DNA from: Somniosus microcephalus
Lineage: Eukaryota
Direction: 5' to 3'
Assembly: GCA_052327205.1 (NCBI GenBank)
Contig: CM126209.1
Coordinates: 63,860,001-63,924,000 of the forward strand
DNA length: 64,000 nt
Below are positions 1-64,000 of this stretch, piece after piece. The translations under genes and the position numbers were made by a program. The notes beneath the pieces are model-generated. The model searched no databases, was not told the DNA's origin, and saw nothing but the letters and a program-made list of their open reading frames with translations. Each line of letters begins with the position of its first letter. Within the stretch, counting starts at the first letter, position 1.

Positions 1-470
1 TAAAATTAAGGCCTTTTCTGCCAATAGACCCTTATAGGACAATGTTCAATTTTGCGAATCCCACACTTACCAGGAATTTCAGTTATGGACCAAAGTGGAT
101 TCCTGGCTTCATAGACTCAATGACAGGTCCAGTATCATACAAGGTCATGTTGGGAGATGGTAGGGTAGTACGCAGACATGTAGATCAGATACTTCCCAGA
201 CAAGGGGAAATTGAAATGAAGGTTCCAGATGCAATGACTGAAGACAGGGTTGCCCCCAGTTATCGAAGTGCATCTGTGGTGCCACCACCAGGGACAGAGA
301 CAATTCCACAGGAACCTATTCGTCAAGAGGAAACCATCGTTGCAGAGTCAGATACTCTAAGCACTGCTCAGGAGCAGCTGGTGGCTTCACCACAAACAAG
401 CAGGGACTTTACTGTTAGACATTCACAGAGGACTCACAAGCCACCAGAGAGATTGATACTGAACTGTTAG
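1..470 (+). pseudogene. C-terminal end of a Gypsy pol (integrase tail), cut by the window edge
   Basis: ORF 42-470 contains RNFSYGPKWIPG..GPVSYKV...GRVVRRHVDQI and a terminal RHSQRTHKPPERL, typical of Gypsy integrase C-termini. A PPT and LTR follow. Confidence 0.85.
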
Positions 471-571
471 ATTCGTCAAGTATGGAACATGATGAATGGA
501 GACTCCTTATGTGACCCTCAGGAATGGTTGTTTGTTAAGAAATTCATACTGAAATCTTAAGGGGGGAGGGA

Positions 572-804
572 TATAGTAATCTGGGATGTTATGATTAAGG
601 TTATCCACCAGGTGGTGCTGTAGCCAATGCTGCTGCTAAGGTCAGAGGTTTGCTTCCTGTTAAGGTCAGAGGTTTGCTTCCTGTCAAGGTCAGCAAAGGT
701 GCAATGCCTGGAAGCAGGCCTGCCTGGTTGTCTCGCAGTCGTTCAATAAAGTACTCGTCTTAATCCTCATACCTCACCTCTTCGAGTTCCTTGTCTTCAC
801 TACA
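572..804 (+). mobile_element. 3' LTR of a Gypsy element inserted into a CR1 LINE
   Basis: Polypurine tract AAGGGGGGAGGGA at 559-571. LTR ends are TATAGT (probably from TGTAGT) and ACTACA, with AATAAA at 745-750. CR1 ORF2 (SQHGFVRGRSCLTNL) resumes right after 804. Confidence 0.8.
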
Positions 805-2094
805 TGGATTTATCACAGTCAGCATGGCTTTGTTAGGGGGAGATCATGTCTAACCAATTTGATTGAAATTTTCGAGGGGGTGATTAGGTGTGTGGATGAG
901 GGTAGTGCAGTTGATGTAGTCTACATGGACTTCAGTAAGGCTTTTGACAAAGTCCTGCATGGGAGACTGGTCAAGAAGGTAAGAGCCCATGGGATCCAGG
1001 GCAATTTGGCACATTGTATCCAAAATTGGCTTAGTGGCAGGAGGCAGAGGGTGATGGTCGAAGGTTGTTTTTGTGACTGGAAGCCTGTGTCCAGTGGTGT
1101 ACCGCAGGGATCGGTATTGGGTCCCTTGCTGTTTGTAGTGTACATTAATGATTTAGATATGAATGTAGGAGGTATGTTCAGTAAGTTCGCAGATGACACG
1201 AAAATTGGTGGAGTGGTAAATAGCGAGGAGGGAAGCCTCACGCTACAGGACGATATAGATGGGTTGGTCAGATGGGCAGAACAGTGGCAAATGGAATTTA
1301 ACCCTGAAAAGTGTGAGGTGATGCATTTTGGGAGGACTAACAAGGCAAGGGAATACACAATGAATGGTAGGACCCTAGGAAGGACAGGGGATCAGAGGGA
1401 CCTTGGTGTGCATGTACATAGATCCCTGAAGGCAGCAGGACAGGTAGATAAGGTGGTTAAGAAGGCATATGGGATACTTGCCTTCATTAGCCGAGGCATA
1501 GAATATAAGAGCAGGGAGGCTATGATGGAGCTGTACAAAACGCTAGTTAGGCCACAGCTAGAATACTGTGTGCAGTTCTGGTCACCACACTATAGGAAGG
1601 ATGTGATTGCATTAGAGATGGTGCAGAGAAGATTCACCAGGATGTTACCTGGGCTTGAGTGTTTCAGCTATGAAGAGAGACTGGACAGGCTGGGGTTGTT
1701 TTCCTTAGAGCAGAGAAGGCTGAGGGGGGACCTGATTGAGGTGTACAAAATTATGAGGGGCATAGATAGGGTAGATAGAAAGGAACTTTTCCCCTTAGTA
1801 GAGGGGTCAATAGCCAGGGGGCATAGTTTCAAGGTAAGGGGTAGGAGGTTTAGAGGGGATTTGAGAAGAAACTTTTTCACCCAGAGGGTGGTTGGAATCT
1901 GGAACTCACTGCCTGAAAGGTTGGTAGAGGCAGGAACCCTCACAACATTCAAGAAGCATTTAGATGAGCACTTGAAACGCCATAGCATACAAGGCTACGG
2001 ACCAAGTGCTGGAAAATGGGATTAGAATAGATAGGGCTTGATGGCCGGCGCAGACACGATAGGCCTTTCTGTGTTGTATAACTCTATGACTCTA
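805..2094 (+). mobile_element. CR1 LINE, 3' portion with CTCTATGA-type tail
   Basis: RT ORF, short 3' UTR and a microsatellite-like end ACTCTATGACTCTA at 2081-2094. Confidence 0.9.
859..2025 (+). CDS. CR1 ORF2 reverse transcriptase and C-terminal region (partial, open frame)
   Basis: Motifs YMDFSKAFDKV, GVPQGSVLGPLLF, KFADDTK, LVRPQLEYCVQFWSP, RLRGDLIE. Confidence 0.9.
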   Translation: MIEIFEGVIRCVDEGSAVDVVYMDFSKAFDKVLHGRLVKKVRAHGIQGNLAHCIQNWLSGRRQRVMVEGCFCDWKPVSSGVPQGSVLGPLLFVVYINDLDMNVGGMFSKFADDTKIGGVVNSEEGSLTLQDDIDGLVRWAEQWQMEFNPEKCEVMHFGRTNKAREYTMNGRTLGRTGDQRDLGVHVHRSLKAAGQVDKVVKKAYGILAFISRGIEYKSREAMMELYKTLVRPQLEYCVQFWSPHYRKDVIALEMVQRRFTRMLPGLECFSYEERLDRLGLFSLEQRRLRGDLIEVYKIMRGIDRVDRKELFPLVEGSIARGHSFKVRGRRFRGDLRRNFFTQRVVGIWNSLPERLVEAGTLTTFKKHLDEHLKRHSIQGYGPSAGKWD

Positions 2095-2114
2095 AAAACA
2101 CAGATTCTTATATA

Positions 2115-2747
2115 CAGGTAGACTACCTTTTACCCGAACTTCCGAAAACCGAAACCCTCTAAAAACCGAAGGTTTTTTCGTTCAGCGTAAGTCGTGCGCA
2201 CGACATGACCAGAGTGGCGCACGACTTATGCTGAGCAGAGGGTCAGCGTAAGTCATGCGCACGACCCCGACCCCCGCCGACGACCCCCCGCGGACCCCCC
2301 CGCGGACCCCCGCCGACCCCCCCGCCGACCCCGACCCCCCGCCGACCCCCCCGCGGACCCCCCTGCCGACCCCGACTCCCGCCGACCCCCCCGTGGACCC
2401 CCGCCGACCCCGACTCCCGCCGACCCCCCCGCCGACCCCCCCGCCGACCCCCCCGCGGACCCCCACCGACCCCCCCGCCGACCCCGACTCCCGCGGACCC
2501 CCCCGCCGACCCCGACCCCCCGCCGACCCCCCCGCGGACCCCCCTGCCGACCCCGACTCCCGCCGACCCCCCCGTGGACCCCCGCCGACCCCCACCCCCG
2601 ACCCCCCGCCGACCCCACCGCGGACCCCCGCCGACCCCCCCGCCGACAAATTTCCCAGTCTTATAAAATACCTTCCGAAATCCGAAATTTTCCGAAAACC
2701 GAAACACGGCTGGTCCCGAGGTTTTCGGATAAAGGATAGTCTACCTG
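2115..2747 (+). mobile_element. Non-autonomous Tigger/pogo MITE
   Basis: TIRs CAGGTAGACTA...TAGTCTACCTG with TA TSDs at 2113-2114 and 2748-2749. Both ends match the ends of the element at 49730-52676. Confidence 0.93.
2264..2646. repeat. C-rich minisatellite of CCGACCCC / CGGACCCC units (G-tract rich on the minus strand)
   Basis: About 380 bp of C-runs separated by GCCGA, GCGGA or GA. Confidence 0.9.
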
Positions 2748-3559
2748 TAGTATTAACGCGACCACGGAGTTATGAGGCAAGTGGGATAAGCCATTCAAAG
2801 ATTGAAATGATTTCATGTACTGATTTTAAATACATTAATAAATTACACAGGGCATTTCACGTTTCTAGCTAATACATTTTTCATGATGTTGTCAAAAAAA
2901 TGGTGACAGTAATTGCAGCATTCACTTGACTCTACGATGTTGGAATAGAGAAATGTCAGGCAACAGTTTGAGATGCTGCCGCTAAATTGTAACTAGATGT
3001 ACATTAACCATCAGTTATCACCTACGCCTATTCAAGATTCATCAGTGGCCTGACACATTAACTAATATATAATTATACATACTCAACTATCTTTATACTT
3101 TCACAGACATTCAGAAATTTCTCTTCTTAGTAAGTTTTTGATATTGTAGCCATTCATTTGAAATCAAAAGGTGACAATTTTATTGCACAATTAGATAAAG
3201 TATGGTTTATGTGAAAGCAGCGGCAATTGAACGTAGGTCCAATTCTTCCTTCAATTTATTAAACAGAGCTGAGGGAACAAACAGAAACTAAAGGCTCTGG
3301 ATGTAATTATACAAGGCACTTTGTTGCTTATCATTCAATTTCAGCACGACAAGATAATTCCATATAGTTAAGCTGTGTAATCAACGTTTGCCTATCAGTA
3401 TGAGGTTAGCATTTTATGAAATTAAAATAATTTCATTGCAAACATTAAACCTCCAATGTGTTTACACTAATGGTACAAAGGTCACAAAGGTTGTTGGCAT
3501 TGTGACAACTGTTATCAGCAAAATAAACCCAAAGCTGAATAAAATTATTGCCATGAGCT

Positions 3560-3835
3560 TCAGTGTCCTCAGGAATGGTTTCAAGGATGTAATTTCAAGA
3601 CGGATACCTCAGCCATGGTCAGACCACATCTGTAATACTGCATTCAGTTTTGGACACTGGACCTCAGGAAGAATATATTGGCCTTGAAGAGGCTACAATG
3701 CAGATTCACTGGAATTATACCATGGCTTAAAGAGTTAAATTATGAGGAAAGGTTGCATAAACGTTACTTGTATTCCCTAAGTTAAGAAGGTTGAAGGGTG
3801 ATCTAATTGAGGTGTTTAAAATGATAAAAAGGATT
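3560..3835 (+). mobile_element. Degraded CR1 ORF2 3' fragment
   Basis: Broken frames give MVRPHL..CIQF, LQCRFTGII, NYEERLHK, RRLKGDLIEVFKMIK. Confidence 0.7.
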
Positions 3836-6248
3836 CGAGAAAGATTCTGGCCTACGGGCAACATGGGATCGGCTGCCCGTTATACGCAGTGCCTGATATT
3901 CAGCTCCACTGCAGTCAATTTGGATATCAGGCGCTGCGTATAACAGCCATTCAGCACCACCGCCCGAGATGAATTTCTAGACCTTTAGATGTTGTTAAGA
4001 TGAACTGTGCTTAAAAATGACCAGATCATTGATATCAATAAGGATAATCCAAGAAAATATTGTTGTGTTTTATGATAAGATCTTTATAATGAGGAAAAAA
4101 GTTAGCTTTAAGTGGTCTATTTTAAAGCATAGTGTATTCTAATCATAATTGGTGCTCTTGTGTGTTCATATGCTGTAAAATAAAGCAGCTTAACAACTTG
4201 TATGTGGTCTTGTCTTATCAAGTGCTTTCTCAGTCTGCCATCAGAGAGATTGAAGAAGCTATGAAAGACATGAATGTCCACTTACGATCACATGGGGATA
4301 TTGTTGTTACACTCCTGGATTATGTAACTGTATAGTTAGATATTTTGCAGTATAGGAACACCTCTAAATGTAAGACACTCAGGCTGGAATTTTCCTTACC
4401 TTGGCGGGTCCGGTGCGGGCGGTGTCCGTGGTGGGTCACGACCCCACTGCTGGCTCCATCCCACTGTAGAAAACGAACTTACATTAATGGGGCCTATTAA
4501 GCCCGCCCAGCGCGTTACCCAGCCCAATGAGATGGAGCGGGCCTGGTGATGTCATTCATGACACATTTTAAGCCAGGATCCTTAAAGGGACTATGGCCAC
4601 CTTAAATTTTAAGTTTAATCTAACACAGTGGGTATTGAATCTTTACTGTACAATAATATAATAAAAGTTATATATGAGTGACAAAGAAATATTTAAATAA
4701 TATCATTTTAAGTGATATGACACCATCTACAAATACGATCAAGAACATAATTTAAAAAGTACATTAATTGGGAAGTTGTTGGTGCTTTAGTCACAGATCT
4801 ATAGACTTATGTAGCAGTAACTGGTACAAATAAATGATGTGTGTGTATAGGTAAGACATAAAATTAAGCAGATTTTAAATGTAATTGTAAAGGGGTGTAT
4901 TTACAATTTTATGCAAGTTCAGCGGAAGTGCTGTGGAATCCCTGACAAACAGTGTAAGTGGTGCTTACAATGTGTTTCTGGGATTTCTCCACTCTTCCAT
5001 TGAAGTTAACAATGGACAAGCGAGAGAACCTCTGCAGAAATTCACCCTAAAGTCTCAGACTGAAAAATTAAATTAGTTATATTCAGGGACTGAAAGCAAA
5101 TTGAACCAGTGGAATGAGTGATGTGAATGAAATTATTACAGTTGATGACTTGATTTAATGTGTAACTGGACAATCACAGTATACTGTGAGAAAAACCTGA
5201 CCAGAAACAATACAAAAATGTATTTAAATTATATATGTCATTTTTTATAGTGCAGATCAATTCACTACAATTACTGTTGAGTTGGAAGGCAACAGCCGAG
5301 AATAGCCAGTGAAAAATGTATTTCCCTCACCATTTACATCCCTTCAGGAATTTCTGAATGAATATTTACCAGTAGCTTTTCAAGTAGAACAGAATCTCAA
5401 TCAATCTGTTAGCTGATGTAATCAACATGTTTTTATTTTGGTTTGTTTTCCATGCTGTCCAGTAATCAGCTGGAGCAATGGCCACGGAACTCACGCCTCA
5501 GGTTGACGGAAGTGGTTCCTGAGCTGCATGAATCCCGTGGCTCACTACCACCATGGAAAATTCAGCCCTCAGTCTGCTTGGAGGAGTAACTGGCACCGAT
5601 GTAACTGAGAACATCGACTGAAAGACGCTAAACTTGTAATACTGCTGTTAAGAGTTTTGAATTTATTTTTGTAAGATCTTTCTTGTGGCCAATTTATAGA
5701 TTGGTTTTTATCCTAAGAAGCTTATTAACCTTTTGGTGGAATTTTAAACTCCCCACCTAGCAGAAAACAGGCAGCGGGGCAGTTAAAATAAGGGCAGAAA
5801 CCTACCCCTAGGATCCCTCTGGATTTTAGCCTGTTGGGAGTTTTAGAATTAGTTCTTCAGTATAAATTTTTTAAACCATGATCTATTCGCATTTCAAACA
5901 TTATTTACTGTCTGTTTCTGATTTTGTTTCTGCTCTTTAGCCCCAGATGCCTCTCTCCTGCACCCACCTTGTCGAGAGGGTTTGCAGGTGACCTGCACCA
6001 TAAGGAGGTGTGTAAGATCGGTGTAGCTTGACGTGCCCACGGCTATTCCTCGTTCCTGTGGGGAGTCTCGTATCTCATTGCTTTGTGATGCAGAACATTT
6101 AAAACTGCTTTGCTGCAGTGTAAGTAGCCGCACCGTTTGTGGTAGTACAAGCACCTCATGATGCCTTGCTGCAAAGCTGTTCCTACTGCAATACATATTA
6201 TTGCTTGGTCAAAATGGACATTGTCACATCATAACATATGTACACAAT

Positions 6249-8684
6249 GGCCCAGAATTTATAGGAACATAGGAACAGAAGTAGGCCATTCAGCCCCTCG
6301 AGCCTGTTCCGCCATTCAATGAGATCAGGGCTGATCTGTGGCCTAACTCCATATACCCGCCTTTGCCCCATATCCCTTAATACTTTTTGTTAAGAAAATC
6401 TATCAATCTCCGATTTAAAATTAACAATTGATCTAGCATCAATTGCCGTTTGCGGAAGAGAGTTACAAACTGCTACCACCCTTTGTATGTAGAAGTGTTT
6501 CCTAATTTCACTCCTGAAAGGTTCGTCTCTAATTTTTAGACTATGCCCCCTAGTCCTAGAATACCCAACCAGCGGAAATAGTTTCTCTCTATCTACCCTA
6601 TCTGTTCCCCTTAATATCTTGAAAACTTCGATCAGATCACCCCTTAACCTTCTAAAGAGGGAATACAACCCTAATTTGTGTAACCTATCCTTGTAACTTA
6701 ACGCTTGAAGTCCAGGTATCATTCTGGTAAACCTACACTGCACTCCCTCCAAGGCCAATATATCCTTCCTAAGGAGTGGTGCCCAGAACTGCTCACAGTA
6801 CTCCAGGTGTCGTTTAACCAGGTTTTGTGTAGCTGCAGCATAACTTCTACCCCCTTGTATTCTAGTCCTCTAGATATAAAGGCCAGCATTCTATTAGTCT
6901 TTTTGATTATTTTCTGTACCTGTTCATGATATTTAATGATCTATGTACCTGGATCCCCAAGTCTCTTTGGACCTTCATTGTTTTTAGCTTTTCACCATTT
7001 AGAAAGTACCCTGTTCTATCCTTTTTAGATCCAAAGTGGATGACCACATTTGCCTACATTGAAAACCATTTGCCACAGTTTTGCCCATTCACTTAATCTG
7101 TCGGTATCCCTTTGTAATTTTATGCTTTCATCTACACTGCCTACAATGCCGCCTATCTTTGTGTCATTGGCAAATTTGGATATTTGACTTTCTATGCCAT
7201 CATCTAAGTCATTAATAAATACTGTGAATAGTTGAGGCCCCAACACAAATTCCTGCAGGACATCACTAGTCACATCCTGCCAATTTGATTATCTACCCAT
7301 TATCCCTACTGCTTGTCTCCTGCCGCTCAGCCAATTTCCTAACCAGGTCAATAATTTGCCCTCAATTCTGTGGGCTTCTATCTTAGTTAACAATCTCTTA
7401 TGTGGGACTTTATCAAATGCCTTCTGGAAGTCCATATAAATAACTTCCATAGACATTCCTCTGTCCACTACTTTAGTCACCTCCTCAAAAACTTCAATCG
7501 GGTTTGTCAGGCATGACCTACCTTTCACAAATCCATGCTGGCTCTCTGATCAACAAAAGTTTTTGAGGTGTTCAGTCACCCTATCCTTAATTATAGACTC
7601 TAGCAATTTCCTGACAACAGATGTTAGGCTAACTGGTCTATAATTCCCTGGTTTCCCTCTCTCACCATTCTTAAATAGCGGAGTGACATGCGCAATTTTC
7701 CAATCTAAAGGAACGGTTCCTGAATCAAGAGAACTTTGAAAGATTATAGTTAGGGCATTTGCAATGTGCTCACCTACTTCCTTTAAAACCCTGGGATGGA
7801 AACCATCTGATCCTGGGGATTTTTCACTCTTTAGTGCCATTATTTTCTTCATTACTGTTATTTTACTTACGTTAATTTCATTGAGTCCCTGTCCCCGATT
7901 CAATATTAGTTTCCTTGGAATTTCTGGCATGCTATTCTCTTCCTGGGGAAATAAACAGTGAGTTTAACGCACATGCTGTTATAAGTGTCTAAATTGTCAA
8001 GCAATTTGTGGTGAGTAAGAGATACCCCGTGAATTGTGAATCGTCACAAGTTGATGGATGATTTGCACTGCTCTGTCGTTAGCCTTGCAAAAACGTCAGC
8101 TCGCCCTCAACCTCCAAGTCAGTTTCATGAAATTGCTGGATTTGCGCTGTAAATAGGAATTAAACTTGCCACAGAAAGTTAGGGCTGGTACTTAACAGTG
8201 TAAGGACCGTTTGATGACGAGCTTTATGTTCCTGCAGTGCCACTCAACCTCTCCAGCCTAGAAAGGGAATAATTGAAACTGTGTAGTCTCATTCCTGCAG
8301 GTTGTAAATTGTTCTTAGAAATATTTAAAATTTAAATTTTTTAATTTTTTTTCTTACTTTTCCTTTCTGTCTCTTTTGTCTCTCTCTTAATCCAATATTT
8401 CTTTTCCTCTCTTTATTTCTTTCTGTACCTAATTTGTCTCTAATTCACCCTATTTCCTTGGCCATTCCTCTGTTTCTTTCTCTATCCTTCAATCTCATTG
8501 ATTAAGGAGATAGACTATAGGTCCCGTTATTCACCAAGGTCCCAGATGCCCCCCCGTTCACCCCGTTATCAGCTTGCACTTCCAGCACTTTGCGGCGCAA
8601 ACATTTTTCAAGCTGAAGGTCGAGGGGAAAAGTCTAACTAACGGGGCATGCCGCAAGATGCCCCACTCTAGCAAATTCCAGGCC
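6249..8684. mobile_element. Old Harbinger-type MITE interrupted by a CR1 insertion
   Basis: Ends GGCCCAGAATTT (6249) and AAATTCCAGGCC (8684), both flanked by AAT. CR1 occupies about 6261-7945. Confidence 0.55.
6261..7945 (-). mobile_element. 5'-truncated CR1 LINE with frameshifted RT
   Basis: ORF pieces KSPGSDGFHPRVLKE, NYRPVSLTS, YMDFQKAFDKV, RRLRGDLIE; ATAGGAAC tail at 6261. Confidence 0.9.
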
Positions 8685-11600
8685 AATTTGTTGTAAATAT
8701 ACACCTCATGATACAAATAATGATTTACTAAGTTTTACATATGCATAACTTTCAAGGATTGCAGAGTCCTGTCAGAGGTATTCTAATTGTAATTCTATTC
8801 TATAAATGAAATATTTTAAAATGAGTCTGTCTGGTAGCTGGAACACATCACCCACTTACTAATGCTAAGCAATTCTCCACATCAGTAGCTGAGCTGAAGT
8901 TTTCATGTTCAGTATCAATAGTAAACTTGATGACACTAATGTATTGGCAGGAGGACTGATCATCCAAGTCACAAATATCCACCTTCCCCCATTAGCTGGA
9001 CTGACTTTATATTTGCATAAAGTACTTTCTCACATGGCAGAAGTTGTTATTTGGATGAGTCTGTCTGTAACATTATGCAGACACCACAGGCCACTTCACT
9101 GAATTAACCACAGTATTTAGCTGAACATCTAATGTAAATAGCTTGCTGTTTCAATATGTTCTTTTAATTCAAACTCCTAATTAAGCCATAATTATGATAA
9201 AACCCCCTGAAAATGTACCTAATGCAGATCATTGCTGCCGTTCTGTTCCTCCTAAGTACCAACACATTATCCTCGCACTCATCCATGTCCCTCCCATATT
9301 CAATAGCTTAGATTTTCCTGCTTGGGTGAAACTCACCCACCAAGAAACAGGCTGACCCGGCCAGGTTCCCATGGTCAGCCACATTTGCATAACGCCAGCA
9401 AGCTCTCGGCAGAGGAGACTCCAGTCATTGCAAGATCACCATTTAGGGGGCAGAAACTTACATGTTACTGTAGGAATTTGAAGGTCTGCAGCAGCTTAAA
9501 GTGGCAGCACACCCAAAACTGTAAATTGCAGAAAGCGCCACAACAGAAAGATGTCCAAGAGATCATGAAAGCTCTCTGTTTGAAGTCATATAGAGCCATA
9601 GAGTCATAATGGCACAGAAGGAGGCCATTCGGCCCATTGAGTCTGTGCCGGCTCTCTAGAGCAATCCAGTCAGACCCATTCCCCCGCTCTATCCGCGTAG
9701 CCCTGCAAGTTTATTTCCCTCAAGTGCCTATCCAGTCTCCCCTTGAAAACATTGAGTGTCACCACTTCCATCAGCAGCGAATTCCAGGTCCTCACCACTT
9801 GCTGTGTAAAAATTTTTTTCCTCACATCCCCCTGTATCTCTTGCCCATAACCTTAAATCTGTGTCCCCTAGTCCTTGTACCATCAACTAGTGGGAACAGC
9901 CTTTCCCCGTCTAGCCTATCCAAACCCGTCATAACCTTGTACACCTCTATCAAATCACTCCTTAACCTCCTTTGCTCTAATGATAACAAATCCAGCTTCT
10001 CCAACCTATCCTTGTAGCTAAGATCCCTCATCGTTGGAACCATTCTGGTAAATCTCCTCTGCACCCCCTCAAGGGCCTTCACATCTTCCCTAAAGTGTGG
10101 TGACCAGAACTGGATGCAATACTCCAGTTATGGCCTAACCAGCGCTTTATATAGGTTCAGCATAACGTCCCTACTTTTGTAGTCAATACCTCTATTTATG
10201 AAGACCAAGATCCCATATGCTTTGCTAACCACTCTCTCAATATGTCCTGCCACCTTCAGGGACCTATGCACATTAACTCCGACATCCCTCTGTCCCTGTA
10301 CACTCTTTAAAACTGTGCCATTATGTGTATATTGCCTCTCCCTGTTCCTTCTGCCAAAATGCATCACCTCACACTTCTCTGTATTAAATTCCATCTGCTG
10401 CTTGTCTGCCCATTCTGCTAGCCTTTCTATATCCTGTTGCAGTCGATTTGTATCAACCTCACTGTTTGCCACACCTCCAAGTTTGGTGTCATTGGCAAAT
10501 TTTGAAATTCTATTCTGTATTCCAATATCCAGGTCATTTATATATATCAAAAAAAGCAGTGGCCCCAGCACTGACCCTTGGAGAACACCACTGTCTACCA
10601 TCCTCCAGTGTGAAAAACAGCCATTTACCACAACTCGCTGTTTTCTGTCCTTAAACCAATTCCTTATCCAAGCTGCCACTGACCCACTTATTCCATGAGC
10701 CTCAATTTTGCTAACCAGTCTTCTATGTGGTACTTTGTCAAACGTCTTCTGAAAATCCATGTAGACAACATCCATTGCATTCCCTTCATCAATCCTCCCT
10801 GTTACTTCATCAAAAAATTCAATTAGATTAGTCAAACATGATCTGCCTTGTACAAATCCATGTTGGCTCTCCTTAATTAGCTTAAACCTCTCCAAGTGCC
10901 CGTTAATTTTTTCCTTGATTATTGTTTCTAAAACTTTACCCACCACTTATATTAACTGACCAATCTGTAGTTACTAGGATTGTCCTTACACCCTTTCTTG
11001 AACAATGGTGTCACATTTGCCACTTTCCAATCCTCAGGCACCTCCCCCGCATCTAGGGAAGATTGGAAAATTATGGCAAGCACTTCCGTTATCTCCTCCC
11101 CAAATTCCCTAAGCAACCTGGGATGCAAGCCATCTGGACCAGTCGACTTGTCCATTCTAAGCATACCCAGCCTTTCGAGTACATCCTGTCTATCAATTTT
11201 CACCCCTTCCACTGCTTCTACCTTTTCCACTTCTACCGATATTTTGTCAGCATCCACCTCCGTAGTAAACACAGATACAAAGCACTCATTGAGTATTCTA
11301 GCCTTGCCCTGCACCTCTAAGCATATATCACCTTCTTTGTTGCTAATAGGCCCCACCCCACCTCTTACAACCCGCTTACTGTTTACATGCCGGTAGAAGA
11401 TTTTTGGGTTCCTTTTTATGTTAACCGCCATTCTACTCTCATATTCTCTCTTTGCCAATCTTATTTTCATCTTCACATCCCCTCTCAACTTATTATATTT
11501 GGCCTGGTTCTCCCTTGAAGAATTCACCTGACATGCATCATACAGCCTCATTTTTTTGTTTCATCATCTTCTCTATCTCCCTCGTCATCCAAGGAGCCCT

Positions 11601-12313
11601 TGCTTTGGTTCCCTTACCTTTCCCTCTTGTTGGAATGTACCCAGCCTGTACTTGGAACATCTCCTCCTTAAAGATCACCCATTGTTCCATTACAGTTTTT
11701 CCTGTCAGTCTTTGGTTCCATTTTACCCTGGCTAGATCCTTTCATATCCCATTGAAGTTAGCCCTATTCCAGATTAGAAGTTCCACTCTAGATTGCTCCT
11801 TGCTCCTCTCCATTGCTAATCTAAATCTTATGATACGATGATCACTTGTACCCAAGTGTTCTCCCACAGACACTTCGTCGACCTGGCCCACCTCATTCCC
11901 CAGCATCAGATCCAGCAATGCCTCCTTCCTAGTTGGGTCAAGAACATACTAGTCAAGGAAATTCTCCTGAACACATTTCAGAAATTCCTGCCCCTCCTTT
12001 CCCTATACCCTAGCATTATCCCAATCGATATTTGGGTAATTAAAGTCCCCCAATATCACCACTCTATAGCTCTTGCATATCTCTGCGATTTCCCTGCAGA
12101 TTTGCTCCTCTACCTCCCTCTCAGTATTTGGAGGCCTGTAGAATGCCCCCAATAGCGTGATCATACCCCTTTTGCTCCTCAACTCTAACCAAATGGACTC
12201 TGTCCTTGTCCCCTCAAGAACATCCTCCCTTTCCACTACAATGTCTTCCTTAATCAGCACTGCCACCCCACCTCCCTTTTTTCCTTCCCTATCTTTTCCC
12301 AACACTTTGTACC

Positions 12314-13262
12314 TGATGTAAGAAAAAGGAGACTTACCATCAAGTAACTTTAAAGTAAGCTTTAAGTAACTTATAAACACACTGGCCTAGAAATTGAGTT
12401 TTGGCGCAGCCAGGGCTTTAGCGCCGGAAGTTAGTGCCGGAGCTAAGTCGCGCTGGTCGGGCCCAAAATTCAATAGTTCTGCGCCCAAACGGCTGCCAGC
12501 GCTGCTGAGAGCTGTTTGCGCCTGAAAACTGGCGCAACGCGCTGAATTTCGGCGCTATTCCGGCGCTGCGGCGCCCGCTGCGGTGCGGCAGGTTCGGGAA
12601 GTGCAGGCCTCCTCCTTCCCTTAAGGAGGAGCTGCCTGCACCCGGCCGCGGCCCGCGAAAATCTTTTTAAAAATGAGCCCGGCACCTCGGACAAGTGCCG
12701 GGCTTGCTTCTGTTCCGGGGGGGGGGGGGGGAAGTCCGGGGAGGGAGCTGCGGCCAGGCGGCCGGCGGGAAAGCGGCCGGCCGCCGCGGGGCCTTTAATG
12801 CGCCGGCGCAAAGTCATGTAAGACTCTGTTGCCAGAGTCTTAGTTGCGGCTGCCACGGGCGAGGCGGCCGCAACTGAATTTCGGCGCTGGGGCCCGTCGG
12901 CATGGCAACCGGGACGCTGCGCACACCGATGACGTCATCGGTGCCGGCGCAGCGCTACCGGTCTACCGCGGCGGAAGGGCCCCAGGCAATTTCGGCGCCG
13001 GCGCCAATTGCAGCGCTAGGCCCTCTAGCGCCGCAAAATCGGCGCTAAGGGCACTGAATTTCTAGCCCACTATATACAAGAGAGGTCTTTACCATGCCTC
13101 TGGTAGAAGCCTCTTACAATACTGAACAGACCAGTATTTATACCAGTCCAACAGGAAGTGACATATGACAGGAAGTGAGGTATGTACACAGTTCATAGTT
13201 CATAGTTCACAGTTCACAGGAAGTGATGACATAACTTCCCGGAAGTTATTATTTTTATCACA
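12314..13262 (-). repeat. 3' LTR (261 bp once the MITE and one TSD copy are removed)
   Basis: Matches 17993-18253 with no difference seen by eye, apart from the 685-bp MITE and duplicated ACT. Confidence 0.95.
12384..13068 (+). mobile_element. Harbinger MITE copy 1 (685 bp) inside the 3' LTR
   Basis: TIR GGCCTAGAAATT...AATTTCTAGCCC. The ACT TSD is confirmed by the empty site in the 5' LTR (AAACAC-ACT-ATATAC). Confidence 0.95.
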
Positions 13263-13295
13263 TTCTTCCCTCCTGCAGGATTAGGAGGCTGTGGT

Positions 13296-16200
13296 CTACC
13301 TTTTGGTCCGCAGCCGCCGAACAAGGAAGAGTCGCACCCGTTTGGATTCCCGTCGTAGAGGGTCGCTGGTCCGCTTACATGCGGTTGGCCATTGGTCAGA
13401 GTCCGTGTGGCCTGGATTGCCCTGTGAAGGGTCGGGGAGATCATGGCTTCGAGTACGAGCCCCAATAGGTTCCAAGTCGGACTGCCTCTGTTCAGAGGGA
13501 GGTGCAGAGCTGGTCTGTGGCGGATCAGTACTTTCATGCGCAGTACTGGGAGGGTCGCAACCTTGAGCACGGGGTTCTACCGGCACCAAGCTAGTTGGTG
13601 TCCGATCAGGATCCTGGAGAGGGGTACCCGATAGGTCCCAAGAGTTTCCTGGTGAAATGCCATCACCCGATGTCCCACTAGGTCCTGGTGGGCAGGGAGC
13701 CAGATCCCGTAATGATACGGTAGATTCTCGGCCGTCGGAATATCGTATGTTTGCATAGGTGGGGTTGGCATCGGTTAGTTCAACCTCGTCTACAAGAGGG
13801 TCATTTTTAGACGTCCGAACGTATCTTCGGAGTAATACAGGTCCAGGAGTAGTTAGCCATGACGGGAGTGATGTCCCATGAGATGAGCGATGCTGGAATC
13901 CAAAGAACCGCTCATGAGGTGTAGTATTTGTGGCTGTAGAAAGCAGGGACCGTATAGAGTGCAATGCATCCGGAAGCACTGTTTCCCATTGCTGGTCTGG
14001 TAGGCCCCGAGATCTTAAAGCGAGACGTACGGAATTCCAGATGATACCGTTATACCTCTCTACCTGCCCATTTCCGATGGGATGGTATGGTGTTGTTTTG
14101 CTTGTAGCAATTCCCTGTTCTGAGAGGTAGTCCTTGAGTTCCCTTGACATAAAGGATGGACCCTGATCTGAGTGAATATAAGCCGGCATGCCACAGAGAG
14201 AAAATACCTGCTCAAGGCAGCAGATTACTGTGGACGCCAGCATATTGGAGCAGGGGAAGGCAAACGGAAAACGTGAATATTCGTCGATCATGGTGAGCAA
14301 ATATGTGTTCCGAGTTGAAGAGGGCACTGGGCCCTTAAAATCGATGCTAAGTCGTTGCATCGGTTGGGTTGCATGTATGAGTATACCATCTGAGGGGCGG
14401 AAGAACTGAGGTTTTAATTCCGCACAAAGCCGGCATTCTGAGCATATTTTCTTTACATCTCCAGTGGAAAAAGGGAGATTCCGTGATCGTACGAAATGTA
14501 GCATGCGCGTAACGCCAGGATGACACAAACCATTGTGGACATCCATGAGAGTGGAGGATGACATAGTGGAGCAGAATGCCCGTGTGAGGGTGTCCGGGGC
14601 CACATTCTCCTTGCCAGGCCGATAGAGAATCGTATAACCAAAAGAGGCCAGTTCCATCCTCCAAAGTTGTATTTTATTATTCTTAATTTTGGTTCGTTTT
14701 CGATTATCGAGCATGAAGGCGACTGATCGTTGGTCCGTGATCAATGTAAAGTGCTGGCGAGCTAGAAAATGGTTCCACTTCCGTACTGCCTCTATGATGG
14801 CTGTGGCTTCTTTCTCAACCGGAGGATAATGTAGCTCGGCACCTTGTAAGGTCCTGGACATAAATGCTACAGGACGACCTTCCTGATTCAGAGTAGCCGA
14901 GATCGCCACCTCCGAGGCATCACATTCAACCACGAAAGGGAGATTCTCATCAATGGAGTGAAGAGCCGCTTTCTCCAACTGTTTTTTGAGAAGGTTAAAG
15001 GCTGCAACAGCCGCTGTTCCCAGTGGAAATGATCTAGCATGCAGCAAGGGTTGGATTTTGTCCGAAAAATGAGGAATCCATTTAGCGTAGTATGCAAACA
15101 GACCGAGAGCCCGACGTAAAGAAGCCAGATTCTTAGGTGACGGGAGCTCTTGGAGCGGGCGAAGTCTTTCTGGGTCTGGCTTAATGATACCATTGCCTAC
15201 GCAGTAGCCAAGGATGTTGATGGTCGGTTGCGACTCAACAGATTTGGATTCATTCAGGGTCAAATTACGGCGATGGAGGGCATCCCAAAATTTTTGGAGG
15301 TTGGAGTCGTGTTCCTGTTGATCGTGACCTGCAATGGTAATGTTATCAAGATAGGGAAAAGTGTCCCTTAGGTTTTCCTGCTTAACCAGGCCATCCATTG
15401 CCCGTTGAAAGACAGCCACTCCATTAGTAACCCCGAATGGGAGGCGACGAAATTGGTACAGCCGTCCATTAGCCTCAAAGGCTGTGTACTGCTTATCTGA
15501 GACCTTCAAGGGTAACTGATGATAGGCACTTTTTAAATCGTAAGTTGAGAACACTTTGTATTCGGCCAGTTTATTAACCATATCATCAATGCGTGGCAAT
15601 GGGTAGGCGTCCAAGTCGGTATATTGATTGATGGTTTGCGAATAATCGATGCATAGTCGCTGTTTGTGAGGTTTTAGAGGGTTCTTGACAATGACGACTT
15701 GAGCCCGCCAGGGCGACGAACATGGTTCAATGATATCCTCTGCTAGAAGTCGAGAGATTTCAGCCGCAATAAAAGATCGGTCTTCCTGATTAAAGCGCCG
15801 CGATTTCGTTATTATCGGTTTGCATTGAGGCAGAATACTGGCAAATAATGAGGGTTCATCAAGTGAAGCTGCTGATAATGCACAAAATGGTAATTTAGAC
15901 GATATATTAGAAATAGTAAGTCCGGGTTTGGATCCACCAAACTCAATGGTGAGTTTCTTATGCTGTTTTTGGAAGTCCAGCCCTAAGAGGAGATCACTAC
16001 ATAAGTCCTTGAGCACCGAAAGTCGGGTGGAGGGATACATACGACCATGAAGTGTCATATCAACAACACAAAAGCCGGAGATTCTGGTATTAAGTGATGA
16101 CTGGGCCATCGCAATTGCCTGGTCCGTTGGGAAGACATGTAGTTTCAATTTCGCAACAATCTGTTCCTTAATGAAACTATCAGTACTTCCTGAGTCAATT

Positions 16201-17222
16201 AAGGCATCTAAGGTATGCCCTTTAATTGAAATTTTTGTGGCTGCATGAGACAGGTTCTGTGGGCAAGCAGCTGTAATTGGTGTCGTTGCACAGAGAGTGG
16301 CTAAAACTCTCGGTGTGCTTCTTCGGGAGAGAGCTCGAGAGGAAGCTTGATAGGTCCTAGCTGGAGCATCTTGATAGGCCCTAATTGGGGCAGTTCGGTA
16401 GGCCTTAGCTGGATTGGCCCTCGTAGAGGCCCTTGATAGGCAAACTTTAGCAAAGTGTCCTTTTTTCCCGCAATAACTGCAGATTGCATTGCGAGCAGGG
16501 CAGGTTTTCCTAGGGTGAAAAGCATCTCCACAAAAGAAGCATTTCTTCCTAGATTGCCAAGAGGCTGCTAAAGTGGGGTCGTCCTCCTCTTCTTCATCAG
16601 AATTATCAGAATTAGATTCCCCCATGATAGGGTTCACCTGAGACCGCTTGAATTGTCTGGTTGCAGCTACAGCAGCAGATCGAGATCTGGGCAGCTGATA
16701 GAGGTCTGCATTTCTCTTTACCAAATCCAGTGAACAAGCTAGGTCAAAAGCTTTTTGTAGCTCAAGTGTTTTACTTTCTAGTAGACGCTGGCGTATAAAT
16801 GGAGAGGCAATCCCGCAGATGAAAGCATCCCGAATCATTTCTTGGCGGTACAGCTCAGCTGAGGCTGCCTGAAAGTTACAATCTACGCTGAGCCTGCGAA
16901 GTTCTTGCAGGAATTCGTCAATTGATTCCCCTGGCCCTTGTCGGGCTGTGGCCAGTAGATGTCTAGCATAGACCTCATTTGGGGTCTTCGCATACAGTTT
17001 CTTAAGTGCCCGAATCACCTCTTCGTAATTATCCCATTCATCAACATATTCGAACACTTTTGGGGTCACATAATTGACAAGTATCTTCAATTTAGCAGGA
17101 GCATCCGCTTTACATTCATCCAGAAAATTCTCAAAAGTACGATACCAATGCTTCCATACCCTGCCAGCTGCTGGTGTATTCGGGTCCAAGTCCAGACGAA
17201 TAGGTCGAAGGATTTTCTCCAT
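13296..17222 (-). CDS. Gag-Pol polyprotein (gag, two zinc knuckles, protease, RT, RNase H, integrase), 1308 aa
   Basis: CFFCGDAFHPRKTC and CSYCGKKGHFAKVC; ALIDSGS; YDLKSAYHQ, LPFG, YLDN; ECDAS, EKEA, ITDQ; HNGLCHPG..CSECRLC, IDFKG, HSDQG, QVERYN. Confidence 0.96.
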   Translation of the reverse strand: MEKILRPIRLDLDPNTPAAGRVWKHWYRTFENFLDECKADAPAKLKILVNYVTPKVFEYVDEWDNYEEVIRALKKLYAKTPNEVYARHLLATARQGPGESIDEFLQELRRLSVDCNFQAASAELYRQEMIRDAFICGIASPFIRQRLLESKTLELQKAFDLACSLDLVKRNADLYQLPRSRSAAVAATRQFKRSQVNPIMGESNSDNSDEEEEDDPTLAASWQSRKKCFFCGDAFHPRKTCPARNAICSYCGKKGHFAKVCLSRASTRANPAKAYRTAPIRAYQDAPARTYQASSRALSRRSTPRVLATLCATTPITAACPQNLSHAATKISIKGHTLDALIDSGSTDSFIKEQIVAKLKLHVFPTDQAIAMAQSSLNTRISGFCVVDMTLHGRMYPSTRLSVLKDLCSDLLLGLDFQKQHKKLTIEFGGSKPGLTISNISSKLPFCALSAASLDEPSLFASILPQCKPIITKSRRFNQEDRSFIAAEISRLLAEDIIEPCSSPWRAQVVIVKNPLKPHKQRLCIDYSQTINQYTDLDAYPLPRIDDMVNKLAEYKVFSTYDLKSAYHQLPLKVSDKQYTAFEANGRLYQFRRLPFGVTNGVAVFQRAMDGLVKQENLRDTFPYLDNITIAGHDQQEHDSNLQKFWDALHRRNLTLNESKSVESQPTINILGYCVGNGIIKPDPERLRPLQELPSPKNLASLRRALGLFAYYAKWIPHFSDKIQPLLHARSFPLGTAAVAAFNLLKKQLEKAALHSIDENLPFVVECDASEVAISATLNQEGRPVAFMSRTLQGAELHYPPVEKEATAIIEAVRKWNHFLARQHFTLITDQRSVAFMLDNRKRTKIKNNKIQLWRMELASFGYTILYRPGKENVAPDTLTRAFCSTMSSSTLMDVHNGLCHPGVTRMLHFVRSRNLPFSTGDVKKICSECRLCAELKPQFFRPSDGILIHATQPMQRLSIDFKGPVPSSTRNTYLLTMIDEYSRFPFAFPCSNMLASTVICCLEQVFSLCGMPAYIHSDQGPSFMSRELKDYLSEQGIATSKTTPYHPIGNGQVERYNGIIWNSVRLALRSRGLPDQQWETVLPDALHSIRSLLSTATNTTPHERFFGFQHRSSHGTSLPSWLTTPGPVLLRRYVRTSKNDPLVDEVELTDANPTYANIRYSDGRESTVSLRDLAPCPPGPSGTSGDGISPGNSWDLSGTPLQDPDRTPTSLVPVEPRAQGCDPPSTAHESTDPPQTSSAPPSEQRQSDLEPIGARTRSHDLPDPSQGNPGHTDSDQWPTACKRTSDPLRRESKRVRLFLVRRLRTKR

Positions 17223-17294
17223 GATGGGTGGTTCCCTGGATCCTTAACTTCCGAGTTTGTCTGAAGGTCTAGTATTTGTCAGTGTAAATACTAA

Positions 17295-17978
17295 GGCCTA
17301 GAAATTGAGTTTTGGCGCAGCCAGGGCTTTAGCGCCGGAAGTTAGTGCCGGAGCTAAGTCGCGCTGGTCGGGCCCAAAATTCAATAGTTCTGCGCCCAAA
17401 CGGCTGCCGGCGCTGCTGAGAGCTGTTTGCGCCTGAAAACTGGCGCAACGCGCTGAATTTCGGCGCTATTCCGGCGCTGCGGCGCCCGCTGCGGTGCGGC
17501 AGGTTCGGGAAGTGCAGGCCTCCTCCTTCCCTTAAGGAGGAGCTGCCTGCACCCGGCCGCGGCCCGCGAAAATCTTTTTAAAAATGAGCCCGGCACCTCG
17601 GACAAGTGCCGGGCTTGCTTCTGTTCCGGGGGGGGGGGGGGAAGTCCGGGGAGGGAGCTGCGGCCAGGCGGCCGGCGGGAAAGCGGCCGGCCGCCGCGGG
17701 GCCTTTAATGCGCCGGCGCAAAAACATGTTGGACTCTGTTGCCAGAGTCTTAGTTGCGGCTGCCACGGGTGAGGCGGCCGCAACTGAATTTCGGCGCTGG
17801 GGCCCGTCGGCATGGCAACCGGGACGCTGCGCACACCGATGACGTCATCGGTGCCGGCGCAGCGCTACCGGTCTAGCGCGGCGGAAGGGCCCCAGGCAAT
17901 TTAGGCGCCGGCGCCAATTGCAGCGCTAGGCCCTCTAGCGCCGCAAAATCGGCGCTAAGGGCACTGAATTTCTAGGCC
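17295..17978 (+). mobile_element. Harbinger MITE copy 2 (684 bp) in the Gypsy 5' leader
   Basis: TIR GGCCTAGAAATT at both ends; flanks TAA and GAA (TSD with one mismatch). Differs from copy 1 at only a handful of positions. Confidence 0.93.
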
Positions 17979-17992
17979 GAAGTTACTTAAAT

Positions 17993-18253
17993 TGATGTAA
18001 GAAAAAGGAGACTTACCATCAAGTAACTTTAAAGTAAGCTTTAAGTAACTTATAAACACACTATATACAAGAGAGGTCTTTACCATGCCTCTGGTAGAAG
18101 CCTCTTACAATACTGAACAGACCAGTATTTATACCAGTCCAACAGGAAGTGACATATGACAGGAAGTGAGGTATGTACACAGTTCATAGTTCATAGTTCA
18201 CAGTTCACAGGAAGTGATGACATAACTTCCCGGAAGTTATTATTTTTATCACA
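17993..18253 (-). repeat. 5' LTR (261 bp)
   Basis: TGTGAT...CATCA on the minus strand; TATAAATA at 18133-18126; several CAGGAAGTG/CCGGAAGT ETS-like motifs. Confidence 0.95.
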
Positions 18254-18410
18254 GTACCCTTGAATATTAAGTGCCTAGTCCTCACTGTTTTTAAGCCACG
18301 TTTCCGTTATTGCACAACATCATATTGCTCACCAACCTTATTCACCACACTTTGTGCGTTTACATACATGCATTCTAAACCCATTTTTGAATTTTTTGTA
18401 GTCTTTGGTA

Positions 18411-19300
18411 GTGGAAATACTCCTCAGTGCAGTGAGACAAAAGAGAGAGGCATTATTTGGCGGATGTGACTGCTGCCAATGAAATATAGTAGTTGCGCGT
18501 GCGCAGCTCCAGTGGTGTTTTGTTTGTTCTCGTCAGACTTCCCACAGATTGGTGAGAGAGAAAGGTGAGGGGTGGAAATTTCAGGTATTGTGAGGTCTGT
18601 GATGTGGCTTGAAGGTGATATTAGGATGTTATCAGCTTCTGAGAGTTTAATTGTACTCTCACGGAGTGTGTTTATCGCTATCAGCTCCTCTGTCTGTTGT
18701 GGTTTGAACACGCGGCTGGTGAACAGAATGCAGGCGCAGGGTGCTGGGATTTAATCGGCTGGGAAAAGGATCATTGAGAAAGAGAGTAGAGACAGTGTGG
18801 AGAGATAGAGAGAGGAGCGCTAGACAAAGAGGCTGGGGAGGTAAACGAGAGGGAGGGCGGAGAAGGAACGCGAGAAGAGAGAGAGAGAGTGGCAGTGGTG
18901 TGATTAATTCATCAGAATGAACAGCTAAAACTTCCAGTACAATTTAACGAGGAAATGTGACTTGAAGGTGATATTAGGATGTTGTCAGTTTGTGAGAGTT
19001 TTATTGTACTCTCGCCGAGTGTGCTTATCGCTATCGGCTCCTCCGTTTGCTGTGGTGAACGTTACTGTTTCATATCTGGGACCTGACATTTATGTGCAGA
19101 TTGCTTCAGCGCAGCTTCCGGTAGCTTCCGGTTCGTTGGCAGCAGTCACTCCGTTATTTGGAATCCTTCAATGTCATCCTGCAAGGAGAGCTGGACAGCA
19201 AGTGGCAGGAGGTGCCCAAATCAGTCAGTGGCAATTTGGCAACCCCATGCTTCATAACTCAGTGCCAGAAAAAGGTCTGCCAAGATCAGAGAAGCCGGCC
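18411..19300 (+). pseudogene. Relic Myb/SANT-like exon of an old Harbinger, split by a TIR element
   Basis: VEILLSAVRQKREALFG before 18461 and KWQEVPKSVS..TPCFITQCQKK after 19161 resemble exon 1 of the Harbinger Myb-like genes in this window. Confidence 0.55.
18461..19153. mobile_element. Unclassified non-autonomous DNA transposon (693 bp, 8-bp TSD)
   Basis: TIRs CGGATGTGACTGCTGCCAATGAA and CGGA-GTGACTGCTGCCAACGAA; perfect TSD TTATTTGG at 18453-18460 and 19154-19161. Confidence 0.85.
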
Positions 19301-19465
19301 ACACCAAGAAGGCACTGAGATAAGCACGTTTGCAACTTACAATCACTTCACCCTCACTGTTCTGAAGTGCTTCAATAGCTCACTGTCAAGGTCCATGAGG
19401 TAGTGTAGGGCCCTTTACACCCAGCCTTCCCCTGCAAGTACTTCATTATTCACATTCTTACATAC

Positions 19466-22210
19466 AATCATGGAATGATACAGCACAGAAGGAGGTCATT
19501 TGCTCCATCGTGCCTGTGCCAGCTCTTTGGTAGAGCTGTCCAATTAATCCCACTCCACTGCTCTTTCCCCATATCCCTGTAAATTTTTTCCCTTCAAGTA
19601 TTTATCTAATTCTCCTTCAACTGTTACTACTGAATCTGCTTCCACCATTCTTTCAGGCAGTGCATTCCAGATCACAACTCGCTGTGTAAAAAAATGTTTC
19701 CTCATGTCGCCTCTGCCTCTTTTGCCAATCACCTTACATCTGTGTCCTTTAGTTACCGGCCCTTCTACCACTGCAAACAGTTTCTCCTTATTTACTTTAT
19801 CAAACGTGTTCATTGAACACCTCTATCAAATCTCCTTTTAACCGTCTCTGCTCTAAGGAGAACAATCCCAGCTTCTCCAGTCTCTCTGCATAACTGAAGT
19901 CTGTCATTCCTGGTACCATTCTAGTAAATCTTCTCTGTGTTAAATTTCATCTGCCATGTGTCTGCCCATGTCACCAGCGTGTCTATGTTACTATTCTGTT
20001 TACTACATTTCCGCGTTTTGTGTAATCTGCAGACTTTGAAATTATGCCCTGTATACCCAAGTCCAGGTCATTAATCTATATCAAAAAGAGTAGTGGTCCT
20101 AATACTGACCCCTGGGGAACATCGCTGTATACCTCACCCCAGTCTGAAAAACAACCGTTCACCACTACTCTCTGCTTTCTGTCCCTTGGCCAATTTTGTA
20201 TTCATGCTGCTGTTGTCCCTTTAATCCCATGGGCTTTAATTTTGTTAACAAATCTATTATTTGGTACTTTGTCAAACGCCTTTTGAAAGTCCATATACAC
20301 AACATCAACTGCACTACCTTCATCAACCCTTTCCAATACTTCATCAAAGTTAGCCAAACATGATATGCCTTTAATTTAATTTAATTTTTAATAATGCTGA
20401 CTTTAATTTAATCTACTTAGCTCATACTTTTCCAACTGCTAATTAATTTTGTCCTGGATTATTGTTTCTAAAAGTTTCCCCACCACTGACATTAGGCTGA
20501 CTGGCATTAGTTGCTGGTTTATCCCTCTCCCCTTTTTTAAACAATGGTGTAACATTTGCAATCCTCCAGTCCTCTGGCATCACTCCCATATCCAAGGAGG
20601 ATTGGAAGATTGTGACCAAAGCCTCTACAATTTCCACCCTTACTTTCCTCAGTAACCTAGGATGCATCCCAACTGGACTGGGTGACTTTCTACTTTGAGG
20701 ACTGCCAGTCTTTTAAATACCTCCTTTTTATCTATTTTTATCCTGTCCAATATTGCTATGGCCTCCTCCTTTACTGCTACATCAGCAGCATCCTCTTCTC
20801 TAGTGAAGACAGATGCAAAGTATTCATTTAGTACCTCAGCCATGGCCTCTGCCTCCACAAGAAGATCTCCTTTTTGGTTCCAAATCGGCTCCACCCTTCC
20901 TTTGACTACCCTTTTACTATTTATGTGTTTATAAAGGACTTTTGGGTTACTTTTTATGTTAGCCACTAATCTATTCTCATACCCTATCTTTGCCCCTCTT
21001 ATTCCCTTTTTTAGATCTCCTTCGTACTTTCTATATTCAGCTTGGTTATGAACCTCACATTTGTCACTTTTTCTGTCTCATTTTAACCTCTATATCTTTG
21101 GTCATCAAGGAAGCTGCCCTTCCTTTCCCCCTCCTGGGAATGTGTCTACTCTGTACCTAAACCATTTCCTCTTTGAAGACCTCCCATTGTTCAATTACTG
21201 TTTTGCCTACCAATTTTTGATTCCAATCCACCTGGGTCAGATCCCTTTTCAACTCATTAACATTAGCCCTCCTCCAGTTAAGGATTTTTATGCTTGATTG
21301 CTCCTTGTCTTTTTCCATAACTATTCTAATCTTGATGATAATATGATCACTCTTTCCCAAATGCTCTCCCACTGAAACATGCTCCACTTGCCCCACTTCA
21401 CCCCTCAGAACTTCCAGCCCCTTCCTCATTGGGCTGGAAACACAGTGATTAAGAACATTCTCGTGCACACATTTCAGGAATTCCTCCACCTGTTTGCCAT
21501 TTACACTGTTATTATCCCAGTCTATATTAGGATAATTGAAGTCCCCCATTATTACTACTCTGTATTCTTGTGTCTTTCTGTAATTTGCCTGCAAATTTGT
21601 TCCTCTATCTCCTTCCCACTATTTGGTGGTCTATAGTGTACACCCAGTAGCTTAATAGCTCCTCTATTGTTCCTTACTTCTAACCAAATAGATTCTGTCT
21701 TTGGCCCTTCAACTACATCATTCCTCTCCAATGCTATACTTTCTTTGATCAATACTGCCACCTCCCCCTCCTTTTATTCCTTCCTTATCTTTCCTGAATA
21801 CCTTGTAGCCGGGAATATTAAATTCCCAACCCTCCACTTCTTTGAGCCAGGTCTCTGTTATTGCTACTATAATATAGTGCCATGTGGCGACTTGTGCCTA
21901 CAGCTCACCAACTTTATTTACCACGCTACATGCATTTACGCACATGGACTCCAAACCCATCTTGGACTGCTTCGCATTTGCCCCCTGTCTGATCCCTCCT
22001 ATTTCTGAACTATTCTTTACTCTCGTGCTATTTGTCTCTCCCAGTCCACTGTGCACCTTGTTTCTCCTCTCAAATGTTTCATCCTAGTGCGCATCCCCCT
22101 ACCAAATTAGTTTAAACACTCCCCCACAACAGTACTAGTTTAACTTCCTGTGAGGACATTGGTTCCAGCTCTGTTGAGGTGCAACCCATCCACCTTGAAC
22201 AGGTCCTTCC
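19466..22210 (-). mobile_element. Degraded CR1 LINE (endonuclease and RT fragments)
   Basis: ORF pieces TESIWLE..YRPPNS, MGDFNYP, PEDWRIANVTPLFKKG, FFTQRVV.WNALP. Confidence 0.88.
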
Positions 22211-25200
22211 TGGTCCAGACCTGATCCTCTGCTTTGACCCAACTAAAAGCTTGGGATGGAATTGCTTAGTTCATGCATCTGCCATCACCCTATTACGGCC
22301 TGCATGCTGACAGCATCTCATGGCAACCAGAGGTCATTCTCACTTTTTGAATTCTTTTTAAAAGGAGACTACAGCCCATAACAACAGAGAGATTGGCCAC
22401 AGATGGTCGACACGTGCCCCCCCCCCCACCCCCCTACCCTTCACCCCAACCACCGCTGTATCAGGATTCTGAGGAGGAAGATTGGAGCTCCTGGGGAGGG
22501 AGTGTCCAGCAGCAGTCAGACACAGGGGAAGTAGAAAGGCAGGTCCCAGCTGCAAGTTTGTCAGGACATTCTGCTTCTCTTCCATCTCCTACTGTACCTC
22601 GCATTATACCAGTCAGTTAGCTGGATCATGAAACGCTCCTCACACTCCTACTGAAAGTGACGTGAACTCTGCTCCTCATCAACCCATTGTAACCTTTCTC
22701 CCTTTCCTAGGTGTGCCTGAGTAAGTAGAAACAGGCCCCTCTGCATCCAGTTCTGTCAGCATTTCAGAGTACCCACTGTCACTCACTCTTATCTCTGAAG
22801 CACCAGCCCAGAGATGTGCCACCCAGGGAGGGAATTAGTGGGCGGAATAGACTGGTGAGATACAGAGGGCGAGTGAGCAGGAGCAGCTGGGTGTGGAAGA
22901 TGAGGAGGAAGACTTTGCTCACCAGAGGATCAGGAGATATCTCCGCTTGGTTGAAGATGTGCCCGGGGCCCCACATCTCAAGGCTCCTGCTTTTAAAAGA
23001 AGGAAGCTTGTAGAGCAACAAATGTACATGCAGGCATTGGGGATGGTTTGCAAAATGTGCAGCAGATGACAGGTTAAATAGAGGAGTCCCATATCCATGG
23101 TACCCTGATGGATGGCTCTCAGAACTGCTCTGATGAAGGGTGTTTCACTGAAACATTGGCCCGCAAAGCGAAGGCGTTCGCCACTGGCCCCGAAGTAAGC
23201 TGCCCACAAAGATCTCATGATCTCTGTGGTGAGAAGTTCGGCTTTTCCGACGCGCTGTTGAAATCAGCGCGAGTTAATGGGGAATCCCTAATGCGAGCTG
23301 CTGTGACATCAACAAGCTGTCTAAGCAGCCAATCACAATGCAGAATTCTCATAGACCAGGAAGTGAGTAAGCTCCTTTTATTCTAACTTTTTAAAAATGT
23401 TATAGAGAGCAAAACAAAGATTGGGGCTCTCACATGGGGAAAAGACAAACCAGAAATAAAGATGAACACATTTAAAAACATTTTTTTTTAAATTTAAGTT
23501 TCTTAAAAATTTAAATTTTTATTAACATGGATAAATTTGACACTCCACAAAATTAAAATTAGTTTTCCAGGGCCATAACCTTTGTTTAACAGTCAATATG
23601 CTGTTAAAACCCCAGTTACACCTAATCCAAAGGGTCTAACTTTTAATGGGGTATTTAACAGCGATATTACCGCGAAGAGCGAAAGTTTTTGTCAGTTTCC
23701 CTGATTTGACAGATTTCACTGATTGCCGTTGGGGGGTGTGTGCATGGGGCACAGCGCAGCCTGTGGCGGAGCAGTGAATGACTGACCGCAACTTCAGGAC
23801 TTCCCCATTAGGTTGCACATGCGCTACATCCTGAAGTTGCAGTCAGTTTCAAAGGGGTAATAACAGCGAATGCATTAACTTGTCTTTCAATTTTTCTAGC
23901 TGATTACTGACCTGCTGTGTAATTCTAGAATTTTCTGTTTGCGTTTTATTTGTCTTATAGAGGAAACATATTGAAAGAATTGGAATTTAGTGCAACAAAA
24001 GCTGAACGGAGGAGACAGCTGACATTTAAATTAAATATTCAAAATGAATGTTGTGAGTGAAGATACCAGATAACTTATACTATAATGATCGCCATTCTCA
24101 GCACTGCTTTCACCAATAATCCAATGAAGCTTTTTAAAAATAGCTATTAATAAAATAAAAACAACCATGAGAATGTTGATTACTTTGATTATTAAATTTA
24201 ATAAATTCCAATCATTCTCCAGTGACATGGCTTACGGGGAGCCAATATCAAGTGAGGTCTTCAGATGAAGTGAGGATAGAGGCTGGGGGATAATTGCATC
24301 AGAGTGCTCAGACATAATTTGGTACCCATTTTAAAGTCATATACCATCTGTATTTTATATAATACTATGATTTTATATTATTATTTATGGTTAAATAGCA
24401 AAACATGCATTTATTTGAGAAATAGAGAAGCAGAGTTGGTTGGAGCATCGGAAATTCTCTGCAGCACTGGTTGAGGAGGTGGGAGGCGCAAAACTGATGT
24501 GATACAATGGCACCACTAGAGGGAGGGTGAAATTACAGTGTTGACATTGCCAGCTCCCATTATAAATGTAAGTGTTGGAATTCATAATGGGAAAGGTTGA
24601 CAGGAGGGTTTAACTATAAATTGATCTTCTGTGGTCTTAAACATGGGCATTCAAGGCCAAATGTAGTATTCAAGTCAAGGAGGGTTTGAAGGCAAAGTGT
24701 TAAGATAACCCAGGCAGGTGAGGGGGAGAAGACAGATGTGAGGGCTGAAGAAGGCTGGGGTGATAGGGAAGAGGACTGTGGGGGTGGGGGGTGGTGGAGG
24801 GGCAGAGAAGGGGGAAATAGGAAAGAGGAGGGGAGAGGAGGGAATTGGAAGAGGAAGGGGACATGGGTGCAAGAGAATAGGGATGGGGAGGGGGGAGTGA
24901 TTGGGAGGGGAACAGGAGATCAAAGGCATGGAAACTATCACAGTGCAAGGGGGAGGGCAAGCCCGGAAACTCTCTCAGAGGGATGAAGTTCCAGTAAGCT
25001 ACCCGCCCCTCAATGGCAGGGAGGGAATTTCATGCAGGTGTCTAACAAGAGTCCATGAGGAGGATGTTCCCCATGGTCTCTAACTTGGCTAAGCAAGGGT
25101 AGAAGGCATGGACTTCAGCAGGTTTTAGACCAGAAAAAAATTTGGTGTGTCAAGCATCGCCATATGAAATTCTACAACGTTCCCGCTGATTTGTTGGCGG

Positions 25201-26045
25201 GTTAGCGGGTTTCATTTGAATCATCATCTCGAGAGGATGAATATTAATTATGCATTTAAATTGTAATTACATCACTGTGCTTTGAATCTATAGTTCAGCA
25301 AACTGTTATCTTTGGCCCAGAAAATCTGTTCATCCAGTCAGTGGCTTTGTAAAGAAGCTGGAGGGTGACACTTTACTAACATAATGTGACAAGTCATTTA
25401 ACATTACAAATGCTAATTACAGCACCACTTACAAACTTAAGTGATACTGCAGGTAAATGCTGAGAGTTTTCCTTTGGGCTTTCCCATTGACAGAGCCTGA
25501 TCCAGGAATATTCAATGTAACCACACAGTGGTTTCAAAAGATAATAGATGTATCACGAAGGGAAAGAAAGATCGTGATTGGATGAGCAGGAGAGGAACCA
25601 ATAGAGCGAAATTCTCCTCTGAATTACTGACCATATTGGGATATAAAATGGGTTCTTAAAGGCTACTGTCTCAAATGTGCTGCTAAAAAATTGCATCAGA
25701 ATAATCCTCCCAAAAAATTGCCAGTCTCCTTTAAGGCCCACCTGCTTCACTGCATTTGAGTGGGGTCAAGGGAACATGGCTAACCCCAAACCCATTTCAC
25801 TAATTTCGCTCCCAAGCCCACCCCAAGTAATTACCTCCACTATGGCTGGTATGAGCTGCAGTAAAGTATCCCTGAGATAGATACCACATTGAGGAAGTAT
25901 TTTGTTTCATGCTACTGAAGGCCAGTGTTATTTTCCCTGCATATCAATCTGCTTAGTATTTTGGAGGTTAATCAAGACTTTTGCTGCTAGTTTAACTCAG
26001 TTCTGCCCAAAGTACTAATTTGCACTGGAGGCAAAAATCTCCCAA

Positions 26046-26950
26046 TGGGAATCCCGCTGTTCTTATGAAAGGGAGGAGGATGAGGACGTGGAAGAAGCTG
26101 AATTGGAGGCTCTTAGAGCGAGGTTTCACAGAAGGCATCTCTTCTCTTCATGCAGATACCCACTCACCAGGGTATACAGATCAAGAAGGTCTTACTTAGT
26201 GCCTCAGAAAGCTACGCTTCCCCCTGGGGAAGATACGTCACCTGCTGGCTGAAAACCTGCATCCTACTTCCACCAGAAAAACAGCATTGTCTGTATCAGT
26301 CAAGATCACCACTGACTTTGCAACAGGATCTTTCAGGGCACCATCAGATGACCTTTGCCAAGTTAGTCAAGCAGCAGTTCATCACTGATGTTCTACTCAG
26401 GAGGACGGTGCAACTCACATCCTTCACAACAGACCCAGAGAAAGAAAGAGATCTATCCACTTCTACAGAATGCAGGGAGCACTCAAAGCCCAATATGACA
26501 ACCTCCGGAACCTTATGAACAAAAAAGGCTTTAATTCTATTAATCTGCAGCTAGTGTGCAATGCCAATTATCTTATCCTGCACATGAATGCAGAATACCC
26601 AACAATCCACCAAGCCAACCCTCATAACTCAAGAGCCATGTATCAGGATGGTTTATTGGTGCTCAGGGCTATCCCCTGCAGTCATAGCTGATGACACGAG
26701 TTAGGCTTCCACAGACAGATGACAACAACAGATACAAGGAAGCCTATGCAACTGCAAGAAGTGTCATTGAGCAGACTTTAAGATTTCTGAAGTCTTGATT
26801 TAGGTGCCTAGATAAATCTGGTGGAGCCATGCAATATACAGTAGCTCAGCCAGAGTCCCCAGAATCCTTGTAGCATATAACATCACAATGAAGAAAGGCT
26901 TACTACTTCTGGAGGGTGAAGGCAATGAGATGGGAAGAACCTTCCTCCCC
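26046..26950 (+). pseudogene. Heavily decayed Harbinger transposase
   Basis: Remnants KKGFNSINLQLVC and ARSVIEQTL..LKS*FRCLDKSGGAMQY. Confidence 0.75.
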
Positions 26951-27833
26951 ACAGAATAACCAGGGTGTAAAGGTAGGAGAAGTTGTGGAACACAACAGCC
27001 GGCAGCCTGAGAAAGGAGGGCACAGCTGATGGCCCAGTGTTTTCAATAAATAATGGTTGACTCAGCAAATAAAATCACTTCACACCTGCCTGTTTCCCCC
27101 CACACCCTGACAAAGTGCCTCAAGTGTCTATATTTTCCCTGCCACCATCCAAATCCCAAAAGTTGAAAGCGTATTCAGAAATGAACTCAAACCTCTGTGA
27201 GCCAGCTGTGATTACAGTACAGAACAACATTCACCCAAAAGTGCCAACAATCTACTAACTCTATCTACAACTACCTTCTTAGCAGCAGTTCTACCATTAG
27301 TGCCAGCTAACTTACTTGCTCAAACTCTTAGGCCTAGAAATTCGGTTGGTTGCGCCAGCGATTAGTGCCTAAAGAGCCCAAGAATTGGGGCGTTACCCAA
27401 TGTTCGGGCGGGCGCAATGAAGATAGCGACACCTCCCATATTGCGTATCCATTTAGCGCCAGCGCTAACTCTTAGCACGCGCCCGCGTGCGCAGGCAGTT
27501 AATGATGCCATTTCAGTGTGCAACGCCTTTTTGGCGCCCCTGACCGGATATTCGGTGGCGCCCGGAACCTTTCCGCCTGGTGCTATTAGTGACAGTTGGA
27601 TGGAACGTTCCCAGGCCCTTCTCGGAGTTGGGGGGCGCTATTTAAAGGGGACAGCTCTAGTATAAAAGCTGCAGGCACTTGGCCTGTTCATTCTGTTCGT
27701 TGCTGGAGAGAGTTGGTGAACTACTGTTGCACACTATTTTTTGGATTTAGCCTTCGAAGACTTGGGACCTGCAGCCCTGTCCGGAGCAGTTGGAGCGCTA
27801 GACATTACTGCGTGTTGCCCGTCTGGCATAGCA

Positions 27834-29003
27834 ATGGGAGCTGCTTTGGAGGGGAACGTCCTCATGGCCGGACACTTGGAAGGGGCACAGAGACGGCGGG
27901 AGAGAGGGCCGGGATTGGCCAGAAGGAGGAGGGGCAATGGAGGTCGGCCAATCCGACGATACGCTGCGAGGGTTTTCAGGCAGCAGGTGTCATACCTTAC
28001 CATGTCCGAGGAGCAGTGTCTGCGAAGGTTCAGATTCGGTAAGGAGGTTGTGACTGAGCTGTGCCACCTGCTTGCTGAGGATCTGCAGCCGCGTCTACGG
28101 TGCAGGACCTCTCTGGCGGTTGCCGTCAAAGTGACTGTTGCCCTGAACTTTTACGCAAGCGGATCCTTTCAGTCAGTCACTGGGGACATCGCGAATATAA
28201 CACAATTTGCAGTGCATTGTTGCATCCGGCAAGTGACAGCTGCCCTCTATAGAAGGAGGCATCAATTAATCACCTTCCCTGTGACCCTGGAGAAGCAGGC
28301 GGAGCGTGCGCAGGGCTTCGCTGCTATTGCGGACTTCCCCATGGTGCAGGGGGCCATAGATTGCACACACGTGGCTTTGCGGGCGCCATTGCAGAATCCA
28401 GAGGAGTTCCACAACCGAAAGGGGTTCCACTCCCTCAATGTCCAGCTGGTCTGTGACCACCGCCAGATGATAATGGCAGTCAACGCACAATTCCCTGGGA
28501 GCAGCCACGATGCGTTCATCCTGCGGCAGACCTCAGTTTCTGACCTTTTTGAGGGCCCGGCTCACCCACGAGGCTGGCTTCTGAGCGACAAGGGCTATCC
28601 TCTCTGCCCATGGCTCACGACCCCACTCCGTTTGCCCGCCACCCCGGCAGAAGAGCTTTACAACAGCAGCCATCAGGCGACCAGGAACATTGTCGAGCAC
28701 ACTATTGGTGTGCTCAAACAGCGTTTCCGCTCTCTGGACCATTCGGGGGGAGCCCTGCAGTATTCGCCGGAGCAAGTGGGTCGCATCGTCGTCGTCTGCT
28801 GCATGCTCCACAACTTGGCCATTCGACGAACCCAGCCAATGCCAGCCGACCCTCAAGGTCCAGCAGAGCAGGCGGACGAGGAGGAGGAGGAGGAGGAGGA
28901 GGAGGAAGAGCAGGCGGACGAGGAGGAGGAGGAGGAGGAAGATGGGAGGGCTCCTGAAAGTGGAAGGGCCGTCCATCAGAGGCTCATAAGGACTCGGTTC
29001 TAG
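27834..29003 (+). CDS. Harbinger DDE transposase (HARBI1-like family), open frame
   Basis: ALNFYASGSFQ, GAIDCTH, RKGFHSLNVQLVCD, PGSSHDA, SDKGY, RNIVEHTIGVLKQRF, CCMLHN, poly-E tail. The ATG at 27834 was chosen by alignment with the MGA start of H2. Confidence 0.93.
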   Translation: MGAALEGNVLMAGHLEGAQRRRERGPGLARRRRGNGGRPIRRYAARVFRQQVSYLTMSEEQCLRRFRFGKEVVTELCHLLAEDLQPRLRCRTSLAVAVKVTVALNFYASGSFQSVTGDIANITQFAVHCCIRQVTAALYRRRHQLITFPVTLEKQAERAQGFAAIADFPMVQGAIDCTHVALRAPLQNPEEFHNRKGFHSLNVQLVCDHRQMIMAVNAQFPGSSHDAFILRQTSVSDLFEGPAHPRGWLLSDKGYPLCPWLTTPLRLPATPAEELYNSSHQATRNIVEHTIGVLKQRFRSLDHSGGALQYSPEQVGRIVVVCCMLHNLAIRRTQPMPADPQGPAEQADEEEEEEEEEEEQADEEEEEEEDGRAPESGRAVHQRLIRTRF

Positions 29004-29298
29004 GCTCCTCTGGTGGAATGATGGCTATCATTCGTCCTGCGCGCTTCGGATCGTTCAAAGCTTAGGAAGTCCACTATGAGTGTATATAGTTACGAGTACC
29101 ATTGTAAATAAAAAAAATTCTTTATTGTCAAAAAAGTGCTTCCTTCCAGCATAACAACGTCATGTCAACAGAAACCATAACTAACAAAATAACAGTCAAC
29201 TCTCTGGCAAAGCCGCAAAACTAAACAAACCATCACAAACATCACATCAGGTGAGGGCGTCCTTGAATTTGGAGGAAGAAACGTCTCAGCAACTCCCT

Positions 29299-31331
29299 CT
29301 ACTGTTGGTCCCTTGATGGAGACCGACTTCTCTTTCGCGGTCGGCCCCTTCCCTCCCTGCTGCTCCTACGTAATTGAACCCCAGTGGCGGGGCCAAGGCT
29401 GGGGACGCCTGGTGACTGTCTGGAATCGCAGAAGCCCCTGATGGACGGCCTGGACGACCTCTGGGCTTGGAGGGTGCAGAGGCTGGCTGCTTGATCTGAC
29501 CATGGCTGGAAGCAGTGTGCACTGCAGGTGGTGGCAGCTGCACTGCAGACGTTCCAGCGGTGGCATGAGCAATGGTCACCTGCCGAGAGAGGACACCTGC
29601 ACCATGGTCGGACGACACACTGGCTCTCGGAGGGGACTGGCTCGGCTCCACCGCCACAAGTGACTGCTCCACTGATTCCTGGCCTCGTGTGGTACTGGAA
29701 GGGCCCGAGGTGATCCTAGCTGATGCAGATAGGATGGCAGCAGTGAGAGTTCGCGTTGCCTCAATCTGGGTGTGGACGAGGCCAGCAAGTGACTGCGTGG
29801 CAGCAGTGAGGACCTGTGTGGCAGGTGCCAGTGCTTCAGAGAAGCCCTGGACAGTTCTCTCCATTGCTTCGGACAAGGCTGGAGCAGTCCGTTCCACTGC
29901 CTCGGACAAGCCCTGGACATACCTTTCCAGGGATTGTCCGAAGCTCTGAACAGTCCTTTCCATAGTGGCCTCGAAGCCCTGGACAGTCCTCTCCATTGCT
30001 GCCCCGAAGCCCTGGACAGTCCTCTCCATTGCAGCGCCAAAGTCCAGCACACTCTTTGCCAGTGTTTCTATCGACTGAGGCATCCTCCCCACTGCAGCCA
30101 TAAGCTCAGTGTGCCTGAGCCGGGCCTGGGTGCTCATTTCAGCCAGGCTACGCACCTCCTCTGCACTCTGTGCAGCAGTCATCGCTCCCTGCCTCGCCCT
30201 CCGGGGAGCCGGTGCCCGAACTTGCCTACCCCCCTTGCGTTGATGCAGGCCGCTTGTTCCGGCAACTGGCTCCTCATCAGAGCACCCCCCTCCCCTCCAG
30301 GGAGCTACTATCCCCAGTCTGCAGATGTGTTGGCTCCCCTGCGGCGGGAACGGATGGTGCGGCTTCCTCCTGATCCTCGCCTCCGGAGCCACTGGCACTG
30401 GCAGCTTTAGGGCCCGGATCCCGAGCTGGTGATGCAGCATCTGAAAGCAGGGAGGTGGAAGAGTGGCTTTAGCAAAAGGACAGGTTGGCAGCAAGGCATG
30501 CCAGATTGCGGCAAGACTATGACATGGCTCCACAGTGGGAAAGCATGCTGGCAGGGGGACCAAGTGGAAGGAGACAGCTGAAAAAGGTGAGATCCTTACC
30601 ATTGCTGTCGACAATGGGGTCGGCAGCTGCAGTGGTAACAGGACCACTCAGAGGTCCTCCAAGAATCTGATGCACTCTCTCCTCGAGATCCGTCAGAGTG
30701 ACCACTTGTGGAGGTCCTCCACCGATTCGAAGCTGGTCCTTGCGAATCGTCGCCAGCTTGGACTGCAGGGGAAAGAAGGGGAAGTTCTGTTACATGATGC
30801 CCTGAGTGATCATCTCATGCCCCCCATGGTGCAAGAGCCCTTACATGATGCCCTGAGTGATCATCTCATGCCCCCCATGGTGCAAGAGCCCTTACATGAT
30901 GCCCTGAGTGATCATCTCATGCCCCCCATGGTGCAAGAGCCCTTACATGACGCCTTGAGTCAAATGTGCATGTGTGTGCCCAGAAAGGGCCATGGGTGCT
31001 TGCTGACACATGGCCACTGGGGCATCGTGCACCCTGTAGTCATGAAGTCAGGTGCAGATGGAGGGAATCAGAAGTTTGCATAAACACCACTCACCCTAAC
31101 GACCCGAGTGAGGTCGTTGAATTTCTTCCTGCACTGAACAGGGCTCCTGGTCGCCATGCTGCTGGAGTTGACCCTCTGACAAACATCCATCCAAGCTCGG
31201 CGGTAGTCCTTTTGATTCGGCCTCCTGCCATTGTCAGGACAGAGAACATCTCGACGGCGCTGCACTGCGGCCACCAACTGCTCCAGAGCCTCAGTGCTGA
31301 TGCGCTCTGCTCTCTGTCTCATCTTCTCCAT
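29299..31331 (-). pseudogene. Three-exon Myb/SANT-like accessory gene of H1 (exons 31331-31095, 30762-30600, 30440-~29299), two apparent frameshifts
   Basis: LEQLVAAVQRRRDVL..W..V..RSPVQCRKKFNDL; GTGAGT and GTAAGG donors, CAG acceptors. Exon sizes 237 and 163 nt equal those of H2. Frame breaks near 30290 (G-run) and 29405. Confidence 0.88.
30790..30962. repeat. 51-bp tandem repeat (~3.4 copies) in intron 1 of the H1 Myb-like gene
   Basis: Unit TTACATGATGCCCTGAGTGATCATCTCATGCCCCCCATGGTGCAAGAGCCC at 30790, 30841 and 30892. Confidence 0.95.
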
Positions 31332-33539
31332 CTTGACCAAGTTTTTTGCGCCAGAGAAGGGCGTGCGCCGATTCTGAGGCCTACAGGGTGATGAGTGTGG
31401 AAGCTGAGGCTGACTGACCCACCCCTTTAAGAGCCGGCCGGCGCCTGGAAGTCTCGTGGTTATCGGTAATTGAGATCACCTGTGCTGCGCCCGTCTGCGC
31501 CGACATTGGGTAGCGCTGGAAGTTTTGCGCCTTAGGAGGCCCGTGCAACGTCTGAATTCGCGCCTCAATCACCTTTGGGGGCGATGCAACCCAATATCGC
31601 GCCAGGCGGCGATAAGTTTCGTCTGGCTATAAACTTTGCGCAGCGCCAGTTCTAATGCCTCAAGCGGGACTATACCCAATTTCTAGGCCTTAATCTGCCA
31701 CTCCTGCAAGGCGCTCCCTGAGTGAGGTGAGATTGGTTTAAGTCCCCTGGAGCCTCAGAGGTCTCAGGTGGCTATTGTTCCAGTGAAGCTGCTGTCCTAG
31801 AGAGATCGGTTTATGGCAGCCTTTCTCTTGCAGTGGCAAGGGGTGTATGTCTGAAGCTCCCTTATGTCCAGGCTTTGGAGGTGGTCCAAAGGAAGCAGGC
31901 TCATTGCCACTCTCTAGAGTGACAGTGACATTTGTAATCACTCCTTGCAGCATTCAATCTACAAAAGCCAGCAGGGAATCTTATCTGAAAAGATTTTATA
32001 AAAAATGAGACACAAATTTCTCATTTCAATAAAGCATGAGCATAATCATATTGAAACATCAGATAAAATGGGTAATAGTCCTCATAATGTCTGAAAGCAT
32101 TAAGGGATGGTGACATTTAGATGCGATTCACTGTTCATTCTGATTGAAAATTCTGGAAAGGTGATTACTTTTGAAAAAGAACTCCACATATTTCACAGCT
32201 GTATTGGAAGTGGCTGCTGTAATATTGTTTCATCGTGTGGATGCTGTTTGGGAGACATCGCACCACCTGTGTCTAGAAATTAGATGTGGCACTCAATACA
32301 ATTACAGCAAACAATCTTATTTTCTTAAGAAAAACTGGTGAGCATGGCACATTACAGTGAATTTTTAAAGGAGAAATAAAACCCAGAACAGCTTTCAAAC
32401 ATTTCTTGGCCATTTATAAACCACTGATATTGTAAAGGCATTCTGAAATGGCATCGTTATCTTCTGGTGCTTGAGCTTCTAATAAGATTGGAGTGGAGCG
32501 AAGTGCAAAAGTGGAAAACCCAATTCCTTTTATTTAAGAATTGTCGCCAGCTTGAAAGAAATCAATATTATTTTCATCATTATCATATATTGAAATGACA
32601 ATGAGAATAATGGCCTTGAAATTATACTGGACAAAATTAAAGTCAAAATGGTTAATAATGTTCATCTGCAATGTCTGTTGTTTTAACACAGGCGTTAACC
32701 CATTTAAAATAAATTCAAAACTAAGTAAAATCTGCTTGTGATTGGATATTTTTGAATTTCTGTTGGTATTTTCTTTTTAAGTATCTACATACCGCAGTTA
32801 TTAAAAATAAACACACAAGGCTAGAAATCACTGTTTTTGCATTTAGGAAGCATTAATTGAGTGTGGCTAAAGTTGTCCCAGCGTAATTAAGATTGAAATA
32901 CTGCTGCTTAACTTGCCTGAGATGCACAATAACAAATGTGCAACTGGATATCCAGTAGAATATAATGATCTGAAGCAGAGCCCTGAGTGAAGCAGATAGC
33001 AGGCACAGTGGGAGCACCGATTATGAATGCTCACACCGCTGCTATTGAGGTCTTCCATAGCTAGCTTTAACATGGTTGGACATCAGATACAGACATCTTG
33101 ACGCCATGGATTCACAGATTTCTTAGCTGGCCAAAATACTGCTCTCCGGCAGATCAGTGAACATGTTGAGGGACTGCCCAGCAGCAGGGGTATGCCTGTA
33201 GTAGTCACAGATGATGCAGCTGGCTCTGGAGGTGACGGCACTGTCACATTTCTCTCTGGCTTCATTCTGTGGCACTCTGTTCAGCTGCAGTGACACAAAC
33301 TCACCACATATGGGCTGAAAACCTGGCTCAATGAGTAGCTCACCAGTAGGACACCGTGCAGCATCTGATTTCCTATCCGTGCAACGGTTTATTAGTGCTT
33401 GCAAGGGCATGAGATGATTCACATGGTCAACTAGCTACTTGAGAGTCTTACCTTCCTGGTCAAGCAACCATACAATTAGATCATCTGGAACCAGTTCCAC
33501 AAATCTATCCCTCGACATTAGGTGACAAAGACCTTATAA

Positions 33540-34490
33540 TCTCTTACATTCTCACATTCTAGTCAAAGTTTCCAAATTTCCCCTAATTCTTTGTATGTAC
33601 TAAATTGATTTTTCCTTAGCTTCTTAGATTTTTGTCTGTATGCTTCAAACATTAAATCATAAGCATCAAGAATAGCACAATCTACAACTTCATAGATCAT
33701 ACCCTTAGACACAAGAAAAAGCTGCGAGTGGTTTAGTGCTCAGTGAAGGTATGAGATGACTTTTCCATATATCTTTGTTCCATTTATGATGGCTCACCAA
33801 TAATTTAAAAGCTCAAATTAAATTTTCAATATCATCTTCATCTTTGAAGTTTGAAATTAAATTAGTTGTAACAAAACTCTGGGCAAAATGTTCTGCACCC
33901 TCACCTATTGGATTCTCTGTCGATATGTGTTCCTCCTCGCTCTTTCTTGTTGGCTTAATGCTGGCACTGTTTCACTTTTACATTGGCCTCAAATTCATGC
34001 TGTTTTCTCTCCTCATCCCATGTACATTGCTCTTTCTCTTCTTCCTGTCTATGATGCTCTTCTTCCTGTCTACGATGCTCTTCTTCCTGTCTATGATGCT
34101 CTTCTTCCTGTCTACGATGCTCTTCTTTCTGTCTACGATGCTCTTCCTTCCTGTCTACAATGCTCTTCATCCTGTCTACGATGCTCTTCTTCCTGTCTAT
34201 GATGCTCTTCCTTCCTGTCTACAGTACTCTTCCTTCCTGCCTACGGTGCTCTTCCTTCCTGTCTACGATGCTCTTCTTCTTGTCTACGATGCTCTTCTTC
34301 CTGTCTACGATGCTCTTCCTTCCTGTCTGCGATGCTCTTCTTCCTGTCTATGATGCTCTTCTTCCTGTCTACGATGCTCTTCTTCCTGTCTACGATGCTC
34401 TTCTTATCTACGGTGCTCTTCTTCCTGGCTACGGTGCTCTTCTTCCTGTCTACAATGCCCTTGTTCTTTCTCAGCCTCCAGTTTCAGTAT
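33540..34490 (-). pseudogene. Decayed Gypsy gag remnant with an expanded coiled-coil repeat
   Basis: Minus-strand frames give LISNFKDEDDIE..KWNKDIW and YEVVDCAILDAYDLMFEAYRQK, resembling vertebrate Gypsy gag capsid motifs. Confidence 0.6.
34034..34457. repeat. 21-bp minisatellite TCTACGATGCTCTTCTTCCTG (~20 units; EEEHRRQ on the minus strand)
   Basis: Directly visible tandem array with a few 22-bp and 18-bp variants. Confidence 0.95.
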
Positions 34491-34517
34491 TTCTGAATGG
34501 AACACCCACTCCTTATC

Positions 34518-34676
34518 CAAAAGCAAAATACTGCGGATGCTGGAAATCTGAAATAAAAACAGAAAATGCTGGATACACACAGCAGGTCAGGCTGCAGCTA
34601 TGGAGAGAGAAACAGAGTTAACATTTCAGGTTGATGACCTTTCATCAGAACTGGAAAAAGTTAGAGATGTAACAGG
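34518..34676 (-). mobile_element. Penelope pLTR fragment with a degenerate hammerhead core
   Basis: Reverse complement matches about 57515-57650 (CCAGTTCTGATGAAAGGTCATCAACCTGAAATGTTAACTCTG). Confidence 0.8.
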
Positions 34677-35321
34677 TGCTCAAAACTTTACTTTAGCTTG
34701 GTCTTTTCTCAAAATGTTTTTGCTCTTTATTTTTGAGGCTCCCAGCTTCATTTGGAAGTCTCCCTCAAGACTGTTCCTTGCTTGGCAAATTTTCCAAAAA
34801 AGAAAGGGAAGGCTGCAAAAGGATTTTCCCCGTAGGAATTCCCCACTTTATAATTTATTTTTTGGAGAAGGAGGAACAGCAGGCAACCCAAGAAGCCAAG
34901 CTCATAAGGCAGCACTGGAGGAGATCCAATCCCTCCTGCAGCCACACAGGCACCAGTGTGTATAGCTCACACTTTTATCTGCTTGGAAGATATAATTGAT
35001 TCTTTACTTACCTGTCCAGAAAAGATGTGTGGCTCCTGCTTAGCGAGGAAAAGGCTCTTTTGACCTGAGGTGTGAGAAGCTGCCTGGACCATATATAATT
35101 GCTGTAGCTTTCATCATGTCTTGATTTAACTGTATTTCAAGGCAACTGTGGCTGGATAGATGTCACCGAACACTGAGGCATGCACAGTAAATCTGATTAA
35201 TAGTGTTAGCCTGAACTATGTGGTCTGGCAACATGATCTTTTCCCATCTAATAAACAAGTCAGGAGTATACGGTGGATTACCCAGAGGTACAAGGGTGGG
35301 CTGTTACCTCTGAGAGATCAT

Positions 35322-36834
35322 GGGGCTGAATTTGCGGTCAGGGGCTTCCCGCGGGCGGATGCCTCCGACCAGCAAAAAACCTACGAATATACCTGATGGT
35401 CCCGGAGATTTGGACATTTGTGCTCCTGGGCCTCTAAGCGTAGGCCTGCGTAGAGGCCCATATATCCCAGGGGTGCATGCGGATCGTACAGAACCTCCAT
35501 AAGCATGAATGGGGATGACATTAAAAATAGATTTAACACGATAAATTTTTAAAAAATTACATATTTAAAATTAATTAAAATACAATATACAGTAATTAAA
35601 CATTTAAAACAATTTATTTTTTTGAAAAATAAATTTACATATTTTAAATGCTCTAAAAATAAACTTACCTTATTGTACATGTGTTTTAATGTTTAAATGA
35701 ATGAAAAAAATATTTTAATGTTTTTTAAAACTCTTACGCTGGTAAGAGCAGGACTTACGCCTGATTTTACCAGGTGTAAGAATTTCATGGGCATTCGCTG
35801 GGCAAATAGCGCAACTCTCTGCCCACAGAGGCCCTTCTCCTGGGGATGCGTGTGATCTGTCAAGAAGATTCTTGGCAGATCGCAAGTTCCGGGTTTTAGC
35901 GCATGCGCCTCACACGCCTAAACCCGGAACTTGCATGGCCCCTACGGGTGTGTGCACACCTCGGGCTGGATTTTCATTGGGCCGTGGAGTCAGGATTGGA
36001 GGCGTGTGGGGGGTTAAAATCACGAAATTGGGGGTCCCGACCCCATCCTGCCCCCAACCTGCCTCCATGCCAGTTTCAAAGGAGGCAGGTACCTGCCCCG
36101 CACTGGGACCCACCTCCCCGAGGTGGGAAGGGGATTAGTGCCAATTAACTGCCTGTTAACAGGTAGTTAACAGGCAGTTTTTAGCCTGTTTTATCCCTAT
36201 TTTCATTGTGAAATGTGGGATTCCCGATGGCTCCAAACCACGCCAAGTTAGCGAGGCGGGCCGTCGGGCTGAAGGGCTTGGAGGTGTCGAGATGTCCGGT
36301 GTTCAGGTGAGTGATGGGTGCATGAGTGCAGGGGTAAGTATGTTTGGTCTGTGTAAAGTGTTTAAAGAAGTTCTACTAACCTTTACTTACCTTTACAGCC
36401 TTCCTTCCTTCAGGTCTCGGGAGTCCCTCATCTCACCGGCACAGAAAGCAGAATGGCCGCCAGCTGTCAAAATCTGCAGCCTCTGCTTTCTGTTCCGGGG
36501 AGATCTCTAAATCATCCTGAGAGGAAGGAATTACCCTGGAGTACAGATTGTCAGTGTTTGACAGCTTCAAACAGCTGTGAAATGCTGATATTTCATCTGT
36601 CAAAAGGTCTTGGCAGATGAAATTTCAATCTGTGACGTCACCTGTTGCCAGGTGGCCCTTAATTGGCCTGCTGAGCCCGCTCGGTGGGCTCAACAAGGTC
36701 AATCAAGTCTAAATCGTGTGGGTTGGCTAGAACTCAATGGAGGCGGGACTACAACCCCAAAAGTTGTAGTCCCGCCTCCTTAATGAAAATCCAGCCCCTC
36801 GTACGCGTCCGTAAGGGGCTGCAAATTACGGCCC
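35322..36834. mobile_element. Harbinger-type MITE (outer), CAT TSD
   Basis: Ends GGGGCTGAATTTGC and GCAAATTACGGCCC, with CAT on both sides. Confidence 0.75.
35963..36797. mobile_element. Harbinger-type MITE nested in the outer MITE, CTC TSD
   Basis: Perfect 16-bp TIR GGGCTGGATTTTCATT; CTC on both sides; body homologous to 55843-56679. Confidence 0.88.
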
Positions 36835-37606
36835 CATATTCCCAGTCATTGCATGCATAAATTTAAGTTTCAATTCAAAGGAGATGCAGGCCTGCCTTTG
36901 GAAGCTGCTTTTTACAGTAAGCAAGAATACAGATTATGGAGTGACAGCCTGAATCATAATAGCTTAGCTGTCCTGCACTCTCTGTCGCAGATTCTCTCAT
37001 TGGCATTCCACTTCATTCCCTTCCATCTTGGAACTCTCTTACTCACCTAGTGTCTCTTCACAGTCTGACTGAGGTGCCCTCTGGCACTTCATCTGGCACT
37101 TTTCATCTTTTTGTTTCCAGCTTTTTAAGATCTGCTCACAGGCAATTAAACCAACTAGCTTCCTCTTTGTACAAGCAGCCTGTGTCTCTGTACTCTTGGG
37201 TTTAAAGTGTTGTTCCTTCTTTATTTTAGCCATCTCTATGGTGGGAGATTCTCCTGCCTTCCTAGATGAGTACTGATGATCACTTGGGGCATGGGTCAGT
37301 CTTTTGTTTTTTGTTGCTGGTGGATCTCCATCATTTTTTGTGTTTTATTTACAATTTTCACTGTCGATGATTTCTCCAATTTGTAATCTCCTATAACCGT
37401 GTGCAGGAAAAAGCCTGCGCAGCCATCACCTTTACTCAGTCCTGAGGCTTCATTTCTTTTCAAAAGTCTTATATAATTCTACCTCCTTTAATTCCATTAT
37501 TAACCAGATATTTGTCCATCTTATTTTTAAAGCAGGTAATCAACTTGGTATTAACTGGGCTCATTAAACTCAGTTTTTAACTGAATGCCAACAATAAATA
37601 CTTAGA

Positions 37607-37925
37607 TTTTTAAAATTTATTCATGGGATGTGATCATTGCTGGCAAGGCCAGCATTTATTGCCCATCCCTAATTGCCCTTGAGAAGGTGGTGGTGAGCCA
37701 CCTTCTTGAACCGCTGCAGTCCATGTGGTGGAGGTACTCCCACAGTGCTGTTAGAGAGGGAGTTCCAGGATTTTGACCCAGCGACGATGAAGGAACGGTG
37801 ATATATTTCCAAGTCAGGATGGTGTGTGACTAGGAGGGGAACTTGGAGGTGGTGGTGTTCCAATGCGCCGCCTGCCCTTGTCCTTCTAGGTGGCAGAGGT
37901 TGTGGGTTTGGGAGGTACTAACGAA
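37607..37925 (-). mobile_element. 3' fragment of a CR1/L2-group LINE (same family as 47485-48415)
   Basis: Closely matches 47485-47770; encodes GSKSWNSL. Confidence 0.85.
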
Positions 37926-39204
37926 GATGGTGAATAGTAAAAAATCATTTTCTCCTGAATTCTACAAGCCCCCCACACCTTCCCCCCCCCGCAAAAGGAT
38001 CCCACTGCTTTCTTACGAAAAATAATTCTGGAAATGTATGCACATAACATCTATGACACCAGTACTCACATTGCATGATGTGCAGATGTAAAGCACACAC
38101 AAGTTGGGATTCAATTTTATCAGGAATAAATTGACGCCTGCATAATTTTGATTTTTTTAAAATATGGAAATCTGAATCATCGTTAGTTACTAATGTGCAG
38201 ACTATATTCTTTATACTGTACTGCAGCAAAAGGGGAATTTTAACTTAGAGCGGTATTCGGGTGGGTGGGAGGCAATGGTCCCCGTGTGACCGCGCAGTAA
38301 TGGGAAAGGCCCCGCGCAGGCCACTCACCGATTTCTCCACTGTAAATACCACGCATGCACGGAAATTTAAAGGGACTGTGCACTAAAAGAGAGAGGCCGC
38401 GCAGAACGAAGCACAACTTACAGGGAACATTGACGGGAGGTGGAATGCACAAAAAGTATCTCGGGGTTACCGTATAACTCCAACTGTATAAGCAATTACC
38501 AGTTGCCATTTAGCTCAAGTGCACCAGCTCTTAAGTCCCTTGCATGTTTGCTTGAATTTTAGCAATGTTAAAAATAAAAATGACTTTTTACTGATTTTCT
38601 CCAAATTTATACAGGTTTTTTTGAGATCCATTTCCCTCCTCCCCCCACCCCTCCCCACTGATTTTGTCCTTTTTTTTACACTAAAACTAAAATTTGAGAA
38701 AGAAACCAAAATCAAACACAGGTTTTAAATTGGCAATACAGCCTGATTTTAATGACCCTTAAGTATTAACTACTTTGCTGAGATTCATTCAACATATCCA
38801 TTACTTTATGGGAGCAAAAATGTTTTCTAACCTTTGCCATTCTGTACTGGTGTCCTCTAGTTCTGTGATCATGGGTTAAAATAAATTGTGTGTTTACATT
38901 GCATTATCTTTTCTAATCTTTATAATTTCCCCTCTCAACCTCCTTTTCTCCAATGAAAATAAATCCAACCACATCAACCTCCTCCATCTTTCTCTGAAAT
39001 AACAGATGGGGAACTTTATAAAATACCTCAGAGGTAAAGTCCCAAAGTCACTCTGTTGCTTTTCTTATAAGTATTTCTGATCCATCAATATCTGTTGAAG
39101 TCCCCAGTATTGCACACATTTGTCAAATATTGCCTTATCAACCAATTAAACGAGATTAAAGTAACCCTTTTTGATTTGTAATCAAATGCTCTTGAGGTGC
39201 ATGC

Positions 39205-39560
39205 TAGTAACAACAACAACAGCTTGCAATTATATAGGGCCTTCTCCATGGTAAAACGTCCCAAGGCGAGTGTCATCAAACAAAGTTTGACACTGAGCCA
39301 CGTACAGATATATTAGGGCAGATGAGGTAGGTTTTAAGGAAGGTCTTAAAAGAGGAAAGAGAGGTAGAAAGGTGCAGAGATTTAGGGAGGGAATTCCAGA
39401 GCTTAGGGCCTCAGTAGCTGAAGGCAAGGCTGCCAATGGTGGAGCGATTAAAATCGAGGATGCAGAAGATGCCAGAATTGGAGGAGCGCTCAGATCTCGG
39501 AGGGTTGTAGGGCTGGAGGAGGTTACCGAGATAGGGAGGGGCGAAATCATGGAGGGATTT
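39205..39560 (-). mobile_element. L2 LINE 3' fragment
   Basis: FKSLHDFAPPYLGNLLQPYNPPRS.RSS and an (AAC)n tail. Confidence 0.8.
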
Positions 39561-40434
39561 GAAAACAACATTTTCAGCTTCACTATCTGTTCTGACCTCA
39601 AGCGGAGCCGCCACCCCCTCCATTGCTAAGGTGACCTCTAAGAAACGATTTTTTTTCTTTCACGCTGATACTTCCTTTTCTCTCAGGAAAGCAGTGGTTT
39701 TAAAACTTTACTGTGTAGAGGACCCCTTGCAAATATTGGCACAACCCGCTGAATACCCCTATCCTAACTTTCCAAAGACAGTCAACTACCCAAAGAAAAA
39801 CAGTACTGTCATTGAAGAAAATGTTTTCAGTAATATACAGGAACAGAAATAATGTGATAGTAAGTGACAAAATACAGAGACCTGGTGACAGACAGATAGA
39901 AATACAATAGCCTTTGGGATCCCTTGATGATCCCTTAGGGTCCTTGGACCCTAGTTTGAAAATTTGCACCATATAGTCTGAGATTTGAATACACTCCCCA
40001 TATCTGGGGAGTCCCTTCTAGCACCTCTCACTTTCCTGGATAGGAATCAAGGAAAAGATTGTCATTGATAATTAATCCCGCTCTCACTTCTAGCCTATAA
40101 CCTCTCTCTCTCTGTCACAGCTTTTGTTGTCTGCTCCATTTTATTGATACTATAATACTCAGTGTCATTCTGAACTTTCCTTTTTTGTTCCTTCCAGACT
40201 CCTAATAAGCCATCCTAGATGTTCTTTCTCCTCCCTACTGTATTGAAATCAAGACCCATTTTATTATACGGTCTCCTACTCTAATCTTGCAGGGCTAAAC
40301 TGTGGAACACCCTATCTCCCTCAATGTTTCCTTCTTCTTAGTCTTCAGTCTTTTAAAACCCAAGCTAATCCCTACATTCTGATTTATCTCTTTATCCTAT
40401 TCAACCTTGGTGGTGTCCTGCAGTTATAGACCTT

Positions 40435-41330
40435 GAGGGAAAAATTCAGTTGGTTTGCGCCTCCCGTTAGCACCTTAAGAGGGTGCTAATGGGGCGCAAA
40501 GCAACTAGCACCCGTGCGCGGCAATGTATGCGCCACTCATGAAATTAACTAGACATTTTGCGGCGGCGCTAAACACTACCGCCACGATCTCCTGCGCCGG
40601 CAGATCGTGACGTCAGTCAAGTGTGCAACGCCCCGGTAGCGCCCCGGACCGGATATTGAGTGGCGCCCTCTGCCTTACTGCCTGCCGCTAGCAATGACAG
40701 GTTGAGGGGAGCATTTTGCAGTCAGGAAGGGACTGGGGGAGTGCTATTTAAAGGCAAACACTTCCTGCCTTTTTTTGTTGGTGACATTTTTGCACCACGC
40801 ATTCTGAGAGAGAGAGAGAGAGAGACTTCTGGAGAGATTCAACGCTGTGTGAAGGAGTTTTTGGTACTGAGCAGCACTTTGCAGGTTCATTTTGATTTGC
40901 CCTTCCTTGTATCGATTTAGAAGAGACCGTGAGGGCTGCACTCTGAGCTTTTTCCCTGTGTCTCTCCATTGTTCTTTCCAGCAGATTTGATGTACAGGTC
41001 TCTCCAGGCCGAGATTCAAGGCTGCAATGAGCAGGATGTGGATGGAGAGCAAGATCAACCCTTCCCTTTAAGAACTGGCCGGCGCCATTGTGTCTGTGTT
41101 CCATTGCTGACTGACATCACATGAGCTTCGCCAGCACTCTGAGGTAGCGCCTCGCCCCTTGGCCTTTGCGCCTTAAGACAGGTGTGAAGTGCCTGATTTA
41201 GCACTCCAATCAACTTCAGGGGCGATAAAAGCCAAGTTTGCAGTCGGAGGCGATAATTAGCGCCAGGCACTAATCTTTGCGCCCGGTCGATAATTGCGCC
41301 CCCAATGGGGCGATACTGAATTTCTCCCCC
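40435..41330. mobile_element. Internally deleted Harbinger derivative (MITE), CTT TSD
   Basis: Ends GAGGGAAAAATTCAGT and ACTGAATTTCTCCCCC with CTT on both sides. Retains a Myb-start-like MERHREKAQ on the minus strand near 40970. Confidence 0.82.
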
Positions 41331-41896
41331 CTTGTCCTTTTATTTAGGTTTCTTAATTTGAAAAACACTCTCACTAATTAAATTACCTCCTCAAAGAATT
41401 CTAGCAGGTTTGTGAGGCATCACTCTGTCCTTCTAAAACAATGCTCACTACCTATTATGGCTTAAATAATCTTTACATAGAAATTAACAGCATCCTGTGA
41501 AATGTACTCTGTTGGACTTCCTGGAGAGATATATGTTGGGAAACTTGGAAAGTTAAGGGTTAACAGTTGAGCTGTTTTGTATCTTGGAGTAACAAGCTTT
41601 CAAATATAAACCAGATGACTTTGAAGTGTCATGAGAGGAAGGCATAGCTTGTCTTCTGATGCGAAAAGTGCTTGTGTAAAGAAATAAGTGTTAGTAATGA
41701 CGTCAGTCATCAATGATTGAAGTGTAACTCTAGGGTAATAAAACATAGGTGGAGCTGGGTGTCATCAGTGTGCATGTGAAAGTTGACCCCCCATAGCTGC
41801 AGATGAGAAAGAGGAAGGAGCCATTGATAGATCTACAAAGGTAACAGTGTTACGGCAGGAAGGGAAGCCATTGCTGAAGATGCTTTTGGATAGGTA

Positions 41897-42367
41897 AGAA
41901 AGAAAGCAAGACTTGCATTTATATAGCGCCTTTCATGACCACCGGGCGTCTCAAAGCACTTTACAGTCAATGAAGTACTTTTTAAAGAGTAGCCACTGTT
42001 GTAATGTGGGAAACGCGGCAGCCAATTTGTGCACAGCAAGCTCCCACAAACAGCAATGTGATAATGACCAGATAATCTGTTTTTGTTATGTTGGCTGAAG
42101 GATAAATATTGGCCAGGACACCAGGGATACCTCCCCTACTCTTCTTCGAAATAGTGCCATGGGATCTTTTATGTCCACCTGAGAGAGCAGATGGGGCCTT
42201 GGTTTAACGTCTGATCCGAAAGACGGCACCTCCAACAGTGCAGCACTCCCTCAGTACTGCACTGGAGTGTCAGTCTAGCTTTATGCGCTCAAGTCCCTGG
42301 AGTGGGACTTCAGCACATTCTGACATCCTTCTGACTCAGAGGTGAGTGTGCGACCAACTGAGCCACT
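41897..42367 (-). mobile_element. tRNA-derived DeuSINE (SacSINE1-like) inserted in an L2 fragment
   Basis: Head GTGGCTCAGTTGGT; Deu-domain-like GGTGCCGTCTTTCGGATCAGACGTTAAACC...AAAAGATCCCATGGCACTATTTCGAAGAAGAG; L2-type tail GGCGCTATATAAATGCAAGT. The flank encodes L2 LLNLSAAFD. Confidence 0.85.
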
Positions 42368-44474
42368 GTGTGTCACCAAGAATGGAACCAAGATTGGCCA
42401 GTCCCACTGAGCTGGACAATGAAGAGGAGGTGTCGAAGGAGGAGGTGTAGTTGACTATGTCAAAGGCTGCAGAGAGGTTGAGGAGGGCAAAGACGGAGAG
42501 TGCAACACAATCAGTCACAGAGGATGTCATTGTAATGTATCTTTAGAGCTACTTTAACTATTTTTTAAAACTGTATAATATTCTGTAACATTATCTATGT
42601 AGAATACAGTCATTTTCTTAATTACTCCTGACCTGCCCATACTTGTTAGATCTATAAAAAGATTCTACTTTTTTGATTGTTAACTTTTTCATAATTTACA
42701 CATTTTGGGGGATAATTTTGACTTTAGATGATAGTGTAAAAGATGTGATATTGGCTCGGCTGCATGTTAAACACCTCTCCTGGTTTTTGTTTCTATTAGA
42801 TATTGTGCGTTTTACACTCTTGTCTAAAGTTAAAATGACTCCCTATGTATTTTATGTAGGTAGATTTCTATGAATAGAAGTTCTTTATGATTTGAAGGAA
42901 ATAAACCTAAATTTGATTGAAATTATATAAAAATCCCAACAAAAGATGTTTTCTAATAAATATGTATTATGAAATTGCCAAATCTGGTTGTATTTGCTGA
43001 GCTGGAAGAAACAAGTCAAAGGTGAAGCTACCACCGATTCCAAACACAGCAACAAAATTATTTTTGATTTATGTCAAACTCTGTACATGTGGCTCAGGTA
43101 AAATTGGAACTGTCTTTACTCGTGCGCTGCTTTAACAATGATGTTTGCTGTAATATAGCAAACCCAGCAGGAGCTGTCTTAGAAGAACAAAGGTGGCTGA
43201 CATGAATCAGTCATTCATGAAAGAAAGACTTATGAAATAATACTGAGCGGCCTATGGGTGGCGCTGTCCAGGGAGAGTATAAATACTCGGGCACGGGCCC
43301 AGCTTGCGCAGGACATTCTTAACAGGAACTAGTGAAGGACACAACTAGACCTCCATGTTGTAAAACAGTTGAAGAAAGCTTTGTTTAATGCTTAGACCAA
43401 GTGCCTAGTAGTTTTCTTACATCAGTGGCTTTGATCAATCTGTAAAATACTTTATTATAGCAAAAGTGGGAAACGTAAAGTAAAAAATAACAAAGCTATG
43501 AACACAGCCCCTGATGTGTCGATATGTTAGACACTGATCAAGAGGGATATATAAATGAATAGGTTAAATGATAAGAATTATGGCTTAACATTAAATATCT
43601 GTCAACCATACAGCACTGTATGATGTTTATTTTCACTGGCAGATTCTGTAAATCTCTTCTACCAGCACTGGATCTGAAACAGAACAGCTTAGACTATTGT
43701 GGTACAGGGGATATTCACACAACTAATATTCAACATAGAAATGTGGAGTCACTATTTCTTTTTAGCACATTACAGGTGACCCAACAATCTGCTTGTGCTG
43801 GGATGTAAAAACTGGAACAACTGCAAGTTTAGGTCTGTTTACAGCAACTCATACAATGCTGCTGGGTGATAAAAGTAAACACATTACCGCGGGTTTTGTG
43901 GAGTCGAAGCCCATTATATCGTGGACCAGTATAACTAGCAGATGCAGATTGTGTGGATCAATACACGTCACATTTTCAGTACGAGCACTGAAAAGACTTT
44001 GGCACAAAGCAGTAGACACAAAGCATGACAAATGGATTTATCGCTATGGAGGTGATGATGTTAGATCTGCAATTCAAATGATTGGAAAACAGAATGAAGA
44101 TTATGGTGCGCTGACATGATTGATGGAAGATCAGTTGTTAGTAGTTTGAACACTTGTGTTGCATACTGTCTGTCCTGGTGAGCCTTAGGTACAACATGAT
44201 AAAAGACTGCAAAGTAAACATTGTATGCCAGATTTATAGAAGGAAAAAGAGGATGCTTTCATGTATAATCTTTTTAATTCTCATCTTATGATAAAACTAT
44301 AAATAGATAATTAAAATTATGAAACTATCAACAAAAAAAGCAGACAGTTACAGTGCAATGTGAATATATCAAAGCAATCACACAATGCAATCTGATTATT
44401 GGCTTATACACGTGCAATGCCTGAGTATTAACCATCCACAGGGCAAATAAGCATTAAACATGCACAGTGCAATG

Positions 44475-44838
44475 CAACAACAATAACCACGCATGTAGAA
44501 AAACATCCAAAAGTGCTTCAAAGACAGAATTAAAAAATGATGGATGTCAAGCCAAAGAATGAGACGTTAGGAGTGGTGATTAAGAATATGGTCAGTAAGG
44601 TGAGTTTTAAGAAGGCTCTTAAAGGAGGAGAGGGAAGTGGAGCTAGTTCAGCGAGGGTATTCCAGAGTTTGGGGCCTAGGTAGCTGAAAGCACAAGTGCC
44701 ATTGGCGGGCAAAAGGAAGGATGGATGCACCAAAGTTCATGGGTCAGAGGAATGGAGAGTTTGGGGGAGGTTATAGAGCTGGTATATGTTACAGGGACAC
44801 AGAGGGGCGAGGCAATGAAACAATTCAAAGTATGAGTC
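44475..44838 (-). mobile_element. Degraded L2 3' fragment
   Basis: AFSYLGPKLWNTL; similar to 48905-49375. Confidence 0.7.
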
Positions 44839-45274
44839 AGCATTAACCATGCACAGTGCAAGGGAGGTTCATAATACGAGAGTATTAACCGTACACAGTA
44901 CAAATTTGCCTTTATAAAACCCTGTCATACCCTTTTTGCAAGCACATAGTCAAAGTGCATTATGAGGACATCTCAAAGGAAAAGCTGCAGTATAAACATC
45001 TTCAAAACAAAGTGCCTGTGAGCATTTAGAAAGCCATGTTAAAAACTTTTGCCCAAACTGGGCCATACTGTACATAGCTTTATATCTGTTCCCATCTACT
45101 GTTTTTCAATTTGCCTTTTAAATAAGGCTGAAGTAGGCGCCTGGCCTGATTTGCTTAATAGCTTCAGCTGGGTTCAGTTAGTAGTATTCTTACTGCTGAA
45201 TCAGAAGGCTGTGAGTTTAAGATTCACAATGGACTTAAGCACGCAATCCAGGCTGACAGTTCAGTGGAGTGTTG

Positions 45275-47174
45275 TGTAGAGATTCGCATATCTCTGGTAA
45301 ACAGGATCGAGTGCAAACCAATATGGTGGGTATATTGGCCTAGAAATTCACTAGCCTTAGCGCCGCTTTTGAGGCGCTAGAGGGACTAGCGCCAGAGTTA
45401 TGGCCAGTTGAAAAATTCCCTGGGGCCCTAAAGCGGCGTTGCACCGGTAGCGCTGCGCCGGCACCGATGACGTCATCGGTGTGCGCAGCGTCCCGGTTGC
45501 CATGCCGACGGGCCCCAGCGCCGAAATTCAGTTGCGGCCGCCTCGCCCGTGGCAGCCGCAACTAAGACTCTGGCAACCGAGTCTTACACAAGTTAGCGCC
45601 GGCGCATTAAGGTCGCGCGGCAGCCGGCCGCTTTCCCGCCGGCCGCCTGCCCGCACCTCCCTCCCCGGACTCCTCCACCGCCCCCCCGCGGAACAGATGC
45701 GTCTGGCCTGCAAGCCCGGCACTTGTCCGAGGTGCCGGGCTCATTTTTGAAAAAAACAAACGGCCAGCGATCGGGTGAAGGCAGCGCCTCCTTAACGGGA
45801 GGAGGAGGCCTGCACTTCCCCAGCCTGCCGCACCGCATCGGGTGCCGCAGCGCCGGATTAGCGCCGCAATTCGGCACTCAGCGCCCATTGGGAGGCACTC
45901 ACGCCCGCCAGTAGCGCCGGCAGCCGTCTGGGCGCGGCGCTACTGAATTTTTGGCGCGCGCAAGGGAATTAGCGCCGGCGCTAAAGCCCTGGCGCGGCGT
46001 CAACTCAATTTCTAGGCCATTGTGTTTAATCGGAGTTTAGAACGGAATATAACAAACTAGTTATACATCAAAATCATATGACCGTGACAAGTAGCTGGTG
46101 CCGGATCCGATCGGACAGATGGTTGGCGTACGTGGACAACTCTTCTTATTCGTCCTCCTTCTTGTCTCACGTCTCTCTTTATCTGAACTACCCAAGAGTG
46201 TTAGACTAGGGTCTGCATGGGTCCACTCTCTGAAGCGTGTTAGACCACCGTTTCCACTCTTGGGAGCCCCTCGCTCCATGGTTTGAGCTAAGAGTTTGTT
46301 AGCTCTTCCTTTTATTCTCTTTTTAGGGGTGTGCCTGAGGTAGGATATGGACAGGACCATTTAACCTATAGAGGTTCCCCTTAAAGCAAGGTGCCCAATG
46401 GCATGTCGAGCTCTTTGTCTAAACTTACCAATGAAGACTCTCCCTCAAGGGATCTTCACAACCATTACACATGCTTTCTGTACTTGACCAATCATGGCCT
46501 TACAGCATGTTGAGGACTGTCTTCCCTTATCTCATCCGGCCCTTTCCTTCCAAAGCAATAGTCTCTTATCTCATCCTGTCTTGTCCCCCCTGGTACAGCC
46601 AGTGCGTGTACCAGGCACAGCTTTGGGCCATTAAATCAGAGGCCCAAGTCAGAGCTGTCTTACTCAACCAGCCGCCTAATCTAACAGACTATTCCATCCT
46701 GAGATAGTACCTTAACTCCCATAAATTCCTTCTATTCTATGTCCTTTATACTAATTAACTTTTAATTATCTTCGCAAGCAGTTCTGTTAAACAAACTCCA
46801 AGTTCTATCGTAGCATTATAATATGGTTATTAGTAATAATGGAAGAAATATAGATTGGGCCTTCATTGGCCAAATTAAAGATACATTAACAAAGTCAAAA
46901 CCCTAACTTACAAACAACAGACAGCTAGCCTGGCAGGGCAAGGCCATGCTAATAGGCCCCTATGTGGGATGTTATGCATCCTCTAATCTAACTAATTAAA
47001 AACACTGTCTCAAATTCTAATACCAGCTTCCAGGAAACCGAAACTAATGCAGTCCCAGTAAAACATAACTTATACATTAACCCCTTACTTGTCTCGAGCA
47101 GAAACATACAATCATTTAAACACAGTATTATTCGTGTAGCCATATACATTTTTAGGTACCCCTAGTTTCTAACA
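45275..47174 (-). mobile_element. Putative solo LTR (~1.2 kb without the MITE)
   Basis: TGT...ACA ends with a short imperfect inverted repeat; flanks GTTG and GATG; interrupts a SINE; minus-strand ATTAAA about 70 nt from the 3' end; no long ORF. Confidence 0.6.
45337..46018 (-). mobile_element. Harbinger MITE copy 3 (682 bp, diverged subfamily), ATT TSD
   Basis: TIR GGCCTAGAAATT at both ends; ATT at 45334-45336 and 46019-46021; reverse-complement homolog of 12384-13068. Confidence 0.93.
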
Positions 47175-47484
47175 GATGCATTGTTGAAGATGGCATTTGT
47201 CAGATCTGATGTTAAACTGTTGCTCTGCAAGTGAGCTCAGGCAGATGTAGAAGATCCCATGGCACTGTTTTGAAGTAGGATCCACAAACAAAATATTAAC
47301 TTGTCTGTTCTCTCTGCAGCTGCTCACTGGCCTGCTACGTGTTTCTAGTATTTTCTGTTTTTTATTACTATTTGCATATTGGCTGTCATATTCGGCTAAA
47401 TGAGAACAGTGACTGCACATCAAAAGTAAATAATTGGTTGTGAAGTGCTTTGGCATGCCTTGAAGACATAATAAGGCTCTATCT

Positions 47485-48415
47485 TTTTTAAAATTCGTTT
47501 ATGGGATGTGTGCATCATTGGCAAAGCCAGCATTTATTGCCCATCCCTAATTCCCCTTGAGAAGGCAGTGGTGAGCCACCTTCTTGAACCGCTGCAGTCC
47601 GAGTGGTGAAGGTACTCCCACAGTGCTGTTAGGGAGGGAGTTCCAGGATTTTGACCCAGCGACGATGAAGGATCAGCGAGTTGGAGGGGAACTTGGCGGT
47701 GGTGGTGTTCCCATGCACCTGCTGCCCTTGTCCTTCTAGGTGGAAGAGGTCGCGGGTTTGGGAGGTGCTGCCGAAGAAGCCTTGGCGAGTTGCTGCAGTG
47801 CATCTTGTAGATGGTACACAATGCAGCCATGGTACATCGGTGGTGGAGGGAGTGAATGTTAAAGGTGGTGGATGGGGTGCCAATCAAGTGGGCTGCTTTG
47901 TCCTGGATGGTGTCTAGCTTCTTGAGTGTTGTTGGAGCTGTACTCATCCAGGCAAGTGGAGAGTATTCTATCACACTCCTTACTTGTGCTTTGTAGATGG
48001 TGGAAAGGCTTTGGGGAGTCAGGAGGCGAGACACTCGTCGCAGAACACTTAGCCTCTGACCTGCTCTTGTTGCCACTGTATTTAAATGGCTGGTCCAGTT
48101 AAGTTTCTGGTCAATGGTGACCCCCAGGATGTTGATGGTGGGGGATTCAGCGATCGTAATGTCATTGAATGTCAAGGGGCAGTGGTTAGACTCTCGCTTG
48201 TTGGAGATAAGTCATTGCCTGGCATTTGTGTGGTGTGAATGTTACCTGCCACTTATCAACCCAAGCCTGAACGTCGTCCAGATCTTGTTGCATGCGGGCT
48301 TGGACTGCTTCATTATCTGAGGAGTTGTGAATAGCACTGAACACTGTGCAATCATCAGCGAACATCCCTGTTTCTGACCTTATGTTGGAGGGAATGTCAT
48401 TGGTGAAGCAGCTGA
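47485..48415 (-). mobile_element. 5'-truncated CR1/L2-group LINE (RT C-terminal part)
   Basis: MFADDCT, ILGVTIDQKLNW, YKAQVRSVIEYSPLAW. Confidence 0.88.
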
Positions 48416-48904
48416 ATGCAATTTTGTTCTTTCTTTTAACAACCATTTTTTTTGGAGGAGGCAATGGTATCTAGGACAGTGCCTTGACTGTGTGATAGGG
48501 AGCCATGTAAGGGAGCTAGAACTAGCACTAGAAGGCATTAATGTTTGGGGACTTTGTCAGGAAACATTGCTCATGGGCCTTGGGACCCAGAATTCAAGGC
48601 ATCAATGGCAAAATGGGTTTCAGGCAGATTACAGGCCCTCAGCACAGATAGATGATGGCAGGCAGGGCTGTACAACATGCTGGTCAGCCCAGGTCCATGT
48701 ACCATTTTGGCCAACATGACATAATGGCCCATCCATTGCCCTAGAGGCAGTACATGGGAGAACAATGTGGCTGATCCCCTTTGTCAGAGGGAAGAGCTGT
48801 GAGAAATGACTTGATAAGAATGGGATCTTAAGCTTCAAAAGAACAACACTCAGCAAGGACCTTACAGAACTATGTAAGATATTTAATAGGATAGAAAAGT
48901 GCAC

Positions 48905-49375
48905 CCAACAACAGCAACAATTTGCATTTATATAGCACCTTTAACATCGTAAAACATCCCAAGGTGTTTCACAGGAACGTTTTCAAACAAAAATTTGACA
49001 CCAAGCCACTTAAGGAGATATTAGGACAGATGACCAAAAGCTTGGTCAAAGAGGTAGCTTTTAAGGAGCATCTTAAAGGAGGAGAGAGAGGTAGGGAGGC
49101 AGAGACATTTAGGGAGGGAATTCCAGAGATTAGGACCTAGGCAGCTAAAGGCACAGCCACCAATGGTGGAGCGATTAAAATAGGGGATGCGCAAGAGGCC
49201 AGAATTGGAGGAGCGGAGAGATCTCAGAGGGTTGTAGGACTGAAGGAGGTTACAGAGATAGAGAGAGGTGAGGCCATGGAGGGATTTGAAAACAAGGACG
49301 AGAATTTTAAAATTAAGGCGTTTCCGGACCGGGAGCCAATGTAGGTCAGCGAGCACAGGGGTGATGGGTGAATGG
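48905..49375 (-). mobile_element. L2 LINE 3' fragment
   Basis: ITPVLADLHWLPV..FKILVLVFKSLHG..PNLWNSLP. Confidence 0.88.
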
Positions 49376-50163
49376 GTCACCCAAAAGAATATTTTCAGAT
49401 CTCCCAGATGAGACAAGTTTAGAATTGTGAAAAGACAAATTTAGGACTGATGTCAGGAAGTATTTCTTTATACAGCTGATCAACAGCTGGGACAGGAAGG
49501 CTGGACGAGGTCAGGACACTGGACTCAGTTCTGAAACAGCTAGATGTTTTAATGTTGGAAAGATGGCAGGGTTTGTATTCTGGAAGGAGAGATCAAATGG
49601 TCTGAAGAGCTTCCTATTTTCTGATGTTGGAGCTCAGGCATTAATAATGATGGCAGGACAGGAGAGTGTGAAATCCAAGACTTAAGTTATCAATCGTGCT
49701 GAATTGAGGGGGCATAACAGACATTGATACAGGTAGACTATCCTTTATCCGAAAACCTCGGGACCAGCCGTGTTTCGGTTTTAGGAAAATTTCGGATTTC
49801 GGAAGGTGCGCGAAAACACTTCGGTTTTCAGAGGTAATTCAGTTTTCGGGAGTGCGGATAAAGGATACACTATCCCTTATCCGAAAGGGTGGGATAAATA
49901 ACGACTATAAATACTGTAGTTACAGGGATAAATACTGTAGTACAGTTTATTTGTAAGGAAAACATTCAGTAAAACTTCAAACATGTACAGGCACAAACTA
50001 AGCTAAATACCTGTACATAAACATGCAATAAAGGTACATTACATCTGGCTTGAGGATCTTGGAGAAGATGGTACATCAGTGTTGGCATCATTGTCATCAG
50101 GTTGGAGTTGGACATCTGAAGATGGGCCAGGAAGGAACAGGATTCTCAAGTGATGAAGCAGCA

Positions 50164-51969
50164 TTACATCTGGCTTGAGGATCTTGGAGAAGAGGGTACA
50201 TCAGTGTTGGCATCATTGTCATCAGGTTGGAGTTGGACATCTGAAGATGGGCCAGGAACAGGGTTCTCAAGTGATGAAGCATGACTACGACAGACGGCCT
50301 TTTTAAAGACTTCTTCCAGTGTCATCTGTCTCATTAACATTGGTTTCTGTCTAAGCAGTCTCTCTTTAATTGAGTAAACTTGCATAATCTCTTGCTCACT
50401 GATAAATGCACGTTTTTCAAGGCCAGCAATTAACTGATCACACATTGTCACCATATTGTCTATGGGGATTTTTTCACCTGTGTTCACAATGTCATCATCA
50501 TCATCACTACTGTCCTCATGCTTGTCTTTATTTAACACCATTTCAGCAATTTCCCCATCACTCAACGAATTCACAACAGGTGCATCATTGTCAATGTTCA
50601 GCACTTCTTCGATGTCAGCTTCCTCTAACGTATTTACACTTTCGGATGATAAACCTTTGGCGTAAGTGAGGAGGTTTGATATCATCATCTTCTCCTGACT
50701 GACAGGAAATCCTTCAAACTCGTCATCTGCAGGTCCATCTTCATGAAACATCGTTGAAGGCCAAAGTCTGTGCCAAGCATTTGTTAATGTTGGTTTGTCA
50801 ACATCGTTTCAAGCATTAGCAACTGCATAAATGGCATCCTTAACATTGAATTCTTTCAGGAAGCTTTGGACTCCTTCGCCTCTGTTGATTACATCAAGCA
50901 TAGAGTTCAAAAAAACGTCTTTATACTTGCTCTTCATGGAGCGTAAAATTCCTTGGTCACAAGGCTGTATTAAAGATGTCACATTAGGGGGAAAGTTAAT
51001 GCCGAAAACATAACTTTTCACAAGAAGTTCAGGAGGGGGATGTGCGGAGCAGTTGTCCAGGAACAATAAAATTTTGCAGTTTTCTTCCAGTCCAACTTGC
51101 CTGCAATGAGCTCGTGTCGCTGGTACGAAGTGGTTATTGAACCAGTGAGAAAATATTCCTCTGGTTACCCATGCTTTCCTGCTCGCATAATAATGCACAG
51201 GTAAATTGCATACACCTTTCAAACATCTCGGATGTTGGCTTTTTCCAATCACTACCAACTTTAACTTGTGTGTGCCTGCAGCATTGGCACACCCAAGAAC
51301 AGTCAACCTGTCCTTAGCATCCTTAAAACCTGCTGGTGCACTCTCATCAGCCGTTGCTAATGTTTTTCTAGGAACGTAGCGCCAGAACAGAGCTGTTTCA
51401 TCAGCATTGTAAATTTGTTCAGGACCGAGGTTTTCATCCGATATTATTTTTGCAAACTCATCTATGTAATTTTCAGCTGCTTCATGATCAGCAGAAGCTT
51501 TTTCGCCACAGATTTTCAGATATTTTATACCATGACGCTTCTTAAATTTATGCAGCCAACCTTCTGAATATTCACACTCAACTTCAATGTTCAGTTCTTC
51601 ATGGTATATTCTAGCTTGCTTCATGACCATCAAACCAGTCAGTGGCACACGTTCACCTCTGCGTTGTCGAATCCACTCAATCAGCACACGGTCAAGATCT
51701 TCATTTTTTGCCCTATGCAATGTTTTCCTAATTTTCATTAGTTTATGGTCATCACTGTCAGTGTAAAATTTCAACAACTTGTCTTTCTGTTTCTTTAAGT
51801 CATATACGGTGGTACTTCCCACACCATATTCTTCAGTAAGATGTCGCACAGACACACCACGATCAAGCTTCTGCACTAACTCCACTTTCTGCGATATCGA
51901 TAATGAGTGATGCTTCCTTCTCTGCTTCTCACTGTTACCCATTGGGGTATCTGCAGCTCTTTTTAGCAT
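50164..51969 (-). pseudogene. pogo/Tigger transposase (HTH-psq, CENP-B HTH, DDE_1; JRKL/TIGD-like) with one in-frame stop
   Basis: SEGWLHKFKKRHGI, YNADETAL, FLDNCSAHP, IQPCDQG. The TGA at 50811-50809 sits in AVANA*NDV, where W is expected, and the frame continues to 50164. Confidence 0.93.
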
Positions 51970-51990
51970 TTTCACAAATTGTTAAAAGCC

Positions 51991-52150
51991 AGCAAATATC
52001 TAAGAGAGCAGCAAATATCTAAGAGAGCAGCAAATATCTAAGAGAGCTGCAAATATCTAAGAGAGCAGCAAATATCTAAGAGAGCAGCAAATATCTAAGA
52101 GAGCAGCAAATAGCAGCAAATATCTAAGAGAGCAGCAAATATCACACAGA
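51991..52150. repeat. 19-bp tandem repeat AGCAAATATCTAAGAGAGC (~8 copies) just upstream of the Tigger ORF
   Basis: Directly visible array. Confidence 0.92.
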
Positions 52151-52747
52151 GCAGCATAACACCTGCGTGGGTCAAGCATCGGCAGCGTCGGGTCATGCTT
52201 TGCGCCACTTTCGTCTTTCAGAGGTTTTCTGGTTTCAGATGTGCGGATAAAGGCTGGTACACTATCTCTTATCCGAAATGGGGTGGGGGTCGGCGGGGGT
52301 GGGGTACGGCGGGGGGGTTGGGGGTCGGTGGTGGTCGGGGGTCGGTGGGGGTCGGGTTCGGCCGGGGGGTTGGGGTGGGGGTCGGCGGGGGTCGTGGTCG
52401 TGCGCATTTCGGTTTTCAGAAGTCATGCTTTGCTCCACTTTCGGCTTTCAGAGGTTTTCTGGTTTCGGATGTGTGGATAAAGGCTGGTACACTTACGCTG
52501 AGCGATTTCGGTTTTCAGAAGTGCGGAAAAATGCTACACTATCCCTTATCCGGCTAGGCCTGTAAGTCGTGCGCCACTCTGGTCATGTCGTGCGCACGAC
52601 TTACGCTGACCGAAAAAACCTTCGGTTTTTAGAGGGTTTCGGTTTTCGGAAGTCCGGATAAAGGGTAGTCTACCTGTAATGGGGAGGGGGCTGAGTTCAT
52701 CAAAGCTGCAGGCAGCATTCAGCAGCTCGTAAACAATAATTTCAAAA

Positions 52748-53006
52748 TGCACACTGACCACACCAGTCCTTCCATGCTGGTGAAAGTCACTCTCAGTATC
52801 AAGGATGTCAGGCCTTATATTGTGTGCTGCATTGTAGAAGGAATGAACCTGCGACCGGGAAATGCACTGAAACGATTCCTCGTAGCTCAGACCAAATTAC
52901 ACGATGATGTCTGTCAGAGGAGAACGTTGGCAACTATTGCAACTCATGATCTACATTGGTGAAGGGACCTTTGCTGTATGATGCCAGACCCTCCCATTCC
53001 TTGAAG
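52748..53006 (+). pseudogene. LRRC47: LRRC47 fragment (B3/4-like domain), apparently processed, one frameshift
   Basis: [50 protein letters not shown], then a frameshift, then VKGPLLYDARPSHSLK. This matches vertebrate LRRC47 as I recall it ([57 protein letters not shown]). Confidence 0.88.
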
Positions 53007-53166
53007 TACCAGACCACAAAGAAGGTTTAAGATAAAGATTGAGAAGGATATAAGTGGAGGGAGAGCCAGGGAGAAGCAGGCCCCGGGACGTCAGTACCAC
53101 GGTGGCTGAAGATTGTCGGGCAGGAGTGCGGGAAAGGCGGAGCGAGGCGAGAGTGGACCCTATTGT

Positions 53167-53346
53167 GATGGCGCCGATGAAGATGGCTGCCGTCCTTGCG
53201 GGCTCCGTGCGTACCAGGCAGCTAAGTGTCCTTTGCTGCTTGGTGCACTCGGCTCGTTAAGAAAAAAGCATTTCACTGACTGGATTTCACTTGTTGTATT
53301 TGGTTACGTGACAAATAAAATTGAAATTGAAATTGAAATTGGAATT
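53167..53346 (+). mobile_element. Short non-autonomous retroelement: LINE-like 5' head joined to a LINE-like 3' tail (Rex1/Babar-like)
   Basis: Head GATGGCGCCG..AAGATGGCTGCCGT; tail GCATTTCACTG...GTGACAAATAAA followed by (ATTGAA)n. The family assignment is from recall only. Confidence 0.5.
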
Positions 53347-55842
53347 AATTTACAATATTGCACATACCAGGATTGTTTACACCTTAACCTGGCCCTGCAG
53401 ACCGCTCCAAGGCTGCAGGAAACACACGTCTACATTGTAATGTGCTCCCATAGCATTCTGAGTGCATTAAAAAGCTACAGCATTAAAACTAACAAAGGAA
53501 ATCTGTTGATTAAATGCACCTATTTTCTGAAAATACAACTCTACAATAATATTAACTTGTACATGTATTTCTTACCTTTATTTAACGTACATTTAAGAGA
53601 TGATATTCCAGCAAAGTTATCAATGTTGCCAATTTCTGTTAAAGTAATATCACCTTAACTGAAAATAAAAATTGGGTCCTAAAAGTAAAGCCATGGATAT
53701 TCCAACAGATTTCCACTGTAACTTCAGCTGGAGTCCGTTGGAACATCTGTAAACTAGGCAGGGACTCAACTATGCCAACTACTTTGTAAGGGGGCATCAT
53801 TCCTGGGATTGGGGGGAGGGAGGAGCCACAACACACTTTGCCCCCTGCCTTCCTGGCTCTGCTTGACCTGCCAGCATTAATACAGTGGCAGGTGCCCTAG
53901 ATGTGCCTCTAGTGATGATTGCCTGCTAATAAAATGAAGGAACCTCCCCTTGACCCACAAACATTAGTGGGGTCAGTAGCAGAGGTCCAGCGTGCGTGCA
54001 TCTCAGCACTTACGCCTAGACACAGCGCCCATGGATTTTCAGGGCTGTGGTGTTTTTGTACAGGGGTGTTGAATTAGATGTATGTGTTTTGGTCTTGTGT
54101 GTAATCAGTCATGCAGACGTGATTACTTTTATTTTTAATACTGGATAAAGATTGCGCCTTTAAATTAAGTGGATGGCCTCAGCTGGTGAAGATGTTAGAA
54201 TTTCACTTAAGTGCTTCTGAGTCAATGAATCATCAGTGAATTTTGTAATTGCAGCATCTGCTGCTGTTGCCTGTATTCGGAGACAAGCTCCATGTCAAAC
54301 GGGACATTTCTGAGAAAATTTTATTTCTCACTGTGCAATGATGCCTTTAATCTGTATAAATACAGTATCCTCTCAAAAGGGGTTACTTTTGTTTAGGTTT
54401 TCTTTAAACTCAACTCATAAAAGCGATACAATGCCAGCCATCAGGAGAAGGCTATTTCCTGGGTCAGTGACAAGGCTCAGAATGTGGATTAAAGAGGAAC
54501 GAGCCCAATAGGTTGGCTTACACTCAGCATACTCTGGAGTGCCTGCAGCTTTCACATTTGGGGCACATGTGCCTTTTTTCCGAGGGGTGTAATTCCGCAG
54601 AACTCTGGTTTGTCTTAAGCCTTCCAATTCTCTTCAACAACTAGTGTCCTCATATATTTTCATTGCATGTCATTTGCATTCCCTGCAGGTTGGTACACTG
54701 TCACTAACGGCACAGTCAAGAAAGACTTGGCCCGTGTTCAATACTGTACAACTTATAAGAAGTGTGCAAAAACCTTCTGAAACCAACAGAAGTTTTTTTT
54801 AATGTAAATGCAATTATTGTGTCATTGTAATATCTCTTCCTTAGTTCTTAAGGCTATAAAAATAATTTTAACAGTTCAGAGAAATCAGTCCAAAGAAATT
54901 AACCCAGCACATTCAATTTACTAAACTTGTTTTAGTTCCAGCAGTGGGCTGTTAATAGATACAATGCTTAAAATCCATTATTGCTTGAGATGGTGCTGAA
55001 GATTATAGTGTGAAAAACAATGGTACCTTAAGAACGCACGGTTTATACACGTTACTGTTTATTTTATGGTTTTGCTGATGCTTGAAGTAAACTGAATCAT
55101 AACGCTCGCAGGAGTAAAAATCAGGAAATTGATCAGCATTACAAAGAAACCAGCTGGCAGTGTAAGACATCATTTAAGAACAAATGATTTGATCCTAGCA
55201 GCTGGCAGAAAATTATGTTTCAAAGCATTTTGGATCAAGATTTTATGATAAATTCAGTCTGACGGATGGGACTAATTATGTGACATTCTTATGACATTAA
55301 AACAAAAAGAAACAGTTTAATGTCCATCTATTTGAAAACCCAAACTAAACTTTGTGCAACCAAATTAAAACAATGCATAATATGCCATTTAATTTCAGAG
55401 TATCTTTACCAGGATCCCACAGGGGTGCAATATTCAATGTAGCAACATTTTTATTGCTCATCAAAGTTTTGCTTATTTCCTGTATGATATTATAAAGGAG
55501 CCAAAGTTGAACAAAATGATATAACGATAATGTACTTCCACTTAAACTATATCCAAAAACTGAGCCCAGGCAAGTTGGGCACAATATTAGACCACAGGTC
55601 AAGTGCACTGTGTGTTGCTGTCCTCCATTCCTCATACAGTAAATACGGGTCCATTATTCCTGTTCAGCCACAGGGTAATTTTACAAACCTGTCCTCCTGA
55701 TACATAACCTCGCCCCTGATCTGCACGGCCCCCACCACAAACTCCGTTTCCTCACCAACGAATCCATCGCCCTACCTGGCCACATCCTCCAGCCACCTCC
55801 ATCCTCTCATCAATTGGTCTGAGATGCTATCTCCCACCCATC

Positions 55843-56679
55843 GGGGGCGATTTTCCCAGCCCTGGGGAGGCGGGTTTGGAGGCGGGAAAATGGCAGAATC
55901 TGGGGGCGGGTACCCATCCCACCCCCAACCCGCCTCCATGCTATCTTCCCAGGAGGCGGGTACCTGACCCACGCTGGGTCCCGTCTCCTGGAGGCGGGAA
56001 GCGGATTACAGCCACTTAACTGCCTGTTGACAGGTAGTTAACAGGCAATTAAGAGGATTATCCCCATTTTTCCATCATAGGTGTGGGCTTCCCGACGTCA
56101 GGAAACCCCGCCAGGGTCAGCGAGGCAAACAGTGGGTCTGCGGGAGTCGGAGGGATCCAAAAGTGTGCTGTGGAGGTGAGTGATGGGTGTAAGTGTGGAG
56201 AGATAGGTATGTGAGGTAAGTGAAAAGTGATAGAAAAAGTTTCCTTACCTTTGTTTCCTCCTGCAGGCTTCAATCTTTGGGAATGCGGAGGCTCCGGCAT
56301 CTCAGTGGCAGAGATGACAGATAGGCTGCTGCATTCTCCGATGCAACAGCCATCTGCTTTCTGCTCAGAAAATAGGTTTGGTGAGCCTTGAGTACAAGAA
56401 CTCACCAAACAACAGAGAATGTCAGTGTTTGACAGCTTCTCAAAGCTGTCAAATTATGACAATTCATTAGTCAAAAATTTTTGACAGATGAAACGTCATA
56501 CACTGACGTTCTCTGTAACCGGCTTCCCTTTAATTGGCCTACTAAGCCCGCTGGATGGGCTTAACAAGGTCAATCAAGGGAAAATAGCATGGGTTGGCCA
56601 CAAGTCGATGGAGGCGGGACTAAAACCTGACAAGCAGCAGTCCCGGCTCCAACGTGCCCCCATTGGCAAAATCACCCCC
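55843..56679. mobile_element. Harbinger-type MITE, ATC TSD
   Basis: Ends GGGGGCGATTTT and AAAATCACCCCC with ATC on both sides; homologous to 35963-36797. Confidence 0.85.
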
Positions 56680-56812
56680 ATCGCTTCTAAGCTTCAGATT
56701 CCAAATTGCCTAGACCCCATTCCCCATGACCATTCCCAGATGACAGTCTCCCTCAATTCTTCAAGCCTCAGTCTTCTGTGCCACTATATCCCAGATGCCA
56801 ATACAAGTCCAC

Positions 56813-57660
56813 TACACTTGCTTAAAAATCTGTTCCATTTCCTGCTTTTTTCCAGTTCTGACGAATGGTCATCGACCTGAAACGTTAACTCTGTTTCTCT
56901 CTTCACAGATGCTGCCTGTTTTTATTGCTGTCAGCAATTTAGTATACTGTATTCGTTGTTCACGATGTGGTCTCCTCTACATTGGGGAGACCAAACGCAG
57001 ATTGGGTGACTGCTTTGCGGAACACCTCCGTTCAGTCCATAAGGGGGACCCCAAGCTTCCGGTTGCCTGTCACTTTAATTCACCGCTCCACTCCCACTCA
57101 GACCTCACCGTCCTCGGCCTCTTGCATTGTTCCACGGAAGCTCAGCGTAAGCTTGAGGAACAGCACCTCATCTTTCAATTAGGTACTTTACAGCCTTCTG
57201 GACTCAACATAGAGTTCAACAATTTCAGATCATAACCCCGGCCCCTATCATATATATATTTTTTATCCACACTTTTGTTCTGTTCTTCTCTCCCACATGG
57301 CAGCTGTCTTCCATTCTGCGAGTGCAATTTATACTTCATCTAGAGCCATCCTTTGTTTCTTAACCTGTCCCATTACCATCTCCTTTTGCCTTGAATGTCT
57401 CTTAATCTCTCTTGCCTTCTATCCTATCACAGGCCTTCCCTTTTGTTCTTTCATCACCGCCCCCATTTCCCAGCTCCTACACTTGCTTAAAAATCTGTTC
57501 CATTTCCTGCTTTTTTCCAGTTCTGACAAAAGGTCATCGACCTGAAACGTTAACTCTGTTTCTCTCTCCACAGATGCTGCCTGACCTGCTGAGTATCTCC
57601 AGCATTTTCTGTTTTTATTTCAGATTTCAAGCATCCGCAGTATTTTCTTTTTGTATTTCC
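56813..57660 (+). mobile_element. Penelope-like element: GIY-YIG endonuclease C-terminus between two pLTR segments
   Basis: NLVYCIRCSRCGLLYIGETKRRL..FAEH..VACHFN..LEEQHLIFQLGTLQPSGLN (stop at 57235); direct repeat ~56813-56917 / ~57478-57583. Confidence 0.9.
56854..56890 (+). ncRNA. Minimal type I hammerhead ribozyme motif
   Basis: Stem I AGTT/AACT, core CTGACGA, stem II GGTC-ATC-GACC, then GAAAC-GTT with a loopless palindromic stem III. Confidence 0.7.
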
Positions 57661-57892
57661 ATCTACCTCTAGATCCTCCTAGCTCCCGTCTCCCCATTCC
57701 TGAAGAAAGTGGGGGCCAGGAACAGTACTTTTAAATAAAATTGGAACAGACTGAGATTGAGACTGTGCGACTATATTGGAGCAGTAATCAGAAAGGAGTG
57801 AGGCTGGAGTGGGACACTTACCTAGTAGAGGCTCCCGATGAAGCTGACTCACACAACAGAGCTCGGAATCACAACTGAGCAGGTTGAGGGTG

Positions 57893-58935
57893 AAACATAG
57901 AAACATAGAAAATAGGAGCAGGAGTAGGCCATTCGGCCCCTCGAACCTGCTCCGTCATTAAATGAGATCATGGCTGATCATCCAAATTCAGTACCCTATC
58001 CCTGCTTTCTCCCCATATCCCTTGATCCCTTTAGCCTTAAGAAATATATCCAACTCCTTCTTGAATATATTTAATGAATTGGCCTCAACAGCCTTCTGTG
58101 GTAGAGAATTCCACAGGTTCACCACTCTCTGGGTGAAGAAATTCCTCCTCATCTCAGTCCTAAATGACTTACCCTTATCTTTAGACTGTGACCTCTGGTT
58201 CTGGACTCCCCCGCCATCGGGATCATCCTTCCTGCATCTAGTCTGTCTAGTCCTGTTAGAATTTTATATGTTTCAATGAGATCCCCTCTCATTCTATTAA
58301 ACTCCAGCGAATATAAGCCTAATCGATCCAATCTCTCTTCATACGTCATTCCTGCCATCCCAGGTATCAGTCTGGTGAATCTTCGCTGCACTCCCTCCAT
58401 GGCAAGAACATCCTTCCTCAGATAAGGCGACCAAAACTGCACACAATACTCAAGGTGTGCTCTCACCAAGGCCCTGTACAACTGCAGCAAGACATCCTTG
58501 CTCAAATCCTCTCGCTATGAAGGCCAACATACCATTTGCCTTCTTAACCGTCTGCTGCACCTGCATGCTTACCTTCAGCGACTGGTGCACAAGGACACCC
58601 AGGTCTCGTTGCACTTCCCCTTTTCCCAATCTATTGCCATTCAGATAATAATCTGCCTTCCTGTTTTTGCCACCAAAGTGGATAACCTCGCATTTATCCA
58701 CATTATACTGCATCTGCCATGCATCTGCCCAATCACCCAACCTTTCCAAATCATACTGAAGTTTCTCTGCATCCTCCTCACAGCACACATGCCCACCCAG
58801 CTTTGTGTCGACTGCAAACTTGGAGATATTACATCTAGTTCCCTCATCTAGATCATTAATATATATTGTGAATACCTGGGGTCCTAGCACCGATCCCTGC
58901 GGTACCCCACTAGTCACTGCCTGCCACTCGGAAAG
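57893..58935 (-). mobile_element. 5'-truncated CR1 LINE
   Basis: GVPQGSVLGP, LEYCVQFWSP, MRGDLIE; (AAACATAG)n tail at 57893. Confidence 0.92.
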
Positions 58936-59831
58936 GTGATCACATGATGCAGGTGGCCAATCAAGGATGGGTAGTTGGGAAGACCATGTCTGAGTGTGAA
59001 TCACATGGCAATCAGAAGTAGTGATTTTATATGATTTAGGTAATAATATTCTGATGACAAAAGCAATAGAGAGAGCAAGATAAGACTGTATGGCCTAGAA
59101 ATTCAGTCTGGACACTTTTGGGGCGCTAAAGTCGGGCACTCGCTAAAGTTAGCGCCCGCCGGAAAGTGTAGGCCACATCGCCGAAATTCAGTAGAGTTGG
59201 CCCTAAGTTTGGCCGAGCGCTGAAACTGGCGTTGAAATGCTGTGTTCCGGCACTAAGCCGGCGATGCGGCCTAATAACGCCGAAGCCGGGCGCAGCGCAG
59301 GTGCGGTCATGTTTTGATTGACAGCAGACACCCTGACGCCGGCCAGCTCTTAAAGGGGGAAGGGTCAACTTTGACTGCTGCCACGCCCTGCATACTGGAG
59401 CCCTGCAGCTAGGCCTCAGCACTACTGGTGTGCCAAAATAGCGCCTGGAGCAATGGAGAGGGCCCGTGAGCGAGCGCAGCGCTTCTCAGAGCATGCTCTG
59501 AGTGTGCTCATTCATGGTGTGGAGAAGAGAAGAGCGATCCTGTGCCCGGACAGTGGCAGGAAGGCTCCCAGGAGCCAGTACAGGAGAGCCTGGGGCAAAA
59601 TCGCCCGCAGGGTGTCATCCACCTGTGATGTCCCCAGGAGTGCGGACCAATGCCGCAAGAAGTTCAACGACCTCACTCGGATGGTGAAGGTGAGTACCCT
59701 TTCCAGTGTCCCCCTCATCCTTGCATGTGCACCTCACATTATGGGCAAAGGGACCTCAAAGGCCTAATGGGCAGCCCTCCTCCCGCAGCAATGGCACTTG
59801 CATGTTCATCAATAGCACTTTCTGCACTTAA

Positions 59832-60000
59832 CACACTGGCCAAGCTATTCGACCATGGGAGGCAGTGCACCCAGCAACAGGGCACCACACTGGCCAAGCT
59901 ATTCCACCATGGGAGGCAGTGCACCCAGCAACAGGGCACCACACTGGCCAAGCTATTCCACCATGGGAGGCAGTGCACACAGCGACAGGGCACCACACTG
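59832..60000. repeat. 54-bp tandem repeat (~3 copies) in intron 1 of the H2 Myb-like gene
   Basis: Unit CACACTGGCCAAGCTATTCCACCATGGGAGGCAGTGCACCCAGCAACAGGGCAC. Confidence 0.95.
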
Positions 60001-60504
60001 TACTTAGAGGCCGTCCTTTCTCTTGCAGGCCAAGCTGGCGAGCAATGTAAGGAGCCAGGCTGTCACTGGTGGAGGCCGTCCCGAGTACCAGGTGCTCACT
60101 GATCTGGAGGAGAGCGTGGCACGACTCATGCGTGGCCGGGTGACTGGCCCTGTCGCGATTGGCGAGGCGGACCCTGTACTGGTACCCACTGGTAAGGACA
60201 TGACCGGTTGCACCTCTCTCGTTGCCCTCGCGCTTCAGATCTACATCCTTTCCCACTGACCGACAAATGCGCATAATGCACCACTCAGGCCTCCCTCGCT
60301 GACGGCCTGTCCTCACTCTAAAGCTACTCTTGTGCCTTCCTGCTTTCAGCTGGTGAGGAGGAGGTGGTCCCTGAAGCGCAGAGAGCCAGGCCCTTGGAGG
60401 AGGAGGACGTCGAGGACCAGGAGGAAGGCGGCACATCGGGGGAACCCTCCTCCACGCCAGGGGATGGCAATGGAGGGGAGACGTCTGGCCTGCAGGAGAG
60501 CCAG

Positions 60505-60783
60505 GGGGAGGTGTTGGAGGGGAGGGCCGAAGCTGGTCCCAGTAGGGTGGACGCACGCGGGAAGGGTCCGGCAGCATGCCAGCCTTCTCCCCAGAGGGGG
60601 GAGGTGTTGGAGGGGAGGGCCGAAGCTGGTCCCAGTAGGGTGGACGCACGCGGGAAGGCTCCGGCAGCACGCCGGCCTTCTGCCCAGAGGGGGGAGGTGT
60701 TGGAGGGGAGGGCAGAACCTGGCCCAAGTGGGGTCGACGCACGCGGGAAGGGTCGGCCAGCTCGGCGGCCTTCTCCCCGGAGG
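60505..60783 (+). repeat. 93-bp (31-aa) coding tandem repeat, 3 copies
   Basis: GEVLEGRAEAGPSRVDARGK..A...PSPQR repeated three times. Confidence 0.93.
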
Positions 60784-61993
60784 GAGAGTCCGCCCTCCAG
60801 TCCGGACACGGTCCTCGCCCAGGAGGTGCGCGTCCTCGATGAGATGTCGGCGGCGTCTGAGCGGCGCCACCAAGAGTTCATGGGGGTGGTCGAACAGATG
60901 CCTCACGCCATTGAGTCCCTGGCTCAGAGTGTGGTGGCTTTCGGGGAATCACAGGCCAGGGGGTTCGAACAACTCACGGCAGCGCACGACAGGGGTGTCC
61001 AGCAACTCGCGGCAGCGTAGGACGCGGGTGTGCAGCAACTGGCGGCAGCGCAGGACGCGACTCGCGAGATGAGTGGTGCCGTCCACACACTGGCAGAGCT
61101 GATGCGGGCACATACCAGGGCAGTTCGGGCACTCACTTCTGCCACACTCGCTGTGGCACGGAGGCATCGCCATGGCACCCGCCGCCCTGCTGCAGCACAG
61201 CGGTCTGGCCTCCCCCAGATTGCTGCACTTGCTACACTGCCAGCCCGGCCGAGTGCCAGTGTCTCTGGCGAGCAGCGCGCACCTGCCATCAGCCAGCTTG
61301 CCCCCAGTGGTGCTGCCGACACTGCCACTCCCCCAGCCAAGGTGCGACGAGCTGCTGCTAAGACTGATGCTGCCCAGCCACAGCTGCAGCAGTCAGCAGC
61401 CGGCCCCTCCCGGGCCAGGCCTCGTCTAGGCCGACCCCCAAGGGCATCTGCCGACACGCTTTGTGGTCCTCATGAGCCTTCCCCCAGCCTCGCCACACCC
61501 GCAGGGCCCAGGTTGAGGCGGAGAAGCAGGTCGGCCAGGGGCCGGAGAAGCCTGTCTAAGGACTCGCCCTCTCGGCACACCCATTAGAGTGTGGTGAGAG
61601 CGGTTTCTTTTATATTGGGGGGCTTGTGTTGTGGGGGGCATTATTTTGTTAAGGCCGAGGATCAAGGCATTTTTTGTTTTCATGGGGGTGTCTCTGTTGT
61701 GGCGGGGTGGCTTATTTTTGTAAGGCCGCTGTTGAAGGCCTTTTGGATGGGCAAGTTTTGTTAGTCCTCCCCAGGTTTTGGGAGTGACAGATGTTTTTGA
61801 CTGTTTTTTGGGGGTCTTGTCTGTTTTTCTGTTTCATGTGGGAAGGGCCCTGAGTTTGTGAAATAAAGCTTTTGATTTATTCAGCATGTCCAGGTGTCAT
61901 GTTTGAAGTGGTTGTTGCGTTAACCGGCTGAGGGCTTGCGGAGCGGCTGCCTCAGGTGCGTTCATTGCCACAGGCCATTCCCTGACAGGGGGC

Positions 61994-63127
61994 CTAGAAG
62001 TGTCGATCAATAAGCCCCCGGCGGACGGCCCTTGGCCCTTGTCGCTCCCTCCTGGGCTGGTCCTCCTCCTCCTCCTCCTCTTGCTCGTCCTCCTGAGGTG
62101 GTGGTGCAATGCCAGGTGGCAGTGCCTGAGTCCTGCGGATAGCCAGGTTGTGCAGCATGCAGCACACGACGACGAACTGGGAGACTCTATCCGGCGAATA
62201 CTGAAGAGATCCTCCGGAACGATCCAGGCAGCGGAACCGTTGCTTGAGGACGCCTATCGTTTGCTCGATGATGTTCCTTGTGGCTTGATGGCTTTCGTTG
62301 TATGCCTCCTTCGCTGGGGTCCTGGGCGCGCGGAGCGGGGTCATGAGCCATGTACACAAAGGGTAGCCCTTGTCCCCGATAAGCCATCCCCTTGGTGGAG
62401 GCTGTGCCTCGAACATGTCAGCCACAGTAGTCTGGCGCAGGATAAATGCATCGTGGCTGCTTCCTGGGAAGCGGGCATTGACAGCTAGGATGCGCTGCCT
62501 GTGGTCACACACCAGCTGTACATTTAGGGAATGGTAGCCCTTCCGGTTGCGGTAATCCTCGGCATTGTGGATAGGTGCCCGCATAGCCACATGCGTGCAG
62601 TCAATGGCGCCCTGCACCATGGGGAAGCCCGCGATCCTGCCAAATCCAACTGCACGCTGCTCCTGCCTCTGTCAGGTCATGGGGAAGGAGATGAATTGGT
62701 GTCTCCTCGCGTAAAGTGCATCGGTGACCTGCCGGATGCAGCGATGCGCAGCGAACTGGGAGATGTTCGCTATGTCCGCAGCAGCGGCTTGGAAGGAGCC
62801 GCTTGCATAAAAGTTCAGAGCCACCGTGACCTTCACTTCCACCGAGAGAGACGTCCTGCACATCAGCTGTGGACGCAGATCTGTGTGAAGCAGCTGGCAG
62901 ATCTCTGCAACCACCTCCCTTCTGAAGCGCAGCCTCTTCACACAATGCGCCGCAGTCATGGTGAGATAGGACACCTGCTGCCGGTATTGCCTGAGTGGGT
63001 AAGGCCTACGTTGCCGACGCCTGATGGCCCCTCTGCGTCTAGGCATGGCTGGCCCTCTCTCACAGCGTCTGCGAGCCCTTCGCACATAATGCTGCAACTG
63101 AGGGTTGGCCCCCCATACAGCCCCCAT
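61994..63127 (-). pseudogene. Harbinger transposase of H2 with a single in-frame TGA (62674-62672)
   Basis: ORFs 62672-63163 and 61994-62620 are in the same frame (FPMT*QRQEQRAVGF); GAIDCTH, GDKGY and IIEQTIG are intact. Confidence 0.93.
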
Positions 63128-64000
63128 AATAAAGTTGAGAACAGATAAATCACAATGAATCAAATGTCAAAGCACTGGCCAGAAGCCAAAAATACCTCTC
63201 CTATGTTGTCCCAAATCTGTAACCTCTGTCCCTTGGTCTCTGTCCAGAAATCCAAAGCAGTAAAGTCATTGCAGCAAAATGGCTGGGCTTTATAGGTCAG
63301 TGTAAGTGCCCTTTAATTTGCGCTCCCCGAGGCCCACAGGGCCTCTTTTGCGTTCCACCTCACAGTTCTTAGCAGCGCCACGCCCACATTGGGCGGGCGC
63401 CACTGAATTTCCGGTTTGGGGCGCACAAACAGCGTTGCGCGACGATATGACGTCATAAGCTGCGCGCGCACCTGAGCGGGCGCAAACACTTTGCGCCGGC
63501 GCTAAATGTCAACTGAATTTGGGCGTCGGCGCAGATTGGACTGCGTTCAGGCGCTAAGTGTCTAGCGCCGGAAATATAGCCCTTTTATGGCGTTAGCGGC
63601 TGGCGCAACCCACTGAATTTCTAGGCCTATATCACTCAATATGAAACTTGCGACAATTGGGATTAATTGTTGGCACTGGACACTGTTATCTCTATGACAG
63701 AACCAGTAAGAAACACTCTTCCTGACACTGGGGGACAAGATCTGCTTTGGAGGACCACTGTGAAAATATTTGGAATGAGAAAGGAGTGTTTCAAAAGTCT
63801 GTACCATAATGTAAATATTTAGGTGAAGGAATAACAGACAGAATTTAGTAGGATTCTGCATAATCCTATAATGGATTTTTGTTAGGAATATGCCTAACCA
63901 AAAATCTATTACAGAATTTTGCAGCCTCTCATTTAACATTGTTGCCCATCTAGCTAGTTTGCCTCTAATTGCATGTGCCTACTTTAAGAACTCAGATGGA

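Follow-up and report, generated by a model that had tools for sequence, protein, structure and literature searches.

Probable self-priming in a young Ty3/Gypsy retrotransposon from a deep animal lineage

Introduction

How does an LTR retrotransposon start reverse transcription when the place of its primer-binding site (PBS) lacks the TGG of a tRNA-type site and is complementary to its own LTR? This question is raised by a stretch of 64,000 nucleotides of the Somniosus microcephalus genome (GCA_052327205.1, contig CM126209.1, positions 63,860,001–63,924,000), hereafter the window, in which position 1 is the first letter. In the Tf1/sushi group, the self-primer is the extreme 5' end of the RNA. 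Tf1 is the precedent for self-priming (PMC7175516, PMC5341516), which so far has been tied to the Tf1/sushi chromoviruses and to a plant copia lineage in the account of PMC6317226. The Tf1 primer is described as cut between bases 11 and 12 (PMC7175516), and Tf1 cDNA as retaining a copy of the PBS (PMC11042837). Here, we follow up a sequence-only reading of the window through public sequencing runs, relatives of the element in other hosts, RNA folding and phylogeny.

Materials and Methods

Four public runs (X1, X2, X23, and X24) were aligned to positions 16700–18400, X23 and X24 being RNA runs chosen by species label. Relatives came from scans with protein alignment A1, which gave 80 + 8 loci (metagenome part: the best 80 of 306, from 19 of 64 parts); five assemblies contributed another 30. 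Gag starts were located with a profile at 43 sites, reduced to 32 unique sites by removal of 9 duplicates and 2 sites with too little upstream DNA. Families were compared on 29 sites, comprising the 24 pairing sites described below, the divergent relative L052, three contig-end junctions and the window, which fall into 23 families (22 of relatives). As controls, we used 23 other Gypsy RT hits in 20 regions of G001 and G002, of which 21 had LTR pairs. These two genomes (loci L084, L085, and L239–L258) are labelled as bacterial MAGs, and each has about 147 matches to animal retrotransposon proteins, from which we conclude that they are mostly animal DNA. The quick tree held 91 rows and the careful tree 31 of those rows.

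Results and Discussion

The element at the center of this question lies on the minus strand and has the following parts:

18253–12314, minus strand: complete Ty3/Gypsy element, with the self-pairing PBS at its left end
17993–18253, minus strand: 5' LTR, 261 nt, TGTGATAA...TTACATCA, matching the 3' LTR at 261 of 261 positions
13296–17222, minus strand: single open gag-PR-RT-RNase H-IN frame, 1308 aa, with two CCHC arrays and the RT motif YLDN
13263–13273, minus strand: polypurine tract GGAGGGAAGAA, just before the 3' LTR
12314–13262, minus strand: 3' LTR, interrupted by MITE copy 1
18254–18258 (other copy 12309–12313), minus strand: target-site duplication GGTAC; the element interrupts a LINE
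17295–17978, no strand assigned: Harbinger-type MITE copy 2, 684 nt, directly after the 12th PBS base and missing from other copies
12384–13068: MITE copy 1, 685 nt, inside the 3' LTR, with a 3-bp duplication

Given that the LTRs are identical apart from the MITE in the 3' copy, and that GGTAC stands on both flanks, the element is a young insertion; in the public runs, reads from uninterrupted copies of the LINE depart from the stretch at 18254. Paired TG...CA LTRs, a target duplication within 4–6 bp, a polypurine tract and the order PR-RT-RNase H-IN place it in Ty3/Gypsy, and the best solved relative of its protein is Ty3 Gag-Pol (E 3e-60). The acidic motifs of RNase H are conserved in alignment A1. 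The 1308-codon frame contains neither env nor, by Pfam, a chromodomain. Its double Gag zinc finger is presumably Mag-like. U3 (18145–18241) contains several ACTTCC(T/G)G motifs, which we take to be ETS-like, along with a palindrome at 18241–18222 and 7-nt tandem repeats.

Two features at the left end of the element form the pairing:

17980–17991, minus strand: PBS position TTTAAGTAACTT, separated from the LTR end by one nucleotide (A, 17992)
18040–18052, minus strand: predicted self-primer tract, which pairs over 12 nt here and over 13 nt in MITE-free copies, in a register common to 22 relative families

On the minus strand, the 5' LTR end TTACATCA is followed by the single A and then by TTTAAGTAACTT (17991–17980), with no TGG. 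This 12-mer is the exact reverse complement of AAGTTACTTAAA at 18051–18040, and its complement occurs in the window only there and in the 3' LTR copy. The sequence-only reading had described all of this, namely a young Gypsy element without a chromodomain, no TGG and the exact 12-mer match, and each of these points was reproduced. It had also predicted that the pairing would extend to 13 nt upon removal of MITE copy 2, and had named a TGG in MITE-free copies as evidence against self-priming. Such copies are present in the public data. A joint from 17292 to 17980, skipping 687 nt (the 684-nt MITE plus a 3-nt target duplication), was supported by 2 contigs in X2, by 39 reads with 10 starts in X23 and by 49 reads with 19 starts in X24, and X1 had a variant joint from 17290 to 17980 with 3 letters between. 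The joints in X2, X23, and X24 demonstrate that MITE-free copies exist naturally, are transcribed over the LTR-gag junction and carry the 13-nt pairing, and TGG is absent from all of them and from the variant in X1 as well.

Of 20,000 dinucleotide-shuffled versions of the LTR, 7 gave a match of at least 12 nt beginning 0–3 nt from the LTR end. Complementarity by chance in A+T-rich DNA could nevertheless be invoked, as an equally long match exists at 17 of 18,200 other window positions; it is refuted by the relatives, and we give it next to no credence. Among their 32 gag-start sites, 24 keep this register and pair at 12–13 of 13 positions, compared to 1 of 711 random places searched alike. This is the unbiased pairing count, since the 23-family set was picked for pairing. 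At none of the 32 sites was a TGG observed behind the LTR end. A PBS starting with TGG was found neither in this element nor in its MITE-free copies or relatives. The close homologues (P0001–P0102, 39–67% identity) belong, by host name, to crustaceans, nematodes, corals and anemones, a tunicate, a sea cucumber, a butterfly and a ray.

Eight of the 32 sites pair at fewer than 12 of 13 positions. Read by eye, L022, the second site of L042, and L054 have no recognisable 5' LTR, and L031, L058, L068, and L091 are imperfect and look decayed, three of these four coming from families that pair well; the 3' LTR of L068, also read by eye, still pairs at 12 of 13 positions with its own PBS. The divergent relative L052 (1380–1500) has a short LTR, and its PBS pairs fully only with 3 G-U pairs. 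The paired tract of L052 ends in T and not in the usual TAAA.

The pairing is maintained while both partners change. There are 22 different PBS 12-mers among the 23 families, and in this set, which was chosen for pairing, PBS and LTR pair on average at 11.7 of 12 positions within a family and at 7.2 of 12 across families, with 2 of 506 cross pairs reaching 12. Three or four types of base pair occur at each of positions 5–13. An example exists inside one family: L006 combines AGTTTATTAAA in its two LTRs with the PBS TTTAATAAACT, and L009 and L029 combine AGTTGATTAAA with TTTAATCAACT; the base change in the LTR of L006 is thus matched by a compensating PBS base in comparison with L008, L009, and L029. 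The compensatory covariation that had been suggested as a check is therefore found both across the 23 families and inside one of them, and the complementarity is conserved among relatives. In L005, a change is present in both LTRs with the PBS unchanged, as would be expected if one RNA end, whichever it is, gives both new LTR tracts and the PBS is inherited apart.

The same data bear on a primer of host origin, that is, a tRNA half, an internal tRNA fragment or another host small RNA, with the LTR match being incidental. The PBS has a loose consensus in the clade, which raises cross-family matches above random and could reflect such a shared partner. However, the PBS 12-mers differ among families, each pairs best with its own LTR, and a one-base change is compensated within a family; a conserved host RNA, tRNA fragments included, could not have followed these changes, and a host primer is hardly credible to us. 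ARAGORN predicted no tRNA gene in the window or in 41 loci. The controls present the opposite picture: all 21 carry TGG at most 4 nt from the LTR end and have a self-match of just 8–9 of 13 positions, several of them being copies of one family. From the look of their PBS, we take these elements to be of the Mag, CsRn1, and Gmr1 types. Such tRNA-primed animal Gypsy lineages share hosts and overall anatomy with the self-pairing elements, and differ from them by TGG and by their place outside the clade. Scans of viral contigs with the element protein and with A1 gave no relative, and a motif scan of viral contigs gave no convincing LTR-PBS junction by self-pairing among the matches listed (at least 120 loci).

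The geometry of the leader is also shared. A single nucleotide separates LTR end and PBS in 22 of 23 families. In the 23 families, the tract stops 20–69 nt inside the LTR end; its last bases are AA in 22 of 23, and the next are mostly GCCT. Pairing is near-perfect to position 13, drops to 34 of 66 at positions 14–16, still above the background of 0.32, and is at background from position 17; the longest perfect matches, in two instances, reach 18 nt. Given that pairing is near-perfect through position 13, the primer would be at least 13 nt long, and a Tf1-like primer of 11 nt, beginning at the A of AGT, was rejected. The last six bases of the tract are AATAAA in 6 families, ATTAAA in 5 and other sequences in 12, including the window (CTTAAA).

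These hexamers raise the alternative that the pairing only hides a poly(A) or other control signal at the 5' LTR and that a different, unseen primer is used. Both the canonical hexamers in 11 of 23 families and the presence of the pairing partner behind the 5' LTR only are consistent with masking. Yet the other 12 families pair fully without a canonical hexamer, the duplex ends 1 nt from the LTR end in all but one of the families, which is the place required of a minus-strand primer, and no other PBS-like motif was seen beside the LTR. We therefore consider masking alone an unlikely account. Masking and priming can coexist, and the pairing may mask the poly(A) hexamer at the 5' LTR as well as prime.

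Three further features concern the leader RNA and its start, with positions counted from the predicted cut:

18026–18039, minus strand: hairpin right after the predicted cut, of the RCCT..AGGY type in relatives
18126–18133, minus strand: TATA box TATAAATA at −94, which predicts a start near 18105–18103
18057, minus strand: candidate RNA 5' end at −18 from the cut, weak and in X23 only

In 17 of 23 families, a stem of at least 4 bp begins at +1, directly behind the tract. The mean energy of this hairpin is −3.4, compared to −1.2 ± 0.3 in shuffles, with 0 of 200 shuffles as good, and the leader of the window folds like those of its relatives (z −3.4). No counterpart of the Tf1 duplex 3' of the PBS was detected in the 23 families, the longest stem formed with the 25 nt that follow the PBS being 6.0 versus 6.4 by chance. 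Rfam gave six matches at 17900–18300, all far under gathering scores, so neither a ribozyme nor a known RNA was identified in this region. Downstream of the TATA box, 18072–18128 contains two hairpins, one seen by eye (18128–18108) and one by folding (18105–18072), without an Rfam match.

The evidence on the start of the RNA points in two directions. The TATA box that the sequence-only reading placed at 18133–18126 is present, and the start at about 18103 derived from it stands as a prediction only. The hairpin at 18105–18072 begins at this predicted start and fits a start near −64. Among the 23 families, TATAWA occurs within 150 nt upstream in only 5, at no common position, and a conserved TATA position was not found. 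In X23, 12 molecules, which may be duplicates, end at 18057 (depth 21), 5 nt upstream of the 13-nt tract in this one run, and gag-sense depth falls from 26 at 18011–18067 to 5.7 at 18068–18124, a standard stranded library being assumed. X24 has no dip at 18068–18124, with a depth of 80 versus 122 and 66 in the adjoining bins, and both runs contain many opposite-strand fragments. No poly(A) junction was present among the loose read ends listed for 16700–18400 in the public runs. For the window family, a start at −13 to −18 seems to us a roughly even bet, and a start near −64 is plausible, if short of an even bet. A second TATATA lies at −28 from the predicted cut.

We propose that this young Ty3/Gypsy element of a deep animal lineage, whose PBS pairs with a 12–13-nt tract of its own LTR, probably uses its own RNA as the primer of reverse transcription. 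Although predicted from sequence comparisons, tRNA-independent self-priming is well supported by the covariation, the MITE-free copies and the TGG-bearing controls. In this model, the tract copy in the 5' LTR would pair back onto the PBS and be cut after ...TAAA, at 18040|18039, likely by the RNase H of the element as in Tf1. The cut site would be the helix–helix junction of the predicted primer duplex and the adjoining +1 hairpin. Reverse transcriptase would then extend the primer into U5 and the remaining R, transfer to the 3' R would restore the tract, and plus-strand copying of the primer would renew the PBS. The primer would most likely measure 13–18 nt, or about 64 nt if transcription begins at the site that the TATA box predicts, and for either start it would be the 5' piece freed by one cut, which is the chemistry of Tf1. 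For roughly half of the families, the six bases at the primer's 3' end would double as the poly(A) hexamer, and only at the 5' LTR would pairing conceal it.

Priming could instead come from the 3' LTR copy of the tract, either as the RNA 3' end or through a cut in the 3' R; this tract is identical, and the present data do not tell the two copies apart. However, local folding over 20–69 nt favours the 5' copy, and cutting the 3' copy would presumably lose the acceptor homology for strand transfer. An RNA 3' end lies 10–30 nt past its poly(A) hexamer. A hexamer at the tract end, as in 11 of 23 families, therefore puts the natural 3' end further downstream and makes a 3'-end primer unlikely, and we judge priming from the 3' copy, in either form, to be very unlikely. 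The sequence-only reading had suggested that the primer might come from the RNA 3' end or from an internal cut, which would be a tRNA-independent route different from that of Tf1. The evidence speaks for independence from tRNA but does not extend to a different route; an internal cut would not be one, since Tf1 already cuts internally as described in PMC7175516.

Our preferred reading, self-priming from the 5' copy, can be set beside known systems. Tf1 and Tf2 of Schizosaccharomyces pombe, Tj1 and the Tf1/sushi group including Tcn1 are described as having a PBS by the 5' LTR that is complementary to an LTR tract and not to a tRNA (PMC7175516, PMC4600332), which is the arrangement found here. 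Tf1/sushi elements are also alike in their Ty3/Gypsy domain order and, as predicted here, in a primer that comes from a cut at the duplex end, according to PMC6317226 and bioRxiv 2022.12.06.519325. In contrast, they carry a chromodomain at the integrase C-terminus, which the present lineage lacks (PF00385 was absent from all 102 close homologues), and the paired tract of Tf1 is 11 nt compared to 13–16 nt here. In place of the three-duplex "pretzel" with PBS-adjacent sequence reported for Tf1 (bioRxiv 2022.12.06.519325), the present lineage has the local +1 hairpin. The lineage, in its predicted working, is like Tf1 but lacks two Tf1/sushi features, the chromodomain and the pretzel. The RT of the fungal chromodomain-bearing element P0105 is only about 28% identical to that of the window element.

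All self-pairing loci and close homologues form one clade, with 34 rows and an SH-aLRT of 100 in the quick tree and 7 rows and 100/100 support in the careful tree, on a stem of about 1.3 (1.27) changes per column, and the TGG controls fall outside it. In the free tree, the clade was not grouped with chromovirus proxies. Its union with one fungal and two plant chromovirus proxies was 13.6 log-likelihood units worse but was not rejected (p-AU 0.153), in a tree without Tf1 or sushi RT. The TAR lineage of plant Ty1/copia (Houba, Osr-1) also has a self-complementary PBS outside the chromoviruses; it belongs to another superfamily and kingdom, and its self-priming is likewise only predicted in the account of PMC6317226. 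Kinship with the Cigr-1 clade is a lead only, compared by description and not by sequence. Cigr-1 has a single ORF of about 1,210 codons and LTRs of about 245 nt. The Cigr-1 clade (Ciona intestinalis; molluscs, annelids) is alike in its two CCHC arrays and in having no chromodomain, and differs in its protease pattern TANG, as described in PMC2774666, the eight commonest variants here being of the MAxSS type without TANG. The supplements of PMC6238403 and PMC2774666, as far as accessible, contained no matching sequence that would give the clade a name. We found no report in the literature of self-priming in a chromodomain-less animal Gypsy lineage.

The RT catalytic motif of the element is YLDN and not YxDD (15342–15353, minus strand; ORF residues 624–627), and we found no paper on a retrotransposon with a YLDN motif in the literature. 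In alignment A1, 39 of 61 proteins have YxDN and 22 have YxDD. YxDN marks a nested subclade (98/96 in the careful tree), with some YxDD members inside it in the quick tree, and this subclade consists of intact elements, the young window copy included. The third catalytic aspartate, changed in YxDN, is presumably equivalent to D211 of Ty1. Ty1 D211N was reported to keep weak polymerase activity and to abolish transposition, with partial rescue by RNase H suppressors (PMC2148107). A link between YxDN and self-priming is unsupported, because the basal YxDD members L083, L011, L013, and L050 self-pair too, and the occurrence of a YxDN active site in young, intact copies poses an enzymological puzzle of its own.

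We offer only tentatively, as a possibility that we rate below even, an invention of self-priming separate from that of Tf1/sushi, in a Gypsy lineage that is old, animal-wide and non-chromoviral and has an RNA design of its own. This design would combine a primer of 13–18 nt (or longer, capped and hairpinned), a cut between two stacked helices and last primer bases that double as a poly(A) signal, in a lineage of which most members would transpose with a YxDN RT, the change that blocks Ty1. Self-priming throughout a chromodomain-less animal lineage would in itself make tRNA-free priming more widespread than has been supposed, with perhaps more than one origin. This touches a question raised in PMC3601003, namely which of the two modes, self-priming or tRNA priming, is the older one in LTR elements. 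Self-priming elements would presumably escape control by tRNA fragments that target the PBS, and LTR finders that depend on a PBS would overlook or wrongly score them. With its short and conserved leader, the mechanism lends itself to in vitro study.

The window also contains two possible sources of its MITEs:

27331–31689: full Harbinger-type transposon with a transposase frame and a second frame
59092–63627: full Harbinger-type transposon with a transposase frame and a second frame

Both have terminal repeats in common with the MITEs at 12384, 17295, and 45337, and are likely the helper family of the MITE; the transposon at 27331–31689 has a TTA duplication. MITE copies 1 and 2 differ by 9 mismatches and one gap, copy 2 having unequal 3-bp flanks (TAA versus GAA, plus strand). 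They lie about 4.9 kb apart within one young element, and two near-identical copies in the same element possibly reflect local hopping. Elsewhere in the window, long minus-strand frames at 50164–51981, which we take to resemble a Tigger/pogo transposase, are accompanied by a 19-nt tandem repeat at 51973–52172.
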